A stretch of DNA of 63,643 nt, the filler included, from Globobulimina sp. (Eukaryota), in NCBI GenBank assembly GCA_003354225.1. It is 23 parts of 23 records of this genome, joined end to end, with 100 filler letters (N's around TTAATTAATTAA, not from the genome) between each part and the next. Parts side by side here need not be neighbours in the genome. Positions count along the whole stretch, not along the records: positions 36,046 to 38,716 come from PIVH01005429.1; 22 more parts are not named here. The stretch is one strand, 5' to 3'. The notes beneath the pieces are model-generated. The model worked only from the letters and a program-made list of their open reading frames with translations, was not told the DNA's origin and did no database searches. Shown piece after piece: positions 1 to 63,643 of the stretch; the stretch's first letter is position 1, and each line of letters begins with the position of its first letter. A program made the translations under genes and the position numbers.

Positions 1-232
1 ATGGCGCCACCGGCAGCACTGCCTACTCCCTCTACGGCTGCGCCGCCAGCTACATCTGACATGGACTCACCAAAAACATTCTGGTTCGAGAGCCGCTGAC
101 CGTCGGCCGTCGTGCATTCATCACCACCAATTTCCAGCTGCATGGCCGTCTTGAGCGGGTATCCCTGTATATCAGCGGATTGCTTCTCAATCTCGTCCCA
201 GCCCTGTCCGTACTGGCTGAACAACTGCATCA
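1..232 (-). CDS. Fragment of a probable bacterial protein (chimeric contig end)
   Basis: GC-rich; open minus frame MMQLFSQYGQGWDEIEKQSADIQGYPLKTAMQLEIGGDECTTADGQRLSNQNVFGESMSDVAGGAAVEGVGSAAGGA runs off the window start. All three plus frames have stops here. Confidence 0.5.
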
Positions 233-2335
233 TTGACGGCGTGGGCCTCAGCTTCGACCACTTGGTCTATGCGCTGTATGTCCGCGAGTTGCTGTTCACG
301 GTCAACGCGGTCCGCGACAATAAGTACGAAAAGAAGAAGAAGAGCAAAGAGGTCGAGGACGTCTGCAAGAAGTTATTGCATTTGAAGCCGGCGGCCATCG
401 CCTTGAAGTACGCCGTGGGCAAATTGCTGATTTATTTGAATAAGGTGGAGGACGGCGGCACTTTGTACCGCGAGAATATCTGCGAATGGATCGGGCAGAA
501 ACAAATCAACAACGCGACTCTGTGCGATTTGAACACGGAAAACACGCCTTATTTTGTACGCAAATCGTGCATTTCGTACGGATTATTTTTGCAAAAATAC
601 AAGAAAGATTACAAGACCTCGCTGTCCTGCTTCAATGCGCTGATTGGCGCTTATTTGAGCGATGCGGAATGCAGCGATATCTACAAATATTTCGCCTATT
701 CCTTGTCGCAGATCGAGGAACGGCACAAAGCGCTCAAATATTACGATTTGAGCATCAACAAAGCGCAGAAGGTGCCGCTGCATCAAACGGTGTGCAACGT
801 TGCCAATTATTTGCAGATTGCCACGTTATTGGCGCAGCAGAAGAAGATGGCGCAAAGCGAGAAGTATTTTTGCTGCGCGGCGGAGATTGACGGCGAGAAC
901 GACGACATTTATCTGTTGTGGAGCAGCTGCTTGTTATTGTGCGGAAAGTACGAGGCTGCGATGGAGAAATTGGGCGCGATGAAGAATAGCGACGAGATGG
1001 AATACTTGTATTTGCGCGCTATGATCTATTACGAAAGCAGCAAATTGAAGGAATGCGAGCATTCGTTCAAGTTATTATTGCGGCAGTACCCGTTGCACAG
1101 CGATGGCCATTGTTATTATGCCAACTGTTTGGCGGATTTGAATAAGCGCGAAGTGGCAGAGAAGCATTGGGAGGACGCCATCAATATTAACAATAACAAC
1201 ATCAACGCGCACTATTTTTATGGGCTGTGGCTGTTTTACAATCAGGAGATCAACAAATCCATCTACCACTTGAAGGAGTGTTTGCGGATAAATGTGAAAC
1301 ATAACAACTCGCGCTTCATTTTGGCGCATATCCAGTTCCAACGGAAGCAGTTCAAAGAGGCGGAGAAACATTTTAAAATTATCTGCGAAAACGATAAGAA
1401 TGCCGCGCAGAACACGCACAAAAATATGATTTATTTCAAGAATTATGGCGACTGTTTGATCCAAATCGGTGATAAACAAGGTCCGTTTTCTCATTCTAAG
1501 AAAGGTAAACACTCCTTTTGTCTGTACATGACTTGTAAACAAAACAGGCGCAGTCGAGAAATATACAAAGTCGCTCAAATTGTTGAAGATTTTAAAAAGT
1601 AATCTCAATGCGAATAGGAAGCGGAGCGGCGGCGATGTGTGTTTGTGTAAATATTATTTGAATAACAACAACAATGCAGCCAACATCTGCAGTTTTTACA
1701 ATGCCTTCGAGTGCGAAACGAGAGAGAAATTGGCCACCATTTTGTCGCGATGCAAGGAATTGAAATCGGCGTATTCTGAATGTGAAAAGTGTTTGAAATT
1801 GTGTCCAAATCACATTGAAGCGATATTTCGGTTTGCCTCGATTTTGAGCAATTTGAAAAAATATAAAAAGGCCGAGAAATATTTCAAAAAATGTCTCGAG
1901 AAATCGGCGCAAAAACATGGCAAATGTTGGAATAATTACGGAGTGATGAAGTTGAATATGAATAAGTACGACGACGCCATGCATTTCTTTAAAAAGGCGC
2001 TGTATGTTTTGAAGCAGCAACCCAACGCCATTCGGGAAGTACAGAAAAATATCGATTTGTGTACGAGGAAACAAATGGAATCCATGGCTTCGTCGCCGAT
2101 GCAGTCACAGTCGCAGTCGCAGTCACAGTCACAAAGTCAAATTAATAACGAGAATAACATAACAATCACGCTTTCGGTGCAAGAAAAAATACAAAGAACG
2201 GCGGCCTCCGTGCTTCGTGCTGGTAATCATAATCATAATGATACATCGCCAAACAATACGCAATCAAAAAAGAAGAAAAAGAAAAAAAATAAGAAAAAAC
2301 ATAAAAATAATAAAAATAAAAAAGCAAAACGATGA
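211..2335 (+). CDS. Multi-TPR protein, 5' partial, 2 exons (intron 1481-1547)
   Basis: Repeated TPR motifs (HCYYANCLADLNKREVAEKHWEDAI; WNNYGVMKLNMNKYDDAMHFFKKAL). A 67-bp GT..AG intron joins ORFs 112-1602 and 1580-2335 as GDKQG|AVEKYTKSL. C-terminus has an SQ repeat and a Lys-rich tail. Confidence 0.85.
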
Positions 2336-2674
2336 AAGAAAATTGAATCATAAAAAATCATTTTTTTCGTTTCTTTTCTTTTCTTTTCTCAGAATTTTTC
2401 TCTTGTTTTTTTTGTAACATTTGTTTTTTTTAATTTTGGACGTTTTCTTTTTTTTTTCTCTTTGTGGAAAAGAAAAAAAATGATAAAGGAACGTAAAAAA
2501 AAAGCAATTAATGAAAACAAAATCTTTTGTTTATGTTGAGTTTCTTTTTTAAATTTATCATTCAAAAAAATTATAACTCCGAAAAATACATCTAAAGCTA
2601 GTGTCATGTCCAACTAACGGTTTTTTGAAATGTTAACTTTACACTGCGATCTCTTTTAGATTGGCAACATACTG

Positions 2675-2774
2675 NNNNNNNNNNNNNNNNNNNNNNNNNN
2701 NNNNNNNNNNNNNNNNNNTTAATTAATTAANNNNNNNNNNNNNNNNNNNNNNNNNNNNNNNNNNNNNNNNNNNN
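2675..2774. other. Artificial contig-joining spacer (N44-TTAATTAATTAA-N44), first of 22
   Basis: The identical 100-bp spacer with stops in all six frames also starts at 5449, 8223, 10997, 13770, 16543, 19315, 22087, 24859, 27631, 30403, 33175, 35946, 38717, 41487, 44257, 47027, 49797, 52567, 55337, 58106 and 60875. Intervening contigs shrink from 2674 to 2669 bp. Confidence 0.98.
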
Positions 2775-3323
2775 TACATAATCCCTTTCTTTTAATGTAG
2801 CAATGCCGGTGCTATGTATTTCCGATGAATCAAAGTAAATTAACTCACAATTCAATCTGTCCGCTCTTATAAATCCGTTATTTTTATTTGAATTTACAGA
2901 TTCAACAATTCCTGTAAACCTTTCATTGTTTAATGAGTTTGTAAACTGTGATAAGCGATGAGTAGCAAGCTGACAATGTGTGGATGCGAATAGTAATGAA
3001 TTTTCGTGATGATATTTTAATAATTGTTTGGACGGAGCAGTAATATGTTTTGCTTTTTGATATGGTTTCCCATCAATTATATCAAATTCAACTGTTTGAT
3101 ATTGACGAACAAGTTTTATATCCTCTGATTGGATGTCATCTGTATGGAATATGTATTCTTTATTTGGTTCATTATTTTTAACAATAAATCCGATGGATTC
3201 ATCTGAATTTGCCGGAAATTTATTTATATATCCTTGGTGTCGCTGAGTGTGAATGCATGATCGTAAGTATATTATAACATTAAATGGAAATCGATTCAAG
3301 TACGTTCTTAGAGAAGAAAGCAT
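2775..3323 (-). CDS. Tandem cold-shock (OB-fold) domain protein, 3' partial
   Basis: Two CSD-like units: HQGYINKF..GFIVK..YIFHTDDI..QTVEFDI and FTGIVESVNSNKNNGFIR..IYFDSSEI..LKERDYV. The N-terminus is Arg/Ser/Leu-rich and lacks acidic residues. Confidence 0.7.
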
Positions 3324-3738
3324 CCAAAATAACCATAAAATGAAAAAACTGTCAAAAAGACTACTCTGACATCGACATCTGGCAATAATGTTTGTTTACA
3401 AACACTGTCAAACAGTCACAACAAAAACATTTGAATCGAAAGCAAAGTCACTAAATTTTATTCGTCCTTCGTCCTAGCAACGATATCAAGATCTGACTTT
3501 TTTTTGAGAACTTTCGATTTATATAATTGATACGGATAAATCTAGATATATCCAGATCAGCATCTAAAAAAGCTTAAACAAACAACAACATAAAATTATA
3601 ATGTATAATAGTATAAACAATAAACATACAAAACCTAATTAAATTCACACACACCATAAAAAAAATAACAAAATAAAATAAGTGTCAGATCAAATTGGTT
3701 ACACTGGGAAACAAAAAAAATAATTTGAACCTTATTTT

Positions 3739-4905
3739 TTAAATGTACGGACTTGGATTGCTTACAGATTCCTTCCCCATCATTTCTTTCAGCACATTCT
3801 TAATATATAATGGCTCAGAGTACCGCTTATTTAATTTTATAGGCATCACATTCTCATTTCCAACAACAACAACAATCTCAAGTTCGCCACTGGTGTTTGA
3901 ACGTACAGTTTCATGCACTTTCGCATTTTTTGGTGTTGCTTCTTTATGAATTATCATTACATTAATTTGAGTACTCTCACTTCCAAAATATGGCACTTGG
4001 CACATCCTAAGCGGGAGAAATAAGCAATTATAAGTTTTATGGCCAATGGACAACACACAAAATATACATAAACTGTTAATAATTGCATCCAACGGGGTAA
4101 TAAATGTTACATTTGGCCAAAATGGTACAGCCAAAGTAAATAAAAACAAAGTAGATATCATTGCAACTGATGCGACATTGGCATATCTTATAGCTTTGTG
4201 TAATAAACTTGGGTCACAACAATTTTTTGAAATACTCCTCAATCTTTTTACCAAAATATATAATGTAACTCCACTGACAATAAAGTCTTCCGCACCCATT
4301 GATACAGCCGCACATTTGACAGTAAATGCGTTATTTGCGTTATTCGAAAATAAAGTACAAATTGAATGTTGTCCCCACGTACCTTTTATGTGCTGTTATG
4401 TACAAATGTTTTGTCAGAGTTCTGAATATGTCGAACCTTTTAAGACATGCGATTCAACGGCACCGACCCAAATTACAGCAGCAGCAAAAAAATGAAGCGA
4501 AACAATAATGAGATACAGTGAAAATAATCTAAAATCCATTGCGTATCCAGTACCCTGAAAAGTAAAATATATTCTTCCAATTAGTAAACAGTGCAAAATA
4601 TATTTTGCAATAAAATAGCATAAAAAATTTATGACATAAATATATTGGCACGAATTGATTGATAAATGGATTAATAAATCTGTTCGTAATAATACCCAAA
4701 TCAAACATGCCACGCAATTGAATGCAAAAACTAATATGCAACAAAATATTGCTATCTTGCCTTTCTGCGGCATCTCTGTGAATATCAGCGGCATTGTTCT
4801 CAATATAATAAATACATTAACGACAACACCGATGGCAGCACAAATAATCATTGCAGTTATCCAGAAAGGATCAACCTCAACTACCTCAATCATTGTATGC
4901 GTCAA
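3739..4905 (-). CDS. 7TM (GPCR-like) membrane protein, 2 exons (intron 4383-4436)
   Basis: About 7 hydrophobic helices. A 54-bp GT..AG intron containing the stop joins the two same-frame ORFs (SHVLK-G-TWGQHSIC). Confidence 0.7.
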
Positions 4906-5020
4906 ATAAATATGACTTGCTTGAAGTGAAGCAGACGGAAGGATTGGATGTTAGATCGAAGAGTAAAGTTTGATATTACTGGAAACGAAATTTAAACGAG
5001 GCCAAAAAAGTTAATTATTA

Positions 5021-5422
5021 TCATTCATTCAATTTTACATTAAGCACATTCACATTTGTAGCTTCATCACCTTTTATTATATCCATTTTTTTAGGCAATT
5101 GATTATGCCATGTCTTATATGCATCCGTCTCAATAATTCTACCAAACGAATCATTCATCAATTTCCATATTTCAATGGCGCACTCATCATAAAACATTGA
5201 CAACTCTCTCCATCCTTTTGCCATTAAATTTTCATCAATTTTTCCATCTTGTTTTTCCACATCAAATTGCTGAAGAATACGTTTTCTACGACGTGCAGAT
5301 ATATTCAGTTCCAATGCACTTTCCCATTTCACATATTTATTATATATTAAATGAATTTGACTCAAATAATCGCCGGGATATTTACTAATTGCCTCACATT
5401 TTGGAATAAATTCATAAGGCAC
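5021..5422 (-). CDS. RGS domain protein, last exon
   Basis: IYNKYV..SALELNISARRRKRI..YDECAIEIWKLMNDSFGRIIET is the typical RGS C-terminal half; an AG acceptor precedes it. Confidence 0.8.
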   Translation of the reverse strand: MPYEFIPKCEAISKYPGDYLSQIHLIYNKYVKWESALELNISARRRKRILQQFDVEKQDGKIDENLMAKGWRELSMFYDECAIEIWKLMNDSFGRIIETDAYKTWHNQLPKKMDIIKGDEATNVNVLNVKLNE

Positions 5423-5635
5423 TGAATATTTGTATATATATATAACCANNNNNNNNNNNNNNNNNNNNNNNNNNNNNNNNNNNNNNNNNNNNTTAATTAA
5501 TTAANNNNNNNNNNNNNNNNNNNNNNNNNNNNNNNNNNNNNNNNNNNNGTAATTAATTGGTAGGGAATACAAGTTTAAGTCTATATCGATAGAACATCAT
5601 ATTTCAATTTAACTGGAAACCTATGATAAAAAAAA

Positions 5636-5736
5636 GGGATCATGATCAATGGTAGAAATTCCCACGAGTCATGGCATCACTGTGATGCAACTGTGGATCG
5701 GGGAGCTGCCCCTAAAAGTAGCCTAGTGTAGGCGCA
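5636..5736. ncRNA. Putative structured non-coding RNA (unidentified)
   Basis: GC-richer island with three hairpins (CCACgAGTcatGGCATCAC/GTGATGCAACTGTGG; GGGG-agctg-CCCC; GCCTA-gtg-TAGGC), ending in a T-run on the minus strand; no ORF. Confidence 0.3.
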
Positions 5737-5825
5737 AAAAGCTTTAAAAAACTTAGTCAATCACAAAAGAAGTGTGAACCTAAAAAGTCAATTGTTTTTT
5801 TTTATACAAAACAAAAATTCTATAG

Positions 5826-5897
5826 GGGGTCAGGCGAGAATCGAACTCGCGGCCTCTCGCACCCGAAACGAGAATCATACCACTAGACCACTGACCC
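5826..5897 (-). tRNA. tRNA-Pro (anticodon CGG)
   Basis: Reverse complement GGGTCAG TG GTCT AGTGGTA TGAT T CTCGT TTCGGGT GCGAG AGGCC GCGAG TTCGATT CTCGC CTGACCC C is a complete 72-nt cloverleaf with A/B boxes and a downstream T-run. Confidence 0.93.
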
Positions 5898-6053
5898 ACT
5901 GACCCACTGACGCAGTGAATAGATATATATATATATATTCGATAAGCAACAGGTATATATACTCACCAAATTGCACTGAACGAACACATATATTTATGCT
6001 TTTTTTTTAGATAATGATCACGCAGTTTGGTTATCGTTAAAACGTACGTTTTT

Positions 6054-8042
6054 CTAAGAAAAAGCTAACAAAAAGCAACAACCCAAATATGTGGGAATAA
6101 GTGTAAAAAAAAAGACAATCCATCCAGGATGTTTGTTATATATGTCTTCATCGAATAAGTCATATTTCAAGTTTGTCACAAACGAAAATAAATCGATATC
6201 CATTATAAACAGTATAGCCATAATGGCAACGATTGGTAATATTATTAATAACATCATTCGCAGCAAACGGAATGTAACACCATACGGAATAAATACTGTT
6301 TTCTTTGTCTCTTTGGCTTCCTCCTTTTTATCAGCATCATCATCATCACTTTGTTTTGCCTCTTTTGTCTGTTTTATAACAGCTTCCGTTGGGATAATAT
6401 CTTCCAATTTGGCTCTCTTCCTCACAATGTTTAACATGGCAACAGTGAGACTGACAAAATATAGTCCAATGCTAAAATTCAATGCTATCGGCAACCAAAT
6501 CTGTGAAAACATGGCATAAATAATTAATAAGGTCACGAATGAGGCATAATAATCATTATTAACATTATTCTTATACAAATAGCACAATTTAATCAGCACA
6601 GCGATGCCAATCAATATTAAAAACACTGCAAAAATAATCAAATAAAACACATCAACATCAATATGAAGATTAATATAAAATATATTCACTAATAACAGAA
6701 CAAAATACGTATAAATTCCAAACAAAATGCAAACCGATAATGCAATCGTTGAAAATAGCAATGTTTGAAAATATTGCATATAGCAATTTGTATAAATGGC
6801 AAAAGCTTCGACCAACGGACATAAACCAATCAATCCGATGGGAATGGAATATTTCACCATTGTAATGAATTTAGATTGAGATATTATAATATAATTAAAC
6901 GTGGAATGATGGAATATTTCTATCAAATTACTCATACTCCGCGCAAATAACTCGATGGATTTAACCATATTAAACATTCTATTTATCTGTGTTTGCGAGT
7001 AATGATTCAAACTCTTTCTATTTTTCCTGTCATATTCATTGCCGTTGTAATAATCAAATGATATTACACTCAATGCGTCGATTTGGTGCTTAACTAAATA
7101 TGAATGATATCCATTGCCTTTCCCGATTGCCTGATATGCCATGGATCGAATCATTGTTTTTCTTAAATTGCCGGCTCTCTCCAATTCTTTGTTGTTATCA
7201 TTGTTCCAAAAAGAGTTTGTAAAATATGGCGACACATTTAATGTGAAATGGTTCCGATTGAATGCAACAATGACCGTTGCCACAATGTCATAATTTGGCT
7301 GAAAGCCTAAGGGTCCCGCCACATTTATGCATAATGTACGTGATTGCGAATACAATGGAACCTCAATAATGAGAGCACCAACGACCAGCGAGCTGTATTG
7401 CGGTAATATGTTATTTGCAAATGATTCGAACAATAAATATGAAGAATGCTTATGTTGCGATAATTGATTTTGTTGATATTTATACTCAAAATTCTTGCGT
7501 TCAATCAATAGAAATATAATGTCTTTGGACAGCCAATTAGCAGTGGCCAAACCTGTCGATATTGTGATAAATGAGGATATGGAGGATAAGGCATTGCTTT
7601 TTCTGTGGGAATGGCTGTTGGCAGAACAGGCATAGTCAATATCTTCCACATCATAGCTGAGACCAATAATTACTGCACTTTTTCCATCGGCAAATGAGGA
7701 TTTGTGGACGCCATAAATTATTGTACTGTCTGTATCATTTGTGTCCTCATTGAAAATATGATTCTCAATCGAATATTCATCCCATTTGCTTGAGATCCAT
7801 TGTTTAATTAAATCTGTTGACCAACATTTTGAACGAAACGTTTGTTCATTTAAACCAAAATCAGTCTGCAATTTTCCAGTTAAATCTGGCTTTACGGACT
7901 CTGCCTGAATTGCATTCTCATCCACTTTGGACTTTTCCCAACCAAACTCATACTCGACCTCAACATAAAAATATGCAATGCCTAATACTAGCAATAATAG
8001 TGATAACTTCTGAGCTTTTGGCACTGTCAGCTTTGGAGCCAT
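6054..8042 (-). CDS. GAA1: GPI transamidase component GAA1/GPAA1
   Basis: N-terminal TM plus DENAI; NWLSKDIIFL; QPNYDIV; RSMSNLIEIFHHSTFNYII (cf. RSLNNLLERFHQSFF); multi-TM C-terminus. First ATG is at 8042. Confidence 0.88.
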   Translation of the reverse strand: MAPKLTVPKAQKLSLLLLVLGIAYFYVEVEYEFGWEKSKVDENAIQAESVKPDLTGKLQTDFGLNEQTFRSKCWSTDLIKQWISSKWDEYSIENHIFNEDTNDTDSTIIYGVHKSSFADGKSAVIIGLSYDVEDIDYACSANSHSHRKSNALSSISSFITISTGLATANWLSKDIIFLLIERKNFEYKYQQNQLSQHKHSSYLLFESFANNILPQYSSLVVGALIIEVPLYSQSRTLCINVAGPLGFQPNYDIVATVIVAFNRNHFTLNVSPYFTNSFWNNDNNKELERAGNLRKTMIRSMAYQAIGKGNGYHSYLVKHQIDALSVISFDYYNGNEYDRKNRKSLNHYSQTQINRMFNMVKSIELFARSMSNLIEIFHHSTFNYIIISQSKFITMVKYSIPIGLIGLCPLVEAFAIYTNCYMQYFQTLLFSTIALSVCILFGIYTYFVLLLVNIFYINLHIDVDVFYLIIFAVFLILIGIAVLIKLCYLYKNNVNNDYYASFVTLLIIYAMFSQIWLPIALNFSIGLYFVSLTVAMLNIVRKRAKLEDIIPTEAVIKQTKEAKQSDDDDADKKEEAKETKKTVFIPYGVTFRLLRMMLLIILPIVAIMAILFIMDIDLFSFVTNLKYDLFDEDIYNKHPGWIVFFFTLIPTYLGCCFLLAFS

Positions 8043-8322
8043 ATATACGTTGATTATGTTCGCCAAGTACTAGTATTAAAGTTTATTTTTAGTAACAAAG
8101 TTTTAGGCATAATTGTTGCGATGATATGCGACTTATGATGCAGAGACTTTCAGGTGGCGGCCATCAATATGTCAAATAACCTGTATCAACAAGATGATGA
8201 GAAGAGTCCAGCGAGCAGAGGANNNNNNNNNNNNNNNNNNNNNNNNNNNNNNNNNNNNNNNNNNNNTTAATTAATTAANNNNNNNNNNNNNNNNNNNNNN
8301 NNNNNNNNNNNNNNNNNNNNNN

Positions 8323-8490
8323 CGACAGGTGTACCTCGTAGTTGTCGGTCGATCCTCCGGCGAACTCTGTCCAGACAACCCAGGCACCGGACATGCCATC
8401 CCGGCTGCCGCCCGGAACCGTGGCGACCCAGTTGGCGATAGCGAGCGACGGACGATATCCGTTCTCCCCATCAGGGAAACTGATAATGGA
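8323..8490 (-). CDS. Fragment of a probable bacterial protein (chimeric contig end)
   Basis: Abrupt GC rise; frame SFPDGENGYRPSLAIANWVATVPGGSRDGMSGAWVVWTEFAGGSTDNYEVHLS with GC-ending codons. Confidence 0.45.
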
Positions 8491-8531
8491 ATCGGTGTAG
8501 TTACAGTGTCCGTGTCTATACTACCTTGAAC

Positions 8532-10996
8532 CTGTGGTTATATATATAAATTAATTAGAAAATATTAGAGCAGATATTATGGATAAAATACATTGACAGT
8601 GAATGCCGATGCTATGGCTTTGTAAAATATTGGAACAAAGTCATCGTTACAAATATATTTCTCTTCTTCTTGCACTGTATTTGTTCTTCCATCCTGATAT
8701 ATTGTTGTATCATTATATTCTTGTTGTAACTGATAAATTATATCTACAATAATTTGAGATTCAATATTTATATTATAACAGTTAGTCATTTTTAAATGCA
8801 ACTGTTCCAAATCAACATTATGCTCATTTAATTGTTCTATAAATCCATGTCCCATCTTTCTTAGATAATTATTGTCTAATGATTCAATAATACGTTGTTC
8901 TATTTCTGCTAATTTAGGAGTATTATGCTGTAATAATGTATGTTCGATTTGATATATTTCTTTATCATCCCAACCGGTCGCATCCTTCATCAGATCACAT
9001 ACTGTAATGTCATAATATGATTCTAAAAACACTTCGCCAGTGATCATTCTGTTTTTAATTACTTCCATAAATGCATTTAATGGATAATTACATACTAATA
9101 AAGCAATTTGTGGCGCGGATTGTTTTATAATAAATTCTTTGTTGTTATCGCGTAATCCATCCATATAACTTATAATGATATCAAATGTTTCATTTGTCAT
9201 AAATGGAGATATTTTGGACCGTAACACTGTTTTTAAGTCATTGCCCAATGAATAAAATTTCTTCCCAGATAATGAATGCTGAGCAAATATATACATAATA
9301 TCAATTAGATTTTGTTCATATTGGATGTCGTTTAATAGCCACCATTCAATCTTCTGACAAATATCAAGTGCTGAAAATCTATGAAGCGGCTTCATATCAA
9401 TTGTATTCTCAACAAACTCTTTTTCAATTTGCATTTTTCGAATTTGTTGAACTTTTAGTAATTGCTCAATGAAAAACTTATTCTTTGCAGTATTATCAAT
9501 AGAACCGGTTAATATCATTTTGGAAATGTCCATAGGCGTTGACTTCGATACTTTGAACGCTTGCACTAATTTCTTTGTCAAAGGTTCATTGTCCTCTAAT
9601 ATGTGCATAACAGATGTATCCATTGCAATTTGTGGATTTATCAATAGTTCCTGTGGTAATTTGTCAAAATTGATCCATTCACATTGAAAATCTATAAAAA
9701 AACGCCTTTGTTTGCCATGAACACGATTAACATCAACATTACATCCTATTATTTTAAGATAATCATGTAAATGATATGTAATGTATGCAGAATCGATAAA
9801 TGTATTTGCTGGAATTTCTGTTGAAAATATAAGTTCTAATACGAATGTTGCAATTTTATCAGTGTCCTGTTTTCTTTTCAATTTGATAAAGTCATAAAAT
9901 AAAGGTAGAAGCGGCAATAATGGAGCAATGGATAACGCAGTAATTACATAAGGGAAGAATGCTGACGGATCATCGGTAATGTTTAATGATGCAATGAAGA
10001 AACCACATAACAAAACAAAGGTTTCTAAGTGATTATTGGCGGTCCTTTTGAACGGCATTAAGTAGCAATGTACGCATAATAAGGAGCCCATTGTGAATGA
10101 GGACAATGTGGCACGAATAGATAACTCATGGGTAGGCACAAATGGTACGACAATTAAGATTGCTCTGCGAAACACATTAAATGGTGTATAATACCACTTT
10201 TTCTCAGAATAACAAAATATTAATGATGTAAATATCGATGTATACGCCATGGGACGAGCTTGTTTGTACCATTTCATTGCACGGAAAATAGCGAATGGAA
10301 TGAGAAGTATTAATAATGCAGAGATAATCACACAAAATACATGCCAGCCATCATAACATTGGACATCACCGGCGTACCACATATAGCTTGAATCACCAAA
10401 TGGATAACATATGGATAACTTAATAAATGCACTGGTAATCGGTACATAGAGAATCATAAATATACTCCAAAATGCAGATTGCATTGCGAATTCATCTTCG
10501 GCCCAATCATCTTCATTATAGGTGCCCTTTCTTCTTCGTCTGAAATGTTTTAACATGACGCCGCCGAACAACAATATCAAATCAAATGTAATGGTGACAG
10601 GTATTAATAAATTTAACCATAATTTCTGTCTTGAGGTTACTTTTTTAAATAAACAGGTTCCATCTTCAGATACATCAAAATTAAGGTTAGCCAATTCGGC
10701 CAAGGGCTTAATCACTTGCAATGAGGATCGAAATGTTAAAAAAGTTAAAATCTGATAGAAAAATAATAGTGTTTTCGATGCATAAGTCATGGCCGGATGC
10801 GGTACGGAACTTTCTCGTTTGCCCATAAAGAAAAAGAAATAGCAGATACCAAAACAAACTACAAATCCTGCGGGGACTATCCATTCGTTTGAGGCTCCGG
10901 CCTCATCACAGAGGGCACAATTACCTGCGGACGATAATGTTTCATAATAACCCGGTAAACACGCACCACACATTGGCACACTTGGATCACGGTTAG
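8532..10996 (-). CDS. Large Cys-rich/multi-TM membrane protein, partial (probable intron 8532-8591)
   Basis: NRDPSVPMCGACLPGY motif followed by a multi-TM block (YAGDVQCY..WH; YSEKKWYY; PFKRTANNHLE) and a long cytosolic tail. Open to the contig end. Confidence 0.7.
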
Positions 10997-11144
10997 NNNN
11001 NNNNNNNNNNNNNNNNNNNNNNNNNNNNNNNNNNNNNNNNTTAATTAATTAANNNNNNNNNNNNNNNNNNNNNNNNNNNNNNNNNNNNNNNNNNNNAAAT
11101 CCACCATAAATATCAATCATAAAAATCCATTGCACGATGAGTTG

Positions 11145-11211
11145 CTATCGCCACAGGATTCGAACCTGTATCTTCTGGATTAATCCAGTGCTCTGCTTGA
11201 GCTATGCGACC
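11145..11211 (-). pseudogene. Degenerate tRNA / tRNA-like element
   Basis: Reverse complement GGTCGCA TA GCTC AAGCA GAGC A CTGGA TTAA TCCAG AAGAT ACAGG TTCGAAT CCTGT GGCGATA G. D, anticodon and T stems are perfect, but the anticodon loop is 4 nt, the D loop 5 nt and the acceptor stem has mismatches. Confidence 0.7.
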
Positions 11212-11504
11212 ATTTTTGTTGCATTTACCATTATCGATTTTCTATGTGGAGGTTTATTTTGCAAATGAAGTATAAACCATATGGAGAGACAGTAGAGGCA
11301 ATAGAGTGAGGACTTTTAATTAATCCACGCTGCTGGCAAGCAATCCTCTTAGACATAAGTAGACTTGAAATGTAACGGTCTCGAAAAAAACTTAGTTGGG
11401 CATAGTCTAATGAAATATGCTATACTGATTCTATGTATACATCTCACAGTCATATTCACTGCAAACAACGCAATAACATAACTAAAAAAGCTATTCATAT
11501 CTCT

Positions 11505-12263
11505 TCAAATAATTAAGTGCAAATTATCATTAAAACTCATGCCATTTATTTGACAATCAATGATTTGCATAGTTTGTCCGGCAGATTTCAATGACAAGGC
11601 TGGTACAATAGTTTGTGTTTTCAGTCCTAACTCAATCACTACCTTATCATTGTGCGAAAAAATGCAATTCATCGCATCAAAGTCAAATGCAAACGCATAT
11701 AGATCGCCAATGTTAAAGCCACCTTTTGATATATATCCATCAATGCATTTGTTATCATTTACATCATCATGACACCAGAATGTTCCATCGGGAGCATAAC
11801 AAAATATGCTCACTATATGTTTTCGAGCTTCATTCCTAAATTTAGAGCCAAAATACGTATTCCACTCTTTAATATTATCATAAACTAACTCCGACGATAA
11901 ATATCCAACATTAAAAGACTGTGCATAACAATTACTTTTTGCTGCTGTACTGACCAAAGAATATGTTATTTTAAATGTGTCACACATTTTATTTGTTATT
12001 GCCTTTTCACCAAATACACATATTCCCCAACAATCAGCCTTGTTTTGCACAGTTCTGTCATCAATAAATTGCAAACTATCACCATGTTTATTGGTATTGA
12101 ACCTAAATGGATTCTCATAATAAAATAAGAAAATAAGATGATTCAAAGAGGATGGTATTATTTTATCAACTGATAATTTACGAGATTCCTGTCGTATATA
12201 TCCATCTATGGCATATATAATCCTTTTATCAATGAATTGAAGTTTCTCCTTTGAAAGTGACAT
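11505..12263 (-). CDS. Hypothetical protein with SPRY/concanavalin-like C-terminal domain
   Basis: N-terminal IDGYIR..IIPSSLNHLIFLFY motif; C-terminal GDLYAFAFDFDAMNCIFSHND..IVPALSL is SPRY-like. Confidence 0.6.
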   Translation of the reverse strand: MSLSKEKLQFIDKRIIYAIDGYIRQESRKLSVDKIIPSSLNHLIFLFYYENPFRFNTNKHGDSLQFIDDRTVQNKADCWGICVFGEKAITNKMCDTFKITYSLVSTAAKSNCYAQSFNVGYLSSELVYDNIKEWNTYFGSKFRNEARKHIVSIFCYAPDGTFWCHDDVNDNKCIDGYISKGGFNIGDLYAFAFDFDAMNCIFSHNDKVVIELGLKTQTIVPALSLKSAGQTMQIIDCQINGMSFNDNLHLII

Positions 12264-12313
12264 TATTAGGTGACCTTTTCGACAAAAATCTTACTAGCAC
12301 TTTTAAAGATAAA

Positions 12314-13769
12314 ATGGATGCTTCCACAACGTACCTAAACGATATTTTTTCTCATTCAGTTACTGATGGAAGTAATCGTTTGCAGTATAACGAGGTTTTA
12401 GCATTATTTGCATCCCACAATCTTACAAAAAGTGACAAACAAAAAATATTACAACTATTCGACGCAAATAATGATGGTTATATTGATAAGAATGAGTTCC
12501 ATCATTTATTTACAAATTTAAATTGCCACTCTACAGATGATCTAATCAGAAAATCATATTTATACATAATTTTCAATCAAATAAATGTGGGAAACACTTC
12601 ATTGGATATAAAGAAATGGAAACAATTATTTGCAGAAGAAAATGTTGCGATGTCTGAATCGGAATTGTCACATTTAATCGACATAATTGATACAAATAAA
12701 GACGGAAATATTGATTTTTTCGAGTTTGAGCGTGCGTTCCATGACATTCTCAGTGTCGAGGACTTGATACAGAAATCGAGATTGTACGTTATATTCAATA
12801 ATATTGATACAAACAGTGGAGGCAGTTTAGAGTTTAACGAAATCAAAGAATTATTTCAAAGTGAACGCATAAATATGAATGATGACACATTAAAGCGTAT
12901 GATATCAACCATTGATAAAAACAATGATGGCCTGATCAGTTTCTCTGAGTTTGAAGCAGCATTCGATTGCGTTCAATCTATTCAAGAACTAGTAACAAAA
13001 TGGACTTCTTTGAGTGGAATAGACATTGGAACTGACTTATCATTTACTTCCGGTTTGGCACAAAACAAAGATTCCACCCATTCCAACTTCCCATTGTTGC
13101 CATTTATTGCTGGTGGATGTGGCGGCATTCTCTCCCGGACTGCAACAGCTCCATTGGAGAGAATAAAGATTTTAGCTCAAGTCGGTGCGACCACGTCCAT
13201 CAAAAACACATTCAAAACAATTGTGACAAACGAAGGTTTCTTTAAGGGGCTATGGAAAGGTAATTTTTATAATGTTTTGAGAGTGTTTCCGTTTGGAGGC
13301 ATCGTGTGTTTGTCGTACGGTGCAATGATGGAACAGATTAATAGATTGGATTTCAAATTTGATGATAAGATGCTAAATGTTTTTAGATTTGGTGCTGGAG
13401 TTATTGCCGGCGGCACTGCCACGACATTGACATATCCGTTGGATTTAATACGGACACAAGTTACTGTCTCGATTGGTAATAATAGGAATATAATGGAATA
13501 CAAACAATCTCTCAAGTCTTTGGATGGGATAACCAGTTTATACCGAGGTTTGTGGCCAACTTTATTCGCAATGAGTATTTTTGTTGGCTTACAACAATCG
13601 AGCTATGATTTTATGAGATTGTATGCGACATCGCCGGAATGTTTGAATATGAAACCTTCTATAAATTTGTCTGTAGGATGCAGTCTTTGTGCAGGTGTAT
13701 TGTCGCAAATTGCTGCTAAACCATTCGATGTAGTGAGGAGAAGCGTGCAAATAAAGAACACTGTGGTTA
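12314..13769 (+). CDS. Ca2+-binding mitochondrial carrier (SCaMC/ATP-Mg:Pi carrier-like), 3' partial
   Basis: EF-hands (DANNDGYIDKNEF, DTNKDGNIDFFEF, DKNNDGLISFSEF) followed by SLC25 repeats TAPLERIK, TYPLDLIR and KPFDVVR. Confidence 0.9.
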
Positions 13770-13871
13770 NNNNNNNNNNNNNNNNNNNNNNNNNNNNNNN
13801 NNNNNNNNNNNNNTTAATTAATTAANNNNNNNNNNNNNNNNNNNNNNNNNNNNNNNNNNNNNNNNNNNNAT

Positions 13872-15293
13872 AATAATTATAATGAAGAGAAACAAGAATT
13901 TCATTTGCAAAGAATCCAAAATATTTTACCTATAATAAAACACAAGAAATGGGACAGTAAAATGAATACAAAGTTATGTTTTAATACGAATCTTTGCAAA
14001 AAAGATATTTTATGGAATAATAATTTTGGAATTGGTGTCTTGTCCGAACGAGCGGTAAACAGAAATTACAGAAATATGCGCTCCGCGGATTATGAGATCT
14101 ATCCTTATTTTTTAAATAATCAGAATGAATGGATTGTGTTCTATAAAGACATATATTTTTCAACAATTTATAAAGATTATATTGTTCAACGCGATGTATA
14201 TCGCCGTAGGCACCGTAGGGATATTGTTGATAATTCATATCGTTTAACACAAAATATTATTGATGCCATTATTATAATCAATAATAAATATGGTCATATT
14301 TCTTTATTTTGTACAAAATCTGGCATTTTTATGACTGATCCACGCATTAAATATTATGATATTAAAAAGCAGTGGAAGTCAGATATTGGAGATAAGAAAA
14401 AAGAAATTATAGACACAAAAGTATCAAATGCAATCATGCATAAAATTGATATGTTTTTAGATAAGGAAATTGTGAAATTATTCAGTTGTACTAACGGGAA
14501 TATCTATGCTTTATATAATAATGGTATTTTATATGAATTATATTGGAATGATGATAATATAAATGTTGATAAAAAAGAACTAAATAAAATTATTAAACAT
14601 ATTGATGATAAGCAACCAAATTATAAATTTGAGCGAGGACATAATAACAAAAACGTTGGTGCATTGTTGGAGGATAATGATCCGCAAAAGGCAGAGATTG
14701 CAAATTTTATAACTGATAAATTTGAAGAAAAATGTAATGAGGAAATCAGAAAATATAATTTAATAAAAATTAAAAAATATTTGCAATTTGAATTAAACAA
14801 TAACAGTATTGGAAATTTTTTAATTTATGGTATTTATTTCGATGAAGAAATGAATATTTTATATTTATGTCAACAAAAGAAATCTGATATTTCGGATTGG
14901 AATTTAATGGTTTTAGCACCAGATAAGAATAATAAATTATATTCGGAATACAATTCTAAATGTAAGAGATTTATGGAAACAAACAGTTATTTACAAAATG
15001 AAGTGTGTTATATTATGTTTGTCGATGAAACGGATGTAAATAATAAACAAATTATAATTATTTTAAATCAACACATTATTAACATACCATTGTTGACAAA
15101 GAATAACATCAAAGATAAACAATGCAAAATATACAATTTGACCAAAGTGATACCGGATTTGTTTAAATCAAAAGCATGCAAATGGTTTTATTCGTATTCA
15201 AAGAAATCATTGTATTTATTTGAAAAAATAGCGAGTTCCTCTGAATTTTCCTATCGTTTTAAAAGAATAACCATACAAACTTTCAGATTTTAA
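13872..15293 (+). CDS. Hypothetical protein, 5' partial
   Basis: Open from the contig start for over 470 codons, very AT-rich; no recognised motif. Confidence 0.6.
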   Translation, partial: NNYNEEKQEFHLQRIQNILPIIKHKKWDSKMNTKLCFNTNLCKKDILWNNNFGIGVLSERAVNRNYRNMRSADYEIYPYFLNNQNEWIVFYKDIYFSTIYKDYIVQRDVYRRRHRRDIVDNSYRLTQNIIDAIIIINNKYGHISLFCTKSGIFMTDPRIKYYDIKKQWKSDIGDKKKEIIDTKVSNAIMHKIDMFLDKEIVKLFSCTNGNIYALYNNGILYELYWNDDNINVDKKELNKIIKHIDDKQPNYKFERGHNNKNVGALLEDNDPQKAEIANFITDKFEEKCNEEIRKYNLIKIKKYLQFELNNNSIGNFLIYGIYFDEEMNILYLCQQKKSDISDWNLMVLAPDKNNKLYSEYNSKCKRFMETNSYLQNEVCYIMFVDETDVNNKQIIIILNQHIINIPLLTKNNIKDKQCKIYNLTKVIPDLFKSKACKWFYSYSKKSLYLFEKIASSSEFSYRFKRITIQTFRF

Positions 15294-15334
15294 TTAAATA
15301 AAACAAAACTAACATTTAATAGTAACATATGCGT

Positions 15335-15934
15335 TTATTTTATTTGATTGATAATATCTTTGTATGCCAGTGCCTCGTTTGTCATTTCTTCCATTGTTTG
15401 GATTTTTCTTTTATGCTCATTTTCAACGCCAATTGGTTCAACATACGACGATGCCTCTTTTTCCAATTCAATGTATATATCATCATTTCGATGATAATCC
15501 TTTGGATATCGGGGTATAACATGAATATGAACATGGTCTATTGTCTGCCCTGCATATTTACCATCCTGTATTGCAAATGTGATTGATTTTGCCTGGTATT
15601 TCTGCTCCAAAACACCAGACATTTGTTGCGCTAAATACCATAAATCACCCAATTCATCAAAGGTCAACGATGATACTCTTGAGACAACACGTTTTGGCAT
15701 AATCAAGATGTGCCCCTTTGTAATCGGCTTTAAATTAACAGACGCAAATGATAACAATGTATGTCCGATGATCACATTCTTATTCAAAAGAATATGTCCA
15801 AATTTATATCCAGCTACGCTTATATTTGTTGCTATCGACCGTGCCATTTTGTTGTCCTTTTCCTCCTCAATGGATGATAGCAAATTGTCTATTTTATGAT
15901 ACACAGATTCTGTTTGCACACATTGCGTTTCCAT
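15335..15934 (-). CDS. FHIT: Bis(5'-adenosyl)-triphosphatase (FHIT family HIT hydrolase)
   Basis: VNLKPITKGHILIMPKR, AIQDGKYAGQTIDHVHIHVIPR (histidine triad), RNDDIY, TMEEMTNEA. Confidence 0.92.
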   Translation of the reverse strand: METQCVQTESVYHKIDNLLSSIEEEKDNKMARSIATNISVAGYKFGHILLNKNVIIGHTLLSFASVNLKPITKGHILIMPKRVVSRVSSLTFDELGDLWYLAQQMSGVLEQKYQAKSITFAIQDGKYAGQTIDHVHIHVIPRYPKDYHRNDDIYIELEKEASSYVEPIGVENEHKRKIQTMEEMTNEALAYKDIINQIK

Positions 15935-16075
15935 CAAGTTTTCAAAAATAATTAAATTTAAACAAATCAAATAAATAGATCGAGGCAAAAAATTAACAAT
16001 GTAATGTCTGTGCAAGGATAAATAAACAAATACAAAAAAAAACACAAAGCTAATATATAGTTTCTTTAATTTAGA

Positions 16076-16542
16076 TTACTGATCAAATTCGTTATTAATA
16101 ATAGAATGTCTGCACTCGGGACAGGTGTCATGATTTGAGTTAAACCATTGATTAACACACATGTCGTGAAAAAAATGAATACAAGGCAAGGTTTTAACAG
16201 TTTCATTTTCTTTATATTGTTCATGACAAATCAAACATTTTTTATTTTGATTTATCTCAATTTGAGTGATACTGCGCGTCGGTAACCGATTGGCAACGCA
16301 ATTAATATGCGATACGTTTGATATATTTAAGATATTTTGTATGTTATCATTTGCAATGTTAAATCTATCAAACTGATTAATCAAATCCATATTATTGTCG
16401 TTATTTAAAAATTGCAACAAAAACGATTCAAATGGAATTAATGAACTAATCGATTCGGATACGTCAAAGTCCAACAAATTCCCCTCAACGCTGCCACCGC
16501 TGTCTACATCGACGCCGCTGTCCACATCCACATCGACATCGA
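16076..16542 (-). CDS. RING-H2 E3 ligase, 5' partial
   Basis: CLICHEQY..KTLPCIHFFHDMCVNQWF..TCPECR. Confidence 0.9.
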
Positions 16543-16642
16543 NNNNNNNNNNNNNNNNNNNNNNNNNNNNNNNNNNNNNNNNNNNNTTAATTAATTAANN
16601 NNNNNNNNNNNNNNNNNNNNNNNNNNNNNNNNNNNNNNNNNN

Positions 16643-17035
16643 ATTGCTGATTAACTCATTCATATTCATGCAAAGACTCTTATCCTTCACTGACAGCCAT
16701 ATCCCATACAAATATAATATGAAATGAATGCGGTCGATACAAGCTTCAATTCCATTGTCCGCCAATTGCAAATCAAATAAATTGCCTTTCTTTGCCCCAA
16801 CGATGGCCAACAAATCAAAGGGTTTAATAAATTCACTGTATCTCTGCACTGCTTTCTCTTTCTCTTTCTTTCCATATTTGACAGTCAGCCACTCGCCATT
16901 TGCATTATTATTATTATTATTATTATGATATATTTTGGCAATTATACCCAATACAAATGTCCTTTCTACCTCGCAATAAACTAAACACTCGGAGCCAATG
17001 TCCCAGTTTAATCTGTCTGTGATGTCATGCTCCAA
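16643..17035 (-). CDS. Hypothetical protein with SH3/Tudor-like motif, partial
   Basis: WDIGSECLVYC..GIIAKI..EWLTVKY..KAVQRYSEFIKP beta-barrel-like pattern. Confidence 0.5.
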
Positions 17036-17335
17036 AACATCTGCCGCGATTTCCTTAGAATTTAAAATTAATTATATATTTTTATTTAATTTGCGTGTGT
17101 TGCAAATGGGATCAATTGATCATAGAACTAACTTGTGATTTTATTTCAGCCATATTGGCTTTCAAATATACTCTAATTAGCCAAGCAACGTTGTTGCTAT
17201 ATGGCTAAAGCTAGGTATAATTTCAAAAAAAAAAACTTTAAAATCTGAGATAGCAACTATTAATTAACATTTTCAATTCATGAGAAAGAATAACAATTCA
17301 TGAAAAACAAAATATGTCTTATATAAATAATATAA

Positions 17336-18252
17336 TTATGTTGAATTTGTATGATAATTATTGGTTACGTCCCAAGCATGAACATAAGTTGCCGGATAAT
17401 CCCATTCCATGATAAAATGTGTGATATTATTAGTTGGAGCATAGCTCGATGCAAATATACTATTATTTGTATTCCCTGCTATTTGGCCATTTGTCTTTTC
17501 CGGATAAAACCACGTTTGGTTCATCACAGCAACAGCAACACCATTTTGCCACGCATTGGTAAAGGACCAACAGCCATTACCATCATATATTTCTATCCAA
17601 TTATATGATTGCAATGCATAGGGCTCGAACAATTTATCCATTGTGGTGTCCCAACCTGTCATAAAAACACAATCATAATAAAAGCAAAAACAACATACTC
17701 GATCACTAAACAACTCTGCTCGGAATGCCAATGGATCTCAATATTGCTGTCATGAATATTGAGTACCCGCTACAACTCGAATATTGATACGATAATACTT
17801 CAAATGGTGACATTACCATTGGTTCTTCATTCGAGACAAATTGAAATGATTTGTTAAAGATTGAATTAATATTATTTTTTATCCACAATGCTACATCACT
17901 GCGATTGTTGAATCGGTCGATATTGTCATTAATTACAGGAAGTACTGCATTGTAGAAATATTTTCTTGAATTATCTCTTGCTTCTGATAATGTGACATAT
18001 GGCAACACGTATCCTTTAAATACATCCCATGGGATATCTGAAGTATATTTTTTGAATGGCTCGACATTTGCACGTGTTAACAGAGAATAAATAATGGTTT
18101 CGTTTAACACAGGATTTGGAATATTCCCTACATCTCTTTCAGGCATATTCTCAACTAAGAAACTCCAACATTCGTCGTATTCTGTTTGGTTTTGAGAGCA
18201 TAGAACTGGAATAAGCAACGCTAGAAACAAAGTGCGTAGGTTGAAGTAGCAT
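17336..18252 (-). pseudogene. Secreted transglutaminase-like protein with two apparent frameshifts (intron 17656-17711)
   Basis: YSSCSGYSIFMTAILRSIGIPSRV|VGTPQW..CNH/NWIEIYDG. The signal peptide is out of frame with the ATG by one extra T near 18230, and two extra bases near 17604 split NH-NW. Confidence 0.7.
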
Positions 18253-18305
18253 TGTTGTCAAAGGAATATAAAATTAAAAACTTTTAAATACTCTTCTTCA
18301 AAACT

Positions 18306-19314
18306 TTAAGAACAACACAACCGACATTTAGATTGGTTTGCATTTGCATCCTCATCGTCATCCTCTTGTTCCTCACTGACCAAATGCAAAAATACTTGTT
18401 CCAATGTATTCTGACTGACTGAATATTGAATAATTTGATATTTTTGTTTGACATTTTCTATGGCTTCAAATACTTTTCCGAGTGGAATATCATTCTCATT
18501 TCCAATGATTGAAAACCTTAAACTAACATTGCGATCCTCCATCAATTTAATATGTGCACCGCACTCACTCTCCAATTGCAACACATATTGTTTCAACTCA
18601 TTCTTTCTTTCAATGTGCAAATTGTCCTTTAACTTGACATATAATTCATAACCGTCTCCATATTTGGTTTTAAGATGTTGTGCGGTGCCAAGACACTGCA
18701 AATTGCCCCGATCCATAATACCAATCCGATCACACAAATTCTCTGCTTCTTCCATGCTGTGCGACGTCAATAAAACACACCGTTTTTGGATCAGCATCTC
18801 GTTTCTGGTCACATTATGAATAAAATCCCACATAAAACGACGAGAAATCGGATCAATTCCAGTCGACGGCTCGTCCAATAAAACAATGCACGGATTCCCA
18901 ATTAATGCAATTCCAACACATAATTTCCTCCGATTGCCACCTGAATATTTATTGACGGCTCCATCCGCGAATTCATTCAAATTGAGACAATCAATAATGA
19001 TGGAAACAAATGTTTTTGTGTCTGGCCTATCAAACCCACAAAGACGGCAATATAATTCCAAATGTTCTCTCCCGGTCAGCAGCTCAATTAAGCCATCATT
19101 TTGTGCACAATATCCACAATTTGCCCGCCTAAACAGTTTGTCATCGCAAATGTTGATTGAATGCAAATATGCGGTGCCGGAGCTGGCAAATAATTCTCTT
19201 GTTAGCATTTTAATTGTGGTGCTTTTGCCGGCTCCGTTTGAGCCTAAAAACGCAAATATTTCACCTTCGCCAACGGAAAAATATAAATCATTCACGGCGG
19301 TGTTTGGCACATTA
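18306..19314 (-). CDS. ABCA-subfamily transporter, C-terminal NBD, 5' partial
   Basis: GSNGAGKST, LTGREHLELYCRL, YSGGNRRKL, LLDEPSTGIDP, LTSHSMEEAENLCDRIGIM, TLEQVFL. Confidence 0.93.
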
Positions 19315-19668
19315 NNNNNNNNNNNNNNNNNNNNNNNNNNNNNNNNNNNNNNNNNNNNTTAATTAATTAANNNNNNNNNNNNNNNNNNNNNNNNNNNNNN
19401 NNNNNNNNNNNNNNCTATAAATACATGTAATTTATTGGTTCATTGGCTAATGAATACCATGCACGGATTGCACTTTATTTCTGCCACTGTCACTTTCAGT
19501 AATCAGGAATGATCAATGTGTTCCAAATCAACGTGGTTGTGCTTCAACATTTGTTTCAGTGCGCCAACTTGCTTCATTGTGACCATCAACTAGTTTAGTA
19601 CTTCAGCAGAAAAAAAATAATCCGAAAAATTAAAAAAACATTTTTTTGTTTGATATCTTGGATTAATT

Positions 19669-21363
19669 TTATGTTGGTTTACAACCACAACCACAAACAA
19701 AATCACTCCAAAATTCCCAACCAAATGGACATGCAATCCTTATCCTTTGACACGTCAAAACATCCCCTAAAAATGAATATCCTTCAGCAACACAGTCAGG
19801 TAAATTAATATCACATCTATGTTGACACTCTGCCAAACTAACGAAATTATTCCCATTTCCTCCACATCCGCCATACGTAAATTCCTCACAATTACCACTT
19901 TCTCCATTATAATAATATTTAATAAATGCAGCGTCACACGGACCAATTTCCTTTGCTAACAAACAAATATCAATATCACCATCACAGTCTTCAATCACAT
20001 CCCCTGCGGAATCAACAAAATATTCACTACAGCCACCACAAGCAGAAAACACACATTCCGCATCAGGATAAGCAGCACAAGTTGGTGCAAATTCATCATT
20101 GCAATAATCACGCCTTGGACAAGGTGCATAAAATGAACATTCATTACCGATCGGATCATAACACCGCCCATTTGATGCACATATATCATCATTTGGCGGT
20201 TTACATTTCTTCAAACATTCCCGATATAATTTCTGTGATTTTTTGTCAATTGACTTCCAGCCACAACTTCCTTTATTATCCACTCGCCCACATTGTTGAT
20301 AATGTAAGCATCCATATTCACATTTCCATCCACAATCTGAAGCCTGAATATCAGCGGCACAGATTTCTTTTGAGCAACCACTAATTTTACAATCCATAGA
20401 GCTTGCACAATATCCGTAGCCTGCACCCATACAATCATCAAATAGACATCGAGAGCAATCTTTCAATTCACAGTTTTTATCTAAACGAGCATTTAACGGA
20501 ATACATGTTTCATAATTATCGGTTGGTTTGTTACATATTAATCCTTTGCCGCAATCTTTATCGGTTGTGCTGTTTATTACAATTTCATTTTTTTGCATAA
20601 TTTACAGATAGTGCACAGACCATAATTGGTAATCATAGGAACACTTGCTTTTAGGTGCTTGTTTAATAAATTTTAAATAATTAAACGTATCCTGTTGATG
20701 AAGAACATTTGCATCACAAGCAATGGCATTGATACATCCAACACCTTCTTCCCAGAAAGGATATTGTTTTGGACAGGCACATTTCGAATTATTTTCTGCC
20801 TTTTCCAGCGATTTTAAAAATCTTGAATCGCATGTTGCAAATCCTGGAGCTTGGCTGAATCGCATGTTTAAATTATTTGTTTAACATATTTTGTTAATGT
20901 GGATGGATATTTGTTAATTAAAACGTTAGTCTGTAGGAGATCGAATTGGATCTAACTGTTACTAATGTTTTGATTAACAACGGTTAATATAACATACAAT
21001 GTGTCATATCGTAACCAGAATGAACCCTTTTGACATTTTCTACAAACTGGTGTCCCGGCCGCAAAACATGCTCCTTTTTGAATAGTATCGGTGGGCTGTA
21101 TTGAAAATTTGAAAAGAGTTTTTACATATAATGAGACACACTTTCTGTGCATACTACAGTTCCGGATTTACTATTTTGACAGCTACACTCATTGCAACCA
21201 TCATTATAATCCTTTAAATAATATTTGTGATGGTAATATTTTTACACATTGACATATGCAAATAACTTACCAAGCATTTTGGCGTTCCGCATGTTAATTC
21301 ATAAGGGATAGATGCTAATATTGACGTGCTGATAAAACTAAAGACGCATAATAACGGAAGCAT
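19669..21363 (-). CDS. Secreted Cys-rich mosaic protein with a Kunitz/BPTI domain; 5' half frameshifted (possible pseudogene)
   Basis: Signal peptide MLPLLCVFSFISTSILA; intron 21212-21270; DGCNECSC module; intact 3' ORF 19669-20598 with Kunitz CLLAKEIGPCDAAFIKYYYNGESGNCEEFTYGGCGGNGNNFVSLAECQHRC. Confidence 0.75.
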
Positions 21364-21454
21364 GATCGATCTTTGTTTTATTTTCGGAATTGTTGGGAGT
21401 AGTATTTTTCGCCAGGATGGTTTTTCAGTGAATCTTGATGCTAAAGACCCAATC

Positions 21455-22086
21455 ATGTCAGCTGTGTTTCCTATATTACTATTGTTTATGGTAAGCTTCG
21501 ATGCTATAGAATTGGAATTTGAATGTGGACAGCATGCATCTATTCCAATTACCAACAGCTATAACATGAGTTCGTTAATGTTCAGATCATATTTAGATAC
21601 AACCCCAGTGATTATCAACAGTGATATTTCACACCGGTATGAAAATGCTGATTTTTTTACCATTAAAAATTTATATGTAAAGTATGGGCAAAGCGCATTC
21701 GAATATGGCTCCTCCACTGATTTGGCAATGATTTCCCGAGATAACATTGCTGAAATCACATTGAAACAATATTTAAAAAAAAGCAAATATCGGCACGATT
21801 CAATATTTGATCCATATTTCATTTCTGATAATATCGACATGATTGGTTTAAAATCACTGAATGTTTTCCATAAACTATATGGCAACAAAGCAGATTCTTC
21901 AAACACTGATTATACATTCATTTTAGGCAAAATTGGTTCCGGACTTTCATGGCAATCAAATGGCAATATGTGGTTACAGCAAATCAGTGGCAAAACGAAG
22001 ATATTTTTATATCCACCTAGTTATTCTCCCATCGGTGGTGCTTTGGATTGGAATGGTTACTCTTCACAGCAATGGAATGATTATAT
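21455..22086 (+). CDS. Secreted JmjC/cupin protein (JMJD8-like), 3' partial
   Basis: Signal peptide, PVII, ITLKQYL, FILGKIGSGLSWQSNG..WLQQISGKTKIFLYPP. Confidence 0.7.
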
Positions 22087-22186
22087 NNNNNNNNNNNNNN
22101 NNNNNNNNNNNNNNNNNNNNNNNNNNNNNNTTAATTAATTAANNNNNNNNNNNNNNNNNNNNNNNNNNNNNNNNNNNNNNNNNNNN

Positions 22187-22273
22187 GAATATGTTTATCA
22201 TTGTATGAATGAAATAAATTCTGCCCATTCGCAAGGATATGATTTGTGCCTCAAATGTGCTCAAAAACAGTAA
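22187..22273 (+). CDS. C-terminal end of a ZZ-like zinc-finger protein
   Basis: EYVYHCMNEINSAHSQGYDLCLKCAQKQ followed by a stop. Confidence 0.5.
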   Translation, partial: EYVYHCMNEINSAHSQGYDLCLKCAQKQ

Positions 22274-22505
22274 TGATTTTTTTTTTATTCTTTTATTTGT
22301 TTAATTTTTTTCTGTATCAATGAGTGTTTTATTTGTATCTGCTAATTTATGGAACATCGAAACAATTTTTAAATATCAGAAGAAGATGAACTGCAAAAAC
22401 AGAAATCCGATAACTTGAAAGCTAAGAGACTCGACGGGAAAGTTGGTTATGATTGGAATGAAATGAAGAAAGTAAACAAGAAATGTAATTGAATAAAGTT
22501 TAATG

Positions 22506-23030
22506 TCAATTTGGTAATGTTTTTATAAATTTTTTAGTGTTGCTACAACCACAAACTTGGACAACACAAATAAAGACACTAATAATTAGATAGCAAATTA
22601 GATTACAACTAATTATTAGGAACTTTTCTTCTGCGCCATCATGAAATGCCCAAAATACCCATAAATAAACAAAACCGACACATGGTACAGTTGTAATAAT
22701 GCAGACGATGTTAAATATTTGGTAAAATGACTTATTTCTTGAACATACAGCAATTACACCCAAAACTGCTGATATTGCACTAAATATTGAAGTTAACAGA
22801 GATAAAAAATAGACGACTTTGGGTCCAAACTCGTTACGTTGTTTTGTAAAACTAGCAATACATGTCGCAAATACAAACAATAATACTTTCCAAATCACAG
22901 TTAATTTTACACCATTAATAAGTGATAAACATCCGCAACATTTTCTATTATCACCATTTTGGTTTGTTTTTGACATTTGATCTTGCTTTGCTTTGTTTAT
23001 CTTGCTTTTGATATCAATTCTGCCCTCCAT
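22506..23030 (-). CDS. Small 4-TM membrane protein
   Basis: KCCGCLSLINGV followed by four hydrophobic segments. Confidence 0.65.
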   Translation of the reverse strand: MEGRIDIKSKINKAKQDQMSKTNQNGDNRKCCGCLSLINGVKLTVIWKVLLFVFATCIASFTKQRNEFGPKVVYFLSLLTSIFSAISAVLGVIAVCSRNKSFYQIFNIVCIITTVPCVGFVYLWVFWAFHDGAEEKFLIISCNLICYLIISVFICVVQVCGCSNTKKFIKTLPN

Positions 23031-23275
23031 AGACTTCTGCTTAATTGCTAATTGTATACAATGGAATCACCGATTCTCCGAACTGCGAAATTCCGAAAAA
23101 CAAATAAGTTTTTTTCTGGCCTTGGAACAGCTGCAAAACATGTTGTACTTTTGGGAAAAATCTATATTTTCATTATGATAAAATTCAACATCATATCTCC
23201 TGTGATTCAGCAACTATTTACTTGAGGTTTCTTTCATTTTATTTCTAGCGCATTGTTTTTTTTTTAATTTGAATC

Positions 23276-24496
23276 ATGTCATTGGAAGCAACTGCCTACG
23301 TCCAAGCTGCATTGGGATTATATTTATCGATTTTATGTTTTTATTTGCTGTATGATTATTATCAGTCGGTGTATAAATTACAAAGCAGTGCACCATCAAA
23401 AGGGCCATTCACTAGACATATTTTATGCTTATTTATCTGTTTTACAGTATTTACATTTTTATCCAGTTTCTTCATCGCCTTCCTGTACAACAATGCATTT
23501 AATTTAGTCCATCATGCATCGATTCTAAATGCATATTGTTTGACAATTATGAATATGAATATCTTTTGCTTTTATTTGCAAACAATAGCAATCTTTCTAA
23601 TTTTATCATTTTTCATACAAAACACACTTTCCATCGCAAACAGTAATAATTCAAATTACGATTTTTCAAATGCATATCACATTTATTACCGAGCAATAGC
23701 CATTGTATTAAATCTATATTCGGCCATTCATATTTGCGCTTTTATGCACAAAGAGAATATATTCACAAATACAGAATGGGCAAACTCCTCAAATTCATTT
23801 GTTTTATGTGAGTTATATGACGACGGCGCTGCGCACATTGCATTGATCGTGATTTTTGAAATTATGTTATACGCCGTCACGATAATTCCACTCATACACA
23901 GATACAAGAAATTATTGTCAGATCATAAAGATAAAAATAAAAAAGACGACAATGGATCATATATTTTTAACATTCAAATGGTAATATTTTATAGTTTAAT
24001 ACAAATCTGCATTGAAATCATTTCATTCGCGGTGTTTATCGCAGAAACACGCGTTTCTGGCTTTGTTTTGATTATGTTATCATTGATGAGGACGACTTGC
24101 ATTTATTGCATATTTAAGGAGACAAAGTCATTTCTGATGTTTTATAAATGGCCGATCGCATTTTATTTGTTGATATGGCATAAAATATCACCATTAACAG
24201 ATCCGTCGCAAATTGACCCAAATTGGAGATGGTATCATAAACAAAAGAAATCTGTGGATGCAAACAATGAAAATGCAAAGAAAACGACACGGGCATTGTC
24301 GTCAGGTGCTGTATTACCCGATTCTTGCGATAAAAATATTTATCAGATTGCGGAGAAAGAAGATATTGATATTAATGATGAGTTTAATGATGAAAATTCT
24401 GTAGCATTTAGTGGACAGAGTAATGATGCAATTATTGATCCGGCAGTGGATAAATTTATTATTGATGATTTGGATAATTTTAATTCAACAAAATGA
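23276..24496 (+). CDS. 7TM (GPCR-like) membrane protein
   Basis: 406-aa ORF with about 7 hydrophobic helices and an acidic C-terminal tail. Confidence 0.7.
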   Translation: MSLEATAYVQAALGLYLSILCFYLLYDYYQSVYKLQSSAPSKGPFTRHILCLFICFTVFTFLSSFFIAFLYNNAFNLVHHASILNAYCLTIMNMNIFCFYLQTIAIFLILSFFIQNTLSIANSNNSNYDFSNAYHIYYRAIAIVLNLYSAIHICAFMHKENIFTNTEWANSSNSFVLCELYDDGAAHIALIVIFEIMLYAVTIIPLIHRYKKLLSDHKDKNKKDDNGSYIFNIQMVIFYSLIQICIEIISFAVFIAETRVSGFVLIMLSLMRTTCIYCIFKETKSFLMFYKWPIAFYLLIWHKISPLTDPSQIDPNWRWYHKQKKSVDANNENAKKTTRALSSGAVLPDSCDKNIYQIAEKEDIDINDEFNDENSVAFSGQSNDAIIDPAVDKFIIDDLDNFNSTK

Positions 24497-24958
24497 AAAG
24501 AGTGTATTTTTGTGTTGTGTTTTGTTGTCAATCATTTTTTTTATTTCGATCATTCCTCGTTTTAGGACCTTATTTGAAATACTTTTTTACGCAACTCACT
24601 GTACTCAGTTATCTTGGTCAATGTGCAGCTGTCACACATTAAATTGTTTTACAATGCAAATTCGCACTGTCTTTCTCAACAGAAACAAACATTAAAAGTT
24701 GGTATCTATACCTCACTCAATTCAATGTCAACCAAATGTATTATTATTATAATGATCTTAAACATTCTATCAATGAGTTCCTGCAGTAACAAGAGCCGAT
24801 TAATAGGTTCAGACGATTTATTAAGTCACATCTATCAATGGCTAACATCCACGGAATTNNNNNNNNNNNNNNNNNNNNNNNNNNNNNNNNNNNNNNNNNN
24901 NNTTAATTAATTAANNNNNNNNNNNNNNNNNNNNNNNNNNNNNNNNNNNNNNNNNNNN

Positions 24959-25145
24959 TTTTTCGTTTTGTTCTTGAGTCTGGAATCGATCCTGATTTTG
25001 TTTTCTTCTTTTTTTGTGAATTTGATTTGTTTGATTTGCTTGACTTGCTTGACTTGTTAGACTTGTTCGAATGCTGTGATTTAAAACTATTACTAAGCGA
25101 TGGCTCTTCCTCTTCAATTCCCTGATAATTTTCATATGCATCCAT
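24959..25145 (-). CDS. N-terminus of a low-complexity Ser/Lys-rich protein, 3' partial
   Basis: ATG-initiated frame with SNK/SSK repeats, open to the contig end. Confidence 0.45.
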
Positions 25146-25391
25146 GATCTGAATATGTGATGGCTTACTTCCATCGTGTTCATCATAGCGATATTCCGAT
25201 TTTTCGTCAATTGAATGCTTTGCATATTGCTCGCTGTCAAATCGTTTGGTTTAAAATAAAAATAGTTTGTGACATTTTTACACATTTTTTTTTAGCATGA
25301 GAGGAAATGTCGAATTTTCACATTTGTCAATGTCTAAATAAGTATTTCCAGACAAATGCAAAACGACATTTAGTATGAAAAATGTCACAAA

Positions 25392-26673
25392 CTATGCGGA
25401 TTTTTTCTTAGGTGCTTTATAATATGATCCCGATAATGTATGTCCTTTATTATAGATACGTTTTTTATTGCTGTCGGCATCGAGATCGTCGTCATTATAA
25501 TCCGCAATGCCCAGCAATGCAGTCCTTCGTTGCACAGTTCTCCGTTTGGTTGAAGTTCGTTTTTCTTTTTTTCTGTGTTTCTCTTTCATAGAAGTCCATT
25601 CGTCGTATTTCTCCTTCATTGAATATATAAAAATAGCTAATACAATAATAAAACCAGAACCTAAGTTAATGACAAATATCAATGTGGATATACTGGTCCA
25701 TTTATTCAAAAAACCAGAACCTAAATTAACGACAAATATCGATGATACACTCGTCCATTGATCCAAAAAAGCAATATCCGGCTGACTGGAACCATGGCAT
25801 TCATCATCTATATCACAATTCCATTCCTGTTTATTATCTACACTCAATTTATCCCATTCACACTCTTGTTGATAAGCACCATTCTCATAATCACAGATTA
25901 TAGCTGATTTGCACACATTTTTGCTGCTTGAACAGGTATAGGATAAACCTATGCTATCTGCATGCAAATCATTCTCATGGATATAAATATCATTATCATT
26001 GCAATTTGTTGCTTTGCTACAATCAATAATACAGTTTTTATCATAATTATCTGCAAATGGCGGACAATAAATGTCCATATCGTTGCAAGAAGCATTGTCA
26101 CAGTGCAAATCCACTGTTATTGTTTTGTATGGTATTGTATGTATACATAAGTTAATAGAATATAGAATAGATACCAAAATTGGAAGTCTCTGCTTTGATT
26201 TGTAATGAGGAGCACTCATAGCCGCCAGCTGTATTATTGCATATCACATTGACAGTGGATTGTTGTGGTGCCTGTATGGTGACATTTTGACAACTTTCTG
26301 TGGCAGTACATAGCAGTAAGATGGTTAGATTAGGTATTACAACGTCTGTGTTATATATTATTGTTGCATGTTTACAACTTGCTGCGCCGGTGCAATGTAT
26401 TACGCATTTCGAGTTTGAGGTAGGAGGACAGATAATATTTGGTGCATTGCTTTGTGTGCGTGCACCGCATGACGAAGATGCACTGCAATATACGTTGCAA
26501 CCATCGGGATAAGGAGAATTTGTAAGCATTTGGTTACATGAAATATCATCCAAATGTGTGCTTGGATCGTGTGCATTCATTATTATGGTTTCCATTTGTC
26601 CCAAACAGATGAATGCAGTCAATTCGATGCACATTATGACGAACAGCAGTCGCATGGTTTGCAGTGAAAACAT
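25392..26673 (-). CDS. Cys-rich type I membrane/surface protein, 2 exons (intron 26114-26174)
   Basis: Signal peptide, repeated C-x4/5-SC-x5-I motifs, single TM and basic tail; 61-bp GT..AG intron joins SNF|VDLHCDN. Confidence 0.78.
25648..25766 (-). repeat. Imperfect tandem duplication of about 57-60 bp within the CDS
   Basis: Encodes FLDQWTSVSSIFVVNLGSG followed by FLNKWTSISTLIFVINLGSG. Confidence 0.8.
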
Positions 26674-26705
26674 TTTTACTGTGATGTATTTAGATTTATT
26701 TCAGC

Positions 26706-27593
26706 ATGGAGTTTTCCGGAAGAAATGGAATTCCCTATCCGTATTTTATTGTTAGTATATCATTGACACTCTTATTTTTTATCATCTCAGTGCAACAGTT
26801 ATGCCTGGCGAGATGCTATGATACTAATAAGACAATGTAGTTTAGTTTGATTAATGATACATATATAATATTTTTATTGAAAGGATAATGTTTTATATAT
26901 AGTTATCGCTTATTGACGGCAATATGGTGTTTGGCTGCTTTTATATTGAATGGAATTCAAATCTATAGCTATTACAATGTCCAAATCATGTATTTATTGA
27001 GAATTTATACCGGTGTTTCTGTGATTATTGCCATTTTTGCAACGTATGCTTTTGTTGTAACACTCGTGGACTCAATGTATCAAATCAAAGGCAAAATGAA
27101 TCCGGATCCGCCCAAATGGTTTCGACGAACATGGGACATGATATTGCTCGTTGACACATTGTCAATATTTACTCTGTACGCGATGGCATTCATTTATAAT
27201 GATTCATTATTTTTTGACATTCAATGGTGTTGTCTATGCATCACATTTTGGATTGGAACGCTTGCGACAGTTTGTGCCTTGTATAGAATCATCTATTTGT
27301 TACGCTGCACAATCCATGAAATTGAACAACACAAAAATAGTTACATTAATTACAATGGCTATGGCTCCAACAAAATCAAAAAATTAAAGAAAATGAAACA
27401 TAAATTAATGTTTCTCATCAGCTCTGCGATGGTTTTATTGATTCCGATTACGTGGCATACGATAAACATAATTATGAGAATCGTAAATATCAAATCAATT
27501 CAACATGATTTGCAAACCCAACCATACCCGACATTTCTACAATACTTTGGATTTGCCTCCTTTTTATGCATAATAAATCTCGAACTAAGCTAA
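26706..27593 (+). CDS. Multi-TM (7TM-like) protein, at least 2 exons (intron 26837-26902)
   Basis: Exon 1 MEFSGRNGIPYPYFIVSISLTLLFFII splices in frame into ORF 26913-27593; may continue past the contig end. Confidence 0.65.
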
Positions 27594-27760
27594 GTTTTGT
27601 AACAAATACACTCATAAATTCATAAATAAANNNNNNNNNNNNNNNNNNNNNNNNNNNNNNNNNNNNNNNNNNNNTTAATTAATTAANNNNNNNNNNNNNN
27701 NNNNNNNNNNNNNNNNNNNNNNNNNNNNNNTTTAAAAATGCTTTTAAGTGTGCGCGTTAC

Positions 27761-29683
27761 TTAGAAGGATTGATTGAGAATATCTATGCGTTTAATACAG
27801 GACACCACCAACTTACCAAATGCATCAATCACATCTTTTAAATCTTGTCCAAATAATGAATTTTTTAAATCTTCGGTACATTTTCCAATTACAATTTTTA
27901 TTGAAACTTCTAAAAAACGACAAATCGATTGTTGCGATGCTAAGAATTGCGTCATTTCATTATTTATGAAATCTTTATACATTTTGACTTGATTTGAATT
28001 TGATCCTTTGATAGAGAATGATTTTCGTAGTAAGTCAATGACACGAGTTTGATAATTAATATATCGGGGTCGGCTTTGTTGTGCTTGTGCTTGTGGTGTA
28101 TGCTGCTGTTGCTGTTGTTGTTGTATTTGGTGCATTTGTTGTAGCTGTTGCATAGTTTGCATATTTGAATGATGGTGCGGCTGATGGTGAAGATGCTGAT
28201 TTAATTCGTAGGCTTGTTCAGCTTCGAGTGGTTGTGGCTGTGGCTGTGGCTGTGGCTGTGACTGTGGTTGCGACGGTTGCGATGATGGTTTGTTGACATC
28301 AATTCTGGTTTGATATTGATTCAATTCGCTAAATAATTGCTGTATGGATTGATTATTAATAGTTTTATTATTATACAAGGAGAGCAATGCCCGATGTATT
28401 GATTTAAAGTCCGTTAAAGAGAACTTTCTCCCTAAAACAAAGGAACGTATTATTTGTATGGCAATTGTAATGGACAAATGATTGCCATTATTATTATTAA
28501 GAGATGTAATGATCAGCGAAGAGATATATTTATCGATATCATCCAAAACAACTAAACCATAATCTAATAATCCTAACAATATATTTTTATGTAATATATT
28601 TTCAGTTTTTTGTCTTAACCAAGACTTTGTAAATTGTTTTGGAAATAATTTATTTTTATCGCGAACCATTGCTAATATCATTAATAATGAATTTTGTAAA
28701 TTTTTGTTATGTTCAAATTGATGGATCTTTGTTATAATAAATTGTAATGTTTCTAATCTTTTATCATTATGGTCAGATAATAAATTATTTAATAAATCAG
28801 CAATCTCATTAATTATCTCGTTGTTATTGCAAACTAATTGCATTATATTACTATTTGCTGCGTTTTTTTTATTATTTCGTGGTGAATTGTTGGATTCAAA
28901 TTTATTAAACTTTTCCTGGAATTTGGTATAAATTAAATTCCATTCAGTAAATTGATGGCGACACGACGCCCTCAACATACTCCGAATGGTATCAAAATCT
29001 TCATACACTCTGCGTTGCATTCGGATATTATTTTTGTTGTATTCAATGGGATGGCTTTTTGATGAACGCGATGAAAATAATGAACCTAAATTATGTTCTA
29101 ATATTTTTGTGGCTCGATCGGCCGCCAATTTCTCTGCCATATTACAGACTAAATCCAAATTGCGATCAACAATTAATGCGATATTTAAAGAGGATATTAT
29201 TGCCATTGAAACACCCGCCTCTTTTAAACATTTCTTTATTTGTTGGACTGCCGATTGTTTGATTGGTTCGCGACATATTACCAATGTCAATGCGCCGGAC
29301 AATGTTGAAACCATTTGGTTGGCACACTTGCGGATGGCCGACGATGATATCTCAGATATGGTGTCTTTTAAAACCAATTCGCGCGAACAGATACAGGCCA
29401 CATCGATGGACCTCTCCACACAAACTGGCACAATCTCACACACACAACGATCAAAGCCATGCGCTATTATATGAAGAAAATTGTTTATATTTGATTCATT
29501 CTCCGATGCCGATGCCGATGATGTGGCGCTCGATGCGGTTGAGGTGGAGGTGGAGGTGGACGGGATCTTAACATATGACACTAAGTTTGGGATTCTTGTC
29601 TTCAATTTGCTGAAATCAATAAATGGATTGTTGCTGTTGGTGCTGTTATTATTATTGTTGAGATGGTGCTTATTATCCGATGT

Positions 29684-29714
<31 letters not shown>

Positions 29715-30402
29715 GGAGTAACTGAAACTGGTTGATGTGCATTGGAATTTATTGCAGTTAATAAGGAATGTTTGTTTTTTATTCTCTGCCGGATTATGTT
29801 TGTGGGTTCGATAGATTTCGCAGAAATGTTCAAGTGTTGGAATAATTGTTCAATCTCATAGGTCACTGCCAATTTTTCGACATAGATATGTAACTCGGCG
29901 ATAAGGGACAAAATACTCATTAGCCATGGATTTGGCGGACAAAATATGGAATTACCAATAGTGGATTCTAATATTTTCGAAACAAAGGGAATGACCACAA
30001 TTAAGCGGTTCTCTTCGTATGCAACGACAATAAGTGTGGCGAGATTTAACTTCTTTTGCAACAAAGGTTTGGTTCTGCCGATGGTGAGTTTGCCGATCCA
30101 ACTGCCCAATCCTCGCAATATCATTCTTTGTTGGGATTGTTCATCGATTGTGGATGAGGACAGTAATGAGTTTATGGCTTCGTAGGTTAAGTTTATAACA
30201 TTGTCAAATAGTTGGCGTAAACCAATATATTGCAACAATTGGATATAAATGGATTGACATTCGAAGTCCGTCGAGGATCGATGCACTAAAAGACGGCCAA
30301 ACCATTGTAACACTGTATTGTTTGACTCGATTTCATCCTTAATCTCTCGGAAGCGATTGGACCGATTCTCTTTATTCAAGGTCGATATTAAATGAATTAT
30401 TC
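27761..30402 (-). CDS. CNOT1: CCR4-NOT complex subunit 1, internal fragment
   Basis: LRGLGSWIGKLTIGRTKPL, VVIPFVSKILES, FCPPNPWLMSILSLIAELH, VERSIDVACICSRELVLKD, LTLVICREPI. Confidence 0.92.
29685..29714 (+). repeat. (TTG)10 microsatellite encoding poly-Asn in CNOT1
   Basis: Perfect trinucleotide run. A (TGTGGC)n hexamer encoding QP lies at about 28233-28268. Confidence 0.9.
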
Positions 30403-30502
30403 NNNNNNNNNNNNNNNNNNNNNNNNNNNNNNNNNNNNNNNNNNNNTTAATTAATTAANNNNNNNNNNNNNNNNNNNNNNNNNNNNNNNNNNNNNNNNNN
30501 NN

Positions 30503-32473
30503 CTTCACCAGAAGATGGACCAAACCAATAAGCAATACCTTAAAAGTATAACAAAGCAAACCAAGGCTAATCAGAAATTACTTGCTACTTTTACAGATTA
30601 CAAATCAGCTGTGACAGCTGGTACCGCAGCGGTCAAAAAGTTATATGGGGCTATGGATGAATTAGCGGGTAGAGCGTCTGTAATGGATAAGCTCCAAAAA
30701 GCTAATGTGATATCTATTGGCGCGGCAAGGGAAGCAACAAAGGGTTATATTTCGGACGTCGAATTATTAAAAGCTGCTAACACTGCCAGCGCTTTTGGTA
30801 TGAAGTTTTCAGAAGAACAATTTGGCAAATTAGCTGAAGGTGCTGCCATCGCTGCTCAAGCCATAGGCGGTGATATGAATAACTCCGTAAATGACCTTAT
30901 CAAAGGTATCGGAAGACAGTCACGTCTCATCCTCGATAATCTGGGTATAATAGTTAACTCCACGGAATCATACAAGATTTACGGGGAGGAGATTGGCAAA
31001 ACAGTAGCCCAATTGACGGACGCAGAGAAGAAACAAGCGTTCATGAATGCCGCTCTTAAAGACCTTGAAAGATTGTCATCAAATGGGGCCCTTGCTATTA
31101 ATAGCGCTGCTGAATCTTTCAAGGTGCTGAAAAATGAAATAAACAACGCAATTGACAGCATGTCAGTGGTTATTTCTAAATCAGAATTCGCGATTTCTGT
31201 ATTTGAATCATTAAAAGAAAGAATTAGAGATGTGGGATTTGCTTTCAAGTGGTGGTCAGAGATTGGACAAGATAAGGGAACTTGGACTAAGGTTTTTAAT
31301 GAACGAAAAGAGTTAATGAAGCGTTTAGCTGAATTATCTGACAATCAGAGCCATATAGCAGGGTTAAAAAGGGCGAAAGTTGAGGCCCGTATTGCAATGC
31401 TCACGCGTCAATTGCAAGATATGAGATTTCAAAAAGCAGCAAAAACTTCACAAAAGATTCATGATAATGAATTAAAGATAGCAAAAAGTATGAATTCCGG
31501 TGCTCTTAAATTATATCAAGACCACTTGGAAGAGAAAAATAAAGCTGATAAAAAAGCCGGTAGAGGTAGAAGTAGGGGTAGAAGTAGAGATAGAGAGTCA
31601 ACCCCAGTTGACTTGACCGGGGCTTTTGGATTTGGCAAAACTGACCCATCACTAATGGGTGGAGTTGACCAATCTCAAACCATAGCAAATCAAACTGCCC
31701 AAATGGAACAAGCCAAAAACATGGAGGAGCTGTATGCTAGTGCTGTTTCCGCGACTTCCACAGCCAGGGCTGAATCAAATCTAAAACTTTCTGAGGCTAT
31801 GGAAACATTGAGTACATTGTCTATGAAAACCGCTGACATGGAAAGATACAATGCTGCTTTATTGCAAGGCGCTGATGCCACTGGTAAGTTAAGCAAAGCG
31901 CAAAAAGCAATAGTAGCTGATGCAGCGGCGGCAAAGAAAGTTATAGAAGAAATGGGCGATACTATGATGAGTATCGCAGAAACAGCGGTGGTTCAATTAG
32001 GACAAGGATTATATGGAATATTAGATAGTGTAATAGCGGGTGATGAAGGAATAGGCCAAGCCATGGTTAAATTGTTAGGTCAGATTACAAAGGGATTGTC
32101 AATGCAACTTTTTGCCAAGGGTATGGCCTCAATGTTTGAAGCTAATGCATTACAAGTAACCCCTTGGACTGCTGCTGCTGCTGCTGCATTGCGTGGTAGA
32201 GCTGCGGTTTATTTAGCTGGGGCAGCTGCATTAGGAGCCATAGGGTTAGGCACAACTGCATTAGGTGGGGCAATGAGTAAAAGTAATTCGGCAAAGGAAA
32301 GGGAACAATCTGATTCCAGGGAAAGTACTTCTGCTACAGCCCCTGCCTTCGGTAAAAAAATAGATAAGAGAGACCAGCCTATCAATATTAATTTATATCT
32401 CGGAGACCACGACGACCCTTCAGCTGCTCTAATGTTGCAAAAGCAGTTGACCGCCCAAATGAGTAAGGAATAA
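30503..32473 (+). CDS. Phage tail tape measure protein, 5' partial
   Basis: Ala-rich helical 650+ aa protein, intronless, with the motif KGIGRQSRLILDNLGI..LTDAEKKQA typical of tape measure proteins. Confidence 0.85.
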   Translation, partial: LHQKMDQTNKQYLKSITKQTKANQKLLATFTDYKSAVTAGTAAVKKLYGAMDELAGRASVMDKLQKANVISIGAAREATKGYISDVELLKAANTASAFGMKFSEEQFGKLAEGAAIAAQAIGGDMNNSVNDLIKGIGRQSRLILDNLGIIVNSTESYKIYGEEIGKTVAQLTDAEKKQAFMNAALKDLERLSSNGALAINSAAESFKVLKNEINNAIDSMSVVISKSEFAISVFESLKERIRDVGFAFKWWSEIGQDKGTWTKVFNERKELMKRLAELSDNQSHIAGLKRAKVEARIAMLTRQLQDMRFQKAAKTSQKIHDNELKIAKSMNSGALKLYQDHLEEKNKADKKAGRGRSRGRSRDRESTPVDLTGAFGFGKTDPSLMGGVDQSQTIANQTAQMEQAKNMEELYASAVSATSTARAESNLKLSEAMETLSTLSMKTADMERYNAALLQGADATGKLSKAQKAIVADAAAAKKVIEEMGDTMMSIAETAVVQLGQGLYGILDSVIAGDEGIGQAMVKLLGQITKGLSMQLFAKGMASMFEANALQVTPWTAAAAAALRGRAAVYLAGAAALGAIGLGTTALGGAMSKSNSAKEREQSDSRESTSATAPAFGKKIDKRDQPININLYLGDHDDPSAALMLQKQLTAQMSKE

Positions 32474-32475
32474 TA

Positions 32476-33174
32476 ATGGTTTTACAGCAATATTTAGGAC
32501 GGTTCACAGTAGGCACTAGCGCCATTGATTTTGGGCTTAATTCTCAGGTGGGTGCAATTGATACTGGAACTTATTATATTTCTGGTTATGAAAGCGAGTC
32601 TGCAAAACAGCTTTGTGAAGAATTGCAAGACCAGATTGCGACTAAGTTTACTGGCTTTGCATCAACTAATATTTATTTAGATAGCGCCACCGGTTTGGTT
32701 AATTTTGATTTTACTACCGACGCTAACATGACTTTTGATGATACTGCCTTAGCTACTATTTTTGGTATGAATACAGCATTAGAGGGCACTGATTCTTATG
32801 TTGGCGATGCGCACCCAAGATATTACTGGGCACCTTCTAGGGTTGCTAGTTCTTACCCATTATCGTTAGAACAGTTTTGGGTACCGTCCTCAAGTACAAT
32901 GATGTATCGCTCTGAAGATGGAACCACTTTTACTATTCCTAAGAATCTCCTTTATACTTCAGCTATTGGTTATACGATGTTACAACAAGCCGAAGTCAAA
33001 ACACCAGATGATGGAACCAACTATGCAGACCTTCAGCAATTTTGGGTTGATGTGGCTCACGCAGGCCAGCTTGTTAGGGTTTATCCTGATAAGACCGTTA
33101 ATACGTCCAGTGATTATACTACCGCTTTAATTGGCACTCCTGGCGATGAGCAGCTAGGAAGTTTTCTCGATTCT
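32476..33174 (+). CDS. Phage virion protein downstream of the tape measure gene (hypothetical), 3' partial
   Basis: Starts 2 bp after the tape measure stop, preceded by an AAGGA Shine-Dalgarno; beta-rich composition. Confidence 0.65.
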
Positions 33175-33274
33175 NNNNNNNNNNNNNNNNNNNNNNNNNN
33201 NNNNNNNNNNNNNNNNNNTTAATTAATTAANNNNNNNNNNNNNNNNNNNNNNNNNNNNNNNNNNNNNNNNNNNN

Positions 33275-33959
33275 CACACTCATTAAATTCTTCTCCGGTT
33301 GGAACCCATATTGAGTCACAATGTAAACTGGTACATTGTTTACAAAATTTTTTATATTTTTCCAATTTATCACTTAATTCTTGAGCAATTTCTAGTGACT
33401 TATTTTGATCCAATTCGCAATGTAATTCATGTTTTTCTTGATTTTGTCTCAATCCTTTCCATTTACATCCTAATATGCTATATTTACAATCAACTGGTTT
33501 ATATTCACATTCTTCCATTTCATGTTGTTTTAATTTGGAAAATAGTATCTCTTTGCTGCAGCTTTCAAATCTACATTTCACTAATCGTAAACCTAATGTT
33601 CTTTCGGCAATTCTACATCGAATTGGCTTATTTCTATTCATCGAAACGCGACATAATGGACATTTGCATGGAATTAAATTTGGGTAACATGCTGGACATA
33701 TTATACAACCATTTGGACATTGGAATATTTTACAAGACGATAATTCTTTACACACACAACAATCTACACACAAATATAATTTATTTCCATTTGTATACAA
33801 TAAACATTAAAGCGAAATAAACAACATACGATATTCTGATAATTCAATGAGTTCAAATCCAGTTTTTTGTTTTTTTTTACTATTTGAATTTGAATTGTTT
33901 TTGTTCTTGTTCTTATCTGGTGATCTTGCTCTTTTTCTGCCTCTTGTTCTTGCGGTCAT
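33275..33959 (-). CDS. RING plus SINA/TRAF-type zinc-finger protein (CYHR1/SIAH-like), 3' partial (intron 33764-33829)
   Basis: CCVCKEL..IFQCPNGCIICPAC..CPLCR..CRIAER; HEMEECEYKPVDCKYSILGCKWKG..HELHC. Confidence 0.82.
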
Positions 33960-34017
33960 TTTTAGTTTTTTTTTTGAAGCTATTAAAATTGTTTTTCGTC
34001 TCCAGTAACTTTTGTTA

Positions 34018-35324
34018 ATGTCAGCATTTGTATCCAGTTTTGGCGTAGATTTAAATTCAAGCAGTTATGAGCTTCATCCATCACCAAAAGATTCAGCAGA
34101 TACTTTACAAGGTCATTATTGTTCGAAAATAAGATTTAGTGATACATTAATTTCAGATTTTGTATCAAACAATGAATGTCATTATGGCATGAAAATTGGC
34201 ACCATACAATTTATGAATGATAAGCAAGGTAAAATATCATTTAATGTGATCAATGAATCATTATCAAACTGTACATTAACAGTGACAAAAGAGGCAGATA
34301 TAAATACGGAAATATATGAGACAGAGTATGACCGAGGCTCAAATGCTATGTTTCTGCGTCGAAAAGGCTTTGTTCATTCAAAATTACTGATGAAGCACGC
34401 TTTGGCCGCTGAGTTTAGTGCGATTTTCCGTATTTATATCTCATTGACAGCATAATCCCAACACAATACATGCACACACATAATCCCAGCACCATAAAAA
34501 TACGCAATCCTGTTCCCGTCAAACGTGCGACGACAGAATTTAAAGCAGTAAAAGGGTCGCAACGATTGAATATGAAGCAAAGGTTAACTAATAAGCGGCG
34601 ATTGGACATACATTCATATCCTCCCAATAAGCGATTAAAATCAAATGTGACATTAAAGCAAGCCATTGGCGAGATTTTATTTGTGGAGCAAGCCACATTT
34701 GATAAGGTCAAAAAAATTATCTCCAGCAGAACCTCCATTAATTTATCCGGATCGGCAAATAACGCCTCATTCAAATCGAAGTTACATGAAATGGCCGATT
34801 ATTATGAGAAGGATCAATGTTATTATCTAAAAAAGGAATATTATAAAGATGTACATTGGGGGAACAGTTGCGTGCTGACACAATCTGAAAAGGATAAAAT
34901 CAACAATCGGGCAAATAAGACAAATTCAAGGACAGCAAAAGCAAAAACAAGAAAGGATCTGATAAAAGATGAGGAGATGAAAGAAAGCGAGAGGTTTGAG
35001 ATGGAATACGGTGTAATAAATAATGGCAGCACATATACAAAATATGATGAAATATATCAAAAGAAATTTAGTCAAAGGAGTACGTATTTGAAATCTGTGA
35101 ATGAGAATTCGTCATATTTTAAGAAAATGAGAGCGTTGATCAAAGCTGAAAATGAGGCTGATAAAAAACAAAAAATGAAACAGGAATTTCGACAGATTTT
35201 TGAGGCCCGAAAACAAGGAATAAAAGATATGAACAGAATTGCAGAAGCATTGCGAATTGAATTAAGTGTAATAAAAAATAGAATTAATAATTATGTTAAA
35301 GAACAACAAAAGCTGCAACAGTGA
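34018..35324 (+). CDS. ELL: RNA polymerase II elongation factor ELL-like (intron 34413-34489)
   Basis: YYLKKEYYKDVHW (ELL middle domain) and an occludin/ELL C-terminus FEMEYGVINNGSTYTKYDEIY..LSVIKNRINNY. Confidence 0.65.
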
Positions 35325-36045
35325 TAATTAATTCTCTATTTTCATTATACACATACATAACATTGTACTAACACGAACATCACATTATTAGGCATTCAAT
35401 GTAAAACCAAAAAACGTTTTTAATTAATTTAGTGTTTTTTTGGCATTTTGGGAAATGAACCAGTTTCTGTTCGTAATTCCGAGTTTCAATTCCTTGAATA
35501 ATCAATCCGTGATCCAATATACAAGGCTGATTATTTGTTTTTCTATTAATGAACTTGAAATGCTTTCCCATGGCAGGGTTTATTTACAAAACAAATCTCT
35601 TCCTCTCAAATTGAGCAAAATACACGCCATTATTCATTTGCATGTGATCGTCAATCAATGTTAATTTAATATATATGGTTTACTGTCTATTTACAAACAA
35701 TAACTCAGAATACTCTGTGATATATTATGTCAATGATTGGTCATAATCAATTATTTAACAGACAAAAGTTACGACAACACGATGCCAGTCAAGAATCACA
35801 AGCTCCAAAAGACATTTCCGGCATGTAACTACGACCAGGTTTTATGCAAAACTGCTCAAAGAAACTGGTTAAAAAAACAACACAAAATTTGGATGAAACA
35901 ACGAAGTGAAGAAAAATTAAAGAAAATAGATCATGAACAGAATCGNNNNNNNNNNNNNNNNNNNNNNNNNNNNNNNNNNNNNNNNNNNNTTAATTAATTA
36001 ANNNNNNNNNNNNNNNNNNNNNNNNNNNNNNNNNNNNNNNNNNNN

Positions 36046-36676
36046 CAATTACTTTATCAGCTCCATCATGTCCCAACATACTGTTCAATGCCTTGAAATC
36101 ATCCAAATCAATCAAATACAAACAATAAGCCGCAAAGTTCCCGTTAACCACAATTTCATTTAATAAGGATCGAAGTGCGGCAGCTCGAGGTAGCCCACAC
36201 AACAAATCCAAAGATAGTGAGGGATTGATGGTTAATACGCGATTGATTATATTTCTTTTTTTTTCGTCAAATTGCCACAGGTTACGCACTTTGGATGCAT
36301 TTTGTTGTCCGCATTTCAAACAATATAAATGTTTGAATTTATCTTTTCTATCATTTCCAATCAAACATGAATTGCAAACCATTCTTTTCCGAACCACTTT
36401 CCAGTCATCTTCACATATCACACATTTGTCAGATTTACGCCATCCACCATCGGTTAAGAAATGTCCACATCGACACATTCCATTTAATTTGATATATCGC
36501 TTATTTTCAAAATCAATTAACGATGATAATGTGCATGAAGTGCTTTCTTTGTTTTCTTGCCTTTTCTCATCAGCCATCATATTGTCTTGAAATTCACCCA
36601 TTAATTCCCATAAACAGTCGTCAATGTTTACTCCGTTGGTTCCAAGTGTTGATAGTGTTGAACGAAGCAATTCCAT
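36046..36676 (-). CDS. Cys-rich N-terminus plus GGDEF (diguanylate cyclase-like) domain, 3' partial
   Basis: DLLCGLPR..YLIDLDDFKALNSMLGHDGADKVI matches the GGDEF N-half consensus DxLTGLxNR..hDhDxFKxhNDxxGHxxGDxhh. Upstream are CxC, CxxC, CxxC and CxxC motifs. Confidence 0.82.
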
Positions 36677-36809
36677 TGGTTTTTAAGAAGGAGCTGACTG
36701 AGCTGGATGTTGATTGTGGCAAACGATGTTGTGTGAGACGACAGTATTAACTTTAACTGATATCTAACTATATACTTTGTTATATAAAGAAGTTTTTTTT
36801 TGTGGTATA

Positions 36810-38716
36810 ATGATACAAGCCACACGTACAGCAACCAGAAAAGGCAGACAGAAAAAGAAACAACAAGCACAATTGCAACAAGCACAATTACAACAGAATA
36901 ACCATCATAGCCATGGAGCATCCCTACCACGCAAATCCGTACGCTATCGCGGATACAATAGAGCCGGCAAGAAAAGTCAACCTAACTCACCATCGCCATA
37001 TCATCACAACCATTTTGCCAGCAAACGGAATAAACGCAAATCCGTAGTATTTCGGCCCACTCATCACGGCCAATCTGCAGTCGCCATGGTCGAACATTCA
37101 GTGTTTCAACAAATTAACAATCCGACACTTTCAGCACAGATAAAATATCAACAATATAAACACAAACGTAGACAATCCGTAACTGCGGCGAGGAAAAAAA
37201 AAGGAAAAGATATGATCCGAAAAACAGTCGCAATGAACGCCCACCAACACCAACAAATGTTAGCTATGGTTAAACAACAAACCCTGGAATCTCCCGAACC
37301 GACTCATATTCCCTCATCACCGCCGCCGCATATTCACAATGACGGATTGCCGCCACCTAACAATGACAGTTAATTACTACGCCGTCTTTATCCTCGCACA
37401 CAACCACAACAACGCAAAAAACATTGTTTGTATACATTATAGGTTGGATTGACAGGGCTAAATCGCACCGGATGGCTCCCCATAAAATCAACACAAACAT
37501 CGAGAACAAATCGCGTGTTGGCAGCTCAGCGGTGACGCCCATCAATAAAAATGCGTTCATGCGCAGCAAATCGAGCCGTGGGACTTCGATGGGCGACGCA
37601 TTGGGTCTCAGTAAGAAAGAATTGGATGAGTACAAATCGCAAATCACAAATAACGATAAGAGGAATAGTATGTCATTTATGTCCCAGCAAAGCCTTAATG
37701 TCCACAATCAAAATACGAGCAATATCCAAGCGAATCAACTGTTTACTACACCACATTCGGTGGCGAGTCGGCGGCAAAGTTTACTGCGACCGGTTACTAA
37801 TAATAATAATGCCGTTATCCAGATGATTTTGATGGTATTTCAATCGCTGCCATCGCAGCAAAAAAAAGAATTGATGCATTTAATGAGTTTGCAATTAATG
37901 CAGCAAAGTGTTCCCAACGTCGCTGCATTGGCACAACAACAGAACAAAAGCAATTTGCCGAAGGCCTTAAGCAACGCGACAAATAAGGCGAATTTCTTAG
38001 GTATTTGTATATAATGTTATTTTTTTACACTGTGTTTTAAATGTTTTGTATGCTACGTTTCTGACAATAAACACAGAACAACTTAAAGAACCGTTGAAAG
38101 AGTCTAAATCTATCCCAATCAAAGAGAGTCCGACGGCCGCCGCTGGCAATAAATCGACATTCTCGCAGGTTGCCCGCGTGCATACCGACAGAGGCTCGCG
38201 TTCAGCAAACACGACACCAAAACTGAGAGCACAGACTCCTTTATTAAAGGTGCGATACGAAAGTACGCCCAAATTGATGCTGGATAACGACCACGACGAA
38301 CTATGTGAGATTAAAGAGGCCGATTCAATGAATTTAGAGCTAGAGCACAATAATCAAAATAGCAGCAATCGCAATGTATCGTGGAAGCCGACCACAAATA
38401 TCAAACTACCAACGGGCACTCCACAAATAGGCGGTGCTCTAACTACCGTGCAATCTGAATATGACTTCGATAATGTTACCGATGACAATCCATTGACGCC
38501 CAAAAGTACGGCCTCTGAGGAAGACGAAGACAAAGAGAGCATGTACATTGATGCGCAATTATCGCATGACATCGATATTTATCATAACATTGACGCACAG
38601 TTATTAGCGCCGGACAAAAAGGCCAAGAGTTATAGCAAGAAAATGGTGCATTTTAAAGAGGAAACCGAGGAATTGACCCATACTGAAAGTGTCTCGAAAG
38701 ACGTCATGCAGAGCGC
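36810..38716 (+). CDS. Low-complexity hypothetical protein, 3 exons (introns 37369-37442, 38001-38076), 3' partial
   Basis: Two GT..AG introns join ORFs 36777, 37424 and 38046 in correct phase. Confidence 0.75.
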
Positions 38717-38816
38717 NNNNNNNNNNNNNNNNNNNNNNNNNNNNNNNNNNNNNNNNNNNNTTAATTAATTAANNNNNNNNNNNNNNNNNNNNNNNNNNNN
38801 NNNNNNNNNNNNNNNN

Positions 38817-41318
38817 CAACAATCAAATCAGAAAATAGAAGAAGAAGAGGAACAGGAAAAGAAAGAGGAAGAAGAAGAAGAACGGGCAAATCCGAAGGAA
38901 GAAGCTGATGTAGAACCAGAGTGTCAAGATGATGTAAAACAAAATGTGAATGATATTAATGTTGAAAATAAAGAGGGACAGCCTGTGCAGAATGAGAATG
39001 TTGACAAACAAGCACAGCAAACACAAGAAGAAGAGGAGAATGCAGAGATAGAAAAGGAGAATGAAGCGGAAATGAAGGATGTACAGCAAGCTATAAATGA
39101 GGAAGATAAACCGGCGGAAAATATGGAAACGGATAATATAAATAATATTGATACTGTGGATGAGAAGGATAATGCAGACAATATAAGCACTGTGAATGTA
39201 GACAATGCAGAGAATAAAGCAGAAGAAAAACAAAACGATGACGTAACTATGAATATTGATGAAAATGCAGAGAATAAACCAGAAGACACTGAGGAAACCA
39301 CTGCAGAAAATAAAGAGAAGGAAAGTGATGTTAACGTTGATGCAGAAATAGAGGCAAATGCAGAAAACAAACAGGAAGAAGATAAGAAAGAGGAAAATAA
39401 AAACGATGACATTGATATTTCAATGGAAAACCATGATAATATTGAAGCAGTGACAGAAATTACAGAGGTCAACAATGATAAAATGGAGCAAGATGCGCCA
39501 ATTAATGAGCAACAACAACAAGAACCAAAAGAAGAAGCTGAGCATCGAATATCTGATATATTTAATCATTGGAGCTTACGTAAATTATTTATTGAAGGAA
39601 GCAGATTGGCATTAAACAGCCAAGACATTGCAGAATGGGACGAAATAAGTTTAATATTTCATAAAGTCAACGAATTCGAACAAGTATCCATTGGACTATT
39701 AGCCGATGGCAATGTGGATTGTACAATGCTATTATCTGCGAATCAGCGCATACAAAACCAAGAAGACAATGTTGTAAATATAATTAAACACAGCATTGGC
39801 AATAAAATGAATGAGTACTTGCTTCAATGTTTAACTAAAACAATATTACAAATCGAGAAAGTAAGTGCGCGCATCAACGCATTCTTAGATTTTTATAATC
39901 AGAATTTCGTAAATGGATTGTTAACCCACTCAAATTTAGAGATATTAATGTCTGAATTAGATTTATTATCGCAATGCATCCGTCGGGACACCATCCCGTA
40001 TTTTAGCAATATTGAGGCCACCTCTTTGTATATGAATACTATCTTTGGCGCATTGGAACGGCTATTTATGGCACGGCCACATATGCATAAATGCGATTTG
40101 ATTGCATGGATAAACTTTTTGTTCATGCAATTTAATATAATGTATCGGAATGGCGGTGTTATCGAAATGGATAAATACCGCTCCAATAATATCAATAATT
40201 GTTATTGTTTTTGCCGATTCAATTATACGCAGCAAATGCGGGAACAGAATGAGGAGATCCCGGACATGATTGGCTGCGATGAATGTTGCGAATGGTACCA
40301 TGCTGAATGCATAATGTTGGACGAAAAACAAATGAAAAAGTTTTTAAACACCAAAAAACAGAGATTTTTATGTCCGCGATGCTGTTATTATGAATATAAT
40401 GATACTTATAAATTTTTCCCGTCGTTGCATTGGAATGGCGAGTTAGTGAAATTGGCAGATTTAGAAGATTTATTAGGAAATAATATCCCGCAAAATGTGA
40501 TAGTTTGTAATTGCGACGTTATTGCGGCAATAAATAGGTTAGTTTCATGGGTCAAAATGTGGCAAAAAGATGTGAATAATTTTCTGGATTTAATCTGTGC
40601 GAAACATCAAATATTGTCAGATTTTAATGACGAGGAAATATTTATTGTTGAATATTTGTTGAATTGTGGCCAAATGAGTGGTATTTATACATTGGAACTA
40701 TTGACATTGAAAATATTGATGCGATTTATTGGCAAATCGACCGTTTGGAATAACCACGAAGGAGTTCGGCAGTTAAATTTGGATGAAATACCGATCTGTG
40801 ATATTGAAAATAAATTATTACCAAAATATAAAAATAAATCCAAATTATTGACGGATTTTATGAGGTCGATATGTGAGGATATCAAGAATAGTAAAATAAT
40901 ATTACATGAGTTGTATATTGATTTGTATTTAATAAAATCGATTGGCATTCATTATACAACACATATGAGGCGGAAAAAAAAAGGACCGTTAAGAGTGAAA
41001 TTGATATTGCAAAGATTACAAAGTACAGCAAATAATGAATTAAATCAATGTATAAAGTTAAAAGCTGATAAAGTTGCGTTAGAACAGGAAGGTGACCAAT
41101 ATGTAAATGCGCAATTTGAAGAAGATAATCGATGGTTAAAATATGTGAATGATTCAATTTCAATGAAAAAATGTGATAAAACACATTTTCAACAAAAATG
41201 GGTGCAACGATTAAATTTGTATAAAGATAACTTGTTAAATAAATATAAAGCATCAAGATTGCAAATCCAGTCAATTGTTCTCACCATTGATTTATTGCAG
41301 AAATTAATGGAAGGATAA
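38817..41318 (+). CDS. PHD-finger protein with an acidic N-terminal region, 5' partial
   Basis: YCFCR..MIGCDECCEWYHAECI..FLCPRC; the frame is open from the contig start. Confidence 0.85.
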   Translation, partial: QQSNQKIEEEEEQEKKEEEEEERANPKEEADVEPECQDDVKQNVNDINVENKEGQPVQNENVDKQAQQTQEEEENAEIEKENEAEMKDVQQAINEEDKPAENMETDNINNIDTVDEKDNADNISTVNVDNAENKAEEKQNDDVTMNIDENAENKPEDTEETTAENKEKESDVNVDAEIEANAENKQEEDKKEENKNDDIDISMENHDNIEAVTEITEVNNDKMEQDAPINEQQQQEPKEEAEHRISDIFNHWSLRKLFIEGSRLALNSQDIAEWDEISLIFHKVNEFEQVSIGLLADGNVDCTMLLSANQRIQNQEDNVVNIIKHSIGNKMNEYLLQCLTKTILQIEKVSARINAFLDFYNQNFVNGLLTHSNLEILMSELDLLSQCIRRDTIPYFSNIEATSLYMNTIFGALERLFMARPHMHKCDLIAWINFLFMQFNIMYRNGGVIEMDKYRSNNINNCYCFCRFNYTQQMREQNEEIPDMIGCDECCEWYHAECIMLDEKQMKKFLNTKKQRFLCPRCCYYEYNDTYKFFPSLHWNGELVKLADLEDLLGNNIPQNVIVCNCDVIAAINRLVSWVKMWQKDVNNFLDLICAKHQILSDFNDEEIFIVEYLLNCGQMSGIYTLELLTLKILMRFIGKSTVWNNHEGVRQLNLDEIPICDIENKLLPKYKNKSKLLTDFMRSICEDIKNSKIILHELYIDLYLIKSIGIHYTTHMRRKKKGPLRVKLILQRLQSTANNELNQCIKLKADKVALEQEGDQYVNAQFEEDNRWLKYVNDSISMKKCDKTHFQQKWVQRLNLYKDNLLNKYKASRLQIQSIVLTIDLLQKLMEG

Positions 41319-41588
41319 ATTAAATAAAATTAGAATTGTTTAAATTTATAATAAATAAGTCGTTATAATATCTATTGACAATTTCAATTATTTCACATTT
41401 CTTTGTTATTTTTTGTAAATTAATTATATTTTGTATTTGCTTGGTTTTATGGTATTGATTTTCTTTAATAGCCACACATTGCGATCNNNNNNNNNNNNNN
41501 NNNNNNNNNNNNNNNNNNNNNNNNNNNNNNTTAATTAATTAANNNNNNNNNNNNNNNNNNNNNNNNNNNNNNNNNNNNNNNNNNNNCA

Positions 41589-44213
41589 ACAATTTGGGAA
41601 TTAGCAGAAGAAAATGGAAATGTCATAACAAAATTTAGTGAAGTACAGAATACAATTGAAACATACCATAGAAGCTTATATAGAGCTACAAATAATAATA
41701 GAGATGTACAAACAAAAGAAACATTTCTGAATCATGGAGAAATACCAAGCATTACAGCCAGTCAACGGGAAACATTGGAACAACCTATAAGGGCTATGGA
41801 ATTAAAAGGAGCATTGATGAGCATGAAAGATAATAAAACGCCTGGGAGTGATTCCATTCCCGCCGAATTTTACAAATATTTCTGGCCTGAACTTGAAAAT
41901 AAAATGCTTGAATTATTTCATGAAATAAAAAGACAAGGAAAATTAACACAGACACAAATGAGAGGAATAATAAAATTATTGCCAAAAGGAGATAAACCTA
42001 GGAGATTTTTGTCAAACTGGCGCCCAATATCGCTATTAAATGTTGATTTAAAGATTTTATCAAAAGCTCTAGCTAACAGAATAAAACCTGTATTGATAGA
42101 CTTGGTACATGAAGATCAATGTGGTTTTGTCAAAGGTCGTTACATAGGTGAAAATATTAGAATGCTGTTTGATATTCTAGAATATATGGATGAGGAAAAT
42201 AAACCTGGAATTCTTATAGCAGTAGATATTCAAAAAGCATTTGATAAAGTCGATCGCAATTTCATGTTTGAAGTGTTAGAAAAATTTGGTTTTCCCAAGG
42301 AATGGGTCGAATGGGTTAAAATTATGTACACGGATGCTAAATCAGCCGTTATGAATCATGGTCATTTAACTGGGGAATTTGAATTAGAATCAGGCGTAAG
42401 ACAAGGTGACCCATTAAGCCCATACCTATTTATACTAGTAATGGAAATTCTGGCAATTTCAATCAGAAAAGATGAACAAATAAAAGGAATCGAAGTAGCA
42501 GGCTTCAAATATAAAATATCATTGTTTGCTGATGACACTACATTAACGCTGTTGGACGATGAGTCTGTGCAAAGAGCACATGAATTGGTTGAACAATTTG
42601 GTACTATCTCTGGTTTACATGTAAATCAGACAAAAACGGAATGCATGGGACTCGGTCGTTTGAAAAATCGTCAAGGTTCATGCGGTCCATTCAAAATTGG
42701 TCCAAAGGAAATTAAAATATTAGGAATTTTTTTCTCATATAACGAACAAATAATGCGTCAACGGAATATTGGAGACAAAATTGCAAAAATGTCACAAGTA
42801 TTGTCAAAATGGATGGCAAAAGGTCTAACTATAGAAGGTAGAATAAATGTTGCAAAAACTCTTGGATTGTCACAAATGGTTTATCCCATGACAGTTATGA
42901 ATTTATCAAATCACGAAAAAAAGCAAATTGAACGTTGCCTTTACAAATTTATATGGAAAGAGGGAACACCTAAAGTAAAAATGAAAGTACTCATACAGGA
43001 TTACTCAAAAGGAGGCCTGAAAGCACCTATGGTGCAGGTCAGTGATGCAGCCTTTAAACTAAAATGGGGACAAAGATTAGTAAATGCAAAAGTGCGGAAA
43101 TGGAAAGGAATCGGACTAAGAAACCTGGAAAGACTAGGTGGAATAGATTATATCTTAACATGTAACTATAATTTCAATGAAGTGAAAAACTTAATGAATA
43201 ACTTTTATGGACAAGTACTAAAGGTATACTCGGACTACTGGAAAAACGTACTATTTAAGGATGAAACACAGCCAATTTTAACTCAGAAAATATTGAACAA
43301 CACCAAAATAAAAAAAGGGCAGCCTAAGCGAATGTACTATAACCCTATACTCAAGGAAGCGGGTATTGAGACTGTATCAGATTTGGTTGCCGAAAATGGG
43401 ACACTCTGTAACTTTGAGGAATTTCAGATACAATACCCGCATGTACCAATGGATAAAAAGCAATGGCGAAGTATTTTGACATCTGTACCACTAGTGTGGA
43501 GAAGAGAAATCACAGATAATTGGCAAGAGCTTGTCCAACAACGAGATAGATATAACATTGAATTCCATAACCCCTTGAAAATGAATGTATCTAACTACAA
43601 AAAACACTTACTCGAAAAATTAGAGGCTAAACCTGCAGCACTTCTAAAATGGAGGGAAAGATTTTGGGTAGATGAGGATATATTTACCAATGCATTGGTG
43701 TCACTCAGAAGAGTCACAAAAGACACTAGAATGCGGAACTTTCAATATCGAGTGATACATAGAATTGTTCCGACAAAATATTACCTATATTTGAGGAGAA
43801 TAGTAGATAGTCCATTATGCACTCAATGCAACCTTGAATCAAAAGATACTGTAGAACACATGTTATACTATTGTCCATTAGCTAAGAGGGCATGGCTGTT
43901 TCATGACCGACTTGTAAATGAAGTAAATGGTATTAACTTGGAAACAGATTTAATTACTGCATTATTAGGTGACCATATGCGGAGAGTAGATGTAGACAAT
44001 CGTGTATGTTATCTATTAGGTATTTATACTAAAATGTTCATTTATACACTAGCTAGGCAAGAAATAAGAGAAATTTCAGAGGCAAGTTATAGAAAGTTTA
44101 TCGAAACTAAATTAAAGGTAGCTCTTTATGCAAGTACCATGTTAAAACAAAAGAAAAAGTTTATTGATCAATGGAGATTATATATACAATTTTTAAACAT
44201 AAGAATGCAATAA
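41589..44213 (+). mobile_element. Non-LTR retrotransposon ORF2 (L1/Tx1 clade): RT plus C-terminal zinc finger, 5' partial
   Basis: KTPGSDSIPAEFY, NWRPISLLNVDLKILSKALANR, GVRQGDPLSPYLF, LFADDT, CTQC..DTVEHMLYYCP; uninterrupted ORF. Confidence 0.95.
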
Positions 44214-44357
44214 TACTGGAAAACCCCCAACATCATCACAAGAGTTATAATTAATANNNNNNNNNNNNNNNNNNNNNNNNNNNNNNNNNNNNNNNNNNNN
44301 TTAATTAATTAANNNNNNNNNNNNNNNNNNNNNNNNNNNNNNNNNNNNNNNNNNNNT

Positions 44358-45563
44358 TTTCCATCGCGCAGCATTTCCAACAATAAAATGGTTGCAAACA
44401 ACCCCATTTCTATTGGGATTGAAGCGATTTGCAACCACACACAAAATAAGTCGGATAACGAGACCTTATTTTTCATCAAAATGCGTGTCAGACACAATCC
44501 GTATTATTTATGGAGTAATTATTCGTCGACTTACAAGCGCAAAGCGGCCAATTTTTTAGTCATTGCCGAAAAGCAAACAATTTGCTTGAAGCTGGCGCAA
44601 AAAAAACGGAAACGTGGCTACCGACGCAAGTCCTACGCGTCCGGCTCATTAAACTCAGCCAACAATTCGTTAAATGGCACCAATTCCCACCGCAGGCAGT
44701 CGAGTGTAGACTTGAGTGATATTTGCGACAATGCAGATTATTACCATCAATATTACACTTTCGACAACGTATTCATTCACGAAAATGGCTGTCTAACCAT
44801 CGACACAAACGTCAATCCTAGCACACAGAGCCATGATTCTTTGCAAAGTCCCACTGAAAAACTCAAAGGTTACTTACACATTGTCATCCATCGCGATTTA
44901 GTCATTTCTCGTGGCGGCAAAATCACAGTCTCCGGCTTAGGCTATGCCGGCGGTACAAGATATACCTCCGGCGACTCTGTGAACTCCTTTGGTGAGTTGG
45001 GAGAAACCGGCAAGAATAAAGGAGGTGGCGGTGGCTCTAAAACGTACGAGTTGGGCTGTGGCGGTGGCGGAAGCTACGGTGGTTTGGGTGAGTGTGGTTG
45101 CAGCGGCAAAGGATTTGGATTTTCAATGCATAATAAGACGAAGTACAGAAAGGACATCGATGGGGAAGGTGGCTGTTGTTATGGCGATGGTGTGCTGTCA
45201 GTGTGTCATTTTGGTTCGGGTGGAGGTGGCGGGGACTATGGAGACAGCAAAGGAGGGAATGGCGGCGGTATTGTGATTATTGAGTGTAAAGGGAAACTTG
45301 TGATGGCTGAGTCGAGCGAGATATGTGCCAATGGGGAGAGAGGCAAATACGATTCGGACGGCTGTGGGTCGGGCGGCAGTGTGTTTGTGAAATGTGGTTC
45401 TTTGAGTATGAAAGGTTCGGCGAAGATTGAGGCGATTGGAGGGAAGAACGGGTTGCGAGGCCATGGAGGCAATGGTGGATGTGGACGGATTCGGATTAAG
45501 TGCAGTGATAAAAGTGTGCAGTTCAATAAGTATCAGGTTGTGCCACGGCCTCATCTTGGATGA
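44358..45563 (+). CDS. Protein with a C-terminal glycine-rich domain, probably 5' partial
   Basis: GKITVSGLGYAGG..GGGGSYG..FGSGGG..GNGGGIVII..ICANG..GSGGSVFV..GGCGRIRI. Confidence 0.75.
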   Translation, partial: FPSRSISNNKMVANNPISIGIEAICNHTQNKSDNETLFFIKMRVRHNPYYLWSNYSSTYKRKAANFLVIAEKQTICLKLAQKKRKRGYRRKSYASGSLNSANNSLNGTNSHRRQSSVDLSDICDNADYYHQYYTFDNVFIHENGCLTIDTNVNPSTQSHDSLQSPTEKLKGYLHIVIHRDLVISRGGKITVSGLGYAGGTRYTSGDSVNSFGELGETGKNKGGGGGSKTYELGCGGGGSYGGLGECGCSGKGFGFSMHNKTKYRKDIDGEGGCCYGDGVLSVCHFGSGGGGGDYGDSKGGNGGGIVIIECKGKLVMAESSEICANGERGKYDSDGCGSGGSVFVKCGSLSMKGSAKIEAIGGKNGLRGHGGNGGCGRIRIKCSDKSVQFNKYQVVPRPHLG

Positions 45564-45677
45564 GTATATATTTATTGTATAAATGTTATTGTTTTAGTAT
45601 GAGCGTTTGTTTTGAATAAATTGATTGTTATACTTACACTTGACCAGAAAAAACATTTTATTTTCTGTGTACTAGTC

Positions 45678-46401
45678 ATGTCAATTTGGAGAATAGCAGT
45701 AAAGCTACAAAGGACCACAAAACACAGAATAGTTGGTAGAAGACTAAGAAGAGCAATATCTACAACTAATAGTAGAATTGGCTATGTTCCTGGTGTATTT
45801 TTAAATCATTTTCGCAATGTTTTGGTAAAGCAACCAGGTATATACACGCACATTTGTATTATGAGCAACACTCTATATTTGTTTCATGAAAACGATATAA
45901 AATATTTGTATGTAAATAGGTTCTCCGTTTTTCAATTCGAAATCGTGGATTGATGACAATAATTTTTGGGTTCCTACGGTTGCACATCACGTATTAATAT
46001 GTGGTGGCGATGGCGAATTATCTGAAAAAGAAAGGAATGCTATAATTGAACATAAGATATTATTTGGAGTGGATCAAAGACAAATTGATGAAGGATTTAA
46101 ATCGGCGGAGGAAATTAAGAATGATACAGAAAAACTGGACGAATGGTGTGTTGAACAAATGAAAGTTATGGAAAATAATCCAAATGTGAATATGGCAATT
46201 AACTGTGTTGCCAGTTCAATTCATTTTGCTTCAGTCGATGGTTTACATCCCGATGAATTGCAAAAAGCAAAGGAAATTGCATTGAAACAAGGCATTGATA
46301 GGGAATTGTTTGATAAATTAGTAAAAGTATTTGATGATGAAAAGAGATTATATGACGATATCTATCAAGTGTTGATCGATTCCAATCAGTTCAAAAAATA
46401 A
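45678..46401 (+). CDS. TerB-like helical domain protein with a putative mitochondrial presequence (intron 45838-45919)
   Basis: Arg-rich N-terminus; the spliced frame gives ICGGDGELSEKERNAI and FASVDGLHPDELQKAKEIALKQGI, the paired DG..E motifs of TerB. Confidence 0.65.
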
Positions 46402-46865
46402 TTCATAATCACATATGGCAAGAATTTTCAGAGCCATGCAATAAATCTAAAACAAGGTTGAACGTACAACTGAAACAATATACTGCACATACTCGCAAGT
46501 CTACAAATACTGTTTCCATTTGACCCTATATTGTTTCTATCTGACAGTGTAGCGTTGTCATATGACCGTATATTGTTTCTATTTGTCCATATTGTGTTTG
46601 CAAATCAATATGGTATTCACAGCACAATTGGTACAAAGACAGACGCTCTACTTTAAGGTTTGCCGTACGTATTTCTGGTTTCTTGCCATATTTTTTATTG
46701 AACAGACATTTTTAGTTTTTTTACATTTTTAGTTTTTTATAAATACACATCTTATAAATACACATATTTAAATAGAATTGTGTCAGAGTGAACCCGCATT
46801 GCACCTTATGAGTCTCTGAAAAGTGCAAGCTTAAAAAATCTAACATTTAAAATTAATAAAACATC

Positions 46866-47026
46866 ATGGTAGGCACTTCAGATTTAATTGAAAAAGTGCC
46901 AACAACAGATGCGTGGTTATGGTTAGTATTCAGTTCGTGTGTGGCCGTATTTATAACAACCCCAATATTTTTATACATACTGATATGTGTAGCGAGAAAA
47001 AATAGAGACGCTTCACCTTGGATATT
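46866..47026 (+). CDS. N-terminus of a membrane protein, 3' partial
   Basis: ATG followed by one TM helix, open to the contig end. Confidence 0.5.
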
Positions 47027-47259
47027 NNNNNNNNNNNNNNNNNNNNNNNNNNNNNNNNNNNNNNNNNNNNTTAATTAATTAANNNNNNNNNNNNNNNNNN
47101 NNNNNNNNNNNNNNNNNNNNNNNNNNGTTACAATACATTCCATATGCAATGTTTCAAAAAATGAAATGTTTTTATGATATATATCCAAGAATACAGCACA
47201 TGAATAAGCTAGAAAAAGAGTATTCTGAATCTATGACTATGTTTTCATATATAATTCGC

Positions 47260-49413
47260 CTAGTAACGAGTCCCATCACACCTAATAATGGGTCCCAATA
47301 TATTGGCCACATGTCGAATCCCAGTGGCAATCCCGGACGCAGTCGTTCTTATATCTGTAGGATACGCCTCCGGCGTAAAACACATCAATCCCGCATAGAA
47401 AATCTGCGTCAAAAATGAAATCAAACAGGCCAGCACCACCAAACCAACTTCATTATACACAAAGATAAACAGCAATATCGCCGCAGATATGAAGAACGCC
47501 GACACTGTCATCGTATATCTCCGACCAAACCTATGAGTCTCCACCAAATACGCTCCAATAAATGGCCCTGGCAAAGACGCAATGGCTAAAATCAACGCAT
47601 CCCCATACACCGATGATATGTGAATCTGTTTACTAGCCATGAATTTCGGTAAAAAGACCCCGAACGAACTCAAACCAAAACTAGAGCCAAACCACGCCAT
47701 CCATATAATAGGCGTTGCTCTCCGCAAATTCCTGCCATGCGTTTTATTACTAAATAAGTCTGAAATTATGTCCGAGAAACTCATTTTATGAGCTTCCAAA
47801 TTCAAATCAATATTCACATCCATATTATTATAATTCACTGTGCTCTCACTCACGTCTTGCCGGTGCATGCCCATCGGCGACAAATTCGATATCAACGAGC
47901 CACGGCGCGACGAAGCATGCAAATTATTGATACTCGAGCCTAAGTTTACACTTTCAAACGAACCTAGATATACAGGGCAAGAAAGCAGCAAAAAATAACA
48001 AATACACTAATATTTTGCAGGTTATTTTTTGTTGCTTGCCTGAGTCGTGAGATTTATGTGAGGAGTGATGCGAAGCCCTGCGAACTTGCTGTACTTGCAC
48101 TTGAGTCTGATTCTCATTCAGTAACCGCTCCCGATTCAAGCTGTGCTGTAGCCGTTGTTTGTTTTTTAGCTTTGTAATTAACTTCCGATTTAACAGTGGA
48201 TTGTCGACCTGTAACACCATATTATTCGTCACCGTGCCCTGTGGACAGTTATTTATCTCCGCGATGCGTTTCAAAACCGACAAAGCTCTCCGCCGCCCGC
48301 CTTCCCCTTGGCAGATGAGGAAATTTGGGCTCTCATTGGTGCCCAATCTGAAAAATAAAAAACAACAGTTGATGGCACCCAGCGCGAAGACAAAATATCT
48401 CCAACCAAGATTCCGCTCCGTGTCACAGTTGAATTTGTCAGTGCATATACGATTGGGTATGATGAGATAGCCCAGAAACGCAGAAATGAGATCCCCGGCA
48501 GCCCAGAATATAGACAATGACACCATGATGGACCCTCTATGTGACGTAGGTAGGAATTCAGCCAAAATAGCACCATCCACCGGGATATTGCCACCAACGC
48601 CAAAGCCTAATAAAAATAACATGATTAACAGCCATTTATAAGTAGTCATGAAAGCTAATGTCATGCCGATGATGCCGCCGATGGTCAAAGTGAGTGTGAA
48701 AGGGAATTTTCGCCCAACTACATCCGAGGTACGGCCCCATACGAAAGAGCCTATGCACATTCCACTGAACATAGTGGCCGCCAACCAGCCCAAATATGCA
48801 TTGTCAATGTTCCATTCGTTTTGAATGGGTGTTATGATCAAACTGACTGCCTCCGACCACATACTGTCTGCAATGTATCCCAAGCCGCAGAGAAATATTA
48901 TTTGATAATGGAATTTGCCTTTGTGGGAGAAGTGGATTATGTGTTTTTGTGCTCGTGCAAGGATATTATATGTGGAAACACACCGAATCCGATTTTGTTG
49001 ATGAGGTCGTTGACGTTGACGTAATGTGGTGCATTGGGGTTGCTTTTCTGGTTTGTATTTGGTTTGGACGCCAACGATGGTGGGGGTAAGGTGTCGTTTT
49101 TTGCGTCAGTTTCTAAATCAGAGATGTCCTCTTCCGACCACTCTTTGCCGTCGTCGTTGATTTGTTGGATCATTATGATTCTGGGGTCGTTTGGGTCTTC
49201 CATGGCATCGGCGTCGTCTTCGACGGCGTTATGGAAGTTATGATTCGAGAAGGATACATTTGGATTGTTATAGTAATCGAATAATACGTTTGCTGGGGAT
49301 TTTAGTTGTTGGTATTCTGTGTAGGATGGGTGCATTGATATTGCTTCTGGGTGTTGTGGTTGTGGTGACGCAGATTGACCGAGTGAGTGGAAATTGTAAA
49401 AGTCATCATCCAT
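47260..49413 (-). CDS. MFS transporter, SV2/SVOP-like (introns 48919-48983 GT-AG and 47964-48039 GC-AG)
   Basis: IGFGKFHY..GLGYIADSMW, WGRTSDVVGRK, GVGGNIPVDGAILAEFLP, GWRYF, ESPNFL, FGRR, TPEAYPTDIRTTASG. The 3' end is uncertain. Confidence 0.9.
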
Positions 49414-49510
49414 TTTTTTTGTGATGTGAGATGCTTTGCAGTGGTTTGCGAATGAAAAAAGTTTTTTAAAGATAGACTGTGTTACTAAAAGCTCCTCTGG
49501 TCATCAAACC

Positions 49511-49796
49511 ATGTCAATACTTAACAATTACATAGCATCATGTCAGATATTGAATATTGATGAAGATCAATCAACAATTGGACCAGACAAATTTATAACA
49601 AATAACAATGTTGATCATGATATGAAATCATACGTTATCTCAGAATCAGATGAAGAGTTATTAATTTTAGTGCAATTTAAACATTTGGTTGACTTACAAT
49701 CAGTTAAATTGTATGCTTTACAGTCTACACAAGAACTTAAAATCGATGATGTTTCGTCACCAAAACAAGTATATATTTACACAATTGATAATTTAA
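49511..49796 (+). CDS. PITH domain protein, 3' partial
   Basis: CQILNIDE..VISESDEELLILVQF..VDLQSVKLYA..SPKQVYIY. Confidence 0.75.
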
Positions 49797-49897
49797 NNNN
49801 NNNNNNNNNNNNNNNNNNNNNNNNNNNNNNNNNNNNNNNNTTAATTAATTAANNNNNNNNNNNNNNNNNNNNNNNNNNNNNNNNNNNNNNNNNNNNT

Positions 49898-52024
49898 AGA
49901 CGCGATGATGATGATAATGACGATGATAAAAAGAAAAAAGGCGATATGAATGATGGTGCTGGTGATGCTGAGGAAGAGGAAGAGGAAGAGGAGGAAGACA
50001 AAGAAGAAGAAGATGATGGTTTGGGTGATATATCAATGACAAAAACAAAGAAGAAAAAGCACCAAAAGCAAGGGTCTGATGTGATGGCTGATGTATTGGA
50101 GGAGTTAAGTATGGCCAATGTAAATATGGAGGAAGAACAAAATTTATTAGCCTCTGAATTTGCAAAAAATAATCCGGCACAAGACGACGATGAGAATGAA
50201 TTTAAAGTGAATGTGGGGAATACTGTGCGTCATATGAATAAAAAAGGATATTCACTGCGGAATGCAATGTTATTTGATGATGAAGACAACAAAGGAGACC
50301 CTGACGGAGATGCTGATGATGATAACGAGGATGGAGAGTATGTGGATGCAGATGATCGGTCAAGTGATGATGAATTGGATGAGGATGAATTTCGAGCCAA
50401 TAAAGAATGGGCAAATACGTTATTAAATAACCCGAACATTGTGGGTATGCAGAGTCGGGATGCCATGTTGCAACGAAAAGAAGAACAACAAGATTTATAC
50501 AAAAGACATCAAATCATTCGACTGAAAGAAGACGAACAAGAGAATTTATATTCCATTTTGGATTTAGAGAATACGGAGTTTATCGATGATATATTGTTTA
50601 ATAATGAAGAGATGGAAACGACTCGCGAGTTTGGATGGAATTCAATCGACCAGTTAGTGCCGGATGTGGTGGCTGCTTCGGATGTAAATGAGAGAGAAGA
50701 AGAGAGAGCAGAAGAGACCGAGAGAGAGAGAGAGATCGGTGTTAATGATACTTTTTCGGATGAGTTGTTTTTCCAAATTCGAGGCAAACGATGGAGTGCT
50801 GCTGCTGGCAAATCGGACGCCATAGCATCCATAAAACAGAAAGAAGCGGAAAGCAGTTATGTAATGTTACGTGATTTAACTTCGCCACTGTCGCTATCTG
50901 AATTATTGGGTGATTTTCAGAAAGCGGGCCAGATTATGCTGTCACGTATCGATGACATGCAGGCTTCGTTAATTGTGGAAAATAAATTGCATTCTGGGGT
51001 GCTTAAAGCGCATCAGACGGATGAAAAGAATTTATATTTGGAGAAAGAAGAACTATTAAATAGTAATGAAAAATTAGAAGCCGAGTTAAAATTATTACGC
51101 GATAAAAGAGATGAGAATAAATCGGAGACTGCGGCCTTAAAAACCAAACAAGAGTCTTACATATTAAAATATAATGAATTAAAAGAGATATCGACGCAGA
51201 AGTTACGAGATCAATTGCGTTGTTTTGAGATTTATAAATCGCAAACCAAGCAGTTAGAGAAACGCATCCATGATGTTTCATATCAGACAGATATTGGTCA
51301 TAAACGGTTAAATCGTTTACTATCATTTAAGAAGCAGCAACAACTAAATATATCACAGTTAGATATTGACATTGAGTCCATGGAGAAAGAGAAAATATTA
51401 AAAGAGAATGAATTGTCAAATCTGGAAGAAGAACAAGTAGAAATTGAAGAGAATGAGAAAGTGTATGTATTGCGATTGAAAGAACAGTTGCGAAGATTAG
51501 GAAAAGGTATGGAAAATAAAGAGAAATCATGCAACATTTTCCGAAGGAATGTGGTTGAAGAAAGATTACGCATTCATACCATTGACGATTCGTTGAAGAA
51601 ATTAAGAACCAATGCAAATCCGACTACATCGTCGGATCAAGAATTAATTAATGCCACTCAACACGAAGCCCTTCAGGCCAGAGAGAAATATGCCGAAACC
51701 ACGCAACAACACTCCTTTCTGACCAATATCCATCAGCACGAACGCATATTAATTGAATGTATTGAGAAAGTGCAAAATATTGATGATGACATATATGCGA
51801 GAAAATGGAATATTATACAAAAATCATGGAATCTAAAAAAGGAATTGCTTGAAACTGGCAAATTAATTCAAATGAAAAAATACTTGTTAAAAAAGGAGAA
51901 AAATTCAAAAAAACATAAGAAGAAATTATCAAAAGCACATTTCAGAAAAGATTCGATGAAAAACTTATCGCTCGGTGCATCCGAAAAATTTAAAAAACAA
52001 TCGCAAGATTTTGGTGCGTATTAA
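49898..52024 (+). CDS. Acidic/coiled-coil protein, 5' partial
   Basis: About 700-codon open frame; D/E tracts followed by long heptad repeats. Confidence 0.75.
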   Translation, partial: RRDDDDNDDDKKKKGDMNDGAGDAEEEEEEEEEDKEEEDDGLGDISMTKTKKKKHQKQGSDVMADVLEELSMANVNMEEEQNLLASEFAKNNPAQDDDENEFKVNVGNTVRHMNKKGYSLRNAMLFDDEDNKGDPDGDADDDNEDGEYVDADDRSSDDELDEDEFRANKEWANTLLNNPNIVGMQSRDAMLQRKEEQQDLYKRHQIIRLKEDEQENLYSILDLENTEFIDDILFNNEEMETTREFGWNSIDQLVPDVVAASDVNEREEERAEETEREREIGVNDTFSDELFFQIRGKRWSAAAGKSDAIASIKQKEAESSYVMLRDLTSPLSLSELLGDFQKAGQIMLSRIDDMQASLIVENKLHSGVLKAHQTDEKNLYLEKEELLNSNEKLEAELKLLRDKRDENKSETAALKTKQESYILKYNELKEISTQKLRDQLRCFEIYKSQTKQLEKRIHDVSYQTDIGHKRLNRLLSFKKQQQLNISQLDIDIESMEKEKILKENELSNLEEEQVEIEENEKVYVLRLKEQLRRLGKGMENKEKSCNIFRRNVVEERLRIHTIDDSLKKLRTNANPTTSSDQELINATQHEALQAREKYAETTQQHSFLTNIHQHERILIECIEKVQNIDDDIYARKWNIIQKSWNLKKELLETGKLIQMKKYLLKKEKNSKKHKKKLSKAHFRKDSMKNLSLGASEKFKKQSQDFGAY

Positions 52025-52203
52025 GATTTTATAGACTTTCTTTTTTTTATTTTGCCGTTTTCTGTCTGTTTTGTAAAATTATGTTCGTTTTCTTTGTTTT
52101 ATTGTATTACTATCTTAGTACTGTAATCCTTTTTTTTTGTCGGAATTGTTGAAAATAATAAATAAAGGATACTAATAATAATATAATACAAAACAAAAGT
52201 ACA

Positions 52204-52566
52204 TTAAATGTCTAAGCCGTCAAAATCAGCAGAATCAAGTCTTGCTAATTGCTGATTATAAGCATCATTTGTATCACCACCAGGTGTACCCATATCACCT
52301 CCCGGTGTACCCATATCACCTCCCGGGGTAATCATATCATGATCAGGTGCATTGTCTTGCGCATTTAACCTTTGTTGAAATTCGTATTTATTCCAGCCAT
52401 GTTTAATACTAAATTGCATCAAAGTTTCATTGTTATTTATACCATGGATGTCAATCATTAATCGAGCATTATACGATTCAGTTAAGGCACAAGTTCCAAT
52501 ACCAATAATAGCATCACTTTCTTTTTTATTTTTAATTGTAATGCTAAGTTCCTCTCTGCCTAAATC
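52204..52566 (-). CDS. C-terminal fragment (possibly C2-like) with a TPGGD(MG) repeat
   Basis: Open from the contig end: LSITIKNKKESDAIIGIGTCAL..; three 21-bp repeats at about 52272-52330. Confidence 0.5.
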   Translation of the reverse strand, partial: DLGREELSITIKNKKESDAIIGIGTCALTESYNARLMIDIHGINNNETLMQFSIKHGWNKYEFQQRLNAQDNAPDHDMITPGGDMGTPGGDMGTPGGDTNDAYNQQLARLDSADFDGLDI

Positions 52567-52666
52567 NNNNNNNNNNNNNNNNNNNNNNNNNNNNNNNNNN
52601 NNNNNNNNNNTTAATTAATTAANNNNNNNNNNNNNNNNNNNNNNNNNNNNNNNNNNNNNNNNNNNN

Positions 52667-52796
52667 TGATATCCGTATCGTTATTTGCACGGGAGAGAGC
52701 ATGAGACAGGTTCTCCCACATCAGTCCGTTCATGGCATTCAGAACTTCAGGCCTGTTAAGTGTGATAATAGCGACACTTTTATTTTTGTCATACAT
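52667..52796 (-). CDS. Enoyl-CoA hydratase/crotonase N-terminal fragment (probably chimeric)
   Basis: VAIITLNRPEVLNAMN..LSHALSRANNDTDI crotonase signature. Confidence 0.8.
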
Positions 52797-55336
52797 TGGA
52801 AACCTTTAATGTACAAAAAGAGAAACTTGGTATTTCCGATGATGGCTTGGCTTTGGATCCGGAAGAATTAAAACGAAAAAAACAGGAAGAAGAAGAAGAG
52901 AAAAAACGCAAAGAAGCAGAGGAAGAAAAGAAAGCGGAACAAGAGAGAATATGTAAAGCTGTGAATGAATTAAAAAAACCGATAATTGCGAGAAAGTGGG
53001 TTGATTTGGGAAGTTTTGATGAAATCATAAATAATAAAATAAAGCCCAATCGACCCAGAAATCGCATCTCAATCTCACGGAAAAGACGCGAATTTGGGAA
53101 ATGTATACAATTTTCAGATGACCAAAAGATGGAAGCAATGAATATAGAAATCAAATCATTGCAAACTGATTCTAGTCATTCTACAGAATTTGGGCATGAT
53201 ATTTATAAAAAACTAACAGATAAAAACAATCAGATTGGTGGCGAAATGATGGATGAATCCACGCAAACAAAATGGAATAGAAAAGTTAATAAAATTGTAC
53301 AGTATGAGTTTAACGAAGAATCCATAAAAAGAAAAAATAATACAGCCGGTGTTCAAACTGATGATAATGTGTTAAAATTGCAAAGCATCTCTGATAATCC
53401 ATATATAATCGGATTTGATGATAACTCAGAAACAGACAAAGAAAAACAAGAAGAAAAAGATGAAGATGAGGATGGTGAAGATGTAGATGGGAAATTATTA
53501 AATTTTCTTGACGGCGTTTATGGTGAAATTGAGGGAGTGTTGACAGATAATAATTTAGTTAACATTTTTGAAGATGATTTTAAATTATTTGTAGACAATG
53601 ACGTGGAGAATGGCTTGGACGCAAAAACAGAAAATATTCGCGAAATTCAAACATTTGTAGACTTAAATTGGAGCAGAGGTAAAAAAATAAGTAATATCGA
53701 ATGGATGCCATCACAAACGAATAAGAATCAGAATATGAATATGGTGGCGGTCTCGTGTATAGAAAATATGTCATTTGATGAACGTGTGAATATTATGAAT
53801 AAATCACGGATTTCGACTATTTTACTATGGAATTTATCCCATATTTTATTAAAAGCACAGACCATATTAACTGCACCGAGTGATATATTTACATTTAAGT
53901 TCCATCCACAAAATGAAAATATAATTATTGGCGGTTTGGAAACGGGACAAGTTGTGTTATGGGATTTGAATGATTGGAATCACGAAAAAAAGAAACATAT
54001 TAAAAACAAGCATAAAGACAAAGAGGATGTGGACGATCCGACCAATATAATAAATAATAGTGATACCATTGGTGACTGTGAGGATGAGAAGATACCACAA
54101 ATTGAACCAACAATGTTGTCATACATCGAAAAATCACATAGTAAGAGTGTTAGTGATATATTATGGTTGCCATCCGATATTGTGATGGCACATAATGGTG
54201 ATTTAAAATATATAAATACCAAAAATCGACCAAAAGGAAGGAAAATGTTAAATGAAGAACAATTTATTAGCATTGCAGGTGATGGGAGTGTATTAGTTTG
54301 GGATATTATGATTCCAAAACAAACCGAAAAAGAAAAGAAAAAGAATGAGCCTGCGAAATGGTTGCCGCTTTTCAGTAAAAAACTTTCTAAAAAAACATTA
54401 AATGAAAACGTTTTTGTGGATAAAGAAGCAATGGATTTGGCAAATTATAACAACGAAAATGAAAATGAAGATGGAGAATATCAAAATGAAAATGCGTCAT
54501 CATCAGATATAATATTTGGATGTAAGATGTGTTACACGCCGTTATTGGGCAAAATGTGCATTGTCACAGAATTAGGCGAGTTTTGTTTATTTAATTATGG
54601 CAAAATTAACAAAGAATTTGTACGCGAAAGAGAATCATTGTTATTATGTGATTTAAACAATATAACATCATCAACATATTTATTATCAAAAACGGAAGAA
54701 AACGAAAACAAAGAAAATGATAATTCCGAAATGTTGCAATTACAAAATTCAATAATATCCATAAATAGCAATATATACAAACAGCATTTTTTAGACATTA
54801 AATCAATCGCAATTTCGCCGCATTTTAGTGATATTTATTTGACAATCGGTGACTGGAGATTTTGTATTTGGAGAAATAACAAATTAATATTTATTTCACC
54901 ATACTGTTCGTCATATATTTGTTGTGGTTGTTGGTCGCCGACACGTCCTTCGGTTATAATTACGGCAAAATACGACGGCACATTGGATATTTGGGACTTA
55001 TTAGATCAAACTCATTGTGCCGTATTTAAAAATTCACCGATTTCATCCACCTCCATTACGTCCATTATATTCTCACAGACCGCAACTCATCAATTGGCGG
55101 TTGGTGATTCCAATGGCAATTTAAGAATATTACAAATGCCGCGGAATTTTGTGATTCCATTAAATAATGAAAAATTATTAATGGCGCAGTTTTATCAGAA
55201 GGAATATGTCCGGATTCAATTTATAAATAAAAGATATAATTTGCATAAAGAGAAAAAATTACAAATGGAGAAGGAAGAAAAAGAGAAAGAAGAAAATGTT
55301 GAAAGAAAAGAAACTGAAAATAACAATGATGAGCAA
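52796..55336 (+). CDS. DNAI3: Axonemal dynein intermediate chain 3 (WDR63/IC140), partial at both ends
   Basis: KWVDLGSFDEI, ISRKRREFG..FSD, STQTKW, GGLETGQVVLWD, IEKSH..VSDILWLP, LTIGDW, WSPTRPSV, DIWDLLDQTH. Confidence 0.85.
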
Positions 55337-55436
55337 NNNNNNNNNNNNNNNNNNNNNNNNNNNNNNNNNNNNNNNNNNNNTTAATTAATTAANNNNNNNN
55401 NNNNNNNNNNNNNNNNNNNNNNNNNNNNNNNNNNNN

Positions 55437-55858
55437 AAAGTATTTTAGTGGATGGTAACGGCATACTTCATCATCGCGGGTTTGGCTTAGCGTGTCATTT
55501 AGGAATCTTATGCAATATACCAACTATTGGCGTTGCTAAAAATCTATTGGTCGTTGATGGATTGGATAAGAAAAAAATTAAAATGCAATGCGAGAATAAA
55601 TTATTGAAAAGAGGGGATATGTGCGATTTAATTGGACAAACCAATAGCAAATTAGGTGTCGCATTGAGATGTAGTAAAACAGGAAAAACACCGGTTTATG
55701 TATCAAATGGACATAGAATATGTTTACAATCTGCAATAGAAATTGTACTGGCATGTTCTCCACAGTTTAAACAACCGGAACCAATTCGATGTGTTGATAA
55801 TGGAACAAGACAAACCATTGCCAAATATGAAGCAACATTAAGACAAAATAAACAATAA
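55437..55858 (+). CDS. ENDOV: Endonuclease V, 5' partial
   Basis: LVDGNGILHHRGFGLACHLG..PTIGVAK..PVYVSNGHRI..PEPIR. Confidence 0.92.
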
Positions 55859-55940
55859 AGTCTATTTATATTGCAAAAAGACAGTTTTTTTTTCGAAAAA
55901 CAACATTCATAAATTTTAAAAATTGTCTTCAGTTGTCAAT

Positions 55941-57695
55941 ATGTCCTCATTTGCGACATCGGATGTTGCAGAAATTTGTAGTTTTATTCCCTATATATTA
56001 TTTATTCCATTATCAGTATATGGCAATGTAAGCCTCTATAGATGTAGAAATGAACTATTTGTTCAAAAACGGAACGTATTAATAGCATATGGATTAAATT
56101 GCGCATTGATTTTCCAAATGATTGCATCCTGCATTGCTCATTTATCCATCTTATATTTAAATAAAGTATGGATAACAATATCATTTTCCATATTTTTTTT
56201 ATCATATTGGATATTGCTCTATTTTTTAAATACAAAAAATTGGATAATTTATTTCAACGAAAGATGGACTAAATATGCATTGGATTTGAAATGGCAACAG
56301 ATTATAAATCCGAAATGTTTGTCCGGTAATAATACACGAAATTGGTTTATCACAAACCGACATAAATACGGTAACATACGACATATATTGAAACTATTCG
56401 CCATATTACATTTACTTGGTTTGGCAGTAGTAATTGCTGCACAATTTATATTAATAACATCCAATGGACATCCAACTGCTACCACCTTCTCCATAATAAT
56501 GATAACCAGCACTATCATCCCATATATTATGTTTTACGTGTTTTTAGTATTTAAGACACCGCGTTTTAATGATATTTTCAACATCCACTGGGAATCACAA
56601 ATGCATGCCCGCTTAGTGGTAATTATGGGGATTGGTTTAATTGCATTCAATATGTGGTACGCCATTGATTTCAATAATAACTACAACAAATCATCACTAC
56701 ATTCGATATATGCCATGCTATGTTTGCCATTCGTTTGTTTAATGTTGTTTATGATGGTTATGATTTCTACATTGTTAATCATTAAAAAAACGGAAAAACG
56801 TTCATATACAAATATTCATATTACATTAAAACAATCGCGGCAACAATCACTGCCATCAGTTAGTAAGCGAAATAGTGACGAAAATAAAAGGTTTTATTCT
56901 CTCGATTTAATATTATCCAATAAACATTCAGTCCATCTGTTTATGGTGCACTTATCCAAAGAGTTTTCAATGGAATGTTTATTGGCATACGTCGAACTTA
57001 CACAATTTCAGCAATACATAATCACACAAAATAAAGATAATCAAAAGATCAAATTGCAAACTGTCAAGCAATTAAAATTAATAATATTCCCAGCATCAAT
57101 CCCAATGAGCGGCATCGTAGAAAATGATTTTAAAATCAGTAAATTTAATAATGTCAAGAACAACGCAATGGAATACAAATTAAAATTAAATCAATTGTTT
57201 GATAAATATATCAAAGTATCAGCGCCGTATGAGATTAATATATCGTATCAACAACGTGCGGCATGGATGGGTATGATGAGTACTACGGGTAATTTGTGGT
57301 CATTTATGCATGTTAATGTTGATTTGAATGAGTTGTTGTTATTAATTGAACAATGCAAGAAGACACTGACCAGATTATTGGATCATTCCTTGCATCGATT
57401 TAAAACGTATGCTAAATTTGCTGAAGTGCAACAAATTGAATTTAAAGCTATGGTGGCTCCAAAGGAACAATCAATGACTGGACAACCACGATTATCCGCG
57501 GTATTTAATAAGCACTCATTAAGTAAAATTAAAAGTAAAAGTGATGATAAATCAGTAAAACAGAATAATGATTCTGGTGTCTATGTGAATTCGAATATTA
57601 CCCCGCAGTCAACAGCACGATCTCAAACAGGACCAATATATGAGTGTAAAACTGAGAATAACCAAAATGAAAATATTGTTATTGAATTACAATAA
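55941..57695 (+). CDS. 7TM-RGS protein
   Basis: About 7 TM helices followed by an RGS domain: ILSNKHSVHLFMVHLSKEFSMECLLAYVE..FDKYI..APYEINISY. Confidence 0.85.
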   Translation: MSSFATSDVAEICSFIPYILFIPLSVYGNVSLYRCRNELFVQKRNVLIAYGLNCALIFQMIASCIAHLSILYLNKVWITISFSIFFLSYWILLYFLNTKNWIIYFNERWTKYALDLKWQQIINPKCLSGNNTRNWFITNRHKYGNIRHILKLFAILHLLGLAVVIAAQFILITSNGHPTATTFSIIMITSTIIPYIMFYVFLVFKTPRFNDIFNIHWESQMHARLVVIMGIGLIAFNMWYAIDFNNNYNKSSLHSIYAMLCLPFVCLMLFMMVMISTLLIIKKTEKRSYTNIHITLKQSRQQSLPSVSKRNSDENKRFYSLDLILSNKHSVHLFMVHLSKEFSMECLLAYVELTQFQQYIITQNKDNQKIKLQTVKQLKLIIFPASIPMSGIVENDFKISKFNNVKNNAMEYKLKLNQLFDKYIKVSAPYEINISYQQRAAWMGMMSTTGNLWSFMHVNVDLNELLLLIEQCKKTLTRLLDHSLHRFKTYAKFAEVQQIEFKAMVAPKEQSMTGQPRLSAVFNKHSLSKIKSKSDDKSVKQNNDSGVYVNSNITPQSTARSQTGPIYECKTENNQNENIVIELQ

Positions 57696-58207
57696 CGCTA
57701 CATAACGATTATTGAATTTTATTTGTTTTCTGTGTTTTGTTTGTTTGCGTTTGTTTGTGTTTGTTTTTGTTTATTGTTTTTTACATATATTGTGTTTTCG
57801 TTTGGACATATTAATGTATATGTATTTTGTTTCTGTTTCTGTCAATGTTGTTTTTCTGTATATGTACAATTTAAGGATGTTATTCCGCTGTTTTTGATGT
57901 TGTTTTGGATTTTGATGTATTCGTGTTTTTGATCCAAATATTTTTCGCTTGTGTGTTTAATTCAATTTATCTTAAACACTAGCACAAATTCCACATTCAA
58001 ATTTTGGTTATATTTCCAAGAATACTATTTTAGTACTCTTGATATTTTAGTCATCATTTTTTTTTAATCTTTTTCCCAAAAGACTGGCTCTTAGTGCAAC
58101 AAACGNNNNNNNNNNNNNNNNNNNNNNNNNNNNNNNNNNNNNNNNNNNNTTAATTAATTAANNNNNNNNNNNNNNNNNNNNNNNNNNNNNNNNNNNNNNN
58201 NNNNNAC

Positions 58208-59494
58208 ATATTAAACAAGTTTCACAAGCTACATCCTTTCAACATTATAAATTACTTAAGAAGTGATTATAAACCATTCCAAACATTTGAAACCAAACAA
58301 TTAAACAAAGACTACATAAATGATATGATGGTTAACAATTATCGTGAGCTATTTTATAATTTCAATAAAAACAAAGTTGATAATTATTGTAACATTTGCA
58401 ATCGAAGTATAAACACTCCAATTGAACATCATACGATCATTGATTGTCAGGCCTTAGACAACTTTAGAATGACATATTGGAATATGGCAAGATTTAATTT
58501 TGCAAAAATTGGTTCAAAATATAACACTGTTCACCAACAATTATTCATGCAATATGTAATATATATTTGCCGCAACATTAACCTCTATAAAAATGAATTA
58601 TGGAAATTAATTTGTGGTGCGAACAGGTATGAAAAAAAGAAAGCAACATTCGCCTTCAAAAGAATTAAATTTGATATTAATTTAGAAAGATATGAATTCA
58701 TCAGAGACTTCACAGCACAAGCCATAAGATGGATTCATTTTGTGAATAGAATAAAAAATAAAGAAATTTCAATAGACTATCTCCTTAGACAACACAACAC
58801 AATCCCAACAAGCAGTTTAATGTTTCATATTAGATGCGACACTCTTAGAAACTATATAATACATGAAGAAAAGCTTAGAAATAGCGATATAATAATTGCA
58901 ACTGACTCCTCACATGAAAAAAGAACAGGCCTTACTGGTATTGGTATATTCATTAAAGATCATAACAAATTTCATCGTTATGCCGAACCAATTGGAAGTG
59001 TTGAAAATAATTATGGCGAATTATTTGCAATTGGTAAATCAGAATATTTATTAAAAGTTTGTAAGATAAATACAAATAACAGAAGAATAATTTGCATGAC
59101 TGATTCCCTTTGTGCATTCTGCCCCTTAATTACACCACCCAAAAATATCAATAAACAAATCACTTATCCAAGTCTGTTCAAAAAAACACAAAAATACCTT
59201 AAAAATCTCAATGTAATTCTATGGAAAATTAAATCTCACACAGACAAAATTAACCTTTTACAGAATAGATACGATGGTAAATTAGAAGTCCAACCTTACA
59301 ATGGAGAAGCAGACAGACTTGCAGATAAAGGTAGACTTCATCCCAAAAACAAACCGGGCATTCCTATTAGTCCTAATTCTATTAATAACCCTTACTATTA
59401 CACCGCAACCAAGTGCCTCAATGGCGCTAACAATTTTCACATCGTCCGGCAGTTTTGGCTACGGAGGATTTCTGAGTCTGCCTGGCCAGACTGA
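58208..59494 (+). mobile_element. Non-LTR retroelement ORF 3' end: zinc finger plus RNase H, 5' partial
   Basis: CNIC..IEHHTIIDC, then RNase H catalytic motifs IATDSS, NNYGELFAI, CMTDSL, KIKSH, YNGEADRLA. Confidence 0.8.
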
Positions 59495-59509
59495 ACTCCG
59501 GAACACACA

Positions 59510-60874
59510 TCATCAATTTCATCAGCGATAACAACAGAAGTAACAGCAGAAGCAATAAACGATGAGGTGAATGCAGTGCTATATCAATCAACTGCATCCT
59601 TCAAAGCAAAACATAAATAAACATTTTATGTACAATCATGTATCAATTCCATCAGCAATAACCAATAATTAAATGCAATAATGTATCAATTTCCTTTATA
59701 AAACTTTCATTTATATCATTATCAGCTGTCTCCATATTGATTTCTTAGTGTTTTGAAGATATCAACCATCTCAATATCAGCATCTTTTTGTTCGCCTTTG
59801 TTTCTTCCTCTTTTTGTTTGCAATCATTCTGTTTAAATCGTAAATATTTAGTTTGATTATTAAATGCCAATGTTCTTTGTTGCTTACCTCTGTCATGAAG
59901 GTCTTGCTGTATCGCATCAACAATCTCTCCCAAAAATAAATCCTTATTTCCCTCAATATTTGCAATCATTCTCTTAACAAACTCAATTCCAATTGCATTC
60001 AATTCCAATTGCAATCACCAACGGATTATGTATATTTTTTGCAAATTTTAATCTGCGCCCTTTCTCAGCTGTAAATCTTTTATAATAATAAGCAATAATA
60101 ACACTTACAAATACAAATAATGCGATTGGTCCAATCACCAAACCAAACTTAGCAGCGCTTGATAATGACTCCCATAATCCGCCATTTTCGGTATATCCAA
60201 TTCGAAAAATACTTTGACCGTAAACAGCTAAATCAATCATATTGGGCGTGAATGAAATTTCAAATGTTTTACCGTTCATTTTAGCATGTTTTAACTCAAA
60301 ATATTTCTGAGAATGGAAGGATTAGCATGTTTTAACAGAATGGAAGAATTGGAGCCTACATTATATGGCTGAATAACAACACGATATATTGCAAGTAACA
60401 TCATTGGAATTGTAAAATGTTCGTCATAAAGACCGCCTCCATCGATGCAAATTCCACAATGATCACCCAATGAAACATTAATTATTATATCTCCATCACT
60501 TAGACATACATCAAACGTTACATCGTATGTATCATTTAATAAAAATGAATATTGATGTGTGCCATACTGCCATTACTAATGACATTTGATGTGGTATCAC
60601 CACATCGTAGCTTATCCATTTGTTATAATGTTGTCGTGAAAGCCATCGTGTTGTGCGTAAATAGTAACACAGCTACTAAGTGCATGGTAAATAGTTTCAT
60701 TAATATTATCTATATTACAATGTAATTAATCAAATTATGTGAGAACCATAGCAAGAACTGGGAGTATAGTTTTAACGCTAACAAATGTAAACTCATGATC
60801 TACAACAATAAATTAAATAGATTCGATACTGAAATAACAAAAATGCATATTAATGAAAGAATTATTATCAATAA
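59510..60874 (-). pseudogene. Degraded single-TM protein gene
   Basis: Broken frames (59745-60014, 59983-60279) with short direct duplications (AATTCCAATTGCA x2 at about 59985-60013; TTAGCATGTTTTAAC and AGAATGGAAG x2 at about 60280-60346) and in-frame stops. Confidence 0.45.
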
Positions 60875-60974
60875 NNNNNNNNNNNNNNNNNNNNNNNNNN
60901 NNNNNNNNNNNNNNNNNNTTAATTAATTAANNNNNNNNNNNNNNNNNNNNNNNNNNNNNNNNNNNNNNNNNNNN

Positions 60975-63643
60975 GTAAAACTGCAATCGGATAATGCTTC
61001 ATTTGGTGTGAAATCGATCGGACATAGAAATTTGGATAAAACAATGAGAAGAAATAATCCATTACAAGAAAATGACGAAACGGATGGAACCTGTCGATTT
61101 AAGCAATTCTTTTTACAAAATTACAAACCACAAATCCAAGATATCTTATTCTTAAAAGCAAAGGAAGTTTACCATTCATTGCGCTTCAATTTTATGCAAT
61201 TATTAGAGTACGACATGAAATTAGCAGACTTCCTCATGACAAATCCCGACCGCGCACTGGAATGGGCAGACTCGGGCGTCTATGAAGCCCAAACTCAATT
61301 ATATAACCGCATAAACCCGAGCTATAAAAAAAAACAGCGAAATAGTTTCGACGACGACCCGCGGATTTCAGTCAAAGCAAAATGCAAAGCTCGGCTCAGC
61401 GGACAATTATTATATTCCTGTCGGACCCGACCAACTGTCTCCGACATCCGCTCCAAAGACGTTTCCACCATCATTCAAATCCGCGGCACCGTCATTCGAC
61501 AGTCAAGAGCCAAATTATTGGAAGCTTCGCGCAAATATTCCTGTTTACTCTGCAATTTTACATTCACAGTCAACGCGGACATCATCAATGAAAAAGACAT
61601 CGAATTCCCCAAAAACTGTCCCGATCCCAGTTGCAAATCGAGAAAATTCCAAGGCATCGCAGACAGTACGGAAGCCATTGATTTTCAGGAGATCCACCTT
61701 CAGGAACAAATACAGAAAATCGGTCTGGGCAAAATCCCGCGCTCCATTCGTGTGGTTCTGACGTGCGATCTATCCGATTCTTGCCAGCCCGGCGACGATG
61801 TGGAGATTATCGGCATTGTCCGCTATCATTGGAGTGGCGGGATGAAGAGCAAAAAAACAGACTCTCGCTTTGACGTTCAAATGTACATCGAAGCCATCTC
61901 ATTGTCACGAACCGATATTGTCTCCAGTTCGGATAAGCGGACGCATTTAAACTACACCTCCATATTCGACAAGTTCTGGCGGCAAAACGGCACAGTGACG
62001 CCAATACGAGCTCGCAATATGATTCTCGCGAATTTGTGTCCTCAGCTATGCGGTATGTACATCATCAAATTGGCAGTGGCGTTGACTATCATTGGCGGTC
62101 AGCCCCGCGAGGAATATGGCACTCTCATCCGGGGCCAATCGCATTTGTTATTGGTTGGAGATCCAGGCACCGGTAAGTCGCAATTGTTGCGTTATGCGGC
62201 ACGAATGTCGACGCGCAGTGTATTGACCACCGGGGTTGGGACCACCAGTGCTGGTTTGACGGTGTCCGCAGTCAAAGATGGTGGGGAATGGGTATTGGAA
62301 GCGGGTGCCTTGGTGCTTGCTGATGGCGGCATTTGTTGCATTGACGAGTTTGGCTCTGTTCGTGAACACGATCGGGGCGTCATTCATGAAGCTATGGAAC
62401 AACAAACTATCTCCGTAGCGAAAGGAGGATTTGTGTGTTCATTGAATTCGAGGACCACAGTGTTGGCAGCGATGAATCCGCCGCCTGCGGGTTTTGACGA
62501 GCACAGTGATTTATCATTGAACACCAATATGGCCACTAGTTTGCTGTCCAGGTTTGATGTGATTTTGTTGCTGTTGGACCAGAAGAATGATGGATGGGAT
62601 CGCAAAGTTGGGCAGCATTTAATGGATAATCTGTGCGAGCCGGTGTTTGTTAATATTGATTATCTGTATGATGGCGAACAGGGCACACCACAGCAACAGA
62701 CACCCCGTGACGCACAAACACCGTCGGAGGGTAAGGATAATTATAAGCGAAATCTAAATAGTCATCAACCAGAATGGAATTCGACTGCAGCGTTTGAACG
62801 AGACATGGCTCGTTTTGACGAGATGAGAGAAGACAGAGTTCATTGGACCATTGACCAAATGCAGGCATATTTTGCATTGATTCGGCAGAAAGTGGTGGTT
62901 TTTACTGATGCTGCAAAGAGGATATTAGCTGAATATTATCAGTTGCAAAGGAATAAGGAAATGAGGGACAAGTCTCGAACTACGATCCGTTTGCTGGAGA
63001 GTTTGATCCGTTTGGCAGAGGCACATTGCCGGCTAATGTATAGAGAACAGGTGCTGCCATTGGATGCCATCCAGGCGGTGTACTTGATGGAGAAATCGCT
63101 GTGTACTTCCAATTCGATATCAAATTATTCTGTGTTGCAAACTGTATTTCCAAGTAATGCGCAGGAATCGTATGATGGTGAAAGAGAAGTTATTTTATCG
63201 ACATTGTTTCCGAGGGAATGGGAGGAACATAAATGTACATTGTCAGAGTTGAAGGATGTTCAATTCGATTATAAACGAGATATAATTAACAGGGAATTGG
63301 CAGAGACCGAGGAATTGGTTGCAAATGAACCGGGCATGTTTGATGATGTTGATAATGATTTATTTGATTATTCGAATAAAGAAATAAGTCATGATAATGG
63401 TGTTCGTGATGTTAGAAATGATGAATTGGGCAAAGCAGTGACCGCATTGACCCCATTTACGCCACAAATGAACAATTTGAGTGAAAAGAATAATGATAAG
63501 ATTGTCGATAAGATTGGATCAGCTGGAGCAACAGTGTCAACTGAACAAAAATGTAAGTCAGCTGCAGGTACATTGGACACTGTTGATACACATATTGATA
63601 TTAATAGTAATCAGAGAAAGAGGACAAGACAAGACCTAATGGA
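60975..63643 (+). CDS. MCM9: DNA helicase MCM9, 3' partial (first ATG 61044)
   Basis: Manual translation gives RGTVIR, DFQEIHLQEQIQKIGLGKIPRSI, CPQLCGMYIIKLAVALTIIGG, RGQSHLLLVGDPGTGKSQLL, GTTSAGLTVSAVKDGGEWVLEAGALVLADGGICCIDEF, LLSRFD and TIRLLESLIRLAEAH. No stop was seen before the window end. Confidence 0.9.

Follow-up and report, generated by a model that had tools for sequence, protein, structure and literature searches.

The question raised by this locus is whether a GGDEF domain, the catalytic domain of diguanylate cyclases, is encoded in the nuclear genome of a protist or was contributed by a bacterium assembled alongside it, and what such a protein would do in its host. The nucleotide c-di-GMP is regarded as a messenger of bacteria and, to our knowledge, Foraminifera are not known as users of it. 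The window (the whole stretch of DNA analysed, 63,643 nt from Globobulimina sp.) is made up of 23 pieces of 2669-2674 nt each, separated by linkers of the form N44-ttaattaattaa-N44. The contig of interest occupies positions 36046-38716 (GC 0.409). A preliminary description of the contig had proposed that the protist itself encodes a GGDEF domain in fusion with a Cys-rich module, and this proposal is upheld both by linkage to the neighbouring gene in spliced contigs and by relatives of the protein in Foraminifera.

The gene is represented by a minus-strand ORF that runs from 36676 to 36047, encodes 210 amino acids and is open throughout (630 nt). Its ATG at 36676 lies two codons past an in-frame stop, and base 36046 is the first base of the next, incomplete codon (Table 1). 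The contig stops short of the GG(D/E)EF motif and cuts the ORF open, as had been pointed out: the ORF is still open at 36047 and the match to the GGDEF profile stops at position 59 of 161. The four Cys/His pairs noticed earlier, CRCGH (C68/H72), CVIC (C85/C88), CNSC (C101/C104) and CLKC (C119/C122), lie upstream of the GGDEF part and in frame with it, all carried by this one translated ORF. The ORF has a GC content of 0.359 and a GC3 of 0.319, values that lie between the extremes found for the window's other eukaryote-like ORFs. Its codon usage had been described as AT-rich like that of the host; the AT-richness stands (GC 0.359), but the host-specific signal does not, as the RSCU correlation does not tell the host from a phage-like contig: it is 0.47 with the phage-like ORF, against 0.46 with the eukaryote-like ORFs taken together and 0.22 with the neighbouring gene. 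For a gene of 210 codons this statistic is uninformative as to host versus phage-like contig.

Table 1. Features of the contig at 36046-38716, in coordinates of the window.
Feature	Position	Strand	Details and basis
Zinc-module/GGDEF gene, 5' part (210 codons)	36047..36676	-	ATG 36676-36674; ORF and translation, N-terminal alignment of relatives
N-terminal helical hairpin, residues 1-38	36563..36676	-	AF2 helices 2-13 and 18-38
S-x-L-x-D segment (S51, L53, D55)	36512..36526	-	S and L invariant or nearly so in A2
Cys/His module, residues 68-126	36299..36475	-	Conservation in 32 sequences
Long stalk helix, residues 127-151, from zinc module to GGDEF	36224..36298	-	AF2 helix 120-150
GGDEF domain, first third, residues 152-210	36047..36223	-	Pfam, NCBIfam and PDB matches
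Divergent intergenic region, 133 bp, start codon to start codon	36677..36809	.	Collinear cover by the 1980-nt X2 contig
Neighbouring gene, low-complexity, open at contig end	36810..38716	+	Exons 36810-37368, 37443-38000 and 38077-38716

The assignment of the C-terminal part to the GGDEF family was supported by several searches. The stretch DLLCGLPR...IDLDDFKALNSMLGHDGADKVI, which corresponds to residues 157-210 (36047-36208), aligns with positions 4-59 of the 161 positions of the Pfam GGDEF profile (PF00990) with an E-value of 3.4e-4. A HMMER search with this profile had been suggested as a check, and it did match the domain, but at 20.8 bits the fragment falls below the Pfam gathering cut-off of 23.8 bits because just one third of the GGDEF domain is present. 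In NCBIfam, 13 of 15 matches were to GGDEF-containing cyclase/phosphodiesterase models (best E-value 9.3e-7), a PDB sequence search with the fragment returned GGDEF proteins in 11 of 16 cases, and the language-model features of the fragment likewise point to GGDEF. Residues D190, D192, K195, N198 and D207, which we take to be the metal and substrate residues with the roles assigned to them in work on PleD, are spaced as in the solved cyclases of the PDB alignments. The D-x-D-x-F-K motif and the N...D pair that had been read from the sequence are indeed kept and align residue for residue with these cyclases, the Asn and Asp lying 8 and 17 residues past the first Asp of the motif. Further landmarks of the GGDEF part are P152 and D157-L-L-C-G-L-P-R.

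Contigs assembled from sequencing runs bear on where the gene resides. A contig of 1980 nt from an independent study (X2) is collinear with the window over 36046-37368 and then skips a 74-nt GT..AG intron; it reaches 599 nt beyond the end of our contig at 36046, and another contig (X3) reaches 186 nt beyond it. The spliced form is found in X2, X3 and X6, the last of which comes from a run of another organism and carries a copy that is 90-95% alike, and the unspliced form is found in X1. The preliminary description had placed the ORF head-to-head with a gene carrying two introns, at a distance of 133 bp. The start codons at 36676 and 36810 agree with this, and both introns of the neighbouring gene (37369-37442, 74 nt, and 38001-38076, 76 nt, each GT..AG) are real, since the spliced contigs skip both of them. 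At E<=0.1, Pfam matched nothing in the neighbouring gene but one weak DUF4364 row. The kind of run is not on record, and it is the spliced joints that point to an RNA origin of X2, X3 and X6; on this basis the region is presumably transcribed, and the zinc-module/GGDEF ORF (36047..36676) is covered by putatively RNA-derived contigs with no joint. The two-gene X2 contig does not amount to a single transcript. The junction of the Cys-rich and GGDEF parts, for which spanning reads or transcripts had been proposed as a check, is spanned by contigs from three runs and two studies, one of them independent and with the neighbouring gene spliced. The ORF sits in a eukaryotic nuclear genome and is neither a contaminant nor a chimera.

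To place the protein among its relatives, we used the fragment as a query in an exhaustive phmmer search, which gave 85 matches at E<=1e-3. About 52 of these belong to one family, defined by a score of at least 55 bits against a family-specific GGDEF HMM or by a match to the N-terminal part, and clustering at 50% identity resolves the family into about 50 clusters. The best match, P0002, is 44% identical over residues 8-210 (E-value 2.1e-34). Word-index searches with the fragment missed the family (0 of 85 candidates near its length and 0 of 686 longer ones), and a profile search with A2 among 8000 candidates returned at least five family members and at least 61 bacterial-type GGDEF proteins (65 bits or less). 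When 15 family members were searched against the window with tblastn, 14 of the queries matched, and the matches were confined to 36047-36682. We looked up the source of 30 proteins: 15 are from Bolivina argentea, two from Nonionella stella and one each from Elphidium margaritaceum and Globobulimina turgida, while the other 11 comprise seven family members on ENA, JGI or Logan contigs and four non-family proteins, including one from a Clostridia MAG. The named hosts of the family (Bolivina, Nonionella, Elphidium and Globobulimina) are all Foraminifera, which fits the earlier guess that the host protist is foraminiferal. The same fusion, for which a search of foraminiferal data had been suggested, is present in the roughly 50 relatives found by phmmer; these share the architecture of the window copy and align with it from their N-termini.

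The longer relatives extend the GGDEF domain past the point where the window copy ends. All ten that were scanned pass the Pfam cut-off (34-71 bits), and 31 of 32 family members match GGDEF at E<=1. The catalytic columns are strongly conserved across the family (D in 49/51, D in 48/51, K in 48/51, N in 48/50, D in 43/50 and R in 38/41), as are the motif columns (G in 28/29, G in 27/29, D in 29/29, E in 27/29 and F in 24/28, or F/Y/L in 28/28), and the relatives that reach the motif almost always keep GGDE(F/Y/L). A few paralogues are degenerate (six of 50 sequences have N in place of D218, and P0054 has G-D-D-A-F), so activity is not required of every member. Eleven gene models diverge right after a conserved F-R before the motif and one of them resumes with QGGDEL 19 residues on, as would be expected if the gene caller had read through a conserved intron. 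In many members the motif and the last strands are separated by a large insert specific to the lineage, and some relatives are fused to UQ_con (E2), to PH and SPRY, or to ankyrin domains. The idea of a domesticated, acquired cyclase put forward in the preliminary description needs to be qualified: eukaryotic residence holds, the gene is not a single one (it belongs to one of about 50 clusters), and a horizontal origin stays presumptive because no bacterial donor was found among the matches listed in the profile search with A2 or in the tree.

In the N-terminal part of the protein, the helical hairpin holds a conserved D-x-(Y/C)-L-W-E-L stretch, and the S-x-L-x-D segment is preceded by an acidic D-E-K linker. 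The Cys/His module follows the pattern C68-x3-H72, C85-x2-C88, C101-x2-C104, C119-x2-C122, N126; among 32 sequences C104 is invariant, and the conservation of C85, C88, C101, C119, C122 and N126 is 90% or higher. The eight Cys/His ligands would be sufficient for two zinc ions. No Pfam zinc-finger family was matched by more than two of the 32 family members. The TackOD1 model did not match the window fragment (P0001) in a search of all Pfam at E<=10, which gave GGDEF, PHF5 and Desmo_N only, nor was it among the families matched by at least two of the 32 members. Foldseek found nothing at E<=0.001 for the N-terminal and zinc part; comparisons of the Cys/His module with C1, PHF5, ZAD and LIM folds gave weak rows only (E-values 1.2-4), the best including the C1 domain 2e73 (TM 0.47 over 54 columns). 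The top VIA-align Z of 4.4 came from the N-terminal hairpin alone, and the language-model atlas gave nothing usable for residues 1-150. The putative zinc module thus has no clear match among these families and folds. P0055 pairs the same N-terminal module with an acyltransferase, and a link to c-di-GMP is therefore not obligatory for the module.

To compare the complete domain with known structures, we used the AF2 model of the relative P0017, which shows a stalk helix and a GGDEF domain (pLDDT 89.7). At the sequence level P0017 aligns with solved cyclases along the entire domain (E-value 3.8e-10). Foldseek returned 122 PDB matches at E<=1e-3, those listed being all GGDEF proteins, and the fold matches the GGDEF domains of WspR, SadC, DgcB and PleD with TM 0.7-0.8 and rmsd 2.5-3.3 A (for WspR, TM 0.76 and rmsd 3.0 over 180 columns). 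Stalk and GGDEF together superpose on the coiled-coil cyclases GCN4-WspR and DgcB. A homodimer model of P0017 reached an ipSAE of 0.66 (runs 0.65-0.67; best control 0.00), with at least 90% of the contacts common to the runs and a partner pLDDT of at least 82. In calibration on microbes, 20 of 30 solved homodimers and 1 of 23 single chains attained the mark set for a pass, and the calibration on eukaryotes was weaker. GGDEF dimers are among the solved structures, and the pass may reflect memory of them. In the dimer model, residues 3-40 are in the interface, residues 62-68 (the equivalents of S-x-L-x-D) contact the GGDEF domain of the partner, and the symmetric stalk contact has the least expected error. 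The N-terminal hairpin is accordingly predicted by the model to lie in the dimer interface.

Three known systems resemble parts of this protein. WspR, PleD, Caulobacter DgcB and SiaD, like the family, carry a GGDEF fold after a long helix (Foldseek against P0017, E-values 2.5e-11 to 1e-9, TM 0.67-0.77 on the target). They have in common with the family the substrate and metal residues, the GGDEF loop and dimerisation through the stalk, which is predicted for the family; domain identity to P0017 is 20-28%. Unlike these bacterial cyclases, the family lacks an input domain of the receiver, PAS or GAF type, has D-L-L-C-G-L in place of D-x-L-T-G-L, and, in the sequences of relatives inspected, shows no RxxD inhibitory site where its usual spacing from the motif would place it. 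E. coli DgcZ (YdeH), which appears among both the sequence and the fold matches, likewise has a metal-binding N-terminal module before its GGDEF domain and forms a dimer, as is predicted for the family. The CZB domain of DgcZ is a helical bundle, whereas the family module has four Cys/His pairs in treble-clef or ribbon style, and neither the fragment nor the 32 members gave a CZB match in Pfam. A regulatory role of zinc in the foraminiferal family is speculation. Among eukaryotes, Dictyostelium discoideum DgcA is also a GGDEF protein encoded by its host; it is described in PMC4686194 as the earliest candidate diguanylate cyclase to be found in a eukaryote and as the product of a single gene in each dictyostelid genome, and PMC10399225 presents Dictyostelium as alone among eukaryotes in making and using c-di-GMP. 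Going by these descriptions, the two differ in lineage (Amoebozoa for DgcA, Foraminifera within Rhizaria for the family), in number (a single gene against about 50 clusters at 50% identity) and in the N-terminal helix, zinc module and stalk, which are specific to the foraminiferal family.

The reading that we consider probable is that this ORF holds the 5' part of a gene transcribed from the nuclear genome of a foraminifer or a near relative. The gene would belong to a greatly expanded, lineage-specific family that combines a hairpin, a two-zinc module, a stalk and a complete GGDEF domain of bacterial type. The encoded protein is most likely an active, dimeric diguanylate cyclase. Two chains would pair through their N-terminal helices, zinc module and stalk, and this pairing would juxtapose two GGDEF half-sites, each holding GTP and Mg2+ by the conserved Asp, Lys, Asn and Asp and the GGDEF loop; the paired half-sites would then condense two GTP to c-di-GMP. 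As the canonical RxxD product-inhibition site is absent, control would fall to the N-terminal module and to the domains fused in paralogues. For this copy, we infer that it encodes a GGDEF motif, forms dimers, binds zinc and makes c-di-GMP, and that it derives from an ancient horizontal transfer. An origin of the GGDEF part in a co-assembled bacterium or phage, with the contig a chimera, we regard as extremely unlikely. The assembly does contain a phage-like contig (30503-33174, encoding a phage tape-measure-like protein, phrog_3779, E-value 1.1e-12), and the GC of 0.409 of our contig exceeds that of most others, but the GC of the ORF itself is 0.359, the zinc module and the GGDEF part are encoded in one and the same ORF, and the contigs across the junction tie it to an intron-bearing gene in three runs and two studies. 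The preliminary description had named near-identity to a bacterium as a sign of contamination, yet the closest sequences are foraminiferal (44%), and the best bacterial-type phmmer matches cover residues 155-210 only, at about 40% identity and E-values no better than 4.5e-8. In the tree, 19 family domains are separated from 34 other GGDEF domains by a branch with SH-aLRT 100. Benthic foraminiferal transcriptomes do carry bacteria, but a bacterial source is at odds with the composition, the fusions and the introns. A bacterial contaminant or chimera was rejected on the spliced linkage to the neighbouring gene and the foraminiferal relatives.

It is somewhat less far-fetched, if still very unlikely, that the locus is a dead or truncated copy of the family (a pseudogene or an assembly fragment) with no function of its own. 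It has 210 codons only, decayed copies are to be expected in a large family, and the loose end of X3, whose register is uncertain by one base, runs into a stop one codon past I210 in one register. In the other register the loose end extends the frame of the ORF with I-D-I-A-Q-I-L-K-E-H, which agrees at conserved positions with V-D-I-A-N-I-F-K-K-Y in the nearest relatives P0002 and P0003. Moreover, the 630 nt are open from the ATG with every family-invariant residue intact, contigs from runs with spliced transcripts cover the ORF and reach 186-599 nt beyond it, and the copy in X6 is 90-95% alike in a run of another organism. A more serious contender, which we nevertheless hold to be unlikely, accepts the family as real and foraminiferal but not as a c-di-GMP synthase: its product might be a different nucleotide, either linear or a cyclic dinucleotide of mixed or other kind, or the protein might be a nucleotide-binding receptor. 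With its variable, sensor-like fusions, the expanded family might act in defence signalling instead of in housekeeping signalling by a second messenger. Weak matches to the Cas10/Cmr2 palm in 4 of 32 members, the replacement of the guanine-contacting Asp by Asn in 6 of 50, the large size of the family with its SPRY, ankyrin, PH and E2 fusions, and the acyltransferase of P0055 all lend themselves to this explanation. Against it, the Asn and Asp pair is present in the window copy and in most relatives, and the full GGDEF loop is present in most relatives, features that accompany GTP use in characterised enzymes; by way of P0017, the whole domain can also be aligned and superposed with genuine cyclases.

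From one fragment, the analysis thus led to dozens of intron-bearing, transcribed foraminiferal GGDEF genes with intact active-site residues and eukaryotic fusions. A search of the literature, with subscription journals and supplements outside its scope, found nothing linking foraminifera, Reticulomyxa or Rhizaria to c-di-GMP or GGDEF. We see it as an even call that Foraminifera possess a lineage-wide and massively expanded set of catalytically competent cyclases that receive eukaryotic inputs (PH, E2, SPRY and ankyrin) via an undescribed two-zinc dimerisation module. If this is true, Dictyostelia would be joined by a second, unrelated eukaryotic lineage with c-di-GMP as an endogenous messenger, and its use there would be far more extensive. 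The helix, zinc module and stalk are a new candidate signalling input module, which is used with at least one other output domain (the acyltransferase). Among marine protists Foraminifera are abundant, and bacteria surround them and serve as their food. If the enzymes are active, questions arise as to which inputs they sense and which receptors read the signal, and whether c-di-GMP would be used internally or to talk to, or manipulate, bacterial prey and symbionts.

The reading frame encoding P0001, at the left end of contig 36046-38716, starts at an ATG that has an in-frame stop two codons ahead of it, and its translation contains, in frame, all four cysteine motifs of the preliminary description (CRCGH, CVIC, CNSC and CLKC). 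Its last 54 residues match the Pfam GGDEF profile at positions 4-59 of 161 (E = 3.4e-4) with 20.8 bits, slightly below the 23.8-bit cut-off, making P0001 alone a sub-threshold match. As had been reported, the contig ends before the GG(D/E)EF motif, the ORF being cut at profile position 59. Of 15 NCBIfam matches, 13 are to models of cyclases or phosphodiesterases that contain GGDEF (best E = 9.3e-7), 11 of 16 PDB sequence matches are GGDEF proteins, and language-model features likewise indicate GGDEF clusters. In the printed PDB alignments the residues proposed to bind metal and guanine (D190, D192, K195, N198 and D207) align to equivalent conserved residues. The original observation is confirmed, the fragment alone being a sub-threshold Pfam match. 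Residue C160 (36197-36199) is a cysteine where the bacterial GGDEF motif D-x-L-T-G-L has threonine; most members of the family of related zinc-module/GGDEF proteins read D-L-L-C-G-L, and this cysteine is a family signature.

Features of the contig carrying the zinc-module/GGDEF ORF
Feature	Position	Strand	Remarks
Zinc-module/GGDEF ORF (P0001)	36676 (ATG) -> 36047	minus	210 residues, open to contig end
Divergent neighbour gene	start 36810	plus	133 bp from P0001 start codon
Neighbour intron 1	37369-37442	plus	GT..AG; spliced contigs
Neighbour intron 2	38001-38076	plus	GT..AG; spliced contigs

Word-index searches with the P0001 fragment found no relatives. An exhaustive phmmer search against 1.84 billion representatives returned 85 proteins at E <= 1e-3, of which 28 also passed E <= 1e-10; the top match was P0002 (E = 2.1e-34, 44% identity over P0001 residues 8-210). 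Family membership, defined by a score of at least 55 bits against a family-specific GGDEF HMM or by an N-terminal match, applies to about 52 of the 85, although one protein so counted, P0074, is probably a false match caused by low complexity. The other 33 consist mostly of long bacterial-type GGDEF proteins with little Asn and Lys, whose match is confined to P0001 residues 155-210; about seven of the 33, however, are NK-rich, show the zinc-module pattern and align to the N-terminal part. A taxon look-up of 30 proteins assigned 15 to Bolivina argentea, two to Nonionella stella, and one each to Elphidium margaritaceum and Globobulimina turgida; seven are family members from ENA, JGI or Logan contigs and four lie outside the family, including one from a Clostridia MAG. 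Bolivina and Elphidium are Foraminifera according to the taxonomy look-up. The fusion of Cys/His module and GGDEF domain that the preliminary description had proposed to look for in foraminifera recurs in Bolivina, Nonionella, Elphidium and Globobulimina relatives. Judging by its nearest relatives, the window probably derives from a foraminifer or an organism close to one. These proteins are present unannotated in public sets.

Family alignments revealed a common order of parts: an N-terminal helical hairpin, an acidic D-E-K linker, a conserved S-x-L-x-D segment, a Cys/His module (C-x3-(H/D) ... C-x2-C ... C-x2-C ... C-x2-C-x3-N), a long helix, and P-x-L-x-L-D-L-L-C-G-L-P leading into the GGDEF domain. 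The eight putative ligands of the Cys/His module could hold two zinc ions. The 10 longer members that were scanned all passed the Pfam GGDEF cut-off (34-71 bits), and 31 of 32 members matched GGDEF at E <= 1. The catalytic columns are well kept across the family (D 49/51, D 48/51, K 48/51, N 48/50, D 43/50 with Asn in six, R 38/41). A missing half of P0001 without GG(D/E)EF would have counted against the proposal of the preliminary description; its relatives keep the loop (G 28/29, G 27/29, D 29/29, E 27/29, F 24/28 with Y in three and L in one), while the contig of this copy ends before it. By eye, the relatives' sequences show no RxxD at its customary spacing ahead of the loop.

Several relatives carry further domains, namely an E2 ubiquitin-conjugating domain (P0007), PH and SPRY domains (P0023), ankyrin repeats inserted within the zinc module (P0015 and P0035) and a RanBP zinc ribbon (P0056). 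P0055 shares with the family the N-terminal helix, the zinc module and the stalk as well as a D-M-L-C-G-L helix, followed by an acyltransferase (Acyl_transf_1, E = 1.6e-20) and no GGDEF domain. Because P0055 pairs it with an acyltransferase, the N-terminal input module is portable and common to different outputs. Eleven gene models diverge directly after the F-R preceding the GGDEF motif, mostly as F-V... or C-V..., and in P0021, from an ENA contig, QGGDEL follows 19 residues later. This break may reflect read-through of a phase-2 intron starting GT(T/G)TGT.

P0017, a protein from the relative search, was modelled with a 35-row alignment (pLDDT 89.7, pTM 0.77). Foldseek returned 122 PDB matches at E <= 1e-3, all GGDEF proteins among the matches listed, typically with a TM-score on the target of 0.7-0.8 and an rmsd of 2.5-3.3 Å; several matches (GCN4-WspR, DgcB, SiaD and PleD) include the preceding coiled-coil stalk. 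In sequence, the whole domain aligned to solved cyclases (E = 3.8e-10). The model of P0001 itself (210 residues, 32 rows, pLDDT 80.1) is helical at 2-13, 18-38 and 120-150, and its zinc module is a small beta/helix unit. For its N-terminal part, Foldseek found no convincing structural relative (best E = 1.2; a C1 domain at E = 2.6), VIA-align reached a best Z of 4.4 for the hairpin only, and the language-model atlas gave no lead; no Pfam zinc-finger family recurred in the Cys/His module among 32 members. The zinc-ribbon family TackOD1, too, had no match to P0001 at E <= 10 and is absent from the Pfam families shared by two or more of these 32 members; with the active site kept, likeness to bacterial TackOD1 proteins is confined to architecture. 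A P0017 homodimer modelled with a 15-row alignment scored an ipSAE of 0.66 (runs 0.65-0.67; best control 0.00). In calibration, 20 of 30 solved homodimers but also 1 of 23 single chains attained the mark that it passed, with weaker figures for eukaryotes. The runs shared at least 90% of contacts with a partner pLDDT of at least 82, and familiarity of the predictor with solved GGDEF dimers may account for the pass. The modelled interface is symmetric, comprising N-terminal helices 3-40, zinc-module helix 105-113, stalk 146-165 and GGDEF residues including loop positions 255-256, with the S-x-L-x-D segment (62-68) docked on the partner's GGDEF domain.

The first possibility to weigh is that P0001 is a contaminant or chimera. 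Codon usage did not separate host from contaminant origin. Public contigs were aligned to the 2671-nt window contig, addressing the preliminary description's own refutation tests; the head-to-head arrangement and both spliceosomal introns of the neighbour were borne out by spliced contigs. In sequencing run X2, from a different study (2024), a 1980-nt contig runs uninterrupted over 36046-37368, leaves out the 74-nt intron, enters exon 2 and reaches 599 nt beyond the left end of the window contig. Run X3 contains both spliced joints and contigs over 36046-36125 (186 nt further out) and 36096-36499. Run X1, whose sample is shared with X3, holds the neighbour in its intron-containing, unspliced form, as expected of DNA. 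In run X6, from a different organism that is 90-95% alike, the neighbour is spliced and three contigs lie over the P0001 ORF; there the second neighbour intron is joined 38000->38091 with ends GT..AA and eight other letters between, and this region of the neighbour has diverged. We infer the RNA origin of the spliced contigs from splicing, the kinds of run being unrecorded. The junction between zinc module and GGDEF domain (~36224) is spanned in independent data by collinear contigs, and the P0001 ORF is physically linked to an intron-bearing gene. Contamination or chimerism is accordingly extremely improbable, and P0001 is very likely a genuine foraminiferal gene of this family.

Beyond the contig end, the sequence read was a 30-nt loose-end consensus from X3. 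With its last base at 36046 the frame continues ...G-A-D-K-V-I / I-D-I-A-Q-I-L-K-E-H, and shifted one base left it stops after one further codon. The frame-keeping register is favoured because of its homology to the nearest relatives, which read V-D-I-A-N-I-F-K-K-Y at the same place. In that register, base 36046, C in the window, appears to be T in the X3-derived contig, which may be a contig-end error.

The window of 63,643 bases consists of 23 separate contigs of 2669-2674 nt, ordered by size, with GC of 0.285 to 0.44 and N44-ttaattaattaa-N44 linkers between them; it is not one locus, and neighbourhood across the linkers is without meaning. Most contigs carry eukaryote-type genes (MCM, EF-hand mitochondrial carrier, ABCA-type ATPase, Kunitz-domain protein and non-LTR reverse transcriptase). 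An EF-hand and mitochondrial carrier fusion of the calcium-regulated type is encoded at 12236-13769, and 19669-20601 encodes a secreted-type protein that is rich in Cys and contains a Kunitz domain (E = 3.2e-18). An open reverse transcriptase ORF of 874 aa, of the non-LTR retrotransposon type (RVT_1, E = 3e-40, and zf-RVT), takes up contig 41587-44256. On contig 30503-33174, a 656-aa ORF matches the phage tail length tape measure family phrog_3779 (E = 1.1e-12), and the following ORF has no PHROG match at E <= 0.001 and no Pfam match at E <= 1e-5; this contig probably stems from a bacterium or phage whose DNA was assembled along with that of the protist.

The family-specific HMM scored family domains at 105-260 bits and all others at 61 bits or less. 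A quick maximum-likelihood tree, without Dictyostelium DgcA, was built from 19 family and 34 other domains extending from HMM position 13 or lower to 187 or higher, a set that excludes 33 family members and shorter others. The family fell on one side of a long separating branch (SH-aLRT 100), apart from the other GGDEF domains. In the profile search no bacterial protein scored above 65 bits among the matches listed. The pattern agrees with one old origin and later expansion, with no donor named by the tree or profile search. The horizontal acquisition proposed earlier is suggested by the bacterial distribution of GGDEF domains.

The most likely reading of P0001 is a cytosolic homodimeric diguanylate cyclase, in which the N-terminal helix, zinc module and stalk would position two GGDEF half-sites. 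Product inhibition through RxxD would be absent and regulation would pass via the N-terminal module, in which zinc may be structural or regulatory. The family probably makes c-di-GMP, and the P0001 copy slightly less probably. That the family's GGDEF domain instead makes another product or acts as a receptor is unlikely, and that P0001 is a dead copy is very unlikely. The finding is real, and its interpretation holds as far as can be assessed without the missing 3' half.

In the passages available from two papers, Dictyostelium is the only eukaryote described as making c-di-GMP, from single genes (PMC4686194; PMC10399225), and the passages found in a 2026 paper on archaeal GGDEF proteins do not mention eukaryotic cyclases (PMC13725321). 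Outside subscription journals, supplements and InterPro taxon tables, we found no relevant literature tying foraminifera, Rhizaria or protist sets (MMETSP, EukProt) to GGDEF or c-di-GMP. Whereas c-di-GMP is described from single genes in Dictyostelium (PMC4686194, in the part available), the foraminiferal family has about 52 members among the phmmer matches. Its kind is known, since the catalytic domain is an ordinary GGDEF domain; the novelty lies in lineage, scale and architecture.
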